NCBI RefSeq assembly: GCF_038025025.1
Contig: NW_027117339.1
Coordinates: forward strand, 1,426,001-1,490,000
Direction of reading: 5' to 3'
Origin: Phyllosticta citribraziliensis
Taxonomy: Eukaryota
DNA: 64,000 bases
The notes beneath the pieces were generated by a model. The model was given only the letters and a program-made list of their open reading frames with translations. It was not told the DNA's origin and searched no databases. Positions 1-64,000 of this stretch are shown one piece after another. Positions within the stretch are counted from its first letter, which is position 1, and each line of letters opens with the position of its first letter. Position numbers and translations under genes: made by a program.

Positions 1-661
1 ACAGCTGAGCAGCGAGGCAGTGGAAGCTTTGTGCGGCGGAAACGTCTTTTCGACGACAAGTTCAAACCTACCGATGTTCCTCTCAACAATTGGCGACATG
101 GCTTGCGAGTCTCTTCATCGATTGCAGATTGAAGTGGAAATAGCCAAGGATTGGAAGCTGAGTGGGCTGTCTTGTCTGTCCAAATTGCCTCGCCTGAGAG
201 AACTGCTGCTCAGTTTCGCGAGAGTCGGGGGCAAATACGTCCAGCTCTTTGCCGCCAAGCTCTTCTTTGAACAAACACGGGAGTGGATAACCACGATTGG
301 GGAAAGACGGCATGACAGGTTCGCTGCAGCAAACACCATCAAAGCGACGTCAAGAAGAACGTGTCCACCATCCCAGGGCTTTATGCCTCCGTACGATCGA
401 GAAAGTCGCGAGATGGTAATACGCGACGCTGGGTGTTCCAACTTTGACGGCGATTTGCGGAAATTCATTGATGAGCCGGGTCTGGCAGAGTCAGACGAGT
501 TGTCTACTTGCTTCGCCACTCACAGGCTTCCCCAACAGTACAGTGGTCCGGAGTGGTCTAGGTGGAGAATTATTGAAGATGTCAGGGCCAGAGGAGTTTT
601 TCTGGACGATCTTGTTGACGATCTTGGCAGCGATACCGTCAACATAGGGCCAGTCTACTGA
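1..661 (+). CDS. Hypothetical protein, 5'-truncated by the window edge
   Basis: Frame is open from the window start to TGA at 661. Composition is protein-like, with a leucine-rich segment LSKLPRLRELLLSF. No recognisable family. Confidence 0.5.
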   Translation, partial: QLSSEAVEALCGGNVFSTTSSNLPMFLSTIGDMACESLHRLQIEVEIAKDWKLSGLSCLSKLPRLRELLLSFARVGGKYVQLFAAKLFFEQTREWITTIGERRHDRFAAANTIKATSRRTCPPSQGFMPPYDRESREMVIRDAGCSNFDGDLRKFIDEPGLAESDELSTCFATHRLPQQYSGPEWSRWRIIEDVRARGVFLDDLVDDLGSDTVNIGPVY

Positions 662-1881
662 TGCATAATTCTACTCGCCCCAGATCCAACGAGGGCATTG
701 AGATGAACATCAAGGCTCTCTTATGTACGTCGCCTCCAGCCAGACATGAGTTGTTTCGGCGTAAGACTCTTTTTAAGAAAAGACCCTTGGAGCACATCCA
801 ATTCAGTGGACTTGAGCAATAAAAGGTTAAATGGCGGGTGGATGAACCAGGGAGGCGTCTGGATGCTTCTTGGGCAGGAGAAATGGCGTTCGAAGGTTCG
901 TACATCTGCAGCATGTGAAACTCCGCCGTCTCCAGCTCTTAAAGCTAAGGACAGCTCGAAAGCAGAGTGGTTGATGAGTTGAGAGTTGAGAGCATTCCGA
1001 GCCAAAGCAGGGATAGCGCATATAGGCGGTCCAATGGCCTTGGAGAAACCCAATTACGCCTTGCAAAGCTCTCGTCCCGGCCGCCTTCCTGGACTGTGCA
1101 GTGACTCACTAGCTGCACAGTTAAAAGTTGAACGCATAAGCCGAACGGGTTCACAGTGCTGGGGTCATCCATACAAAATATCTCCCATCCTGCCAACCAC
1201 GTCCGACACATAAAATCCTCATGGGTGCCAGAACCGACTGTCTGTCGCGACAAGCCAGCCTCATTCACTGTGGAGTTTTCCAAAGCTTTCTCTCCGACAC
1301 GCCACCCCCAGCCAAAAAGTAGTTCTCCATGGAGATCCCTCAGGACCAAAATGAAGCCGAAGAAGACATGAAGGACTTTTTCGTGGGCTTCCTCGGAAAC
1401 TTCAGCGACAAAAGCGTAGGCATGGTGGTGCGGTTTGACGGAGTGGTAAGCGATCCGGCTCCAATGTCATTGCAGCAAGGCTGATTGTCCAGAAAAGTCA
1501 GACCTCACGCTTCATGAGCGCAGGTGTGCTTCACAGGATCCAGAACGAGCAAACAGCCGAGGCCAATTGGTAGGTGCGCTGGACCAAATCTTGGAAGAGT
1601 GTCCTCGCAATACGAACAACCGCAAAGAATGGCTGGGAAATGCCATTGATAAAATATCTGTTGATCCAACGCCGTCATATGAGTCTCCGCTGTTGGTTCC
1701 CGGTCAGGACGGTCACTGTGAGACTGGACGCCACCGTCTTGAGCTTTCGCTGAAGTCTCGTTTCCCGCTTGAGCTTGTCGACATTGTGAGTTGGCGGCAA
1801 TGCCATTGAATTTGGCTAATCCTCTTGCAGGGTCATGTCTGTCTCGGTCCCCGAATCGGACAGCATGTGATTTACCTCAAA

Positions 1882-2667
1882 ATGCTCTATCAGTTTCCAA
1901 AGTTTCTGGATCTAGCACGAGAGCTGAGGGACATGGTTTACAAATATCTGATTGTTCACCACAATGAAATTTTCATCCCGCGAGACTGGAAGTTTTCCGA
2001 GAGACTTCATCTTACGATGGGGCTTCTCACAGTCAGCAAGCAAGTCCACGAAGAGTCCATCGAACTCATATACGGCGAAAATCAATTCCGTGTGTCCATT
2101 GGGAATTTTGGAAGATTTATGCAGAGGCTATGCAAGAACGCCCGTTGCAGCCTGAAACGCCTCGTTTTGGTCTGGGCTGAAGATGACCAAGTTGACAGGA
2201 ACGATTTGAGTTGCCTGGACAACGAGCTTTGGAAGCTACCACAGCTGGCTCACCTTCGATTTGATTTCCGAATGTTTTCCTTTGAAGAGTTCTGCGCTGA
2301 AGTTGGCCTGGACTGTTTCTTTAAACATGCTCGAAGATGGTTTGTTGAAGTTGCGCGATCCAAGGGGGACAAGTTTGCGGCGTTAGAGCTGATTTCAGCT
2401 GACTTCGGGACTGCTCCCGGCGATGACAGTGAAGAAGAAGATGAGGAGGAAGGAGAAGATGAAGGCGAAGAGGAGGCGGCGGAAGAGGGGGAAGGGGGTG
2501 GAGAAGGGTCAGGAGACGGAGAAAGAGAAGCAGGAGAAGAAGAGAAGTCAAAGGAGGACCAAGCGAAGTTTCAAGAAGCCTTACGTCGATTCCTAGAGAA
2601 CTTGGACTTTTCTCTCGAAAAAGGATTGGATGATGTCGCAGAAGATGACTCCAATCGCGTTGTGTAA
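1882..2667 (+). CDS. Hypothetical protein with an F-box-like 'FLDL.RE.R.M.Y' N-terminal motif and acidic C-terminal tract
   Basis: ATG at 1882. KFLDLARELRDMVYKYL...LLTVSKQVHEESIELIYGENQF matches a common Pezizomycotina uncharacterised family. E/G-rich tract near 2420-2550. Confidence 0.7.
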   Translation: MLYQFPKFLDLARELRDMVYKYLIVHHNEIFIPRDWKFSERLHLTMGLLTVSKQVHEESIELIYGENQFRVSIGNFGRFMQRLCKNARCSLKRLVLVWAEDDQVDRNDLSCLDNELWKLPQLAHLRFDFRMFSFEEFCAEVGLDCFFKHARRWFVEVARSKGDKFAALELISADFGTAPGDDSEEEDEEEGEDEGEEEAAEEGEGGGEGSGDGEREAGEEEKSKEDQAKFQEALRRFLENLDFSLEKGLDDVAEDDSNRVV

Positions 2668-3150
2668 GATGGGCTTCGACGGTAAAATTTGACACTGCCG
2701 GGCCGGTGGTAATGCTGGTTTTTGGTTTCAGTTGGAAGGGATATTTGGCGCCAGTACTCGTCATCACTGTCCTCTCGTTGATGGAGACGTGTTCCAGGGG
2801 CGTAAGGGAGGTTTTCTCGATGGCTTGAGGGTGTAGAATGTGTCTTGTACGAGGACGATCAAAGCTCAATTCGTGATGCATAGGACTGGCAAACCATGAT
2901 GAACAGGAAGACTTGATGTGCCAAGATGAGAAGAAGAACAGAAGCAGTAACGGTGCGAGGTGAAGAGTTTAAATATGTTGTGGTGGTTTCGAGTTCGAAG
3001 AGCTGCGAACGGGAGAGGTGGGGAGAGCTTTGGCCAGGATTCTCCACGTCCGCGTCCGCCGTCGGAAAGTTGCTCCAAGCCCAGCCCAACCATTCAACTC
3101 ACCTCAATTCGTGCACTTGCCCGCACAAGCTCTTTGACATTACAGTGAAT

Positions 3151-3973
3151 ATGGCAGAATCAACTGTGCCCCTGAGCCATGGCAATGGAGAGCATGACGC
3201 TCAGCTGCCCGACGCGCCCATGTCGCCGCAAGACGCGACCGCGACGAACGGCACCGCAGACAGCAGTATGGACATTGAGATGAAGGAAGAGCCCGTCGAA
3301 GTAGGCACAATAAACAACCCAATCTCTAATTCTGCAAGTTTCAATCAACTCACCAGCCCACAGGCAAACGTCGCGCCAGCAAACGTACCGCCGGCGCAAA
3401 ACACCATCACAACCTCGACTTCTGACATACCAACTACCTCCCCGCCTCCAGCACAGTTTGCACAACAGCCACCGCCACCCCAGCAAGCAGCTGCTTCCTC
3501 GACCGCTTTACCAACTACAACGTCACCTCCGCCCGCACCAGCTGCGGCCGCAACAAGCCTACCAACGGCATCCACAAACTCCGCCTCCACGCCCACATCC
3601 ACCGCGACCGCAATGCCCCCTCGCGACCAGCGCGCCGAAAGCGCCACGCGCACCGGCTCGCCGCGTCCCGGACAGCAACAGGCGCAGCAGCAGCTCCCGC
3701 GCGAGGCGCTCCCGCACGGCAGTCCCACGCGCGTGTATCTGAACAGCCATCTCACGCCATACTTGCTCGAGGGAATGAAGAAGGTTGCGGTGCTTGAGTA
3801 AGTTGCTCGTCGGCTGCTTTACTCCAGTGCGGTGTAAAGATGAGGGTTTCGTGAGTGCTGACTTGTCGTCATATAGGCCTGAGAAGCCGCTCAAGTGGCT
3901 GTCGGATTTCCTGGCGGAGAAGAGCAAGGAGGTGGAGGGTACGGGCACTGGCAACGAAGCCAATTCGGGTTGA
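3151..3973 (+). CDS. SDC1: COMPASS subunit Dpy-30/Sdc1
   Basis: Dpy-30 motif GSPTRVYLNSHLTPYLLEGMKKVAVLE|PEKPLKWLSDFL joined across intron 3798-3876. Probable in-frame intron 3301-3363. P/T/A/Q-rich N-terminus. Confidence 0.9.
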
Positions 3974-4325
3974 GATATACTTTTGGAGGGCGCAGTGGGA
4001 CACATACGGGTCTATTATGATACCCTCCAAATTCATGTTGCATAGCGGCGGCGTTCAAAACGGTCAATTCAAGCTCCTGCGGTTTGGAAAACATCACATG
4101 CCCAGAACCAGAAACAATTGTAATTCGAGTCATCTCAATTGGTGGTCATGGATGACCCGGCCATAGGAGCCTCTAGGACACCACAATCTTTTTGCCCCAC
4201 CAATGCTCATGGTCGCCGTTCACGCCAGAGGGTATTCCCTTCTTCATTTTTCCCATAATGTCCAGCCAGCTCCCATCTTTACGACAAAAACCCACACACG
4301 CGCCAACTCAACGACGTGCATGCGC

Positions 4326-5303
4326 TTACGAGACGAGGGTAGAGGCGGTGGCGCTCTCGTACCTCCAGGTGGGGGGAAGGACACCGACAGTCTTGTAGTA
4401 GCGGGAGAGACGGTGGATACGGGACTCGATCAGAATGAGGCGGAACTTGCCGTCCTTGTCCTTGCGGTTGGTGTTCAGGTGCTTGCGGACTTGGACAGCC
4501 TGCAGTAGAGTTAGAGAGCGAACGTCGGCGGTTTGGAGTTGGAAACGCGCACCTTCTTGATGAGCATGTACAGGTCCTCGGGGATCTCGGGAGCAAGGCC
4601 GTTGGACTTGAGGATGCGGAGGATCTTGTTACCGGTGACGACCTTGACCTGGGCAACACCGTGGGAGTCACGGAGGACAACACCAATCTAAAGAAGACCT
4701 GTAAGCTTGGGAATTTCGAATCCGGGGATGTCGTTGACGTACCTGGGAGGGGGTGGCGCCCTTCCTGGCGAGCTTGCAGATCTGGTCAACGACCTGAAGA
4801 CTGAGTGTCAGCACTGGCCCTCGTCTCGGGAAACGATGCCATTCCAGAGTGACAGGCATATCGGAGCCCTGTCTGCAACAAAATCGGCAGCCTCGATGTT
4901 CTTGAGCCTCCAAGACGCAACACCAAGCCCATGTCGTGTTCCTTGCAATCGGCGGTTGGATGGTTGGCCAAATTCGCGAGCTTGGGCTGATGGGATGCGG
5001 GCTGCCAATATTGCGCGACAGAACCCCAGATGCCTTGTTCTCCAAAATGTCGAAATGTTCGTCTTACCTGCTCGGGGGTGGTCTTCAACCACGCAGGAAC
5101 GCTCCTTCATGGTGTTAGCGGTGGTTTGCGTTGGTCGTGGCCGAAATCGAGCCGTTGTCAAAATTACCTGGAGTACGGGATAGCAGAGGACGAAATGCCC
5201 TTGCCCTACAAAATTCCCACGCCCGTCAGCACCGTTGTATCCGGGAGGTATGGCCGCTTGATTGATGGAGGGATCTCCGTACCTTGGAGTGAAGGCGACC
5301 CAT
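4326..5303 (-). CDS. RPS13: 40S ribosomal protein S13 (uS15)
   Basis: Six exons (5303-5283, 5205-5168, 5104-5068, 4793-4743, 4687-4553, 4499-4326) give [59 protein letters not shown]...[13 protein letters not shown]. Confidence 0.97.
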
Positions 5304-7463
5304 TGTTGCGACTGTGAGGTGGTGATTCGGCTGTCGAGACTGTCGTGGCTGGAGAGCGAAGTTGGATGGAAGGTCGAGCAGATTGTCGTGGGCCGGCTCG
5401 CTTCTGGGCACGGACCACCACGCTGAGTTTTTACTTAATCCGCCGGGCGACAACTTCAACCCATCACCCTGGCCTCCTTCACCACCACCACCAACAATTT
5501 CCATCCACGCCTGCTTGGACGCTACATGCTGAGAATCTATGCCCCGTTCTCTGTGTCAGAAGCGCAGCCAGGGACTCGGTGGTGGGATGAGTTTCTCTCG
5601 CGAATGCTAACCGCAGCCTGTGCCACAGGCATTTTCAAGGTACGTTTCTTCTTGGCTCCTCTTCACCATCCCCTTTGTGATGAGCAAACATCCGTTAAAA
5701 AGTCAACTGGCACCTCTACTGCTAGGGGCTTGTAGTATCTTCCTGCGGGAAGAACTGCTTGCCTCGATGATCTTCAAGGACTTCTGAAATTCCCCCCCTC
5801 CAATACACTACTCGACATGCAACATGTGTTTTGCGCATCTCGCTGACGAGTATCACTAGGCTTTTGCGAAGAGGAAGATGAAGGGTTCTCGAACCGTTAC
5901 CATGGCTGCCGCAATGTCTCCCAACCACGATCGGGGGCGCTCTGTTCCTGGAGTTTGTTTTTCTTGTACTCATGTCCGGCTTGCACTGCAGAGGTTTTTC
6001 CTGGAGGCCTTGTACCGCTCGCCCATACTTTTAGTTTCAAAATGTTCACTGTTTCGTCTTAATCTTCCATTCCGCGCAAATTGGCGCAAGACATCGCTGC
6101 GAGACTGTCGGGGCTCAGCTCATGCGAATATCCGTCGGCTTCCCAGTCCGTGAAAACGCCTCACGAGGTGCAGTTGATTCGAGGCAATGAACAAAGTCGC
6201 CACGAATGGAGGAATGCACAGCACTTCGCAAAGCTTGGGTATGAGCGTGTGTGTCCACCCAGTATTCCAGGCCTTGTCAATACTAGGTGTTGCTAATGCG
6301 TGCCAGCTTCGATTTGACTTGCGCGTGACGAGGCAATTCACATTCCAAACTTCAGTGGACAACAGGCCAAAAAGAGGCAATCATGTTCTTGGAGTGACTG
6401 CATCGTGACAAGGTCTGCAAGTTACGGGAGCGCATTGAAAGCCGTATAGGCCAGCCGTCAGGGGTGGCCGGCCTGATGATGGCGGTAGTACAACCGCTTA
6501 CTGGAGCTGCCAACGATTGCCCAGCCACCTAGGCCCACTCCGCCCAACACGCGGCTGAGGAAGAGGCAGCTGAACTATTGAGGAACATGGCTGTGCCCGA
6601 TCCAACTACGTTCCCTCCAAGTCAATCGGAATTCTTGGTCCAACCATTGATCGTTGGATGGCGTGAGCAGTGATGCCAAAGTAAGCATCAGTTGGAGGGA
6701 TCCGGATGTCATTCAAGACCGGGAATCCTACTTCTCCATGGCAGACTGACACGATGCAATAGGGAAGAAGACGATCCCAATGCGGAAGTCATTAATAAGG
6801 AGCCCGCGGCCTAGCCCGAGGAGCATGGCATAGTAGTCCTGTCCAGGAGACCGCTTGTTTCCTCCTGCACGAGAGGACGACATCACGTCGTCTCTAGGCC
6901 GTGGCACCGGGCGGGCACCACATAGGGGATGTGGTGTCCAGGTACCCTAGAACTGTGTGTGACAGCAAGATTAGGGGTACGGAGTCAGCGAGGTTTTGAT
7001 GAAACAATCGGCCGACCAACCAAAAGTGGCGGAGCACAAGACACTGGTGGACGCGGTACGTCTTGTGTTGGTGTTGGCAAAGGTATTGGCAGCCGGCGGG
7101 GAGCGGGGTGATTGGCGGCGCGGGTAGCGGCTTTGATCGGTGCTCCGTGCCTGGCTAGGCCTGATGTGGTCGAATGCTCGCTGGGCGGCATATCAAATCA
7201 CCACCACCTCCCCTTCCTTTCCCTTCTCTCTCCCCTCACGCAGTCGTTCGTTTCTCTATATCGCAGTCGCTCGCTCATTTACATCCCGCTGCGGCATCGC
7301 GCCGAAGTTATTCCGGCCCAGGCCTATCCTGCCGACATCTCCCATTTTGCGACACCTACATCTTCCCTCCTTCTTCTTCACCTTTTCAGTGTGCCTCTAC
7401 CTTGCTGCGCGGTTTCTTCTTTCCGTTGACCGTCTCCTCACTCCTTTTCACCATTTCGGCGCT

Positions 7464-8952
7464 ATGCGCTCACCCCTCTTACTCCTAGCGCCTTTTGCGC
7501 TGGTCCTCACTGCCAGGGCCATGCGCAATGGTTGCGAGGATGCCGTCAAAGATGAATCTGGAAACTACTACTGCGAGCCTGCTGTCGAGACGATCCGCTA
7601 CGTCAACATTTCTGGATCCGGTACCTACCAGACGCCCTCCCTCATTGAGGGTGCGGGTACTTGCGTTGATTTTATCGACATTCCCTACGGAGGACCGCTT
7701 GCGCCGTACAATGAAGAGGTTCGCGCCCCTTTCCTCTCATTATGACCAATGTTGACTTTCTCTTCAGATTACCATCATTCTTCGTGGACCCCTCAAGCTG
7801 CGCCAGTTTGCAGCCTACAGCCTCAACATCAGCTGCCAACAGACCGGAAACAGCAAGCGACACGCCGACGCAGATGCGGACGCGGATGCGGATGCGGATT
7901 CGCACAAGCACCATCATCATCATCATCATGGCCACAAGCACCAGCACCTCCACGATGACGCGGAAAAGAAAAAGCGCGGTCTTGGCGACATCGTTTTTGC
8001 GGAAATCGACGGCGAATTGGTCTCGTGGATTAATACCTACGGCGGCCCCCCTGCGCCGGGCCCTCCTGTCAGCAGTGTCACCTCGACAACTGCCAGTCCC
8101 ACCTCGTCCCCAGTCTCAAGCTCTAGCATTCCCTCATCCGTCCCCACGAAGTCTGAGCCCTCTGGTGACTGCGACGTTTGGGAGAGAATCTCTTACTACA
8201 ATTCCGAAGAGAGGACTAAGGATGGTCTCACATTCTTGACTCATCCGTCGTATGCAAATGCGATTGCTTACGCTGGTTCGGACGGCAAGACAGCGGTCGA
8301 CGAGCCAACCCTCTTCGACGGCGAGCTCGAGAATATGGAAGAGATGTTCATTCAGACTGACAAGTCTTGCTCGGAAGACATTGGCACGGAATGCCCTTAC
8401 TACAAGGAGGGAGACAAAGCTTACCGTAAGTCTCACTTGAACTTTGCCCACACACTTTTGCTAATTTACGCAGACGGATACGGTGGTGTCAACAAGGCCT
8501 TCTTCTTCGAGTTCATGATGCCCGATACTGGCTCGCACGCCTCCGTCTCGGAAATGGAGAGCAAGTACGAAGCAGACAACATGCCCGCCATCTGGTCTCT
8601 GAACTCGAGGGTCATGACCAACCAGTATGGCTGCAATTGCCATTTGAGCGGTTGTGGCGAGATTGACTTTTTTGAGATTATGAATCCCGGCAATTACCGC
8701 ATGAAGTCCACGATTCACGGCAAGACCGGCTTTAGCGGCGGCGATTCTCACTACATTCGGCGTCCCACTGACAGCTGGATGTCTGCCTGGGTTGTCTTCG
8801 ACGGAGACAAGATGGTCCTCAGAGTAGTCGACCCCAACACCGAAGCCCCAGAAAGCTTGACGCCTGAGCTTCTCTCTTCGATCATCGGATCTGACGAGGA
8901 ATTCGACATCAACATCGAAGGCAAGCTGGCCGTCTTCGAGGTTGCCTCGTGA
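7464..8952 (+). CDS. Secreted/cell-wall Tos1/YJL171C/PGA52-like protein (putative glucanase-like)
   Basis: Signal peptide MRSPLLLLAPFALVLTARA. Introns 7719-7767 and 8426-8473. Motifs GPLAPYNEE|ITIILRGPLKLRQFAAY, KAFFFEFMMP, NMPAIWSLNS and CNCHLSGCGEIDFFE. Confidence 0.85.
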
Positions 8953-9837
8953 CCAATCAACGACTCCAACATGTCGGTTTTCTTTTTCTTTGTAATTATA
9001 GCTCGCATACCACAGGCAGCTGGAACACCGGAACGGCGCGCGTGGCTTTTCACCCGGTGGGCGATGCTGGCGTTTCAAAAGGCTCTGGTCACATTCTGAG
9101 CAGCGCAGGGGACGTCTGGCGCAAGGCTTGCAGTTTTGCCTTCAATTCACGACGACGATGAGCCGCATTCGAGGGATACCCAACAGCGGGTCTGACCAAT
9201 CAGTCTTGCTTTTTCTTTCTTCTACTTTCGCGGGTAGGTACTGTAGAGCTGCGGTTGCAAATTCGGCTGGCTAGGATGTAGCTAGTTAGTTTTTGAGGGT
9301 GAACAAATTCGAGCATCAGGTTGCTATACGCTAGATGCCTTTTCGCGATGATGTCACGAGAGATGTGAGTCTGGAGTCGGTGGTGGTTAGCTGCAGACAG
9401 CACAACAGCCGAGGCACAGGCTTCCGGCCGCGAGCATCACGCGCCGGCCGAGTCCAGACAACGGAACGACGGTCAACGTCTGCGCGCACGCTCGGTGGCT
9501 CGCTCCAACCCGACATATATCTGTGCACGCGCAGCCCCAGGCGGTTCCCTGAACAGAAGGGATTCTCGAATTCTTCGCTGAATTTTGGCAGAGTTTATGG
9601 CGCAAACTCACTGACAGCTGGGCCGGGGTCCTGTCTCGTGCTCGCTTATTTGCCTAGGTAGGTCCGCGCCCGAGGTGGCCTTGACTACCGCCGGCACCTC
9701 CGCTCCGCCCTGCCCTACCAACGTCGTCTTTGACATCACCGCATCACCCACCGTGCGTCCCTCGTTCCACCTGCTCCATCTCCAACGCCTCTGTCGTAAA
9801 ACGCATGTCAGCCGCGTCTGCTTGTCGTTGAGAGGAC

Positions 9838-11372
9838 ATGGCTTCCCCTCCGAAGCCGTGGGAAAGATCAGGACCCGGAGGCACTTCGACCGGTACGTTC
9901 CCGCCACCCACCCGCCTGTCTGCGGTGCGACGGCTCGCCGTTGACAACCACAACAAGAGCGGGGTCCAAAGGCATCCTTCTCTCGACTAACTTCGTCTCA
10001 GGCGCAGCGCCAACATCGATCGGCGTCACTGCCGCTACTGCTACTGCGAATGCCGCCTCGTCCTCTGAACCGCCGGCTCTGCCCTCGCGACCAAACTCCC
10101 TCGCTTCTTCCGTAAACCAAAACGCCTCCCTCCATTCTGGCATGAACATGAACGCGAATCGTCCGTACGGTTATGGTTCCTCGTACAGCTCCTACTCGTC
10201 GCCGTACTCGCGCATGGGCGGATACGGTGGCTACGGATCCATGGGCTCCATGGGCTCCATGGGTTCCATGTATGGCGGCGGCATGTACGGTGGAGGATAT
10301 GGCGGATATGGCATGGGCGGTGGCATGGGAGGAGGTGGCATGTATGGGGGAATGGGAGGCATGCCCGGCGATCCAAACAACCCTCAGGGCCTGACCCAGT
10401 CCTTTAGCCAGAGCACCGCCGCGACGTTTCAAATGATTGAGAGCATCGTGGGCGCATTTGGCGGATTCGCGCAAATGTTGGAAAGCACATACATGGCGAC
10501 ACACTCGTCATTTTTCGGTACGTCATCTTTCCAGTTGTGGTTGCTCAGTCTTTGACCAAAGAACAGCCATGGTGTCCGTCGCCGAACAGTTCGGCAATCT
10601 TAGGCAGACCTTGGGATCCGTCCTGGGCATTTTCACGTTGATGCGGTGGTTCCGGACTGCCATCGCAAAGCTCACTGGTCGAGCTCCTCCCGCGTCGTCC
10701 AAGGAATTGACGCCATCCAACTTTGCATCTTTCACAGGTCGCAACCCTGACGGTTCTCCTGCGCCTGCGCGCCCATCCAAGAAGCCATTCATCATCTTTA
10801 TGCTTGCCGTGTTCGGTCTGCCTTACCTCATGGGCAAGCTCATCAAAGCCATGGCGCGGTCTCAGGAGGAGGAAGAACGCCGCCGTCTTGAAGCCAACGG
10901 TCAGCTCGTAGGTCCCGAGGAGCAGCTTGACCCCAGCAAATGCGAGTTCTGTCGCGTCGTCTATGACTTTACTCCCGACACCAACGCCAGCGCCGTCCAA
11001 GGGGTGGACCTGTCCGTCAAGAAGGGCGATCTTGTTGCGATCATTAGCAAGACGGACCCGCTTGGGAACCCGTCCGAGTGGTGGCGCTGCCGTGCCAGGG
11101 ACGGTCGCATGGGATATCTCCCAAGCCCGTATCTCGAACCGATTCAAAGGAAGATGCCGGCACAGATCCAGAGCGCAAGTCAGGCTGGGAGCCCGGTTCA
11201 CAGTCGAGCGCAGACCATGACAAGCAGCGGGAGCGGGAGCCGCACGCAGACCATGACGTCGGCGACGTTAAACAAGGCCAACGAGGCCAAGGAGCAGGCC
11301 GTTCCGGTGGTGCAGGGCAAGGCCAACGATATCGGCATTGACAGTTTTCAAAAGGGCATGTTCCGTTCGTAA
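9838..11372 (+). CDS. PEX13: Peroxin 13 (peroxisomal docking protein with SH3 domain)
   Basis: Starts MASPPKPWE, then a YG/GM-rich region and TFQMIESIVGAFGGFAQMLESTYMATHSSFFAMVSVAEQFGNL. C-terminal SH3 domain (WWRCRARDGRMGYLPSPY). Introns 9893-10001 and 10518-10566. Confidence 0.96.
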
Positions 11373-12173
11373 GAGGAGTCATGGCTACAGTTGACTGCCT
11401 GCTGGAGGACTAGAGCGTTGGTTTCATTACATGCCTTTCAAGGGGCTCATCTATTTCACTGCGTCTTCCTGGATTTGGGATGGGATCGGTGGCGTTGGGT
11501 GTAAAGCTGCGGATTATTCAGTGGGGTTGCGTCGTAGCTAAAACTTTTAACGGTCGTTTTTCTTTACGGCTAAGGATTCCATTCATTCAGGCATTGGGAG
11601 TGTTGTCATGGGACTGGTATCAAAATTTGACTTTGATTGGCCAAGCTGGGCACCTGGGATACAAGGAGAATGTTTGAGTGGTATGCGGGAGCGGTGGGTC
11701 GTGCGGAACTTTGGTGCAACGATTTCAGAGGAAAGTGGTAATGGATGATAGTGACCACCAGTCAGTTGTGGAGTGGAATACCTTAGAGGACAAGGGCACA
11801 TGATAGCTGTACGGCACCAGGGAACAGCTCCGGCTGCATCCCCAGTGCACGGACCGCTCAGCCCTACTGGACGTCAAGCCCGGGCAGTGCGCATCTGCCG
11901 CACCTTAATTTAGCTTTGAGAGCTCCTCCCCCAGCTCCACTCCACACCAACCTTTGCTCTCCCACACGCCGTCGTCCTGAGAGCTGCCTTTCTGTCAGCT
12001 GCTCTCCGCTCCCGCGTGCACCTCTCCCTCCGCAGTTTCCTCGCACTTTGCTCAAGAATCCCGCCAGTCCCGGCCTCATCTGGGCTGACCTTTCGACTTG
12101 TCCATCCCAAGGCTCCCGGACCTTCCTCGCTTTCTCCCCTCGTGTTCGACACGCTCTTCCGCTCCGCACCGAC

Positions 12174-12987
12174 ATGATGCTTGCTTCCAAACGGCTTGCC
12201 AAGGTCAGTCGCCCTCTCTCCTCATCCTGCTGTCTCTCCCCTAACACCCAATCCAGGAGCTCACCAAAGTACGTCCACTTGCTCAACTTCCAGCGCGTTG
12301 CTGCCTACTACAATGCGAACCAAGCTTCAACGCTGCAACTACATGACCGACTCTCTTGCTTCCATATGAAGCCGTCGAGGGAAACAGACATACCAGCCAC
12401 ACAACACCAAGTTGCCGGCTCATGCCGCTGGAGTCTTGACCTGAGCTGACTTTCGAAATCGCGCAGATCCAAGAAGGTCTGCCCCCCGGCATCTCACTCG
12501 TCGAAGCAGAGAACTTTCAAGAATGGCTCATGGACATTGCCGTGCTGGATTCGAGCCACCCCATCTACGCCGGCCAGACCTATCGCCTCAAGTTCCGCTT
12601 CAGCAATCAATACCCCATCGGTAGGCCACGCTCTCTCTGCCCACACAAAGCCGACCCCCAAACCCGCAGACGCCGGGACGTGAAAGCTGACCGCAAGCCC
12701 TACGACCAACAGAAGCTCCCGAAGTCGTCTTCTCTCGTGTCCCCTCCCTCTCAATCGACATTCCGCTACACCCGCACATCTACAGCAACGGCATCATCTG
12801 CCTCGACCTGCTCGACAAGCAGGGCTGGTCGCCCGTGCACAACGTGCAGAGCGTGTGCATGAGCCTGCAGAGCATGCTGGCCGGCAACACGCTGGCCGAG
12901 CGGCCGCCCGGCGACGACGACTTTGTGCGCCGCAACACGCAGCGTCCGCGTGACATCAACTTCTACTTCCATGACGACAAGGTGTGA
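12174..12987 (+). CDS. Ubiquitin-conjugating enzyme E2, UBE2W-like
   Basis: Exons MMLASKRLAK | ELTK (12-nt microexon 12257-12268) | IQEGLPPG...YRLKFRFSNQYPI | EAPEVVF...HPHIYSNGIICLDLL...WSPVHNVQSVCMSLQSML...FYFHDDKV. Introns 12204-12256, 12269-12466, 12621-12712. Confidence 0.92.
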
Positions 12988-14124
12988 ATGCTCGACGATC
13001 GAGTGTAAGGGGGATGGATATACAGAAGCATCGTTGTTCGAGATCTTTCAAAAAAACGGCTGGGCACGATGTGTGCGTGCTTGCGAGCGAGCGAGCGAGC
13101 GTCCTCAGCGGAAACTGGCCGAGCTGTGGTCGTGTCAAGATTATCAAACATTGGTTGGCGTTGGGCTGCTCTTATTTTGGTGGGCTTATATCTACCCCGG
13201 GGCAACAGACGACTTTGGACCCGGTTGAGAACTGGAAGCCGTGCGGGCTTAATCGCCAGAATAACTAGTACCTCACGAGGACTTGTAAGGGTAGCTTGTA
13301 CTCGTAAGGGTAGCTTGTTTATTCTGTGCTCCTTTATTTCTGTTCTCGGCCACCCTCCCCCTCACCCCTTGTGTTCTCCTCCAGTTCAGATGTCTCATCT
13401 TTCTGTGTTAACTCTCGGCGCGGTGTATGGCTTTCATAGACTTATGAGAAGAATACTGTATTAAAGCACTGGTTTGCTTTCTCAGTTCATTATTCCTGCT
13501 CCTCTCCTTCCGCTTTTAATGACAGCTCTGCGTGGATGTGATCGCCGCCCCCGAAAGCTTCCATATCTTGCGTCTCGTCAGCGGTGTCATGTTGGAGTGT
13601 CGAGAAAAATAAGCAGACTCAAGCGACTGCAACGAGGAAAGATCGAAGAAGGGATTGCTCATTCATGATGATGGTATTGTGGAAATGCGAGGCCGAAAAG
13701 AAAGTGATCCAGGGCTACGGTAGTATCGAGAGGTGGAGATGCTGCAGCACCGCATATTGTGTGCTTGAATACAAACGCCCAACGAGCCCGATGCATATTC
13801 AAAGCATGCGTAAACTTGACATGGAGCGTTGAGCTCACGGACACAGAGAGAGGCTTTGTACTCAGCTTTTGAGCAATCACTCGCACATGGACATGCACTC
13901 CTGGCCCCTACTTGAGCAATTTCAACCATTACGTCGGCCAAACCCATTAACACTACCCTTTTCAGAACCATGCTGAGACGGGCCGATTACTTTCAAACGG
14001 ACAATCACTCGTCACCCTCGTCCTCACCTGCTCTCGCGTCTCTCACGCGCCACCATTTACCAGTCAGCCTTCAACTCTAACAAAACCACATCATCACCAT
14101 CATCTCCCTCCAAACTCCGTAACC

Positions 14125-14964
14125 ATGTCACCATCTGCCTCAGCCCCAGCCCCAGCACCACCACAACAACAATCAGACATCGCAGCGCACAAGTCCGACA
14201 TCCGCGCGCGAATCTGGCAGCAGCTCCGCGCCGTCGCATACCCAGACTCGCGCTTCGACTTCGACTTCTCCAGCTTCATCGCCGACTTCGCCGGGTCCGA
14301 CGGCGCGACGGCGCGGCTGGCGGCGCTCCCCGCGTACCGCGACGCGAGCGTCGTCTTCATCGCGCCCGACAACTGCCTGGAGCAGCTGCGGCGCGACGCG
14401 CTGCGCGACGGCAAGACGGTGCTGGTGACGACGTACGGCATCAGGCGGGGGTTCTGGCTGCTGGACCCGCGCACCATGCCCGCTGCTGGGCTGAGCGTCG
14501 AGTACGCGGCGACGCTCGACGGCATGGAGCGCGCGGGGCGAGCCGTCGCGCTGTCGTCCGTCGCGCGGCTGCGCGTCGACCTGCTCGTCACGGGCACCGG
14601 CGCCATCAACACCGCCGGCGTGCGCTTCGGCAAGGGCCACGGCTACTTCGACCTGGAGTGGGCGCTGCTGTACAGCGTGGGCGCCGTGGACGCGGCGACG
14701 CCGGCCGTCGCGCTCGTGCACGACTGCCAGGTCGTGCCCGACGACGTGACGCTCGTCCCGGACGAGTTTGATACCGTTGTCGACTTTGTCGTTACGCCGT
14801 CGACGGTCGTCGAGGTGGAGGACCCACAGAAGCCCGTCGTCGGTATCCTGTGGGAGAGGTTGAGGGAGGGCATGGTGGAGGGGATTCCGCCGCTGCGAGA
14901 GTTGAGGGCGTTGATGGAGGAGCAGGGGTGCGAGACGAGTGTGGAGTTGAGAGGGCGCCGGTGA
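14125..14964 (+). CDS. 5-formyltetrahydrofolate cyclo-ligase family protein (MTHFSD-like)
   Basis: Intronless 279-aa ORF with motifs IADFAGS, VFIAPDN, DLLVTGTGAI, GVRFGKGHGYFDLEW, VHDCQV and FDTVVDFVVTP. Confidence 0.85.
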   Translation: MSPSASAPAPAPPQQQSDIAAHKSDIRARIWQQLRAVAYPDSRFDFDFSSFIADFAGSDGATARLAALPAYRDASVVFIAPDNCLEQLRRDALRDGKTVLVTTYGIRRGFWLLDPRTMPAAGLSVEYAATLDGMERAGRAVALSSVARLRVDLLVTGTGAINTAGVRFGKGHGYFDLEWALLYSVGAVDAATPAVALVHDCQVVPDDVTLVPDEFDTVVDFVVTPSTVVEVEDPQKPVVGILWERLREGMVEGIPPLRELRALMEEQGCETSVELRGRR

Positions 14965-15739
14965 GGGCATGGACGACGGCCATCTTGTCTATCATGCCAG
15001 TAGGACGAAGAGCTAGGACTTCGATCGACGCAGCCAGAAAGAGTGATAAAAGAGTAACAAAAGCCCAGGAAAGATTATTGAAAAGGTAGACGGTCGAGAA
15101 ATGCTGACCAGACAAATGCATCTGGCCGCCATCATTTGGCATTGCATAATTTTGGCAAGCTGCGGTATCTAGTTTGTACAGGAGACACGGGCATGGACCG
15201 TCCAAGAGCGCGCCCTCACGAATCACCATTCAACGTCAGGGATCAAAGGGCGCGTGGATGGAAGGTCACCCCGTCTGGATTGATTCTTCCTTACCGCCGT
15301 CATCATGAACTTGAGGACTTTTTTTTCTTTTTCATCGCCGTCTTCCGCTCTCCTCCTTGATGTGTGCTGGAACAAGGCAACAGGCCGAGGGCCGCCTGTC
15401 TTTGCCATGCGCATGTAAAACAGAAGCCGTCGAAAAGTCATTACCGTGGTTGAGGCGCTGTCGTCTCTCTCCTCAAGTGCCCCGTTGGAGAATGCGCCCA
15501 TCCAATGCAGGTTTTCCGCCCCGTTTTGTTTCGATCGAGGAAATCAAAAGGAAAAAATTAGGTGCAGTCAGTGAAGCAGAAAGGGACGTTCATGCGCGTT
15601 GGAAAGAGAAAGCGGGACGATGCTAGGCCATAGGGCGCCGGGCCCAAAACAGACCCCCGTGAACTTGTTGACGGGAGGAGCAGGCGGTCGGGCAAGATGC
15701 GCAGTAGTGAGCACTGAAACGACGTCTGGGGATCGAGAA

Positions 15740-18700
15740 CTAATTGAGGAACCCCTTGCAATTGACTGATCCACAGAGACATGGGATGCGGTCATCGCTG
15801 CCGAGTTCACGTTCGAACTTGTAGTCGTACGTAAGTTCCTCGTCTGCAGATCAGTTAGCATCATGAATCTCCACCCGAAAGATTAGATACGTACTCATTT
15901 TGATATCCCTCAGAGCGTAGATGACGATCCGCTTCGTGCCATCCACCTTGATAATTTTTGCCGTGCAGTTGGGCGTGCAGCTGTGGTTGATGAATCTCGC
16001 GATACCACCCTTTTTGGTGGCATCGATGACCGTGTCCTCGTCAATACGGAAGAGGTAGCTGCTGCCAACACCTTGCTTGTCGTACTTGTATTCTCTAATG
16101 TCGGCAACCTTTTGCCGTACCTTTTCACCCACGTACTCAATGATCATATCATTGGCAGATATGTCTTCCTGCGCGTAAAGGCCCCAGTTGTGAATGGCAG
16201 ACCGATCAAACTTGACCAGCTTTTTGCGCTTCTTCAGTTGGTTGAAGCGTATGGAGATTTGGTCACCATCGGAGGACAGGGCTTGCTTTTGTGTGCTGAT
16301 CTCGTTTACCAGGCGGCGGTTGTTGACGCGAGTCGACCGCGAGTTTGTCACAGGGGCCGGCTTGCTTGCTGCTGCTGCCTTGGCCATCATCGCAGCAGCT
16401 GCAGCAGGATTGCTCTTGGCCAGTGCTTCGCGTTCTTCGCGAGCCTTCTGCACGCGGATTCGATGAGGTAGATACTTTGACTTTTCTGCTTCCAGAATCT
16501 TCTTGACACCTTCTGTCCTTGCGCAACCGGTTGGGTTGGGCTTGTAGTAATCTTCAATCTTGACTTCCTTGTAGGAGATGCCTTCGAAGCCGGTGTTGAG
16601 CTTCTTGACGAGTTTCTCCTTGTAGGCAAAGTGGTTGATATCACTTAGTGAAGATTGTCGGACATTTTCTAGGGCCACCGCAAGGAACTTGAGATCTTCC
16701 GCATCCTTGATTGTGTGCTGGCATCCGTCAATGTCAAATACATAGTCCAGCTTCTCCTCAATCGTGGGTCGCGGGTAGTCGATGGATACACCCCAAACTG
16801 GGTCGTGAGGAAGCTCGTCAAGGACAAGACCTGGCTTCTGGGGCTGTTCAACAATCTCCAATTCATCAGCCGCAACGTCTTCGATCTCCGTTTTGAGAGG
16901 TGAGGGCTTGACTTCATCCTCCAGTTGCTGTTTCTTGGTGCCCTTCTTCTTTGACTTGGCGGGCTTCTTCTTCGCAAGCTGAGCCTCTGGTTCTGGCGTC
17001 TCCACGACAGCCTCCTCGTCAAACTGGTCAGGCGTTGTTGCTGCCTCGGTTGATGGAAGCACGCTGCCGGCTCTAGATTCTTCTTCATCTTCGGCAAACA
17101 TGGCATCGGCCTCGCGGATGATTTTGCGATATTTGAGCTCCTTTTTGCAACGCTTGAAGATTTCTGACGTGTGAGGGAATGCGTGAACGACTTGGTCGAG
17201 CTCGCCATCCGCCATCTCACCAGGGTCTTTGTTGACAAGGTGAGGAAACAGTTTGCGGGCTTGCGCATCAGAGTCGTCGCTCCACAAAGGCTCAAGCTTC
17301 CGACGCTTGGATGGCCGCAGCTGAATGATATCGTCTTCATCCTCTGGAGCCACAGAAGACAGCCGGCTGATGGATCTGCTCTCCTGTTCTTCAGTGTCCT
17401 TGGTGAATGTGCTTTGTTCGTCATCAGAATCCTCGTCCTCGAAACTCTGCATTTGACGATGCAAGTTCCTAAAGGCAGCGTGACCAGGCCTTTTCGGTGG
17501 CGGTTTTCTGCGTCGTTCATCGGCAAAAGCATTAACCTCTTGGCCCTTGCGACTCCGGGGACTGTGACCGAAGTTTTGTGCTAGACTCTTGCGCAATGAT
17601 TTGTTCTTCCCAAACTTCTTGTTGGGGACAAAGTTGTCCACGGCGCTGAAAATCATTGCCGGAGCCTTTGTCTCGGCCGTCGTAGGTTCCCGAACGCCCA
17701 TCTCCTTTCTCTTTTGAGTATGACGAGCCGGGTCGAGGAAGTCGTAGATCGCATGAGCAGCAATCCTAGCCTTGATGTCGCTCATTACTTGCTCCACAAG
17801 CTCCGTCTCCAGCTTCTCGCGTGCGGCCCTGACTGGATCCAAATTATCCGCACGCTCCTTTTTCTCCTCCTCGAGATCCATCTCTTCCTCCCTCCAAATT
17901 TCCTCTTCGATCTCTTTCTGGCGCTTCTCCGCCTGTACGCGCTCCGGGCTGGGACTGCGGACGTAGTTTGGATTGCCGTATTTGTTGCACTCCATGTTCA
18001 TGACGTACGTGAACAGTGCCTGCATGTTGCACTCGAGATAGCAGCGGTGGCACTCGTCCTGTCCACGCTTGGAGTGGTCGAATATTATGTAGTAGCCTGT
18101 CCTATCCAGGCGCACCTCCGACCAGGCGTACATTTTTAATCTCTTCTTCAGATGGGGTATCGTTGTGCCCAAAACAGGGACGTAGCAATGAGCAATGAAA
18201 ATGTATGGCTTTCGTTTGAGCGAATCGACGATGGGCTCCTTTTCGACCAGAGCATGCTCGGGTCGAATCGGTTTTTGAGCCATTACCGGATAAGCTGCTG
18301 CAAAGGGTGGCCGCGTGCCTTTGCCTGAAGGTCCCTTGGGTGCGTTAGGCGGCGGTTCGGACGACGGAACCACCACTGGAGTGCTGGGCGTTGCAGATGA
18401 GGCCTTCTTCGCTGTGGCCGCCTCTTCCTTTTGCTGTCGTGCCCGAGTACGCTGGACAACACCATCAACCATGCGCTTGCAACGGCGCCCTTCGCGGTCT
18501 AGCTCAACCTTGATTTGGCGAAGCTGAATTCTTTGGCCGTTTCCTTGCTCCACTGCAGACTTGGCTGAAGCGGCTGCAGGGACTGCTTGTCCTCGCAGCG
18601 GCTTGCTATCCCTGTAACGAATAGAACATATGCCGAGGAAGCTCCCCGTGGCGGGATCAATCTTGTTGTCGAACTCTGCGATCTCTCCGTAGCTGCCAAA

Positions 18701-19719
18701 AAACGTGCGGATTTGCGTTTCTGGCGTGAAAGGATCGAGGCCGGTTACAAGAATCCGCGTTGACGGACCAGGGCCGACTGTGTTCTTGTCGGTAGCATAC
18801 GGTTTGAGGGTATATGGCGCAAGCCTGAGCTTGGCCTTATTCACCGCCCGCGTAGCATTGTGGGCTCCGGTCGTGTACCCGGCTATGGCCAGACGAGGAT
18901 CTGGTGGCGCCGCGAGGTCCTACTCAATCAATAGCATTAGCCAGGTACACGACCAGAGATATTCCACAATTATATTATGCAAGTGTGCGGGAACAAAGCA
19001 ACCGGACGTACATCTCGAGGTATTGGTCGGTAAGCCGCCTTGCGCTTGTGTTTATCCTCTTTGGAGAGCTTTGGGTCGAGTTGAGGGTCGTAGACGGTCG
19101 TGAAACCTTTGTCTTCGCCAGGGCCAGGCCTCGCTTGTCTCCGGAATTGGGGAGGTGTGGTTGCCGGCGTGATCGCTTCGGTTGTGGCAGGATCCTGCGA
19201 GGGAGCCGGCGGCGGCGCGCTCAATGCGGAGACGTGCGTCGAAGACATTGGCTCGAATGAGCTCTTCGGAGGTCTAGGACTACTTGACTTTTCCGGAGGC
19301 GAGGATTCGGTGTTTGTAAGAGGTGTCAGGGCGTGGATGGAAGAATTCGTCCCTGGATATGACATGGTCTGCCGACTGGTGTTGTGGGAGCTGAAGACTG
19401 AGGAGGCGGCACTGGAAAGTGAACTTGCCGAGCCGACGCCAATCAGTGGGTCGCCAGAATCAGTTTGTTGCGATCCCTCATCGTCTTCTTGAAGTTGTTG
19501 GTGTTGGTACCTCTTGGCACCTGCGCTTTCGTTCTTGTGCCGCCCAGCCGGGGAAAGGCTGCTGGCGCTTTCGTCTGCGTCTAGTCGGGAGGGGAATCGC
19601 GAGGGATCCGTCTCTCCGTCTGCCTGGTGAGAATCTGGGGAAGACTTCTTGCGCTTGTGCTTCAAAACCGAAGGCGCATTAGGGAAGAAGTCCGCAAAGC
19701 CCGCTGACGCGCGAGACAT
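15740..19719 (-). CDS. SET1: Histone H3K4 methyltransferase Set1
   Basis: Starts [13 protein letters not shown]. Contains an RRM, N-SET (GCARTEG), SET ([31 protein letters not shown]) and post-SET ([13 protein letters not shown]). Introns 19011-18920 and 15894-15844. Confidence 0.97.
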
Positions 19720-20947
19720 TTCACCACGAACCGGCCCACTGTGCAACCATCGCGATGTCGGAAGTCTTGGGTACTAGCGGGAAATAGAGATGAGGATGGG
19801 ATCCGAGGCGTGGCAGGGACAGTATGGGTTGAGCGCGAGGATTGGAGACGCGGCAAGGTGGAGCGCGAAATGCACACGAGAGGCCGATCGCTGACTCGAG
19901 GTTCCCTCGGAGGCGCTGAGCGGAGGAACAGCAGCGACAAGGACGTTTCGCACTCTTCTGAGGCACGACAGGATGCAGCAAAGAGCAGCAACGGTGAGAA
20001 GACGAGGTGGACGGTATGGAGTGTCGTGGCGGGGAGAGGTCGAACGTTTTGGCGACTAGCGGCCTGCCCCTTGGGTCAGCCAGCGCAATCTAATCCGTCT
20101 CCTCCAGCCCAAGACCTCGACCACACGACGTCCGCAACCTCGAACAACCTCGGATTCTACAAAACGCCTGTCTGCGCATCTTTCGACATGAACTCGTCTT
20201 CAAAGACATCGGTGCAGCTCGCGCGCGCTCACACTCGGCGATAATCCTCTGAATACCCTGCGCATCAAGCCTCGGCCATAAAACCCCACGCAAAGCCCGT
20301 CTACACGAGCGGCGTCGTGCTTCTGGCATCGCGGCGGACATTTGAGAGGATATTTGACATTAAGACGTGCATTGGTCTATAACAGGAAGCGCTCACGTGA
20401 ACGCTTGGTGCCGTGCGGTGCCAGCGCGGGTGCCAGTGATTCTTCCGGCTCCCAACATTCAAGGCGGGTCCGGGTGTTCAGCCGCGTACCTTGGGACTAC
20501 GACTTTAGAGTCAATGGGTCGTTTGTGGCCGTCAACTTGCCGAGCATTCTTGGACTGCTGCGTGCGACGCTAGACTTTGCGCGCAATCCTTGCCCTTTGG
20601 CTCTGGGAAGCTAGGCCCGGAATGAAACAACAAAGGACGTGTACAGTCTCAGTGAGCGACGGCAGTGTCAATGCCCCAAGGCTTCGATTTGAAGGCTAGT
20701 CATGACTAGACTCCCGTATGCCCCGTTCAAATGAGCTCCGGCGTCGTTGGATTGCACGCCGACGACAGTCTTTCTCAGAAACCCTTGAAATTCTGTAATA
20801 CCATCACTTCTTGAGTAGACATTCCATGCTCCCACTACGATGCCACCGACCACAATTATAGAGAAGCTTGCGTAGGCTCAACCATGGCAGCTTGGCCATG
20901 ACTTCCCGCATCCAAGATCATGTATTTGGTCTTTTCAATGTTGTCCT

Positions 20948-21737
<790 letters not shown>

Positions 21738-22371
21738 GATTGATGAGGTTGCAGAAGTACGAATGCAATCGGTTTGGAGGTAATGGAGAGCTGTAATTGA
21801 TGCGAGAAGTGGTAATGGCGAGGTATGAGAGAGGTGTTGAGAAGAGAACCAAACGAGGACCTGGCCCAGGTACGAATGCATGAGCCCCGCCATCCGATGA
21901 GCAAGCGGCCGCCAGCGTGGAGTGCAGGGTGCACGGACATCCAAAAATACCCTGCCTTACATTACCTTACCAATCCAACTCTCGACTGCCCTGCGCCATC
22001 ACATGCATCAATGACATCGATAGGTAGCTGTTATTAAGCTTCTTTTTCCGTGGGATCGGACGCTGATAGTAACATGCTTGAAGACTCGTCGATCATATTA
22101 CTACATCAAGTGGCCTCATCTACTAGTAGTCGCATCTACTGTGATGGCGCGTTATTTCTCCCTTTCCTCAAAAGTGCCTGGTATCTGCCTCCCCATGGTT
22201 TCCTCCACTCCAAATCCAATGCAAAAAGAGAACCGTACAATACAATCCGAATTTAGCAAAACCCATGCTGTCCGAGGGGCCCATATCCAGCTGAGCATGA
22301 CCATTCACAAACGCTTTTTCCGTACGCCTTTTCCTCTATCCTGGCCCGCCTTGGCCACCTTCGGTATATGC

Positions 22372-24656
<2,285 letters not shown>

Positions 24657-27600
24657 GGTGTTTTGTTGGAGTGGAAAACAAACGAGAGTTGTGAGAGATG
24701 TGAGTTGGGAGCTCGGGTATAATGCTTGAGAGAGAGCGGGAGGAGAGCGTGAGGAGGGCGACGGGGAAGCTTTGAGGGTGGTGTGAGAGTGGTTGGAGGG
24801 GTTGAGAGGAGTGTGGACGGTGGAAAGGTGGTCGGCGTGCGGATACTTTAATAGGGACGGATAGGCCAAACACCGCGCCCCAGCGCCCCTTGGCCCGTTT
24901 CCAGCGACGTGGAGAGTCAGGGATCACGATGCTTGTCTCCTGGGCTCCCACTCGCAGGCTGGCTTGTCAGCCACTCGCACCCTTGGGTCCCTGCGCTGGG
25001 TGCCCGCCCTCCCTTTTTCGGTTTTTTATTTTATTTTATTTTTTATTTTATTCTCGCTGCTACTCCAGTCGCTCCACCTCTAGTCGCTGAGCAGGCCGCC
25101 GCCGATGGGATGCTCTGCACATGGGTGTGTGGAGAGGGGCGCAGCACCACCGACGCTTCCAAGAATAGCCCTCGACGACGACCTGACGGCGGCGACCTAC
25201 GACCAATGGCCTCTGCATGCTGCCACGAGCATGTGCCTGAGTCTGATCGTGCATTGTCTCGCCTTGTGCCTGGTACCTATTTTCCTCGTCCTCCTTTCAA
25301 TATTCTGTACTAAACTACTGGCACGGTGCAAGAGTTCGACCGCCCCAAAAGGCCACTCTGTGCAAATCGCCAGATGGATCGCTCATCGCTCCACCACCAG
25401 CGAAGCCTCGGACGATCATCCGCCGGTCCAATAACTGCCCCAAAGATGGCAACACGTCCACCGAACGGACTTGACCGTCGCTTCGAGCGGGCCACAGAGC
25501 CAAGACGCTCCCTTTTCCTTCACCTGCCCATTGCAACACTCTGGCGCATGCATCACGAACGCCGCCCAAGGTCAGCCGCACGCGGACGCCCACACCACGG
25601 CGAATCAGCGCCGCCAGTTAAGCTTGATGGTCGCTAAGCCCTATGGCTGCTCCTCTTTGAAAGAGAAAGTACTTGCAAGCTCCAAGGGTCTCCCAGCCGT
25701 GGGGGCCGAGCGAAAACGGGCCCTGGCAATGGATCATCCCCGTCCGCTGGCCAAACGGCGTCCTATTTTCCTCTTTTTTTTTTCTTTCACTCTCTGCCTC
25801 AAGCCCCGAGCGCTTCCACCACCTAGGCGGCCATTTCCGCGGCCTCACCTCTCTCAACTCACCGAAGAGTCGCACCGCAGCGGTCACGGGAGGATGGTCG
25901 AGTTTCAGCCACCACGGCAGCCAACAAGCCCTACCTCACCGCGTTCCCCAGCCGCTCGCCGCCCGCGGGTCCTTCGCCCGCAAGGAACCTTTTCTTGCTA
26001 GTTACATGTAGCCTGGCTGAGCAACGACATGTCTTGAACCCTGAAAACAAAAAGGGACGGCAACACGTGAAAATGAAGTTTTGGGCCATCCACCAACCAG
26101 TTGTCGTCTCTTCTCGTCTGGCTTTCAATAATGAATGACGTCGCCATGCCCCAAGCCATTGGATGCTCCCGAGCAAGAGACAAAAAAGCAAACTGCGCTC
26201 CAGGCATTGTCCCGGACCCCATCGCGGTTTAGCTTTGGCCTCCCGCCCAACCCTGAAGGCTTGAACGCACGTCATTGCGTCTCACCAAGTGCCCTACTCA
26301 AGACAAGAGGGCTACACGACACGGGTCCACAAAGAAATCCTCTATTCGCATTGTGCGAGTGTGACGGAGCCCTCCCGCGCCCTGTAGCTGACAGACAGGT
26401 GGGCGTAGAGGAAGCATTCGGAACCTTGCCGTCGAAAAGCTGACAGCTTCCCCCCGTCAGTCCACCATATGCGCGCGCTCGCGCGCTTCCGGCCGCCACC
26501 CTTCGTCTGACTTCTCCACCTGTGCTCTATAGGCATTTGTGTCACACTGCTCGTCCTAAAATACGTTCAAAGGACCACATGCGTTGTGGTCGGGCGTCTC
26601 TGCGCGTTCTCGACTTGTTCTATAGCCATCGACGCCTCGCGCAGCGTGCAGGATGCAATGCATGTCGTGGCAGCAGAGGAGTACGAAGTATCGAAAGTAT
26701 TGCTCGTCATACATCAGAAGACCATCGTCATCGAGGGCCACTCCTCTGCTCCCCCCCTCTCCGTTCCCAGAAATAATATCACATCACCACCACCAGGGTC
26801 TTCATGTGGCATGGCAGGTATGTAGCGAGGTACCTACGTAGCGTGCAGTGTGCAGGCAGACAGGCTGGCAGGGCAGGCGGAGCACACATACATCGACATA
26901 CGAAGCGGGAATACGAAGGCGATCTGCGGGCGCATCTCCGAGCCATTCGTTCGCCCGCTTGTTCGATTGTTCGTTCATCGACTGCCCTCTCCCCCCCTTT
27001 TTGTGGAGGAGGAGGAAGCGAAAGAGAGGACTGCGAATGTGACGTTGGTACGCATGCATGAAGGAGCATCCGTCCGCTGCAGCGGCTACGGCGGACGCAT
27101 GTATTGAGCAATCGATGTCGGATTTGATTGTCGGTGCTTGGCTGTCTCTTCCCTCCCGCTCCTGCGTTTTGCCACAACTAGATGTCGATGGCGGTCCGTG
27201 TGTTCGTGCTCCCGCGGCTGCGTGGGTTTGGTGGCGATTGAGGGACAGCCCGCGGGCGGCTTTTCGATGGGCCTTCTAGAGCGCGCTTCCTTGGCCACGC
27301 ATGTCCCTTCATGGGCATATGATCGGCTTTTACTTTGCTAGGTGGTCTTCTGCACATTCATGGCGATCCGCGCGTGGTGAAGGTTTGGTCTGGATTCGAC
27401 TGCACTGACGGGGTAACTAGTTGAAGAATTGGCTGGCCCGCTGCTCATCATCTTGCTGGTTGACACCTGTCTTCCTTGTCTACGAACTGTTCTAATCCTC
27501 CCATTCTATCCCAGCAATTAGTCTTGTAAGGAACCATGGTCCTTTTGCCAACCAACGTGCGCACGGTGTGCTGTTAGCCATCAACCAGTCCTGAGCATCC

Positions 27601-27674
27601 GAACTCCATCTTGAAAAAAGATCCGTCGTCGAGGGGTCTGAAATGACCCGTGGTACCCATCCTGGTCCCTGGAG

Positions 27675-29162
27675 CTAGTTCGGCACCTCACTCGTCGCCT
27701 CGCCTTGGACAACCACCTCGTTGTCGGCCGCGGCAATATCCCTGGGAAAATCCCTTGGCAACACCGACGCAACCCCCTTTTCGCTACGACCCATGCCTCC
27801 GCCGGCGGCTTCGGTCTGCTCCCACTCGCGCAAGCGGATCAGGCCATCGACATTGTCAGTATTGTCGTCATCAAACTCGAAGACACGGTAGTCGGCGTTG
27901 GCGTAACGGCGCGCGCTGACGCCGCAGCGCAAGAAGCCGGAGTGACTGACGACGATGATGACCTTCTCGGGCCGGGCGCGCAGCCAGCGAAGGCCGGCCT
28001 GGCCGCGGGCCAACACGGCGTGGCGGGTGAAGCCGTAAGGGTTGCGGCTTGGCGAAGGCGACGTCTTGTCAGGGTAGGTCGGGTCGACGACGGAAAAGTC
28101 GAGCGAGGGGAACAGCGGCTGGAGCGCCGAAACGGGGGAGCCCGTGTCGCAGGGTTTGTCCGAGTTTTCTAGCGCGTGGGCGGTTGGTTAGTTGATTGAT
28201 GGTCTCATTGTTGATCTCCTGCTCTGTGTGGCGGGGAGTGTGGTGTCCGTTTCCGCAAGACTGAACTATGGCGCCAGCGTCATGCGCATGAAGGGTAGGG
28301 ATGAAACAGAGAAAGTGGTAAATGATTCGCATGTTCATGCTGGGGGTGGCCAAGAAACATGCGGATCCCGTGGAGGGTCCCGCAATACCATGTCATCAAA
28401 TTATGCTGGTTGCTTGATGGCACAACTTCCACCACAACTCGCACAGAATTTGAAGAGAAGACAGGGAGGCCAAGAACAGTAAATAAGCATAAAAATGTAC
28501 TCCTGCAAGACAAGACTGCACAAGAGTCAGAATATTGGGAACTTCAAACTCACCCTGCCACTTCGCATCCAAATGCACAGGCGTGCCCCTCTCAATCAAC
28601 CAGCGCAGTCCCAGAGTCGCCGTCTGAAGCGTGCGCACCATCGGGCTAACGACTATGAGCTCAGCCTGCTCTGCCAGCGGGAGATTGGCGCGCAGATGCT
28701 CGCCCAGTTGCGCGGATTGCTGCTCTCCGAGCTCCGTCAGCGGCGGGTCGGGCAGTGAGTAGTCTGCGAGATTTGATGGATTAGCTGGCTATCGAAGTGC
28801 ATGGTAAACGGTCGACTGGGCAGGCAGGGATGTATTAGGTAGAGGGGGTTGGAAGGGTGCAACGGGATGGAGGCCAGGATCGCGGTTGGGGGAAGGCTGG
28901 CTTGGTGGACTGAGGAGGACAGGGAAGAAGGGTTCAGTCGCATCCCCAACTCAACCACCACAACTGCATCGGTGGAGATTGAAAAGTTGAAGTTGTTTTT
29001 TGGTCGGAGATGATGCGACTACACACCGATGTAGCCAGGAGCACCCACCCTGAGTTGCATTGTGCAGCGCTGTGGTCGTGATTAGTACGTCTTTACAAAG
29101 TGGGTTTTTACTTTCGAATGCTCACCTTCTGCGTGGCGGATGAGGATGAGTGTCGGGGGCAT
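27675..29162 (-). CDS. Histidine phosphatase / phosphoglycerate mutase family protein
   Basis: Spliced product MPPTLILIRHAEALHN...DPPLTELG...VVSPMVRTLQT...WQENSDKPCDTGS...VVSHSGFL. Introns 29125-29070, 29048-28764, 28553-28169. Confidence 0.88.
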
Positions 29163-29717
29163 GGTGCTCTCCGCTGTGTGCTCAGCTTCTGCAAAGGTTT
29201 TGATGCTATCCGAAGCAGTATCAGTACTGTAAGGATGTGTTGTTGCGCACAATCGAGGTGGTGGACGTCTTGAAGACAGTGGGGCGGCAATGGATGCAGC
29301 AAGGCTGGCGATCCTGTCGGATGGCGCTGCTGCTGTCGCTCAGCTATAGAATTCTTCCAGAGGGGGTATCGTGGGGTATCGTGGGGTATTGATCTTCCCT
29401 TGAATTGGAATATTCAATAAGAGTGTTGTTTGGGTTTCGTGCGCAGCTGCTTCCTATCCTAAGGTTGAAGCCAAAGCGCTGATGTAATCGGACTGGAGCT
29501 GACAGGCGCCGACAAGAGAAGTCATCTTCGATTTTCTCCGTCAACATCCACTGTGTACTTCTCGGTGCGATTCTGATTTCACGGGGTGGTGGATGGATGA
29601 TCAGGCAAGCAAAAGAACATGGGAGGGCCGTCTACGGTGAACTGGACCATCTCTATTATGCATTCAATCATGTCCCGACCTGCACAAGCCTCCGCTGCCT
29701 ACGTTTCTGTAGAAGTC

Positions 29718-30819
29718 TTACTCCTCCATCCTGTCGCCCTCGGGCCTGGCCTCCTCTTCCTCGTCGTCATCACCCTCAAGAGCCTTCTTCGCCAACCTCT
29801 CGGCTTCTTCCCTCAGTGCCTTGGGAACCTCCTCGTGACGTCCCTTGGTCGGACCGTCGGTTGTACTGATCCAGGTCATCTCCAACTCAAACTCCTTGTC
29901 CTTGCTGTCTTCATGGGCGAAGTAGATGATGCGCGCAGCCTCCTTGACACCCTGCTCGAGCGAAAGGTTGGCCTCGTGGAGGTTGAGCTTCTCAAGCTCG
30001 GCTTTGGCGGCTTGCCTGCCTTTGCCAGTGGCAGCACCGTAATATCCCTGTCGTTGTCAGCTGAGCTACTTGGGCAGCGTTGAGAGTGCACTCACCCAGT
30101 ACAGACCGCTCGGTTCGACCATGTAGAGGTACGGTCCGCCGTGCTTGACGCCCTCCTTCTTGCCGCCGGATCCAGTCGTAGGGCCAGAGCCGACCTGACC
30201 GTCCACTGGCACCTCTGCCTCGCTATCCCAGCCACCAATGATAGATGTGACACCGAAGGGCCGTGCGGAGGAGACGAGCGTGTATGCCTGAACGAAGCTA
30301 CCCATGCGACCAGCAAGAGCGGCCGTCTTGATCGGGGCCTTGTACATCCTTCTCCACTCGGCCGCTTCGTCCCGAGCTCGTGACACAAAGTGACGTCCGT
30401 CAGGAACAAGACCAGAGGAAACCTTAACGTCAACCGTGAGCGCGTCGTTTCACCACATGGGGTTGCTGGTTGGTAGACTCACGATGCCGATGTTACGGTC
30501 CACTGTCGATATGCGCTTGTTGGCTCCCTTCTTCAGCAGCTTGCTGGTGACAATCTTCTCGAGGGCCAGCACAACTCCGTCCTTGCACCTCAGGCCAACG
30601 GCAGTGCCTCCGTTCTCCACCGCCTTGGTCGCATATTCCACCTAATCGAGAGTGAGTAGGGGGCAGAGGAGGAGTGGATCGGCGGGCGCTGTACCTGGAA
30701 GTTGCGGCCGTCGGGCGAGAAGACTGAGTTGGAGAGATCATAGCCGGTACCTATCGACGTCTGTTGCGGCGCGACACGTTAGCGTAGACCTCAAATTGAG
30801 ACTTGAGAGGTGTTACCAT
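29718..30819 (-). CDS. PRE10: 20S proteasome subunit alpha-7
   Basis: ATG-only first exon, then [54 protein letters not shown] and an acidic tail. Four introns. Confidence 0.96.
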
Positions 30820-31271
30820 GTTTGCTAGACGACTTCACCAGGTATCTGAGAGATTTATTCCTTGACGGGTTGGTAAAGGCGGGGGTGGAGGATGGGAGGG
30901 TTGGAAGGCGTAGGTGATGATGCGGATGTGGTTGTAACGGAGCTCCAAGGCTTCCTCCGAGCTGCGCGTAGCTGGTGCGTGGCCCGAGCTTCAGAGATCT
31001 AATCTTATCTCGATCTTGGCATCATCGCAATCCAGAGGCAAGGGAGGTCAAGCCCTCCGGAGCAATGCTCACAGCGAAGGATTTCAATTTGAATCGTAGA
31101 TATCTCGTTCGACATGCAAAAATACGTGCTCTAAGTCCACATGCAAGATCCAAGAGTGGTAACAATATGCTTAAATTAATGTGTCCTCTAGATCTCTGCC
31201 AGTCCGCTCTATTCCTGCACAATGTCCGAGATTTGTTGGTTATGATTTGAAACGCAGTGGTTCCAAACTTC

Positions 31272-32255
<984 letters not shown>

Positions 32256-33109
32256 AGTGGGAACAGATTGAGGGGGGTCGATATAGGACGCCGCTGGGGC
32301 GTTCGAGATTGGCGGCCACCACCGCAGCACGGCAGTCCGTCCACTGAAACGTGATGGGTCGGGCCGTGGAACAACCGCAACACACCGGCCAGCGAGCCAG
32401 CGGGGGCTTGACCGTCCCTCTCCCAAACACTTTGCATCACTTGGTTTTTCTTTCCGTCGGCACTGTGTACTTGAGGCAAGTCGCTGATCATTTCCGATTG
32501 CTCGCTTGCACGGTCAATTCATGTTTCCTGCCTTCCCGGGACCATTCATCAGGCGTAGCAAGCGCAAGCAGCCACTCGATAGAAGCCTATGGGAAGTATT
32601 TGAGATTTCTTCCCAGAAAAACAACGGCAAATCAGATTGTTTTCTTCATTGAGTGTCGTCGTTTTCCTTTCACACACGTTCTCCTGCTGCAGATGGCTGC
32701 CCACCGGTTTTCGTCTCCACGGGTCAGAAAGCGACGAAGCTGGCATTACCATCCATCATGGTACGGGAGCTTTGCCTATTATCGAGGTATCCACTGGACA
32801 CCTCTTCACAATGCCTTTGGCTGAGTGAGCCACCTCCTGGCACCCTCCGACGTCATTTCAAAGAGAATGAGGATGGACTGATGCAGGAATGTCTTCTGTA
32901 GCCGCGCATTCAGACCCCACCATTCAAACATCACTCAATTTGTTCCTCGATAAATTGCGCGACTCATCACTTTTACTGGCTGCTACTGAGTCACAGCCCT
33001 GATGAGATAACGGGGTCCCTTCGATCGCCCTTTATATTGGGCTGTGCTCTAGAAATCACTGGACTGCAACGACAAAACCGAAGCGACCACATTACATGTA
33101 CCATCCACA

Positions 33110-34087
33110 ATGGGCCACACATCAAAGAGAAAGAAAGTCGAATTCTTAGATCTGCCCGGCGAGATCCGCAACATGATCTACAACGAGTGTTTTCTGCCCG
33201 ACAAATCGCTCGAGGTCGACTTTAGCCCCAATACCAGCGCGCATCACCCGAAGCAAGAGGTTCATCCTTCGCTGAAAGAAACCATAACGAGGATCTATCA
33301 AGACTTCAATATACGCCCTCCAACCGTGCGCAAGGATCGTCCCAAGTCACACTGGATCAATGTTCCACAGAATCCTCCAAAGCCATCCAGAAAACAAAGG
33401 GAAACGGAGAGCAACAGGAAAAGACACTTCGGCGCCGGTCTACTCTCAACTTGCAGGCAAACCTACTGGGAGTCAAGAGGCTTTCTTTACTCAAGATCCA
33501 TCTTCATGTTCTCCTCATCCAAGAAACTGCTCTGCTTCATCACCACTGTGTCTTCTGAGAGTCTCGCTTTGATCAGACATGTCCAGATTACCCAAGCGAT
33601 GTGCGGCACCCACTTCCATTCTGAGCTACGGTTCTTGAGAGACCGCTACGAGAAGAATTGGCTCTCTGCAATGCAGATGGCTGCGAGTAGGCTCACGGGG
33701 CTGCGCGATTTGGAGGTCTGGCTGTGCATGGCCTACAGCCCCGTACATTTGGACTTTTCTCGAACCTGGGCTCAATCCATACTGGCTTTTGGTACAACTC
33801 GCCCGTCAATCAGAAACAGTAACTCCAGTGTGCACCCAGCATATAACGGTTGCCTATCCAACCTACAAATCGAACTGTGGGGCTATCATTTGCAGTAGCT
33901 GACACCATCAGCTCGCAATGATGCTTCGATTCGGCTGCATGTCGCATTTGCGGAAGCTTTGCGCAGGCGGATGATGGGGTGGATTGATGCGGACGCCCTG
34001 GTGGATTTCAAAAAGGCGGAGTCGCAATATTTAGAGATACTGCGTCTAGAAGAGCTTGAGTGGGCGGCTCCAAGGGAGATTCAATAA
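33110..34087 (+). pseudogene. Hypothetical 'FLDLPGEIRNMIY' family protein interrupted by an in-frame TAG (pseudogene, truncated allele or readthrough)
   Basis: 262 codons to TAG at 33896-33898, then 62 further in-frame protein-like codons (RLHVAFAEALRRRMMGW) to TAA at 34087. Confidence 0.55.
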
Positions 34088-34333
34088 AGCGATAAAAATC
34101 TCCAATGGAAGCGTTGGATAAATGGATTACCTCAATTGGATGCTGGAACGGATTCTCGCTGCAGCCCGCCAAGAGACAGATACATCAAAATGACAGCGTT
34201 GAGTAATTGACTCGGAGCCAGTGTCAATGGACGCTCCCAAGCGACGGGAATCGGGGAGAGCCTGAGTGCCGGGTGCCTTCCGTCGTAGGGACCGACTACC
34301 AAGGAAGGCAGGCGCTGCCATCGTCCCCCAAAT

Positions 34334-36245
34334 GTGTTCTTCGCCTGCCCAGAGCTCAGCAACCTTACACCCAACGACCGCAGTCCTCCCACGCCCCAAT
34401 CAACGCAAGCCTTACATGTCCAGATGCACCCGCTCACTCTCCACAACCTGACAACTTCGCATCGCCGGCAATCCCAAGTCTCTCGGGCCTTCCAAAGTCG
34501 AGCTGTCATAGCTTCGTCTGCTCGAGCCAATCGAGAGACCAAATTGAGGGTTCGAAATGATGGGAACTACACCTTCCAGGGTCCAAAAGCCTCTCCTGCA
34601 TGTGGAAGTTCGCCTCAAAAACTCCGCAGATTGTTTCGTCCGCACCGATTTGGTAGGGTAATGTCTTTGATTGCCGATGCTATGCTTACGACAGCAGATT
34701 AGAGATGAGGTTTCTTCATGGCTTTTGCGCAAGTACACCGCCATCGTCGTTGGTCAGGAAATCCTAGGCTACGGTATTACTCACATCAGACTGCTGAGAA
34801 TCTCGCTCACCGTCTTCGACAGAAAACTTGATGCACGCAGAAAACATCGAATCGATTAGCGCCGTCGAGTACACATGCGTGGATACTGAAGAAGATGATC
34901 CACAACAAGTGCACGACTTAAAAGACGTTCGACTGGACGTGCAAGCCTTCGAGCTTATCGAACAGGATGTGTCGATGGCGAGTCTAGGCCTTGAGGATGA
35001 TGAAAATTCCAGTGATCCGCAGCTACGAGTCACAGCGCTTCCAAGTGTTTCGCTTGATGGGGACTGGGAGTCGTTCGTTTTTCCCAGTTCATCTTAGGGA
35101 TGGCCCGATTGCTGACTCTTTCCAGGTTGGTGTTCACGAAGCCCCTGCATACTCGATTGCTGCATTTCACTACCCGAATGAGTGAGTACCAGACCCAAAC
35201 AATCAAGCTCCCGAGCTTACTCACTTTTTCCAAAGTCTCGATGGTCCAGACACCGGGGCTCAATGCCACATTGATGAATTGGAATGGGCTCATGCTTCTT
35301 CACGGGCCGCCCGGGACCGGAAAGACAACTCTGTGGTACAGTCTTGAAGTGTCTCTGGTATTTTGCAGGACGCTGATACTGTGAAAGCCGCGGACTGGCC
35401 CAAAAACTCACCATCCGCTTGGGGAGCTACTTCACGCATGGAAAGCTCGTTGAGATTTGCTCACAGTCCCTTTTGAGTAAATGGTTCGGGGAGAGCGCGA
35501 AGCTGCTGTCAAAAATGTTTGAGAAGCTCGAGGAGATGGCACGCGACGAGACTTCCTTCGTATGCGTCTTGATTGACGAGGTCGAGACCTTGACTGCAGC
35601 TCGCGACAAATCTGCGAATGGATCGGAGTGTGGGGATGCCATGAGGGTTTGGAAGGCTAGTCCTAGTGCGGAAACCCAGAAAACTGACCAAGGAACATTC
35701 AGGCCACAAACCAACTCCTTACTGCGCTCGACCGTCTCAGACATCGCTCTAATATTGTGGTGCTCTGCACAAGCAATCTGGTACATGCGCTTGTGAGTGC
35801 TCTGGAGATGAATGTCAGCTCCTCTTAACAGTCATAGGACTCTGCTTTCATGGACCGCGTCGATATCAAGCAGCTGGTGCCCAATCCAGAGTCAAGAGCA
35901 ATATACGAGATCCTTCGATCCAGCCTGAACGAGCTCATTCGTAACCGAATTCTTACGCCACTTGAAGTTTCCGGCCAGGACAAGGAGTTTTTCGAAGACG
36001 GCGGGCACTGGTTCCCATCCGCAGCACAACTGCTTCTCTGTTCTGGATGGAATGATGAGGACGACCCGGAGGGTCACAGTAGCCCTGCAATCAGGCTATG
36101 GAAAATATCGGAGAGGTGCGAGGGGATGAGTGGTCGGGCGTTGCGTCGGTTGCCTGCAAACGCGCTGGCCATGTACACCTACTCCAATCCCGTGGAACTG
36201 GGTGCTCTCCTAGATGCTCTGGAAAGGGCAATGATGGATATCTAA
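34334..36245 (+). CDS. PCH2: Pachytene checkpoint AAA+ ATPase Pch2/TRIP13 (5' end uncertain)
   Basis: WNGLMLLHGPPGTGKTTL, LAQKLTIR, SKWFGESAKL, VLIDEVETL, ATNQLLTALDRL, DSAFMDRVDIKQ, GMSGRALRRLP across multiple short introns. Start codon not resolved. Confidence 0.9.
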
Positions 36246-38053
36246 GGAAATGCTGTGCTTGACCTAGAAAAAGGCGGGAAAGGGGCCAGTTTCAGGACCA
36301 AAATGGAAACGAGTATGACAGGTCACCGATGGCAATGGTGCAGTTTATGGGCAATGTGAAGCAGGCTACAAAATTCTGCAGTACACCCTTCCGGATGGCC
36401 TCCCGGCACATGTTCCCGCATCAGTAGGCAGGAGTGCGGAGAGTGGATCAGCTTGGGCGGCGTCTGAGTTGACAGCACCGGATATATGCGCTGCAGCATG
36501 TCATACAGTCAGTCAGTCTTGGTTGCAGCAGGGCCGGACAAGCGCACGAATGGATCTTGACCAAAGGCATGCAGATTCCTCATGCTCAGAGCCGGTCACG
36601 ACGTGGGCCGGCGGGCTGTAGCAGGTGTCTGGACGAAGCTACCGATTTCTCCCGCCGCAGCAGTGGATGGCATTCGTCAAGAGGAGGCACGTTCCCGCAG
36701 GTGTGGTGAAAGACGCAGACAGGTAGCGTGGCGAGCTGCATTGACAGTTGGGCAGTGGTGCCCGAGAGGTCTTGGGCTGATGAGCAGAAGAGGCGTGCGA
36801 GGGCTTGATAGGAGGCTCGTTATGGGCCGAGCCGAGCTGGAGCGGCGTGCCGTTGCGACGGGCGGGCTGGCGGCGCCCAACCGCGTCTCCCCTGTGGCGA
36901 TTGTGGTTGTGGGAGAGGAAGAGAGCGTGGCCCCTGGCGTCATGGCCTGACACGTATTCGCCTGCGAGAGGACGGCCAACGTCCAACAGCGCTAACAGTG
37001 TCGAGACATGTCGGTTGAAATGCAAGGTTGTCTGGTTATGACTCCTTGCAAAGGGGGCCAGGCGCGAGTATAACTGAGCGGGAGGAGCCATTCCTGCCCG
37101 ACGGAGCAAGGTGTTGTTGAAGTTGCTTGCCTGCTCTTCCTTTTCTTCTCCCTCCTCTCCCACTCCGCTCGGCAGGGCAGCCCGCCGTCGCACAGCAGAG
37201 CCTTTCGCACAAGGAAGCGAGACCGCGACACCACTCATCCGTCCGAGACAAATGTTGCACTCGGCCCTCAACCGCAGCTACATATTCTTGCGCAGACCGA
37301 AGCGACTCTGCCGCCATCGTCGGTCCATATCTCGGGATCCGCAGCCGCACCCGCCTGGCATTCCCCAGACTCTCTGCTCCAGCAACGCCCGCACGTTGTC
37401 CAGTGCGTATCACCAGGTACGTCTCTCGTCTCGCTCTTCTCTCTTCAGGCCTCGCCCGCGCTGCACAGTGGTGCCCGAGGGCTGATTGTGCAGCCCAATG
37501 GCGGCGCATTTGACCGGTCATGAACTCTTTGCGCTGACAAGCAGACTGCAGTAGCGCGGCTCTGACAGCCCTTCTGCCAGCACCAACCCGGTTACACGCC
37601 CGCTTACTTTATCACCGCCATCCCGCGCCCGCAAACCATCGGCGTTCGTGGTCCCAGGCGCGCCCCGTCATTCCCAAACCTCTTGTAGCACACCACTGCC
37701 GCACCCTGCCTCGGCTTGCTTCACCCTCCGGCAGCCTTACCATCGACCGCGGCGTCAACCTCCACCCTCCTCGTCCGTCTCGTCTTGCATCGCGCCTGCA
37801 TTGCTCAAGCATCCCTTACACCCTGCCTGCGCCGTCTTCGCTTGCAATTCATTCCTCGTCTGGTCTTGACCGTTGTTTACCAACATTGCAACGACCCCGC
37901 GTCAGCTGAGCACCCACAGCGCCCGCCGTCCAATCCAAGCCAGCACTAGAATTCTGGTGGCCGCCACCCATCGCAATCCAGGGCTATTCCAACCCAGCCT
38001 ATCTCCAGAAGAAAGGCATCGTGCGATAATCCCCCGTCCCTACTCTCTTCCCT

Positions 38054-40555
38054 ATGCGGTAAGCCCTCCGTGTTCCTCCCGTATCGCGACTCTGCCCGTA
38101 CCCATTCCTGGCGCATCCCAGGCACTGCTACTCTGGCTCCCATGCCTCTGGCTCCCTTGTCCGCCGCTACTTACTAACGCTTGCTCCGCCCAGCAGGACA
38201 ATCATCGTCCAGTCTTCCGGCTCGGAGCAACCGTCGACGTCGGACGAGGAATCCTCTGGTGTGCAAATACCCTCTGCTCGGCGTAGCCAACACGACTATT
38301 CCGACGACTATTCCTCCGAGGACGACGACATTGACTTTGTCGACGATCTCGACGACGAAATCGAGCCGTCAGAGTCAGCATCCCGACAGCCCGAACCTGT
38401 ACGGCGTCGGGCCCAACCATCGTCTCGTCCGCCAACTGCTCGTCGCCAAACCGTCCAGGTGGAGGAGCCGATACGACATCGAAGAACCGAAAGGCGGTAC
38501 CATCGAGAGCGGAGCGAGCACAGCGCCCCCCGTCGACGGCCGACTTCCGCCGACGACCTGGACAGTGTGGATTATCCAGAAGAAGATTACCCGGGCTTCG
38601 GTCACCAACCGCGTGGCCCACCGCTTCACCATCCACACAGTTCATGGGCTCACGTTCCCCAGCAACCCGCACCGCCAGGTTTTGCTACAAGTACAATGCT
38701 CTCGGGCTACCCACCTAACCACTTTGACCCTGGAGCGCTGATCCAAATGCCTCCTCACGATGCATATGGTGGTTACCACCACAACCCTTTTGCGCCAAAC
38801 CCAGGCAACCCCTTCGCAACACCTCCCCCTCAAAGCATGGTGGGGCCTGGCTACTACGACCCCGGAGCCATGCAGCCGCGACCCGGACTGGCTCCTCGTC
38901 AGAGGCATTCCATGCACGGTGGACTACCTGGCCAGCCAGGAGTTGCGCCTGCTGGGGCGATGATGCCTTACTATCAAGGCTTCGACGGGTATCCGCCTCC
39001 AATGGTGCCGTACCGATATCCGCCGCAATACGCTCCACACTCTCCGCATGACGACTCTCCTCCTCCATCCAGGAGACGAGTGTCAAAGTCTGCCACTCCG
39101 CCCGCGGACAATGCTCCCCCACCTCCTCCGCCCCCTGTTCCCGCTCCTCCTACCGCCATGATTCCGGTTCCCCCTCCAGCACCGCCAGAGCCCACGCCTG
39201 CAGAGAAAGAAGCTGCCGAGAGACTGAAGAAGCTCGAAGATCTCCTCCATGCACAGATGCAGGCCAAGATCGACAAGGAGGCGAAGAGACAGAAAGAGGC
39301 AGAGGAGGCAAAGAAGGCTGCTGAGGAAGAGAAGAGGAGGAGCGAGGAAGACCGCCTTCTCAAGATCCACGAGCTCATCATCGCATCACGTGATGAGCAG
39401 ATCGCTCGCGAAAAGGCTTTGGAGGCCCAACGTGCAGCGGAAAAGGCAGAGGCCGACGCCAAGGCTGCAAAGGATGCTGCTGATAAACAGAAGGCAGCTG
39501 AAGAAGCCAAGAAGCTGCTGGACGCCGCCAAGAAAGCTCGCGAGGAGGCCGAGGCCAAGGCTGCAGCCGATGCGCAGGCAGCCAAGGAGGCGCATGAAAA
39601 AGCACTGGCCGAAGAAAAGGCTGCGAATGAAAAGGCCATGACGGAGGCAAAGGCCGCTGCGGACGAGCTGACAAAGGCGAAGGAGGAAGCAGAAAAGAAA
39701 GCCGCGGAGGAGGCCAAAGCAAAGGAAGAGGCCGAAAAGAAGGCAGCCGAAGCGGCTGCGCCCAAGCCCGAGGAAAAGAAGGCGCCCATCAAATTCAAAG
39801 ATGCAGTCGGGCGAAAGTTTAGCTTTCCGTGGCATCTGTGCAAGACTTGGAAGGGCATGGACGAGCTCATCAAACAGGCTTTCCTTCATGTGGACGTCAT
39901 TGGCCAGCACGTTCACGAAGGTCATTACGATTTGGTTGGGCCGGACGGTGAGATCATTCTCCCACAAGTCTGGGAGACTGTCGTTCAGCCTGACTGGACC
40001 GTCACCATGCACATGTGGCCAATGGAGGAACCTGCTCCACCGCCAAGGTCACCACCCATGGGTGGCCCGATGGGGGGTCCTATGCCGCCACCCCCTCATT
40101 TCCCCATGGAGGATTGGATGCACATTGGTATGCCGCCGCCAGGGCCGGCGGCTGGAAAGAAGCCGCGTCCTAGCGACAAACCCGGAAAGATCCTAGGCCG
40201 CGACAAGAGCGTCAAGAAGCCACCCAAACCAGCTCCCCCTCCTCCGGCCCCAATGGTTGAGATCATTCAAGATGGTGGAGCGGGACCTTCCAACTTAGGC
40301 CCTCCTCCGAAGCAGAAGAATAAGGCTCCGCCAGCGGGTAGTCTGGGTATCTTGCGTTGGATGGCAGGAACCCAAACCGGAGCTAGGCAGTCGGGAAAAG
40401 GGGCAAAAAAACCTGAAAGCCCTCCCGGTGGTGGTCCATCTGCAGCAATTGCAGCACCAATGGCACCTGGCCCCTCGTCTTCATCAACTCCACATGGCAA
40501 CGGTGTCCATGTCCAGTCACACGGCAATCCTAATGATGGGTGCGCTGTCATGTGA
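38054..40555 (+). CDS. Pro-rich / coiled-coil protein with fungal ubiquitin-like domain and C-terminal CaaX
   Basis: ATG at 38054 plus intron 38059-38196 (NAGNAG acceptor) is in frame with the 764-aa ORF. A/E/K coiled coil, then domain IKFKDAVGRKFSFPWHLCKTW...IILPQVWETVVQPDW. Ends in CAVM. Confidence 0.85.
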
Positions 40556-41845
40556 GGAGCTGAGTGAAGATGGGGGGGCTAGCCTGCTGTGTGCTTTGCG
40601 TGCAGTGGACTACTACCACACTTTCCTTGGAAAGGGTCTTTCTGGAGGCAAGCGTTTTCTCTCCTGCATTTGGCGGGAGTTTTTGCTGTCTCGGGGGTTT
40701 CTTGAGTGGTGGTATACTTCTTTTTTCTCTTCATCGGTTTCCCTCGGGCCTTCCATCGGGTGGCCGCCTCGGAGACTGATCTTTTCAAGAGACGCTGACG
40801 ATGCCCGCACACGCGGCAGCTTCGTCTCTTTCTTCTGACCGCCGTCCTTTGTGGCGGTTGACGTGCGATCTTTCGAATTCTCTTTGCGTTACGTTCAAGC
40901 GTCGTCCGAATTTTTCTTCACGGGGAGAGCCTGGTTCTGCTTGGTCGTTGTTGTCTGTCGCCCTCCCGCTTGATGTCGTCTTTTTCTTCCCATCATCTTT
41001 ATCCCACAACACCCCTCTATATCCCTGTCCCATAACGTGTATGACGACAAAAGCATCAACTGCAGCATACTTAACACTCATGACCGACGACTCTGATACC
41101 CCATTTCCCCCCCTTTCTTTCTCCTTTACTTTTTGTCAGTTTATCGTGGGGTTTTCAAGCGACGGAGTCAGTGAGGGGACGAGACAGGCAGGGAAAGGCA
41201 CGCCACGCTCGGTTGATTTTTTTGGCTATTCCTTTCGCGATTTCGGCACTGTTTGACTGAGTTGGACGCTGTCTCTACTTGTGGTGCTTCGAGTCTTCGA
41301 GTGCGCAGGAGAGTTCCTTGGTACGACAGTGATGGATTGACTTGACGGCCGTTAACTGATGATAGAATGCAGGGTCAGTGTTCGGGGAGGCGAGCACTAC
41401 TCAGGTGGCACTGAATTGGCATTTGTCAATTCACGCGCACTTGCTGGTGTGATGAGGTCGAGAAGAATTCTTTACGTCGAAAAAATCAATGGAAAAATCA
41501 TGTTTGGCAGTCATGATGTGCTTTGATTTGAGCTTCCAATTAGTGCGGCCGGACAATGCTTAGCTTTTCTTTCCTGACTTGTCTTGGCCTACAAATTGTC
41601 TGAGTGATTGCTTGTTGACTCTGCTCTCTCCGCAGATCTCCACCAGTGGACGCTTGAGCAGTCATGTTAACCAAGGGGTGTTCCGAACAGGGTAAGACAC
41701 TCCCATGCTGAGAATCGCCCAGGCTGACCGTTTGAAGCTCACGGAATCTAAATCTCTGCCATGCAACGTCTCAACAAAAACTTGCGATCAAAATCTATTG
41801 CGGCAATATAGATGCACCAGAAGAGCCACAGAAGCCCAGACGATC

Positions 41846-43021
41846 CTAAATTTCACCATTCTCCCTCGCCTTAACGCTGGCTGGATGCTTGTACCGCGCC
41901 CTCAAAAGCCTCTGCAACTGCCAGTCGCCCGCTCTAATCTCCTCATACTTGTCCTCCTCGCCTTCGACGACGCAGCTCGGCACCGTCTTGATGACGGCAT
42001 CGCTGCTCGGGCTGAAGAAGTAAGCCAAGCTGTGCCGCTCGGCGCCCACGCAGTTCTTAACCCGGTGCACCGTGCTGACGAACCGATCGTTGCTCGCGCG
42101 CTCCAGGAAGTCGCCCACGTTGACCACCAAGCTTCCCGGGACGGGTGGCGCCGCGATCCAGTGGCCAGACGGCGTCAGCACCTCGAGGCCGCCCTCCCCG
42201 CCGGCGGGCGAAGACAGCTGGTTGACGAGCGTGATGAAGCTGTAGTCGGCGTGCGCGCCGATGCCAATCGTCTCGGTGGCCCCTGAGCCCTCGGGAACCG
42301 GTGCTGCGGGCGGATACCGCAGCGCGCGCAGGCCGGCCATGGGGAAGCGGCACATGTGCTCAAAGTACTGCTCGTCCTGCTCCAGCGCCAGCGCTACCAT
42401 GCGCAGGATTGTCCTCGCAAACGCGGCGACGGCTTCGCGGTACGCGCAGAGCGTCTGGCGGAACGCAGGCAGCGCGTCGTCGGGCCACTGGTTCAGCGGC
42501 TTGCCAGACGGGTTTGCCGGGTAGTGCGAGAAGGTGGTGTCGAGGTCGGCCGGGGCGCGTTGTTCGGGCTCCCACGGGTCGTCGGCGCAGTTGAAGGCTT
42601 CCTTCATGTCGCCCTGCGTGCGGTGATCCAGGCGCGTCTCGTAGAGCGCCTCGTAGCCGCGGATCGCAGCGCTCTTGTTGATGTGGACAGCCATTTTGTC
42701 GGCGGCGGGCAGCGCGAAGAAGTCGCGGACTGCTTGCAGCGGCGCGTCGCTGAGCTGTGCAGACGGTATGCCATGGTTCACGGCGTACATGAAGCCTGTC
42801 TCTTTGAAGGCGCGGCCGACGGCTGCCGCGACGCTTTGCCGCTCAGGGAGGTGAGGTGAGTTCGCGAGGCTGAAGTCGACGGTGGGAATGCTTGTGAAGG
42901 TAGGTTTGCTGCCTGGCACAACGAATCGAATGCCCTTTCCCTTGCCCGCGTGAAAGCTGATTGACTCAGCGGGCGGTTGAGGTGCCGGTGAGCTGTCCGT
43001 TGCGAGGACACCTGGTGCCAT
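41846..43021 (-). CDS. 2-oxoglutarate/Fe(II)-dependent dioxygenase (IPNS-like fold)
   Basis: Intronless 391 aa. IPTVDFS...GFMYAVNHGI, HxD (GAHADY), VVNVGDFLERASNDRFVSTVHRV, RxS (RHS). Confidence 0.93.
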   Translation of the reverse strand: MAPGVLATDSSPAPQPPAESISFHAGKGKGIRFVVPGSKPTFTSIPTVDFSLANSPHLPERQSVAAAVGRAFKETGFMYAVNHGIPSAQLSDAPLQAVRDFFALPAADKMAVHINKSAAIRGYEALYETRLDHRTQGDMKEAFNCADDPWEPEQRAPADLDTTFSHYPANPSGKPLNQWPDDALPAFRQTLCAYREAVAAFARTILRMVALALEQDEQYFEHMCRFPMAGLRALRYPPAAPVPEGSGATETIGIGAHADYSFITLVNQLSSPAGGEGGLEVLTPSGHWIAAPPVPGSLVVNVGDFLERASNDRFVSTVHRVKNCVGAERHSLAYFFSPSSDAVIKTVPSCVVEGEEDKYEEIRAGDWQLQRLLRARYKHPASVKARENGEI

Positions 43022-43200
43022 GGCTGGTGATCTTTTTGAATGGAGTTTCTCTGTTTTGTGGCACTCGGGTTGATCGCAATCACTGCAACCTCAAGGAATA
43101 TATCCAGTCTTGTTGGTTCTTTATTCCTTCTTCTCGGCAGTTCCTACGCGCTTAAAAGGTGGAAATGTAGGTGAGCATCATGAGACGGATTTGTGGTCGT

Positions 43201-43578
43201 CTTATCAACACTCGACTGCCGTGTTGCGGGGGAACTTGGAGACCACCCCACTCTTTGGTATCGCGGCTCTTCTTCAGTCTGCCGAACAACATCCTGTAAA
43301 GAAAGAATCCTTCCATGTCCTGTTAGCCACTTACACCGCCGATATCTCGATTACAAACTGCTTTCCGTTCCTGATTAGGGTAAGTAATGTCCTGGCTCAA
43401 CGAATTCAACATGTTGACGTGGGAATAGATATTGCGCATCTATTATGCAGCGTTCAAAAAAAGGAAGAGATAGTCCATAGGTCCAAAAAGCGGGATTACC
43501 GAGAAGCCAACCACCAGTTACTGGAATTGCCCGGCCTCCAGTCTCTTTATCACAACAATCAGCTAGCGGGGCTTATCG
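43201..43578. promoter_or_regulatory. Four HGATAR sites (putative AreA/Nit2 binding) in a divergent promoter
   Basis: TTATCA at 43202 and 43547, AGATAG at 43468, TTATCG at 43573. Confidence 0.4.
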
Positions 43579-43678
43579 CCATGACCATCACTGTCAACAA
43601 AAGCTCGAGGGTGCCAGGCAGAGAAATGCGAGTGCGAATACAGGCCAGTGGACCCAACGCCGTGCATAGCGTAACAGT

Positions 43679-45715
43679 ATGCTAGTTTCCAGAATCAACA
43701 AGGCCCGAGTAGCCTTCTCCAGCGTTCGCAGCTTTGCCAGTGCTATTGAAACGAAGGAGTCTGCGCAGGGCAGACTCGAGCACCGCAACCCCTGGAGCAA
43801 TGAGGATCTCGACATCAGCCCCAGAAAGGACTGGACTTGGGGGTGGTGGGACTATGCTGCATTTTGGTGGTCCTATGGTAAGATCTCATCTTCTCTTCGC
43901 TGACCTTGACTGATTCGGTTCTGATTGTGTTCAGGATTCTCCACAGGCGTATGGGCGGCTGGATCCTCGCTTGTGTCTGTTGGATTGACATGGTGGCAAG
44001 GTGTGTAGACAGGAAGCTCGCATACTGTCACGAGGCCGACATGACGAGACTGACCACAACAGCCATCATCTGCATCTTCGTCTCCCACTTGCTCGGTGCG
44101 ATTGGAATGGCCATGCACTCCCGCTCGGCAGCAACATATCACTTTGGGTTCCCAGTCGCTAGTCGAATTGTCTGGGGACTGCGCGGCGCCTTCTTCCCCG
44201 TCTTCGTACGTGTTCTTGTGGGCACGATCTGGGTAGGTATCCAGCTGGTCCAGGGTGGCTACTTTACAGCAGTGCTTTTGCGCGCTGTCTTTGGCAAGTC
44301 TTTCCATGACTTGAAGAACACGATTCCAGCGAGTCAAGACATCACCGTCCAGCAGCTGATAGGACTTCTGATCTTTTGGTACGTCTTTCTGGTTGACTCT
44401 TAACTTGAGTGTTACCGTCACAGTGGGTGTCGAAAGACATGAGTATCCCTGCCCCTTGGATGCTACTAGGCAGTGAACCAATGCTGCCTGCAGATTTCAG
44501 TCGAACCACTGTGCCGTCAAGACTGACAAATAATTCACTCCAGGACTATCACCCTACCAATCCTGAGCATCCCGGTTCCACGGGTCCGAATCATCTACAC
44601 CGTCAAGTCCGTCGTCCTTCCACCCGTCGTAATCGGCCTCTTCATCTTCTGCATCCTCCAAGGCCGCGCACACGATTACAGCCCCGGCAAATTCTCAGCA
44701 TCGGCACCTATGCATGGCGCGACGCTGGCCTGGGCCATGCTCGCCGGCATCAATAGCGTCATGGGCAAGACGAGCACCTCCGTCGTCAACCAGCCCGACC
44801 TCGCGCGCTACGCGCGTACGAAGACGGCGCCCATGTGGTCCCAGTTGCTGGCGCTGCCGATTGGCAACACGCTGTGCGCCACCCTGGGCATATTTGGCAC
44901 CAGCGCCATCAATGCTGCGTGGGGCGCAGAGATCTGGAATCCTTGGGACTTGTCCGATGCCATTCTCGACCGGTACTGGAACGCTGGCGCCAGAGCTGGT
45001 GTTGCCGTTGTTGCGCTGGGCTTCATGTTTTCCATCTTTGGCAGTAACCTGGGGTTCGTATTTGCTCTCAGTCCTCGTTCCCGGTAACCTGGATTCAATG
45101 ACTGACACATTAACTTCATTCAGCGCAAACGTCATCCCCTGGGGCGCCGACACGTCAATCATCCTCCCACGCTTCATCAACATCCGCCGCGGCATGTACA
45201 TCTCCTACATCCTGGGCCTCGTAATCTGCCCCTGGAACATCCTCAACAGCGCAACGTCGTTCCTGCGTTTTCTCGGCGGCTACTCCATCTTCCTGGGCCC
45301 CTTTGTCGGCATCTTCCTGACCGACTACCTCGTCGTACGCCACGGCAACGTGCGCGTCGCCGCCCTGTTCGATCCCGCCGCGGCGAACGGCGCCTACTGG
45401 TACCGCGGCGGCATCAGCTGGCGCGCGGCCGTGGCCTACGTCGTTGCCGTCGTGCTGCCCATTCCGGGCTTCACTGCAGAGTTTGGATGCAAAGTCAGCG
45501 CCGGTGCTGTCCACCTTTACGAGATTGGCTGGCTGCTGACGTGCGTCGTAAGCAGCGTGGTTTACTGGGCGCTGTGTCGGTTGGGTGGTAGTTTTGCGGT
45601 GGAGGAGAGGCGTTTGCCATTTGAGGCTCTTGCTGCGGAGCAGTTGGAAGCGATGGAAGACGCGTCGGCCCAGGAGGTGGAAAGACTGCAGGTAAATGGT
45701 GCGATCAAGGTGTAA
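43679..45715 (+). CDS. NCS1 family nucleobase:cation symporter (Fur4/Dal4-like)
   Basis: WSNEDLD...WTWGWWDYAAFW, GFPVASRIVWG, VNQPDLARYA, IWNPWDL, PRFINIRRG, ICPWNIL, FLGGYSIFLGP. Four introns (43878-43934, about 44000-44061, 44379-44543, 45054-45123). Confidence 0.93.
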
Positions 45716-46159
45716 TTGACTGTAGATGGACGGTGTGGCAGTACTTCATGACCAAACTGGATGTGCGAGCGTGTATAATGCGCTCTACAACCCGTTTCTT
45801 GATTTCTGCTCAAAGTTGAAGTTTTGGAAATGCGAGCATAGGTCTCGTAGTCATAGCACAGTGTCTTGATGACGGGTGTCTAGCCGCTCAGCTGGTGCGA
45901 AAACGTGATTTGTCTCGGAGCGCAGTATCATCAGAGATCTGGTGACAGTTTATCAGCTTCTGATGCTCCAAAAATTACCTTCAACTCAGGTGCCTTCAGC
46001 ATGTTTCTCATCTGATTCTCAATTGTGTGTATACGCACAAGGCCTGAGTGGCCCGCATTTTTAGCCTTTCCCATCTTGCCCTGACCGAGCCTTCTCAAAC
46101 GCCATAAAGGTCAAATTCAAGGTAACAACGTGGGCTACCCGTCAACGATAGCGCGAAGT

Positions 46160-47099
46160 CTATGCAGCAAGCTTCTCTGCGCCAGCCTCGACTGTCACAG
46201 CACCAGCCCCAAAGCCACCGGTACTACCGAAGCCACCAGCACCACGTACAGTCTCATCGAGCTGTTCCACCGCCACGATTTCAGGAAGAGCGATTCTCTC
46301 GACAACCAGTTGTGCAATGCGGTCACCGGGCGTGATGTCGAAGTCCTCGTCTGAGAGGTTGGCGAGCAAAACGCCGACGTCGCCACGGTAGTCGGCGTCG
46401 ATGACACCAGCGAGGGTGTCGATGCCGTGCTTGGCAGCAAGTCCGGAGCGAGGAGCGATGCGGCCATCTTCCAAATGAGTCAGCAGCTACAGGCGACAAG
46501 CTTGTTGAATACCTACAGGTACCAGCGGGGAGGGCTATCCGAATGCCGGTCGGAACCACACCCCGACCACGCTTGGGGATCGTGACAGCTTCCGAGCTGT
46601 AGATGTCGTAGCCAGCGGCAAAGGCGGAGCCCTTCTTCGGGAGCTGGGCGGTCTTGGACACTAGCTGCACTTGCAGCGTCTCTAGCGCAGCGGCCATGGT
46701 TGTAACGTTTGCGGGAGTGGGAGAAGCGTTGCCAGACAAGTCGCCGACGGCCGAAGCTTGTACGAGGGATGGGTTGTTGACGGATGAGGCAGGCTCGGGC
46801 TCAATGTGCTTGGTGCGCTTCGGAGGCTGCGTCGAGGTTAGCGTAGTGAAGGGGGACGAGTGAAGATGATTGCAGTGCGGATGGCGGGGTCAATTGCTCT
46901 CGCGTCGAGGAGACAGGCTTCGTATGGCCGACGCCAATCTGACCTCGGTCAATGGAAGCCATCTGCCTCGTGCAAGCAAGCAGGCGTCACAGGTCGCGGC
47001 GCAGTGGTATGGGTGCCGTACCGGAGACGAGGGTTCAGAGGGCGGATCGTGGTGAGAGGGAGTGGCAGCAGGGACTGCAGAATGAATGGTGCTAGGCAT
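46160..47099 (-). CDS. DUT1: dUTP pyrophosphatase
   Basis: All five dUTPase motifs: [43 protein letters not shown]. Upstream exon 47099-47022. Introns 47021-46827 and 46516-46468. Second in-frame ATG at 46697. Confidence 0.95.
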
Positions 47100-47192
47100 G
47101 TCTAGGGAATGAGATGGAAGAGGTTGAGCAGGCGCACCTAGGCTAAGGTAAGTCGACGGTGGTGGTGAAGTTAAAGTGACAGCGGGAGGAAG

Positions 47193-47208
47193 ACGCGTCG
47201 GAACGCGT
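47193..47208. promoter_or_regulatory. Tandem MCB elements (ACGCGT x2)
   Basis: ACGCGT at 47193 and 47203, about 95-110 nt upstream of the DUT1 ATG, in the DUT1/CLIP divergent promoter. Confidence 0.55.
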
Positions 47209-47643
47209 AGAGACGACCGGACGGAGACAGACGCGCCGAGGGCGGGCCGGACGGCGGCCGAAGAGCCGGGCTTGGCAGTTTTCACCTCAGGCACCCAGTG
47301 TTCGCCCTGCCCTCCGCTGGGCGCACAGGGTCAATGGTCGGTGCAGTGGCAACGAGGTGCAGCATCCCCATGGGCCCCGGCCCCTGTTCGCCGCATCCAA
47401 GGTCACCCAGACACAAACAACAACCACGGACCCGGACATCGACTCGGTGCGCCTCTCGCCCTCACTTCCGCTCAGCTCTGCCCTCTCAATGAGGCAGCCG
47501 CGACATTGCTCTAGCAGGGAACGCCGCCCCGTACACCCCGACCTCTAGTCCCGCATCCAGCGCCATCCCAATCCCCCACTGGCGCTGTCCAGCCCCGGTC
47601 TGTCTCCAAGCTTTAGGGCTCCCGTCGCACAAAGCCTCTCACC

Positions 47644-50055
47644 ATGTCAACACTCCAAACGCCCCGCCGTACAAACACCAGGCCGTCGCTGGCAAGACCG
47701 GGCATCAACACCGCCTCCACGCCCGTCCTAAGGCCCTCTGCGAAGACCGCCTTTGATCGCAAAGCCTCCCTGAACGCGCTAGCCGTCCCTCCTCTGCGCT
47801 CCCCCGACATGTCCAGTGCTGCCAACCTTGGAGGAGATGGCCAGCCCCTTGCCGTCGGCGATATCGTCGACGTGCCCGGCCAAATGCACGGCTCCGTCAA
47901 ATTCATCGGCAACGTCAAAGGGAAGAGCGGCACCTTTGTCGGAGTTGAGCTCTCCAAGGAGTATGCAAGCCGCGGCAAGAACGATGGCAACGTCGATGGG
48001 TGAGTTTTACGTCGAGCTGTCCTACGTCAAGCGCCCGCTAACATCTCCAGCACCTATTATTTCAACACATCAATTCCTGGCTCCGGCATCTTCTTGCCTC
48101 TCCATAGAGCTTCGAAACGCGCTTCGGGCACCTTGAACTCGGATCATCTCCCACCCACTCCACTCACGCCTGGCTTTGGAGCTTCTGAGCGAGACGGTCC
48201 AGATGGCTCGCCCAAGACTCCTGGTAGGAAGTTTTCACAGTCCGTGGGGCCTGGTCGGAACTCTCCAGGCAAAACGAAAAGGCCATCGCTCCCGCGTCCC
48301 GAGTCCCCGTATAAAAACAAGCCAAATTTGGCGCCGACAGCGGGCAGAAAGTCATCGATGCCTCGGCCAGGAGGGTTTTCGCAGAGTGTTGGCGGCGCGC
48401 CTCCTCGCTTCTCCCCCAGTCCCGGCCCGCAGAGGATGGTAAAGACTGGATCGCAATCGGCTAGGAAGACTCCCTCAAGGACAGGCTCCAGGGCTACGAA
48501 CGGACATGACGAGGATGCCGAGACCGAGTCCGTGGTGACTTCTATGAGCGAAGTGAGCAGATTTGCGTCAAACAATCAAACCGAGCAGGAGGTCATTAGA
48601 CTGCAAAAGTCTCTCGACGAGCGGGACAGGCAACTCAGGGAGCAGGCTTCCAGTCTCGCAGAGATGGAATCAGCATTGCAGGAGATTCAAAACATGCTCC
48701 CAACTGATATGCCGCCTCCAATCCCAGAGTACGAAGATGCCGACGCCCAACGGCTGCGAATGCTGCTCCGGGAGAAGAATGAAAAGATTGGTGTGCTCAC
48801 AGCAGAATTCGACATGCATCGAGCCGACTTTCGCAGTACCATTGATACTTTGGAGATGGCGTCATCCGAAACGGTCCGCGTCTACGAACATCGGATTGAA
48901 GAGCTCATGGCAGAATTGAACGAACTCCATGAGCGGAGTGAAGACGTGGACAGCGTTGCAGAACAACTAAAGCAGCTGGAGGAGCTTGTACAAGAACTCG
49001 AAGAGGGTTTGGAAGATGCAAGGCGTGGGGAAGCCGAAGCTCGTGCAGAAGTCGAGTTCCTTCGAGGAGAGGTTGAGCGAGGGCGCAGTGAATTGCGGCG
49101 CGAAAGGGAGAAGGCCGCTGCGGCATTGAAGGGTGCACAGGCAATGGATTCCTCGCGCGAGGTTGAACAGCGCGACGACGAGATCCGAGGCCTCAAGGCC
49201 ATCATCCACTCTCTCAGCTCAGGCGGTGATCTGCAAAGCCCTGGCCTCGAGAAGCGCGCATCTGTCCACAACGAGGCTGAGATGACGGACCTCCGGGGCC
49301 AGCTCGATCGAGCTGAGCGCGAGAAGGAGGAACTTCGCGGTCTCATTGAACGCAAATCTTTCCGCGAAGAAGAATTGGAGCGCGAGCTGGAACGGATGCG
49401 CACCCAAAGCGCCCTGACAGGCGAGGCCCCTCGCGTCAGCACGGCGAGCCACGACAATTCGACGCCAAGGGGCTCAGAGAGCACCGTGGTCAGTTGGCGC
49501 AGCCAGCCGCGCAACAAGACGCAGCAGAATCTGCAGACCAGTTCACATGGCAGCCATAACCAAAGTAGCACGCCGCGCTCGCAACGCACAGTTGCTGAGT
49601 CCATGGATGGCGAAGACCACCCGGAGTCCTCTGAAGGTGGCGCTAGCGAGCTGTTTTGCGAGATTTGCGAGACGCCAGGCCATGACATTCTGAGTTGCCA
49701 CAACGAGTCTCCGGCCGATCTGCCGCGTTCCTCTCCCTCGGTCAACCATCAAAATCGCCCGCAGAGCAACATGCACCACAACGAGTTGCATCTGACACCT
49801 TCGCACGAGTCGGGAGATCTGTCGAACACCATGCGTGGACTCAACATCACCAAGGCCAGCTCTCCAAAGCCTCCTACTAGTCCTGCACACGCCCCCGCTC
49901 CTGGACCTGCCCCCGAGGCCTCTCTGCCTGATCCCTACTCGACGAGTCTGGTGGCTGGCAGTGGCCAAAAGGCGGCAGACCCAGACAAGTGGTGTGCCCT
50001 CTGTGAGCGTGACGGCCACGACGCCACGGCTTGCCCATTTGAAGACATGCTGTAG
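47644..50055 (+). CDS. BIK1: CLIP-170/Bik1/Tip1-like microtubule plus-end tracking protein
   Basis: CAP-Gly domain (GKNDG), intron 48000-48050, long coiled coil, and two CCHC zinc knuckles (CEICETPGHDILSC, CALCERDGHDATAC). Confidence 0.9.
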
Positions 50056-51934
50056 AATGTCCATGTCGAATGTACTTCTTCGCGCGAATCATCGGTCAAG
50101 AAGAGGGCAGTCGGACGAGTCAAAAAGCTTGCGAGGCTCACAAGGGGACGCTGAGCAGCAACCAAAGCATCTTTATGACAACGAGACGGCTGCAAAATGT
50201 TTGGCTCGGCTCGGTGGTCGATGGGGCGTCGGTCAGTATTTGTCTTTGCGCGCGCGTACCTGGCAGTAGTATACCCGTATTCTTATGGTCTTTTTGTTAC
50301 CTGGCTCTTGCTTTTGACTTCTTCCTTCTTCGCGCGTCGCGATAGCACGAAACTTGCTCGTTTGCTTAATTGCTTGCTTGCTTTGATTATTAGATCGCCT
50401 TGCGCGAACAAGGTAGGTCTTTCTGTTTCTGGTGAAAGTATAGTACAGCAGCACGGGACTGTATTTTTGATCTAGTCCAACTTTCTTTCGGAACCTGGAA
50501 CAACTGGGCTCTGCCCGACTGGGAATTCTTTCCTATCATTACTGTGGTGGGAAATGCTGTCGTCATCATTCTGGGTTGATGGTTCGGGACTATCTCAATG
50601 AAGCTTCTTTCTGTGCATGGTAATCGCCACGGTACAAAGAGGGGTACAAGAGAAGGAGATATTCTAGGCCTAATATTCACTTGAGTTCTTCTTTACCATC
50701 CGAGTCTTTTTCTGGTCTCTACATTCGACCCCGCTGCGGCTGTCATTTCTTGCTCAGTCTTCGCTTCGCGTCTTTGACAGACGATGGTTGCTTTGGTTCT
50801 CTTGCGGTAATAATGTAAGCTGTGACGTGAGAATTGTGTGGTATAGGAGAGTGATGTATTATTAATTCCCTGCGGCCTTCTTCTATCTTTTTTTGCGACA
50901 AAGTCCTCGTCTCTTGTACGATGATTATCGAGCAGTGTTGTGCCTCGAGCTGAACGTCATGTAAACCACAATAGTGTTGTCTGAAGGAGCACCATCCACG
51001 ATCATGCCACAATTTGCAACGTCTGAAATAAACTGTGGCAGTTGCATGACCTTGAAATTTGATCGTGGCGAGTGATGTCTTGCGAAGGCGACGTCTCGCC
51101 ATCCCCTGATCTCACACCACGGACATTGAAGCTTCCGGCGTACCGCATCCAAGCTGTGCCGCTCTTTCTACCTTGTCTCTGGCCGACGACGTTTCGTACG
51201 CAACAGAAGGAAGGAGGAAAGCCAGGAAAAATGTCCTTTTTACACGAAAAGTGCCATCATGACCAACTTCCAACGCGCACTCCGTCCAATCTTCAACGCG
51301 TACAAGACGCGTGTTTCCGCGGCGTCGAAGCCATGACCCTGAGAAGGCAGGGATGGTGCGCCTATGCGTCATCCAGTTGCACTTGAAGGGGCAAGCAGAC
51401 GTCGCTCGCAAGCTCTACCGCAAATCGGCCCTTTGAGCCGCACTGGTCAGCGACGAACCTCAGCATCGTAACTGGACAGGAAAAGAGCATGGATGAAGAG
51501 CTGGGATTCACGAAAATGTCTTGAGTTTCCGAAAGCCTCAAAGGTCGGCGGCTCCGAACGCCCAAACGTTCGCTGCGGCGTCGAATTCGCAACTCGGAGA
51601 TGCCCTGTCGACAGCATGTGTCGCCTGGGACTTATCAACCACGTTTGGGAAGATTATCGAATCCAATGAGTATCATGATGGACATGAGGAAAAGACGGCG
51701 TCTTATCAGGCCGTCGAAGCGGACGGCATCTCCACTAATTATCTCGGGACCCTTGAGGCATTGAAGTGGGCACGCGAGCCATGACGGCGTAAGATTCTTT
51801 TTACTCATCCACCGACGCTTCCCGTTTAAGCGTGCGCGCGCACTTTTGCTCTTCCATCTCTTGCTCGTCCTCTCTCCATCGGCCGCCTCCGCCCGCCTGC
51901 TGCCCCCCTTCCGACAGGCAAAGCCTCTTGTCCC

Positions 51935-53986
51935 ATGGCCCATTCCGACTCGCCCGTCGACCGTGTGTTTCCTGACAAGGAAGCCGAAGCGAAAGACATG
52001 GCAGCCGACCATGACGTCGAGCACGGTGCGGACCACGTGCATCACCAACAGCGCGAGGCGTCGGCGCTCAAGGCGTTGGACCTGGTGAAGGAGCACGACC
52101 AGCACCACCCGCGCTACTGGCCGACGTGGAAGCGCTGGGCCATCATCAGCGTCTACTGCCTGCTGCAGGTCTTTGTGACGTTGACGACGACGTCGTACGT
52201 CTCCGCCGAGACGGCGATTCAGGGTTCGTTTGGAGGAGGCACCCAAGTGGTCACGCTCGGCCAGTCAATGTTTATTGTCGGCAATGCGGTTGGGCCGGCC
52301 TTTTTGGGGCCGCTGTCGTAAGCAACAACAATGCGCCGGGCTTATAGCAGAGAGCGGACGCGCTAAACTGAGCCTTTTCTCATATTATAGTGACATCGGA
52401 GGGCGCAAATGGGTTTACGTCGTGTCCATCGCCGTGTTCGCGCTGCTCAACATTGTAAGTCTGAGCGCAAAGCGAGCATCATGTTGCCTTGGCTTTGGCT
52501 GACTCGAGACTCGCTGCTGCGGGGAAAAGGCCACCGCATTGGCACGCAACCTGCCCATGCTCATCGTCTTCCAATTCCTCTGCGGTGCGGCGGGCAGCAC
52601 CGCCCTCTCCAACGTCGCGGGAACCATTGCGGACCTCTTTGCCGATGCCGACAACGCTGCCCAGGCGATGGGCCTCTTTGTGGCCTCTGCGAACATTGGC
52701 CCAAGTCTGGGCTCGCCCGTGGGCGAGTGGCTGTCTTTTTATAACCCTGGATCGTGGAGGTGGATCTTCTGGATCAAGTAGGTCTTTTCCCCGTAATCGG
52801 CGACCCTTGACACCCCAGGCCCTCGCATCTGGGGCAGTGAAGAATGAGGTTTAGTGCCCAAAGTCGTGGCACACACAACGTCACTTGAACAGAAAGAAAG
52901 AGACGCAGACGGGGAGCATTCGTGGAGGAGTGAAAAAAGAACGCTCAGGGGCTACACTGGCCCAGAGTAAAAAGAAGAGAGATGGTGTCAGGGAGTATTA
53001 GATATTCCGTTTCTTGGACAGAAATTGTGTGCCGCGACTATTGGCGACATGCTTCGGAAGCTGAACAAAAGGGACGATATCGATGGCTGACATCTGCACG
53101 CAGCGTCATTATTGGCGGCGGTTTCTCCGTCCTCATGACCCTGGTCCCAGAGACGCTTCCTCGCGTGGTAATTGCGAGAGCGGCCAAGCGCGGCGAAGCC
53201 GTTGATCCGGATGAGGTCGCGGTGGCCGAGACCAAAGTCAACGTCTTCCAAGAAATCCGGTTCATCTTCACCATGGCCATCCGCATAATGTTCACGGAGC
53301 CGGCCGTCATCTTCCTTGCAGTCTACAACGGATTTGCGTACGGATTGCTCTTCCTGTATCTCGACGGCGTCTTCGACGTTTTTGTCGACAACAACGGCCT
53401 CAGCTACATCGGTGCCGATTTGACCTATCTCAACTTCGTCGTCGGCGTGACGGTCATGTTTTGCTTTTTGCCAGTGCAAACGTACCTCTACAAGCGCGAT
53501 CGCGAAAGCCGTGGAGGCAAGGGCCGTCCCGAAGCCAGGTTTCTGGCGTCCTTGGTCACTGTTTGGGGGTTCCCGCTGTCCCTGTTTTGGTTCGCCTTTA
53601 CGAGCGACGGCAACACAAGCTACTGGTCTCCCATTGTCGCAGGTGGAGTCCTGGGCTTTGCCGACCCGCTGCTGTATCTTGGAATGCTGAACTACATTGC
53701 TGGTAAGCAAGTGTCTCTTCTCGGTGGTCGAGATTAAGTGTTGACTTACTGGACAGATTCGTATCCGAATGTCGCCGCTTCGGCAATCGCAGCCTTCTTG
53801 ATTCCTTCCTTCACCTTGGCAGCGGGCTTTGCGCACATTGGAATCATCATGTTTGCCAACCTGGGCACGACGTGGGCCATGGCTTGTCTCGCTTTCATCA
53901 GCCTGGGAATCGTGGCCCTGGTTTACATCCTGTACTTTTTCGGTCCCTGGCTGAGAAAGAAGAGCAAGCTGGCAAAGAGCTTCTAG
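51935..53986 (+). CDS. MFS transporter, DHA1-like
   Basis: HPRYWPTWKRW, GPAFLGPLSDIGGRK, GTIADLF, WRWIFWIN, PETLP, GRPEARF. Introns 52318-52390, 52455-52529, 52778-53103, 53703-53756. Confidence 0.92.
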
Positions 53987-54714
53987 AATCGGAAGGAAAG
54001 CGATGGCGGATGTAAGTCAGAGAATATGAAAGAAGGCGAATGTGCGACGACGAAGGAAGAGGAGGCTCACAGCGGAGAGAAACTTTGAGGAAAAGTGAGA
54101 GATACCCCATTTTCATTGTGTATTAGTCAGTTAGATAGAGAAATGAATAGACCTCGTTGATTGAGTTTCGATGGCGTTGTGAGTAAGAGGTCCCCAAGCT
54201 AGTGAAAGGAAGTTTTTTTGTCGGTAGCAGCCACAACTCGTATTCTTGAGCCTATACTCCAGTGTCGAACGCCAGGTCGAATTTGTTCGTCGCGCAGATA
54301 GCAACATCTGATAAGGCGTTGTCGCATCATGCTTTGGTTCAAGCTTTCGAACCAGAGTGGTGATTGGTGGTCGAAGGTTAAGCATGCTTTTTGACCGTGG
54401 TAGGGTCGGAAATAGGGCGGGTTTACTCCACAAAAGACAGCCAACGGTGCGGGGAAGGGATCGCGAAGCGACACCTCGGTTCTCCACCGCCAACGTGCCA
54501 CACGACATGAAGCAAAGGAGCCGCTGCACCACTCGCAGCAGGCCAAGGATTCGACCTACCCTGTCGGACTACTTCGGTTAAGGGCTGCAGGAGCCTCCGC
54601 ATCTTGGATTCTGTATATCTATCGAGCGCCTTCATCCCGCATCCTAGTGGGTCTACCGTCCTGCACAAGGTGCCGCATTCATTGCTGATCAAACAGGCAG
54701 ACACTTTTTGAGCC

Positions 54715-56334
54715 ATGCCGAGCAAGAAGAATTCGCAGCCATGCTACGTCCTCGGCGTAGGCATGACCAAGTTCATCAAGCCGCGCGGCAAGGTCGATTA
54801 CCATGAGCTGGGCTTCGAGGCCGGCGTCAAGGCGCTGTTGGACGCGCAAATCAACTACGACGATGTCGAGCAAGGCAAGCCGCGAGTGTCAAAACCTATC
54901 AAACAAAGAACTAACAAGGAGAATAGGCTTCGCATGCTACTGCTACGGCGACAGCACGTGCGGACAGCGGGTTTTCTACCAATTTGGCATGACGTCAATC
55001 CCGATCGTGAACGTCAACAACAACTGCAGCACCGGGTCAACGGGGCTGTACGCGGGCAGGACCATGGTTTCCAGCGGAGCCGCAGACTGCGTCATGGTGC
55101 TCGGATTCGAAAAAATGAGCCCTGGTTCGCTGCAGGCCTATTTTCAGGATCGCACCAACCCCACCCACACGACGAACTTGATGCTGAAGCAGACGCGCGG
55201 CGTCACGAATGCTCCCGGCGCTGCTCAGCTCTTCGGCAATGCCGGTCGAGTCAGTAATGTCTTTCCCAAGGGACTCCAAATCTACATTGCTAACGATGCC
55301 CAGGAGTACATGGAGAAGTGAGTTTGTGAGGTGTTTGGAAACTTGCCCCTGAGCCACACCCCTGAGCCAACCATCTATTGCCATCACCTCGCCATCTACT
55401 AGGTCTATGATGATGACCGCAAGATTAACAAACAACTCCCAGATACGGGGCCACCGCCGCCGACTTTGCTGAAATCGCACGCATCAACCACGCGCACTCG
55501 GCCGCCAACCCCTACTCCCAGTTCCGCGACGTCTACACACTCGACCAGGTGCTCTCGTCGCCGACCATCCACGCGCCGCTGACCAAGCTGCAATGCTGTC
55601 CGACGTCCGACGGCGCGGCGGCCGCAATCCTGGTCTCCGAGGCGTTTCTGGACGCGCGGCCGCACCTGCGAGCGCAGGCCATCCGCATCGCAGGACAGGC
55701 CATGCGGACGGACTCGCCGCGGCTGTTCAGCCGGTCGGCCATCGAGCTGGTGGGCTACGGGATGGGGCGCGAGGCGGGCGCGGCGGCGCTGGCCGAGGCG
55801 CAGGCGGGCGTCGACCGCGTCCGCGTGTGCGAGCTGCACGACTGCTTCAGCGCCAACGAGATGGTGACGCTGGACGCGCTGGGCCTGTCCGGCGGCCAGG
55901 GCCGCGCCCACGACATGGTGCGCCGCGGCGACATCACGCACGGCGGGAGAGTGCTCGTCAACCCCTCGGGCGGCCTCATCTCAAAGGGCCACCCTCTCGG
56001 CGCCACGGGCCTGGCGCAGTGCGCCGAGCTCGTCTGGCAGCTGCGCGGGTGGGCGAACAACCGCCTCGCGCCAGTCCAGCCTGGCGACGTCGCGCTGCAG
56101 CACAACTTGGGGCTCGGCGGCGCGGCCGTCGTGTCGGTCTACGTCCGCTCGGACGGCAAGGCAAACTCGTCGGTTGCCGATGACGAGGTCGCCAGGTTGA
56201 CCGGGCTCGGATATAACCCTGCCACTACGGCCCGGGGGTTCACTCGGGAGCAGGTGGACCGCGTCAGGAGCAAGAAGGCGAGGAGCGAGTGGGCGCTGCA
56301 GGATACGCTGGAAAAGGTCGAGAGCCGGTTCTGA
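54715..56334 (+). CDS. SCP-x-type thiolase (nonspecific lipid-transfer protein thiolase), likely peroxisomal
   Basis: VLGVGMTKF, NVNNNCSTGS, CCPTSDGAAA, ELHDCF, NPSGGLISKGHPLGATG, QHNLGLGG. C-terminal SRF is PTS1-like. Introns 54875-54926 (GC-AG), 55250-55303, 55318-55442. Confidence 0.95.
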
Positions 56335-57807
56335 TTGGAGAGTTAGTTGGTTTGACCTTTTTCGCCCGATGTATATACTCGCCGTCTTTTGAGGCGACCA
56401 TGTGCACTAGTCGGAAACACCAGCAGTATTTGGCCTCAGTACATTCAAGTCTATCACGATCCAGATCACCTACGAAACACGGATCTAATTGGCGGGCGGC
56501 AAACATGGATAGTTGAAAGTGAATGATGTGCTACTGCACGCGACACTCCACAACTTCAGGTATCAATTTTGCTGCTGGTCTGCAAGCAGATCTGGCCAAG
56601 ATAAGCCGGAAGTCAAAGTGAGCAAGCATATAAGCATCACTTCGACAAATCAACAGTAGCAGAGAGAAGCAAGCAGGCAACGAAATCATGTATGCGTGGT
56701 CGAATCTTCATCTCGACAAGTCTCAATTTTTATTTCCTCTGCTACCCCCGCTTTCCACTTCCCTCAATCACCCACCCCCACACCCAATCTCTTGACAACT
56801 TGATTCACTTCTCCACCTCGTAAGCCGAAAAATCGCGGTGTTGTTTGGTTTCAACACGGCAAGAAAAGCAACAGCAGTACCAGTAGCAGCAGACAGCAAA
56901 TTCCTTGCTACTGTGAAAAAAGGACGCATAAAGCAAAACGCCGACCAACATCAAAGCAAAAGGACCCAACTTGCTTTGCTACCGTGGGAGCAAAATAACG
57001 CAGAAACGCCTCACCAGAAACAGACCCAGACCCTTCATAGTGGCCTAGCGGTGGCCAAGCGTGAAGTGGTCGCATCATCATCCCACCTTGACCCGAACCC
57101 AACCCCCCTTTAGATTTACCGAGGAACTGAAAAACTGAAAAAGACAGGATTGTTACAGCAAGAAGCGAAGAAAAGAGGGAGGGACTAGGTAAACAGACCC
57201 CAGTAGCCCCTCTCCAGCGACAGCGGCCATCGCATGGAGGAGCTGGGATAAGCACAGTGTACAAGCACGGAGGTTTCCCACGCCGGCGCACCACGCAGCG
57301 GCGATCGCGCAGGGGGGGCATGGTGCATTGGTGAAACAGGAACAGAAAGACGGCAAGCAAGACAAAGGAAAATAAAGTGACGACGGGGACAGAGGAGATG
57401 GCGGGTGGTGGTTGGGGCATAGCAAAGGAGAGAAATGAAGAAAAGGGGGAGGCCGGGGCACTAAGAGAAGGAGGAGAAGAGAAAAAAAGCCGGGTATACA
57501 ATGCCGCTAAAAGGGGTTTGAAACGCAACAGAACGTGATATCGACGCTGAAAGGTGAAAACTTGAAACCTCGGAAATAAATCCCGTGTGATCGGGACCCC
57601 ATCTGGATTACAGAAAATTAAGTAGGTTGGTGTAAGGGTGGGGGGCGGGGAATGGGCGAAAGCAGAAGCAGGATTGCGCGCGTGGTATCAGAGCATTATT
57701 GTGGAAAAGACGGACGGAGCGTTGGGTTGAAATTGGCATGCGCCGGGGAATTGTCAACAGTATTTTGGTGTTGATGGAAGATGGTGATTTTGGTGTTGAG
57801 TCATGGT

Positions 57808-60188
57808 TCATCTTTGCCTGTAGACCAACGACGACGGCATGCCGCCACCGCCAGCGTCTGAGGACTGATCTGTTTCACTCAGACCACTGGCACTGCCGGC
57901 CGTTGCGGGCCGCCGCTCGTTGGCGCCGGACCATCGTCGGTTGCGGCTGTGTTGGTGTTGTGAACTTGACTTGGAACCCACGCCGCCGTCTTCGGTCCAA
58001 GTCGCTTCGGTGGTCTCGCTAATGTGCAAGTGTGCGTCTGAACAGTTGTTGCGCATCAGGGCACCAAAGGCCGTCGTCTGAGAATACACGATAGGTCCCC
58101 ATATGCGCCAGTGAAGGACAGCAATGTGTGTCGTACGTCGAGCAAGGTCGTCGAGGTATTCCGAGGAAAGCGCTATCGTTTCGTCGTCAGGGACCAAGCC
58201 ACTGCCGGGGCCACTGCCGTTTAGGCAGCGTTGATAGTCTTGACCAGAGGGTGACGTTGCAATCGGGCTCGGGACCGGCGAGCCCGAAGACTTGGTGTTG
58301 ATGAGCGAGTTGAAAATGTCAATCGGAGAGGAGTTGGCAACGGCATCGGTGTTACGAATCACGCGCGCCGTGAGGGCCTCGCGCATGCCACCGGCTTGCT
58401 CATGAAAGACCATGCCGAACTCGGGGCGGATGAGATGGCGCAAGCGCGAGGTGGTGGCTTCGACGAGGTTGGGGTCATAGCTGGAGCTGGAGCCGTAGTG
58501 TGACAGGGCATGCCGGACCAGCTCGATTGCAATGTTGTCAATGTTTACCAACCAATGTTGATTGCTGTTTGTCCCAGCAACTTCGTTTGCCACGACAATT
58601 GCGGAAATGGCCTCTCGGAGAGCCTGGAGGTTCTGCGACGGGACGGTTGCGGCGCAGCCGATCCTCTTGAGCAGGGACTTGTATGTCTCCGTGCAAGCCC
58701 CCAAGTAGACCTGGTCGCGAAATTCTGCCCGAAGAGCTCGGAGACGATCAAAGTCGAGATATAGCGCTTCGGGAAAAGACCCTTGGCGGTCCGACGAGGT
58801 CAATAACGAGAGCAGCGCTCTGACAATGGCTCGGAGGCCACGATCCTTGGCCTTGCGATCGGTTGCTATGCTGCGGCAGGTGATGGCGTGTTGGGCAAAC
58901 CAGCACTGGCTGCGCTGGACCAGGATCCGTCGTCGTGCTATGCGGTCTAGGTGGTACTTTTGCTCGAAATTGACAGTGTCCTCGATGAGTAAGGCGCGCA
59001 GGTGCCGAATTTGGTGGTTGGCGACGTCCTGCTCGGTCTCCGAATTAGCCTTTGGCGCCATTCTGACGTGTCAAGCAGGGACAAGTTGAGAAACATTGTT
59101 GATCAACAACTCACCAGTTTCATTGCTTCCAGGATACCCAGGAGCTCACGGAGGCCGTTGACCAAGGATCTGCCTGAGCCACCTCGCGTTCCCAGGTCAA
59201 TCTGCTCGACCATCTTGTCCACCCACTCGTCTCTGACGGGGGCGCAATGGGATTTGAGAAGTTGCGAAAGCCACTTTGCCAGGCTGACCAAGTCGCACAC
59301 GCCCTTTTCAATCTGCTGCATGAGCATCTTCGTGTCCAACTGCTCGTCGACCCATGATTGCTCCTGATCTGGAACCAAGCTCTTGACAATGTCCCGTAGC
59401 GTGTCAAACATGAATGGAATCCTTCTCTGGGCAATCTTGGCAGTGCGTGACCAGGACGCGTCCTCGCGCGTCGCGTGAGACGAAGCGCTGTGGAATAAAA
59501 AGGTGTAGAGGTCCAGTTCCGCGGCCAGGGCACTCCAGTAATCCTCGGCGGTTTTGAGCTTGAACTTGCCCTTTGCTCCGTCAAAGTTGGGCCGAAAGTG
59601 CAGCTCCTTGTCGAAATTGACGTCGTGGCGCAGCTTTGGATTGTTGATGATGGCTGCAATGTCGAGCTCGCTCAGGGAGTGCTTGGTGATGGGGGGATAT
59701 AAGCTGGCCTGGGCAAAGCTCTGCGCCAACCGCGCTCCTTTGGAACCACCGGCCTGTTTCTCTATCCACTGGCACAAATCTGCCAGAATCTCGGCGTCTG
59801 TGATTTGCTTCTTGTCCACTTCCAGCGCAATTGCCTTGCGTGCCTCGTCATCTTGCTCATGGTCCAAAAAGCCGTCGGGGTGGTCCTCGCGGAATTCCGA
59901 GCCGCTCCTTTTCCGGCGGACGCCCATGAGCTCCGGTCGACGGTGATATTTCTCCCCGTTGGTGGCGGCGGCTGCAGAGGTCTGCTTGACGGCTTGACGT
60001 GCTGAGCGGTCCGGGGTTGCAGTCGAAACTGACGAGTAGCGGAGCGAGTTTTGTTCGGCGGGCTCATAGCTAGAGCCCATGGAAGAGCCGCGACGAGACT
60101 TGTCCTGGGTTTGCGAGGCCATGTTTTGTTTTGGGCGGGCAGCGGTCGTTCGTTGTTGTTCTAGCTCCTTCCGGTCGACGGCCGTCAT
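57808..60188 (-). CDS. SOK1: Sok1 / T-complex 11 domain protein
   Basis: PPITKHSLSELD...NPKLRHDVNFDKELHFRPN, KSHCAPVRD, LEAMKL|DVANHQIR across intron 59114-59029, HWRIWGPIVY. Confidence 0.93.
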
Positions 60189-60764
60189 TCGCAAGAGTAG
60201 GTTTGAAATTGACCAACAGGTCGGAGGGACAAGTAAAAGACTAGAGCCAGATGGGGCCAAGGCGGGAGGGCCCGCGAGGAAGGGAGGTTGAAAGGTTGAG
60301 AGGGAGGTTGAGAGAAGGGGACAGTTTAGCGAGATGGTAGTGGTTGAGGTGGGGAGAGGCAGGAGGAAGGTAATATCGGCAGGCAAGCCAAGGCAGTGGC
60401 TCGCACAGGGTTGGATGCAACAAAGGGCGTGGAAGGATGACTGAGACGGCGTCAGTTGGGTTGGGCGGATTTGGTAAGAGGTCGGGTTTGTCGAGCACAA
60501 GAGTCGTGTGGGACTTGGAGGGCAGTAGGACGGACGTGCGTGTTTACGGGTCGGCAAGCTGCATGAACGCAGCAGGCAAACGGAGGCCGAGTCAGGGAGA
60601 GGAAGAGGAGGGAAGAATACCTTCACATGGGGCGTAGAGACATTTGGTATAAAGCGGGCGTGGGGTGGGACGAGCTGTTTGCGGCGGCGGGGCGGAGAGG
60701 AGGGAGGAGTCGTGGTGGCCAAAAGGAGAAGGGGAGCGGAGCAGGTGGACGAGAAGGAGAGGGG

Positions 60765-60843
60765 AGAGGAGGAGGAGGAGGAGGAGGAGGAGAAGAAGAA
60801 GAAGGAGAAGAAGAAGAAGAAGAAGAGAGAGAGAGAGAGAGAT
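60765..60843 (+). repeat. Compound purine microsatellite (GGA)n-(GAA)n-(GA)n
   Basis: Uninterrupted A/G-only tract ggaggaggag...agaagaagaag...gagagagaga, upstream of SOK1. Confidence 0.9.
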
Positions 60844-61882
60844 ACAATGAGTTGTTTTGCAATACCGTCGTGGCCAGGTCAGAATAAGGCGAGTAAGGGT
60901 CAGGAATTGGACGATTCGGCCGTGGTGTTGGATGCAAGGATGCCGCTTGCATGCAGCTCGTTCAAAGGGCAGGCCATGGCAGGCGCACCGAAGCTAAGCT
61001 ACTGTAAGCTAAGCTGACCAGGGCATGCTCTCAGGTCAGTGGGTGCTGTGGGTGGGTGTTAAGACAGCCTTGGCCTGCCTGAGGACGAGGGACGAGGGAG
61101 GAGGGACGCTGGGTGAACCGACAGCCCAGCGCCAGCGCCCTCGGCCAGGCTAGGCCAGCCAGCATCATCACAGCGCCGCTACCTAGGTAGGTACCGACCA
61201 GCCCAGCCACGACAGCAAACATGGCCTCAGTCGTCGCAGCAATGGCGAGGAATTGCGAGGGAGACCCGACCTACATTGCCCACTCTATGTACCGGCCAAC
61301 TCTCGTCTCGACAATGCTGCCTGAGCAGGAGCCAAAAGCCAGAGCCAGACGTCGGCGCCTTGCATTCCGCCTCATTTTTCTCCTCTCTGGCTCTCTCTCT
61401 CTCTTCGCTCCCGTCCGCTCCGCATCCATCTGTCGCCAGCCGGCCTGAACTCGGTCATCTGGAGTGCCAGGCCCGCCGGCTGAGTGCGTCACGTCCACTC
61501 CTGGTAGGAGGGAGGGAGGGAGCTACCTATCCTTTCGTGGCCTGTGCCGCGCAAACCATCTCGCTGCCGTTTTGGGCCAGCCTGCCCGCCACCTCCACTG
61601 CCACCCAGCCTGCCCTCCCTTATGATGCATGTACTTGGTTGTTGCTGCTTGCTTCTGTCGCTGCACCCTCCTCCACTTCGAGAAATAAGGCTGAGCCCTC
61701 TTGCTACACTACTCGTACACGACTCGCCATCCCTGCCGCTCTTTGGCCCCTCAACCTCGTCTCCTCTCCTCTCCGCGTCGTCGTCGTCGTTGTCGTCCAA
61801 ACCGCCGTGCATGCCCTCCTCATTCCAGTCCTTGCAGCCCATCCATTCGCTGCGGAATGATTGCATCCTCTTCCATCCCACA

Positions 61883-63828
61883 TCATCTGCCGTCTCGCCT
61901 GGGGTGCAATGTGCGCTGCAGCTCCACTAGCCGCCCCATCTGCACCAGCCATTTGCTCGCAAACACCGATTCGGTGAACCGCCCTGCGCTCTGCCGCGCC
62001 CGCAGTCGCATCGCCACCTTTTCAACTGTCGATAGCCCCAGTGCCGCTCTGAATCCCTGCGCAAATTGTGTCGCCGTCGTGGCATGGAACCCTGACACGC
62101 TCGTTAGCAAACAATCCTGTCCCGTCGTCGTGTCGTGGAACCACCCACCTGTAGCTCCATCGTCCATCTCAACCACTATGTCCAGCTTCGGCCCTCCGCT
62201 GTCGTTGACCACGCTGATGAGCCCCGCCGCCTGGTACTCGACCACTCCGATGCCAAAGTGCTCATTCCACATGCCGTTGACCCCGACGCTCGCCCGCCGC
62301 AGCCAGTCGAGAATCTGCGGCCATGTGGCGTCGCAAATGAACTCGACCGATTCCTTGATCTTGAGCTCGTGCGCCAGGAGCCGTAGCCTATACACCCGAG
62401 TAGCGTCCTCTGGATTGCGCACAGACCCAATCAGCACGAGCCTTGGCCTTTCCTCTTGCGAATCCTTGGCCCAGGATTGAGCCAGCTCGGCAAAGGCATG
62501 CAGAATCAGCTGGTGGTTCTTCTCTGGCCGGAACTGTGCAATGTACAGCAGGTAAGGCCCTCGCTCCTTTTCAGTCGCTTCCGACACTTCGATTTGCTCC
62601 TCGAGCTCTTCGACCGCAACCGGCGGGAAAACAACCTCGATCGGGTACTGTCCATGCTCCGTTGGCGCTCCCTGCCGCGAGAGCTGCCACGAGAGAATCA
62701 CCGAGTCTACGCATCGCACCTTCTTGAGCCGAGGCCCCCAGAGCTGCTGTATGTGATTCTGCGTCCATGTCGAGTTTGTCATGACCACGTCAACAAAGGT
62801 CCCCACCCAGCTGTACAGCCTCGCAAAGAGCACCCAGTACCACCTTTTCAATGTGCCCTTGAGTCCCTGTCCAGCACCTGCATTGAGACCTTGCGTCTGG
62901 CCCTCGCCTGCCTCAGACACTGCCGAAAGCGACCCGAGCATGTCGGTCGAGATGGTCGGATAGTGAACATATGCTCCTGTGGGCACCAATGGAAAGTAAA
63001 ACTTGGACAGTGCAAGCGCGAACGCGTATCCCATTGTGTCGACAAAAACGTCCGGAACGAGGAGGCTGAATGCATCGTGGGCGAGAATAAGTGAGCCAAG
63101 AGACTGGCCGAGCAGGGTAAAATGGGGCCACGTGCTGCTGAGCACATAGTGACGAGTCGTCAGGTAGAGGAAATGAATGGTTGGTGGATGAAGATGGATG
63201 TTGAAGCGGTCCTGCTACAAGTTAGACCAATGACCCCGCTTGCGAGGGGCAGCCGTGAATACCTCGACTTTTTGGATGATTGTGTTCTTGTCGACGTCGT
63301 GGTCTCCGGTGTAGACGACGCACACGGCGCGGGGGTAGCGTTTCTGGGTCGCGCGGATTGCTGCCCACAGCACTCTCTCGCCGCCGCCTCCGGCATTGCT
63401 GCGAGGCTCAGTTAGAGCTTGGTTGCATTCACTCAGCAGGTCCCGGCTGCTCACCAAAAAGGATGGAAGAAGCCAATGACACCTCTCCAGTTCTTGTCGG
63501 CAGTCTCGCCTGCCGACGATGCACCGGCAGACTCGCTGTCCAACTTGTCCCAGTCCTCGTCCTCGGTCTTGTGGTGCGTGGCAGCGCGCTTGGCCGCGAA
63601 GTCGTTCTCCTCGGCTTCTACTTTGGCCAGCAACAGCTCCCGCCTATTCTGTGTCTTGGCTCGCACATGGTGTCCGACGGCGATTCCAGATGCCCTCACG
63701 ACAAAAGGTACTATGCGGGCCGCGATGTAGAGAACCGTGCATAACCTGGCGACAGTCACGCCAGCGGTCGAGCCGGACCGGATGAGCAGGATGGGGAGGA
63801 TGGCGAGTAGGGCGGTGGCCGGAATCAT
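61883..63828 (-). CDS. ALG11: GDP-Man alpha-1,2-mannosyltransferase Alg11
   Basis: [60 protein letters not shown]. Introns 63454-63399 and 63262-63212, plus two probable in-frame introns. Confidence 0.96.
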
Positions 63829-64000
63829 TTTGTCGTGTCACCCTTTCATCCGGCGGGTGAGAGAGCTTTTCAGACCATTGAGAGACAGCGACGTCGGATG
63901 TTTGGAGTTGGAGAGTGTTAGGTGTTCTGAGCCAGTGCCGGGGTAAGGTAGGTGGTAATTGTGACTGGACTGGCATCATGTGGCTCAAGCTCTCCCGGCG

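Follow-up and report, generated by a model that had tools for sequence, protein, structure and literature searches.

The window under study, a 64-kb stretch of Phyllosticta DNA, harbours a three-exon gene on the + strand that encodes a protein of 463 residues. Exon 1 (7464..7718, 85 codons) carries the start codon, a hydrophobic run ending in Ala-Arg-Ala which, judged by eye, resembles a signal peptide, and the first part of a Tos1_N domain. It is followed by intron 1 (7719..7767, 49 nt, GT..AG) and by exon 2 (7768..8425), which accommodates the end of Tos1_N, a histidine-rich segment, a conserved stretch predicted to form a hairpin, a Ser/Thr/Pro linker and the start of a Tos1_C domain. Intron 2 (8426..8473, 48 nt, GT..AG) lies in frame, contains no stop codon and is missing in every homologue of a 16-sequence alignment. 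Exon 3 (8474..8952) ends the gene with the stop codon. Both introns are skipped in one contig each from the sequencing runs X1 and X2, which belong to two studies; these contigs join 7718 to 7768 and display no other differing letters. A contig from a related organism (X3) lacks both introns at these positions, with a loose end running on into exon 2, and that of another relative (X5) is unspliced and keeps intron 1. As the X1 and X2 contigs skip exactly 7719-7767 and 8426-8473, the frame of the histidine-rich stretch is confirmed, and with it the splice at 7719-7767 assumed in the initial annotation; the library kind of X1, X2, X3 and X5 is not on record as RNA, and the spliced form is thus one seen in assembled reads only. 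The first junction is further supported by the Tos1_N profile, whose positions 44 and 45 fall on either side of it, the one closing exon 1 and the other opening exon 2.

Judged by its domains and relatives, the gene is assigned to the Tos1 family (Tos1 / YJL171C) and would encode a cell-wall glucanase of a Phyllosticta species, in agreement with the earlier description of the host protein as Tos1-like. The Tos1_C domain (PF10287) spans 8179..8874 on the + strand, is split by intron 2 and matches profile positions 3-225 of 228 with an E-value of 8.8e-53 and 179.7 bits against a cut-off of 27. Tos1_N (PF10290) is found in two pieces, positions 2-44 in exon 1 (E 1.8e-05, 25.5 bits) and positions 45-62 in exon 2, each of which alone stays under the 27-bit cut-off because intron 1 splits the domain. 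Full-length orthologues contain both domains, and the closest proteins are annotated as TOS1-like glycosyl hydrolases of Phyllosticta. Identical residues among those aligned amount to 353/373 for Phyllosticta citrichinensis, 308/378 for P. citricarpa and 275/368 for P. capitalensis, followed by Botryosphaeriaceae at about 47%; these figures suggest that the protein comes from a species close to P. citrichinensis, yet distinct. Within the GH16-like Tos1_C, E298, D300 and E303 are invariant in the 16 aligned sequences, an E-x-D-x-x-E spacing that we take to be the GH16 catalytic motif.

The histidine-rich segment occupies 7855-7977, a run of 41 codons read in the exon 2 frame, and its composition proved to be exactly as initially annotated: Lys-Arg, His-Ala followed by five Asp-Ala, a 23-residue core with 12 His, and KKKR. 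The first dibasic site, of Kex2 type, is encoded by AAG CGA (7855..7860); its two residues, K30 and R31 of P0002, are kept in at least 90% of the 16 aligned homologues, where a histidine-rich stretch follows. The X-Ala run (7861..7896), of the type attributed to STE13, is written in a GATGCG-type hexanucleotide array whose length differs in relatives. The core (7897..7965) opens with Asp-Ser-His (DSH). The second basic site (7966..7977), again of Kex2 type, is encoded by AAG AAA AAG CGC, lies four residues past the last histidine cluster of the core and is followed by GLGD; a closing (E/K)KR-G/A-x-G-D site is kept in Botryosphaeriales, Microdochium and others. The interval between KR and KKKR holds 13 His in 35 residues, as compared to 7 in the 359 residues elsewhere in the translated stretch. 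Downstream, the segment GLGDIVFAEIDGELVSWINTYGG (7978..8046), conserved in the alignment of homologues, is predicted by a structural model to form a beta-hairpin. All these elements are on the + strand. At the DNA level the segment contains two tandem arrays, GATGCG x4.5 at 7873-7899 and CAT x6, within the core, at 7912-7929. Comparable short arrays are commonplace, with about 25 places across the 64-kb window. The protein has a single histidine-rich unit and no repeated core peptides, so that the label 'pheromone-style', in the sense of repeated cores, does not apply.

An arrangement of this kind has been on record since 2008, when Bader, Krauke and Hube (BMC Microbiol 8:116; PMC2515848) named the 'His-Box' of yeast Tos1. 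That paper describes a Kex2 site after the box and another before it, and the Phyllosticta segment is likewise an internal, mainly histidine stretch with a Kex2-type site after it and a second one before it. The segment is thus the known Tos1 His-Box, lengthened here by a species-specific Asp-Ala repeat, and the adjective 'cryptic' originally attached to it has to be given up. In the same study, recombinant CaTos1, a yeast protein made in bacteria, was cut in vitro by four Kex2 enzymes into pieces whose sizes were as expected. Acidic and small residues were over-represented at P1' and P2', and moderately at P4', of the cut sites, positively charged residues were under-represented after them, and some high-scoring predicted sites were not cut. 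By way of speculation, the authors gave the His-Box a part in attachment to the wall and expected processing to shift the localization of the protein. Two points bear on the transfer of these data to Phyllosticta: the demonstration of cleavage by Kex2 concerns recombinant CaTos1 in vitro, and the residue at P1' of the first KR in the window is His, set against the under-representation of positive charges after cut sites reported in PMC2515848. In the literature searched, no later work on the Tos1 His-Box was found; later papers on Tos1 and Kex2 add citations of the 2008 study, one of them restating its Kex2 results, and that study was also the only source found to use 'His-Box' in connection with Kex2 or Sun41. 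Nor did the searches return a report of a histidine-rich metallopeptide in Tos1, or of an ATCUN site in connection with Kex2 beyond histatin. Tos1 of Candida albicans ranks among the most abundant proteins of the secretome, with an apparent abundance of 9-12% (PMC4664879), and members of the family have been detected both among alkali-sensitive wall proteins (PMC11657238) and in the medium (PMC4664879). For the wall protein Scw4, processing by yapsins was reported to induce its activity, and yapsin activity partly complements that of Kex2 (PMC7916363).

The distribution of the box was surveyed in the wider family. A profile search of 1.84 billion representatives yielded 1117 family members at E-values up to 0.001, the best 150 of which were used. 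In total 170 proteins were examined, and the 87 that possess both anchors, RGPxxL before the linker and WxRxxYY after it, were counted; the other 83 lack an anchor motif, as they are fragments or divergent forms. When a box is defined by at least 4 His in 12 residues, and flanking sites by a KR no further than 30 residues upstream and 20 residues downstream, 55 of the 87 anchored members among these 170 proteins harbour a His box. KR is present on both sides in 40 of these 55 (44 when RR is counted as well), as opposed to an average of 2.0, and never more than 8, when the flanks were shuffled 1000 times. Likewise, the density of KR is seven times higher in the linkers than in the C domains (1.35 versus 0.19 per 100 aa). 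KR is therefore coupled to the His box well past chance. At the same time the feature is dispensable, because 32 of the 87 members, including all 11 with a short linker, have no box, and 15 of the 55 boxes do without two-sided KR at the thresholds used. Named carriers belong to the Dothideomycetes, Sordariomycetes (Xylariaceae, Lasiosphaeria), Lecanoromycetes (Xylographa), Pezizomycetes (Tuber), Orbiliomycetes and Saccharomycotina (Tortispora, Ambrosiozyma), with shorter versions in Orbilia and in relatives of Candida. On this comparison of sequences, a histidine-rich stretch between two Lys-Arg sites is to be regarded as a feature of the Tos1 family. The suggestion that two Kex2-type sites frame the histidine stretch is thereby upheld well beyond the window.

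A structural view of the protein was sought by prediction. A sequence search of the PDB found no Tos1 structure; it returned 17 matches at E-values up to 1, which were taken, by inspection, for affinity tags or low-complexity sequence, since all align to the poly-His of the query. An AF2 model of the P. citrichinensis orthologue, built on 67 aligned sequences and with a pTM of 0.76, was used as a stand-in for the window protein. Two domains are modelled with confidence, an N domain at residues 22-110 and a C domain at 220-460. Nearly all of the 30-odd top structural matches are GH16 endo-1,3-beta-glucanases; they cover residues 217-460 for the most part, four of them extending back to residues 32-37, and their Z scores of 6-7.3 are under the safe level of the tool. 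3dgt, for instance, matches with Z 7.3 and an rmsd of 3.6 over 159 aligned residues. Between the domains, the His box (residues 127-155) has a pLDDT below 50 and is succeeded by hairpin strands at 157-162 and 165-170 (pLDDT 55-65 in this model, P0003) and then by a disordered Ser/Thr/Pro stretch. The first KR falls within a weakly predicted helix (107-118, pLDDT about 58), a placement that runs counter to cutting there.

The cysteines provide a second line of evidence. The N domain has three conserved Cys and the C domain has five; with both counts odd, complete pairing would require at least one interdomain disulfide. Phyllosticta possesses in addition an extra pair, one Cys in the motif NISC just before the first KR (codon 7834..7836, + strand) and the other in GDCDVW just before Tos1_C (codon 8170..8172, + strand), which together flank the region that would be excised. 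In the 67-sequence alignment (A2) both members of this lineage-specific pair are present in five sequences and one alone in none, the carriers being Phyllosticta, Ophiocordyceps australis and one further lineage. Such co-occurrence suggests that the two are disulfide partners. Taken together, the Cys counts and the predicted domain packing indicate that the mature enzyme may consist of two chains joined by a disulfide.

The Asp-Ala run raises a separate question, namely whether it represents a processing signal or a microsatellite. The STE13 motif consists of repeated XA or XP immediately after a KEX2 site, with X often being Asp or Glu, according to PMC9769878; His-Ala and five Asp-Ala in register after KR fit this definition, as the initial annotation had recognized. 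Orthologues are less uniform. P. citrichinensis has three Asp-Ala, P. citriasiana reads KR-HA-PA-HE-NE, P. citricarpa harbours a (His-Glu)n run in place of Asp-Ala, and P. capitalensis begins KR-SH-AA, devoid of any in-register run. Even in the contig of a near relative the Asp-Ala run is 6 nt shorter (one Asp-Ala) and the CAT run 3 nt shorter (one His), with a 6-nt insertion besides. Of the Phyllosticta sequences compared, those of the window and P. citrichinensis alone have DSH as the start; the starts predicted after trimming are HEH in P. citricarpa, HEN in P. citriasiana and HER in Botryosphaeriaceae. An X-X-His start is thus not conserved in the orthologues, and P. citricarpa is the only other Phyllosticta in which trimming would produce one. 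For the proposed pattern KR-(XA)n-XXH-polyH-KR, conservation in orthologues therefore extends to the outer frame of KR, His and KR, but to neither the X-Ala run nor DSH as its start. By the same token, microsatellite slippage, envisaged from the outset as the outcome that would overturn the peptide reading, accounts for the fine structure, that is, the indels in Asp-Ala and His, but not for the conserved frame.

Across the family, X-[Ala/Pro] runs are more frequent in register with KR than out of it. Of 136 KR sites, 16 are directly followed by an in-register run of at least two, as compared to 5 when the frame is displaced by one residue; for runs of at least three the figures are 10 and 1. 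These raw counts are inflated by kinship. When the first KR alone is considered, 11 of 71 are followed by a run, against a mean of 2.07 in shuffled sequences, a value of 11 being reached in none of 2000 shuffles. Separate examples are provided by Tortispora caseinolytica (KR plus seven X-Ala), a Xylariaceae species, Xylographa vitiligo and Botryosphaeriaceae (KR-SA-RP-SP). Mapped on a FastTree phylogeny of the C domains alone, the difference falls to 11 versus 5 changes, and to 6 versus 1 for runs of at least three. The in-register excess is also confounded, because Kex2 itself favours residues that are acidic or small immediately past its cleavage point. The excess is suggestive, not significant once lineages are counted, and was set aside as a proof of STE13 use. 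The (Asp-Ala)5 run would be best regarded as a young, species-specific hexanucleotide expansion of an acidic or small spacer that is common after the first KR, one that would suit both the Kex2 preference and the STE13 dipeptide motif.

On balance, the evidence argues for the His box being a disordered linker of a GH16-like Tos1 beta-1,3-glucanase that is excised by kexin and leaves a two-chain enzyme behind, a reading that we hold to be probable without considering it secure. The linker, placed between the small N-terminal domain and the remainder of the protein, would expose Kex2-type Lys-Arg sites at its two borders, and kexin in the late Golgi would most likely cut at one or both of them. 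The precursor would be converted into an N-terminal chain of about 95 residues and a C-terminal chain, held together by the packing of the domains and by one or more interdomain disulfides, with the histidine-rich piece acting as a connecting peptide or propeptide. For the Phyllosticta fungus we infer from sequence the cutting, the two-chain form, the disulfide tether and any STE13-type trimming alike.

The proposed processing can be set beside known systems. Proinsulin offers a familiar analogy: its C-peptide, a segment between two dibasic sites, is cut out by a kexin-family protease, and two chains held by disulfides persist. Proinsulin is an unrelated protein, however, and the two-chain state of Tos1 is suggested by Cys parity and domain packing. 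Much closer is the yeast Tos1 His-Box of PMC2515848, with which the window segment shares the family, the position between the N-terminal domain and the rest, the abundance of His, the positive charge and the two Kex2 sites. That paper describes the box from yeasts, whereas the window belongs to a filamentous Dothideomycete and displays a poly-His of far greater length (12 His in 23 residues) as well as the (Asp-Ala)5 spacer. The same source reports histidine-rich stretches ending at a Kex2 site in other secreted enzymes of wall glucan, the Sun4/Sun41 and Scw4/Scw10-like proteins. In these, however, the box is N-terminal, has one site and constitutes a classic propeptide, whereas that of Tos1 is internal and has two sites; excision in Tos1 would for this reason generate two chains. 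Alpha-factor precursors and KEPs (Vogt et al. 2022, PMC9769878) resemble the segment in their secretory nature, KR sites, X-Ala dipeptides with Asp as X and a basic C-terminal flank suited to Kex1; the window differs in having one non-tandem peptide inside an enzyme of 463 residues, with a core that is not conserved as a defined peptide.

A more specific proposal, which goes back to the initial annotation, is that the segment is cleaved by Kex2 at its two sites and then loses its basic tail to Kex1 and its six X-Ala dipeptides to a STE13-type peptidase, so that a 23-residue peptide with DSH at its N-terminus is released and has been selected as a Cu/Ni/Zn binder or an antimicrobial. An ATCUN site consists of a free N-terminus with His at position 3, and DSH would become N-terminal only after cleavage at KR and the exact removal of all six dipeptides. 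The parallel with histatin-5 was correctly drawn: this human salivary peptide, short, histidine-rich and cationic like the core, begins with DSH and binds Cu/Ni at that N-terminal ATCUN site (PMC7409060). The two are not homologous, however, and the likeness hinges on a hypothetical, exact trimming and is not conserved in the genus. Further points in favour are the fit to the STE13 motif, down to Asp as X (PMC9769878), the greater frequency of X-[Ala/Pro] in register after KR (16 versus 5, and 10 versus 1 for the longer runs), the independent lineages with X-Ala or X-Pro spacers, from Tortispora caseinolytica to a Xylariaceae species, Xylographa vitiligo and Botryosphaeriaceae, and the abundance of C. 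albicans Tos1, at which level any excised peptide would be produced in large amounts. Against them stand a DSH start limited to the window and P. citrichinensis, the missing in-register run of P. capitalensis, an excess that is Kex2-confounded and loses significance by lineage (11 versus 5, 6 versus 1), the character of the run as a microsatellite of variable length, and a single copy with no repeated cores. Metal binding by a peptide with 12 His is chemically likely. That selection has shaped a released ATCUN or antimicrobial peptide is supported by the motif match and by nothing further, and as a whole this proposal strikes us as distinctly improbable. No better odds are given to its broadest form, in which Tos1 glucanases, counted among the most abundant wall enzymes that fungi secrete, would be proinsulin-like two-chain enzymes, the excised peptide a secreted histidine-rich metal binder, and the Phyllosticta Asp-Ala spacer, trimmed by STE13, the element that sets DSH as the start of a histatin-like Cu/Ni peptide produced one-for-one with the enzyme. 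If this were true, the recurrent X-Ala and X-Pro spacers would reflect selection for a defined peptide N-terminus.

Two further explanations dispense with a released peptide. The His box could be retained, with one or neither site used efficiently, and either tether the protein to the wall in a manner dependent on pH or metal, or switch it from a wall-bound to a secreted form and back. This idea takes up the speculation of Bader et al. on attachment and localization, accommodates the finding of Tos1 members in wall (PMC11657238) and medium (PMC4664879) alike, and is compatible with the predicted Kex2 sites that stay uncut in PMC2515848. The fragments of expected sizes obtained there from CaTos1 speak against it, and two-sided KR in 40 of 55 boxes is hard to explain if cutting is irrelevant; we deem retention unlikely, if a more credible course of events than the selected DSH peptide. 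At the other extreme, the segment could be neutral low-complexity sequence, produced by slippage of GATGCG and CAT in a tolerant linker and with no function of its own. Tandem arrays, length differences among near relatives, the commonness of short arrays in the window, predicted disorder and the 32 of 87 boxless members are all in keeping with this notion. Nevertheless, histidine richness and KR flanks are kept from Dothideomycetes to Saccharomycotina, beyond the reach of a shared microsatellite, which renders neutrality of the whole segment very improbable indeed. Only the fine details, the Asp-Ala run and the length of the poly-His, look neutral. Excision of the box, with a two-chain enzyme as the outcome, is the probable reading retained here. 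In the window peptide a known feature has been elaborated in one lineage, and its pheromone-like or antimicrobial interpretation is not supported: what had first been observed at the locus is confirmed, and what had been made of it is partly supported.

What the His-Box does in the wall enzymes Tos1, Sun and Scw has been a standing question since the box was named in 2008. The present survey extends the box with two-sided KR beyond yeasts to at least five classes of filamentous ascomycetes, reveals that the flanking KR sites are coupled to it far above chance, and adds Cys counts that favour a mature enzyme of two chains. Should the excised piece be set free, a histidine-rich peptide would be secreted in step with an abundant wall enzyme, which would bear on metal handling at the fungal wall.

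In the window, the first intron of the gene for the Tos1-family wall protein (plus strand) measures 49 nt (7719-7767) and is spliced out in the assembled contigs. The P. citrichinensis orthologue is represented by two deposited gene models, P0179 and P0003, which differ by 16 residues: the longer of the two reads through intron 1, which is in frame in that species. The spliced contig assembled from sequencing run X1 is 2143 nt long and spans approximately 7077-9316, reaching beyond 7300 by 223 nt on the upstream side and beyond 9100 by 216 nt on the downstream side. This extent suggests that the untranslated regions of the Tos1 gene are long and take in the CT-rich stretch at 7180-7460, although contigs cannot show the true ends. 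On the minus strand, an open frame of 147 codons (7672-8115) runs over the histidine and Asp-Ala repeats, with poly-Met lying opposite the poly-His of Tos1; this frame is probably a by-product of the repeats.

The gene adjoining Tos1 (9800-11372, plus strand) encodes peroxin-13, in which a Gly/Tyr/Met-rich N-terminus is followed by the Peroxin-13_N domain and then by an SH3 domain. The N-terminus contains a tandem array of 3.7 copies of TCCATGGGC (10238-10270). The Peroxin-13_N domain is spread across two overlapping reading frames, and an intron is therefore placed near 10437-10555. The largest tandem array in the 64 kb is found elsewhere, at 60694-60842: it is dense and purine-rich, and is composed of GGA, AAGGAG and AGA units and a 30-nt unit.

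The segment directly after the second KR of Tos1 (7978-8046) is kept across the family, with a consensus of roughly V-T-A-x-I-D-G-x-x-V-S-W-x-N. It is predicted by modelling to form a hairpin, and is doubled in tandem in the linkers of some members (P0028, P0032 and P0062). Between the first KR (7855-7860) and the His box (7897-7965) the window has an Asp-Ala run, whereas the linkers of the sister species P. citricarpa (P0180) and P. citriasiana (P0004) have a His-Glu dipeptide run at this position, longer in the former. This stretch is thus a hotspot of different dipeptide repeats.
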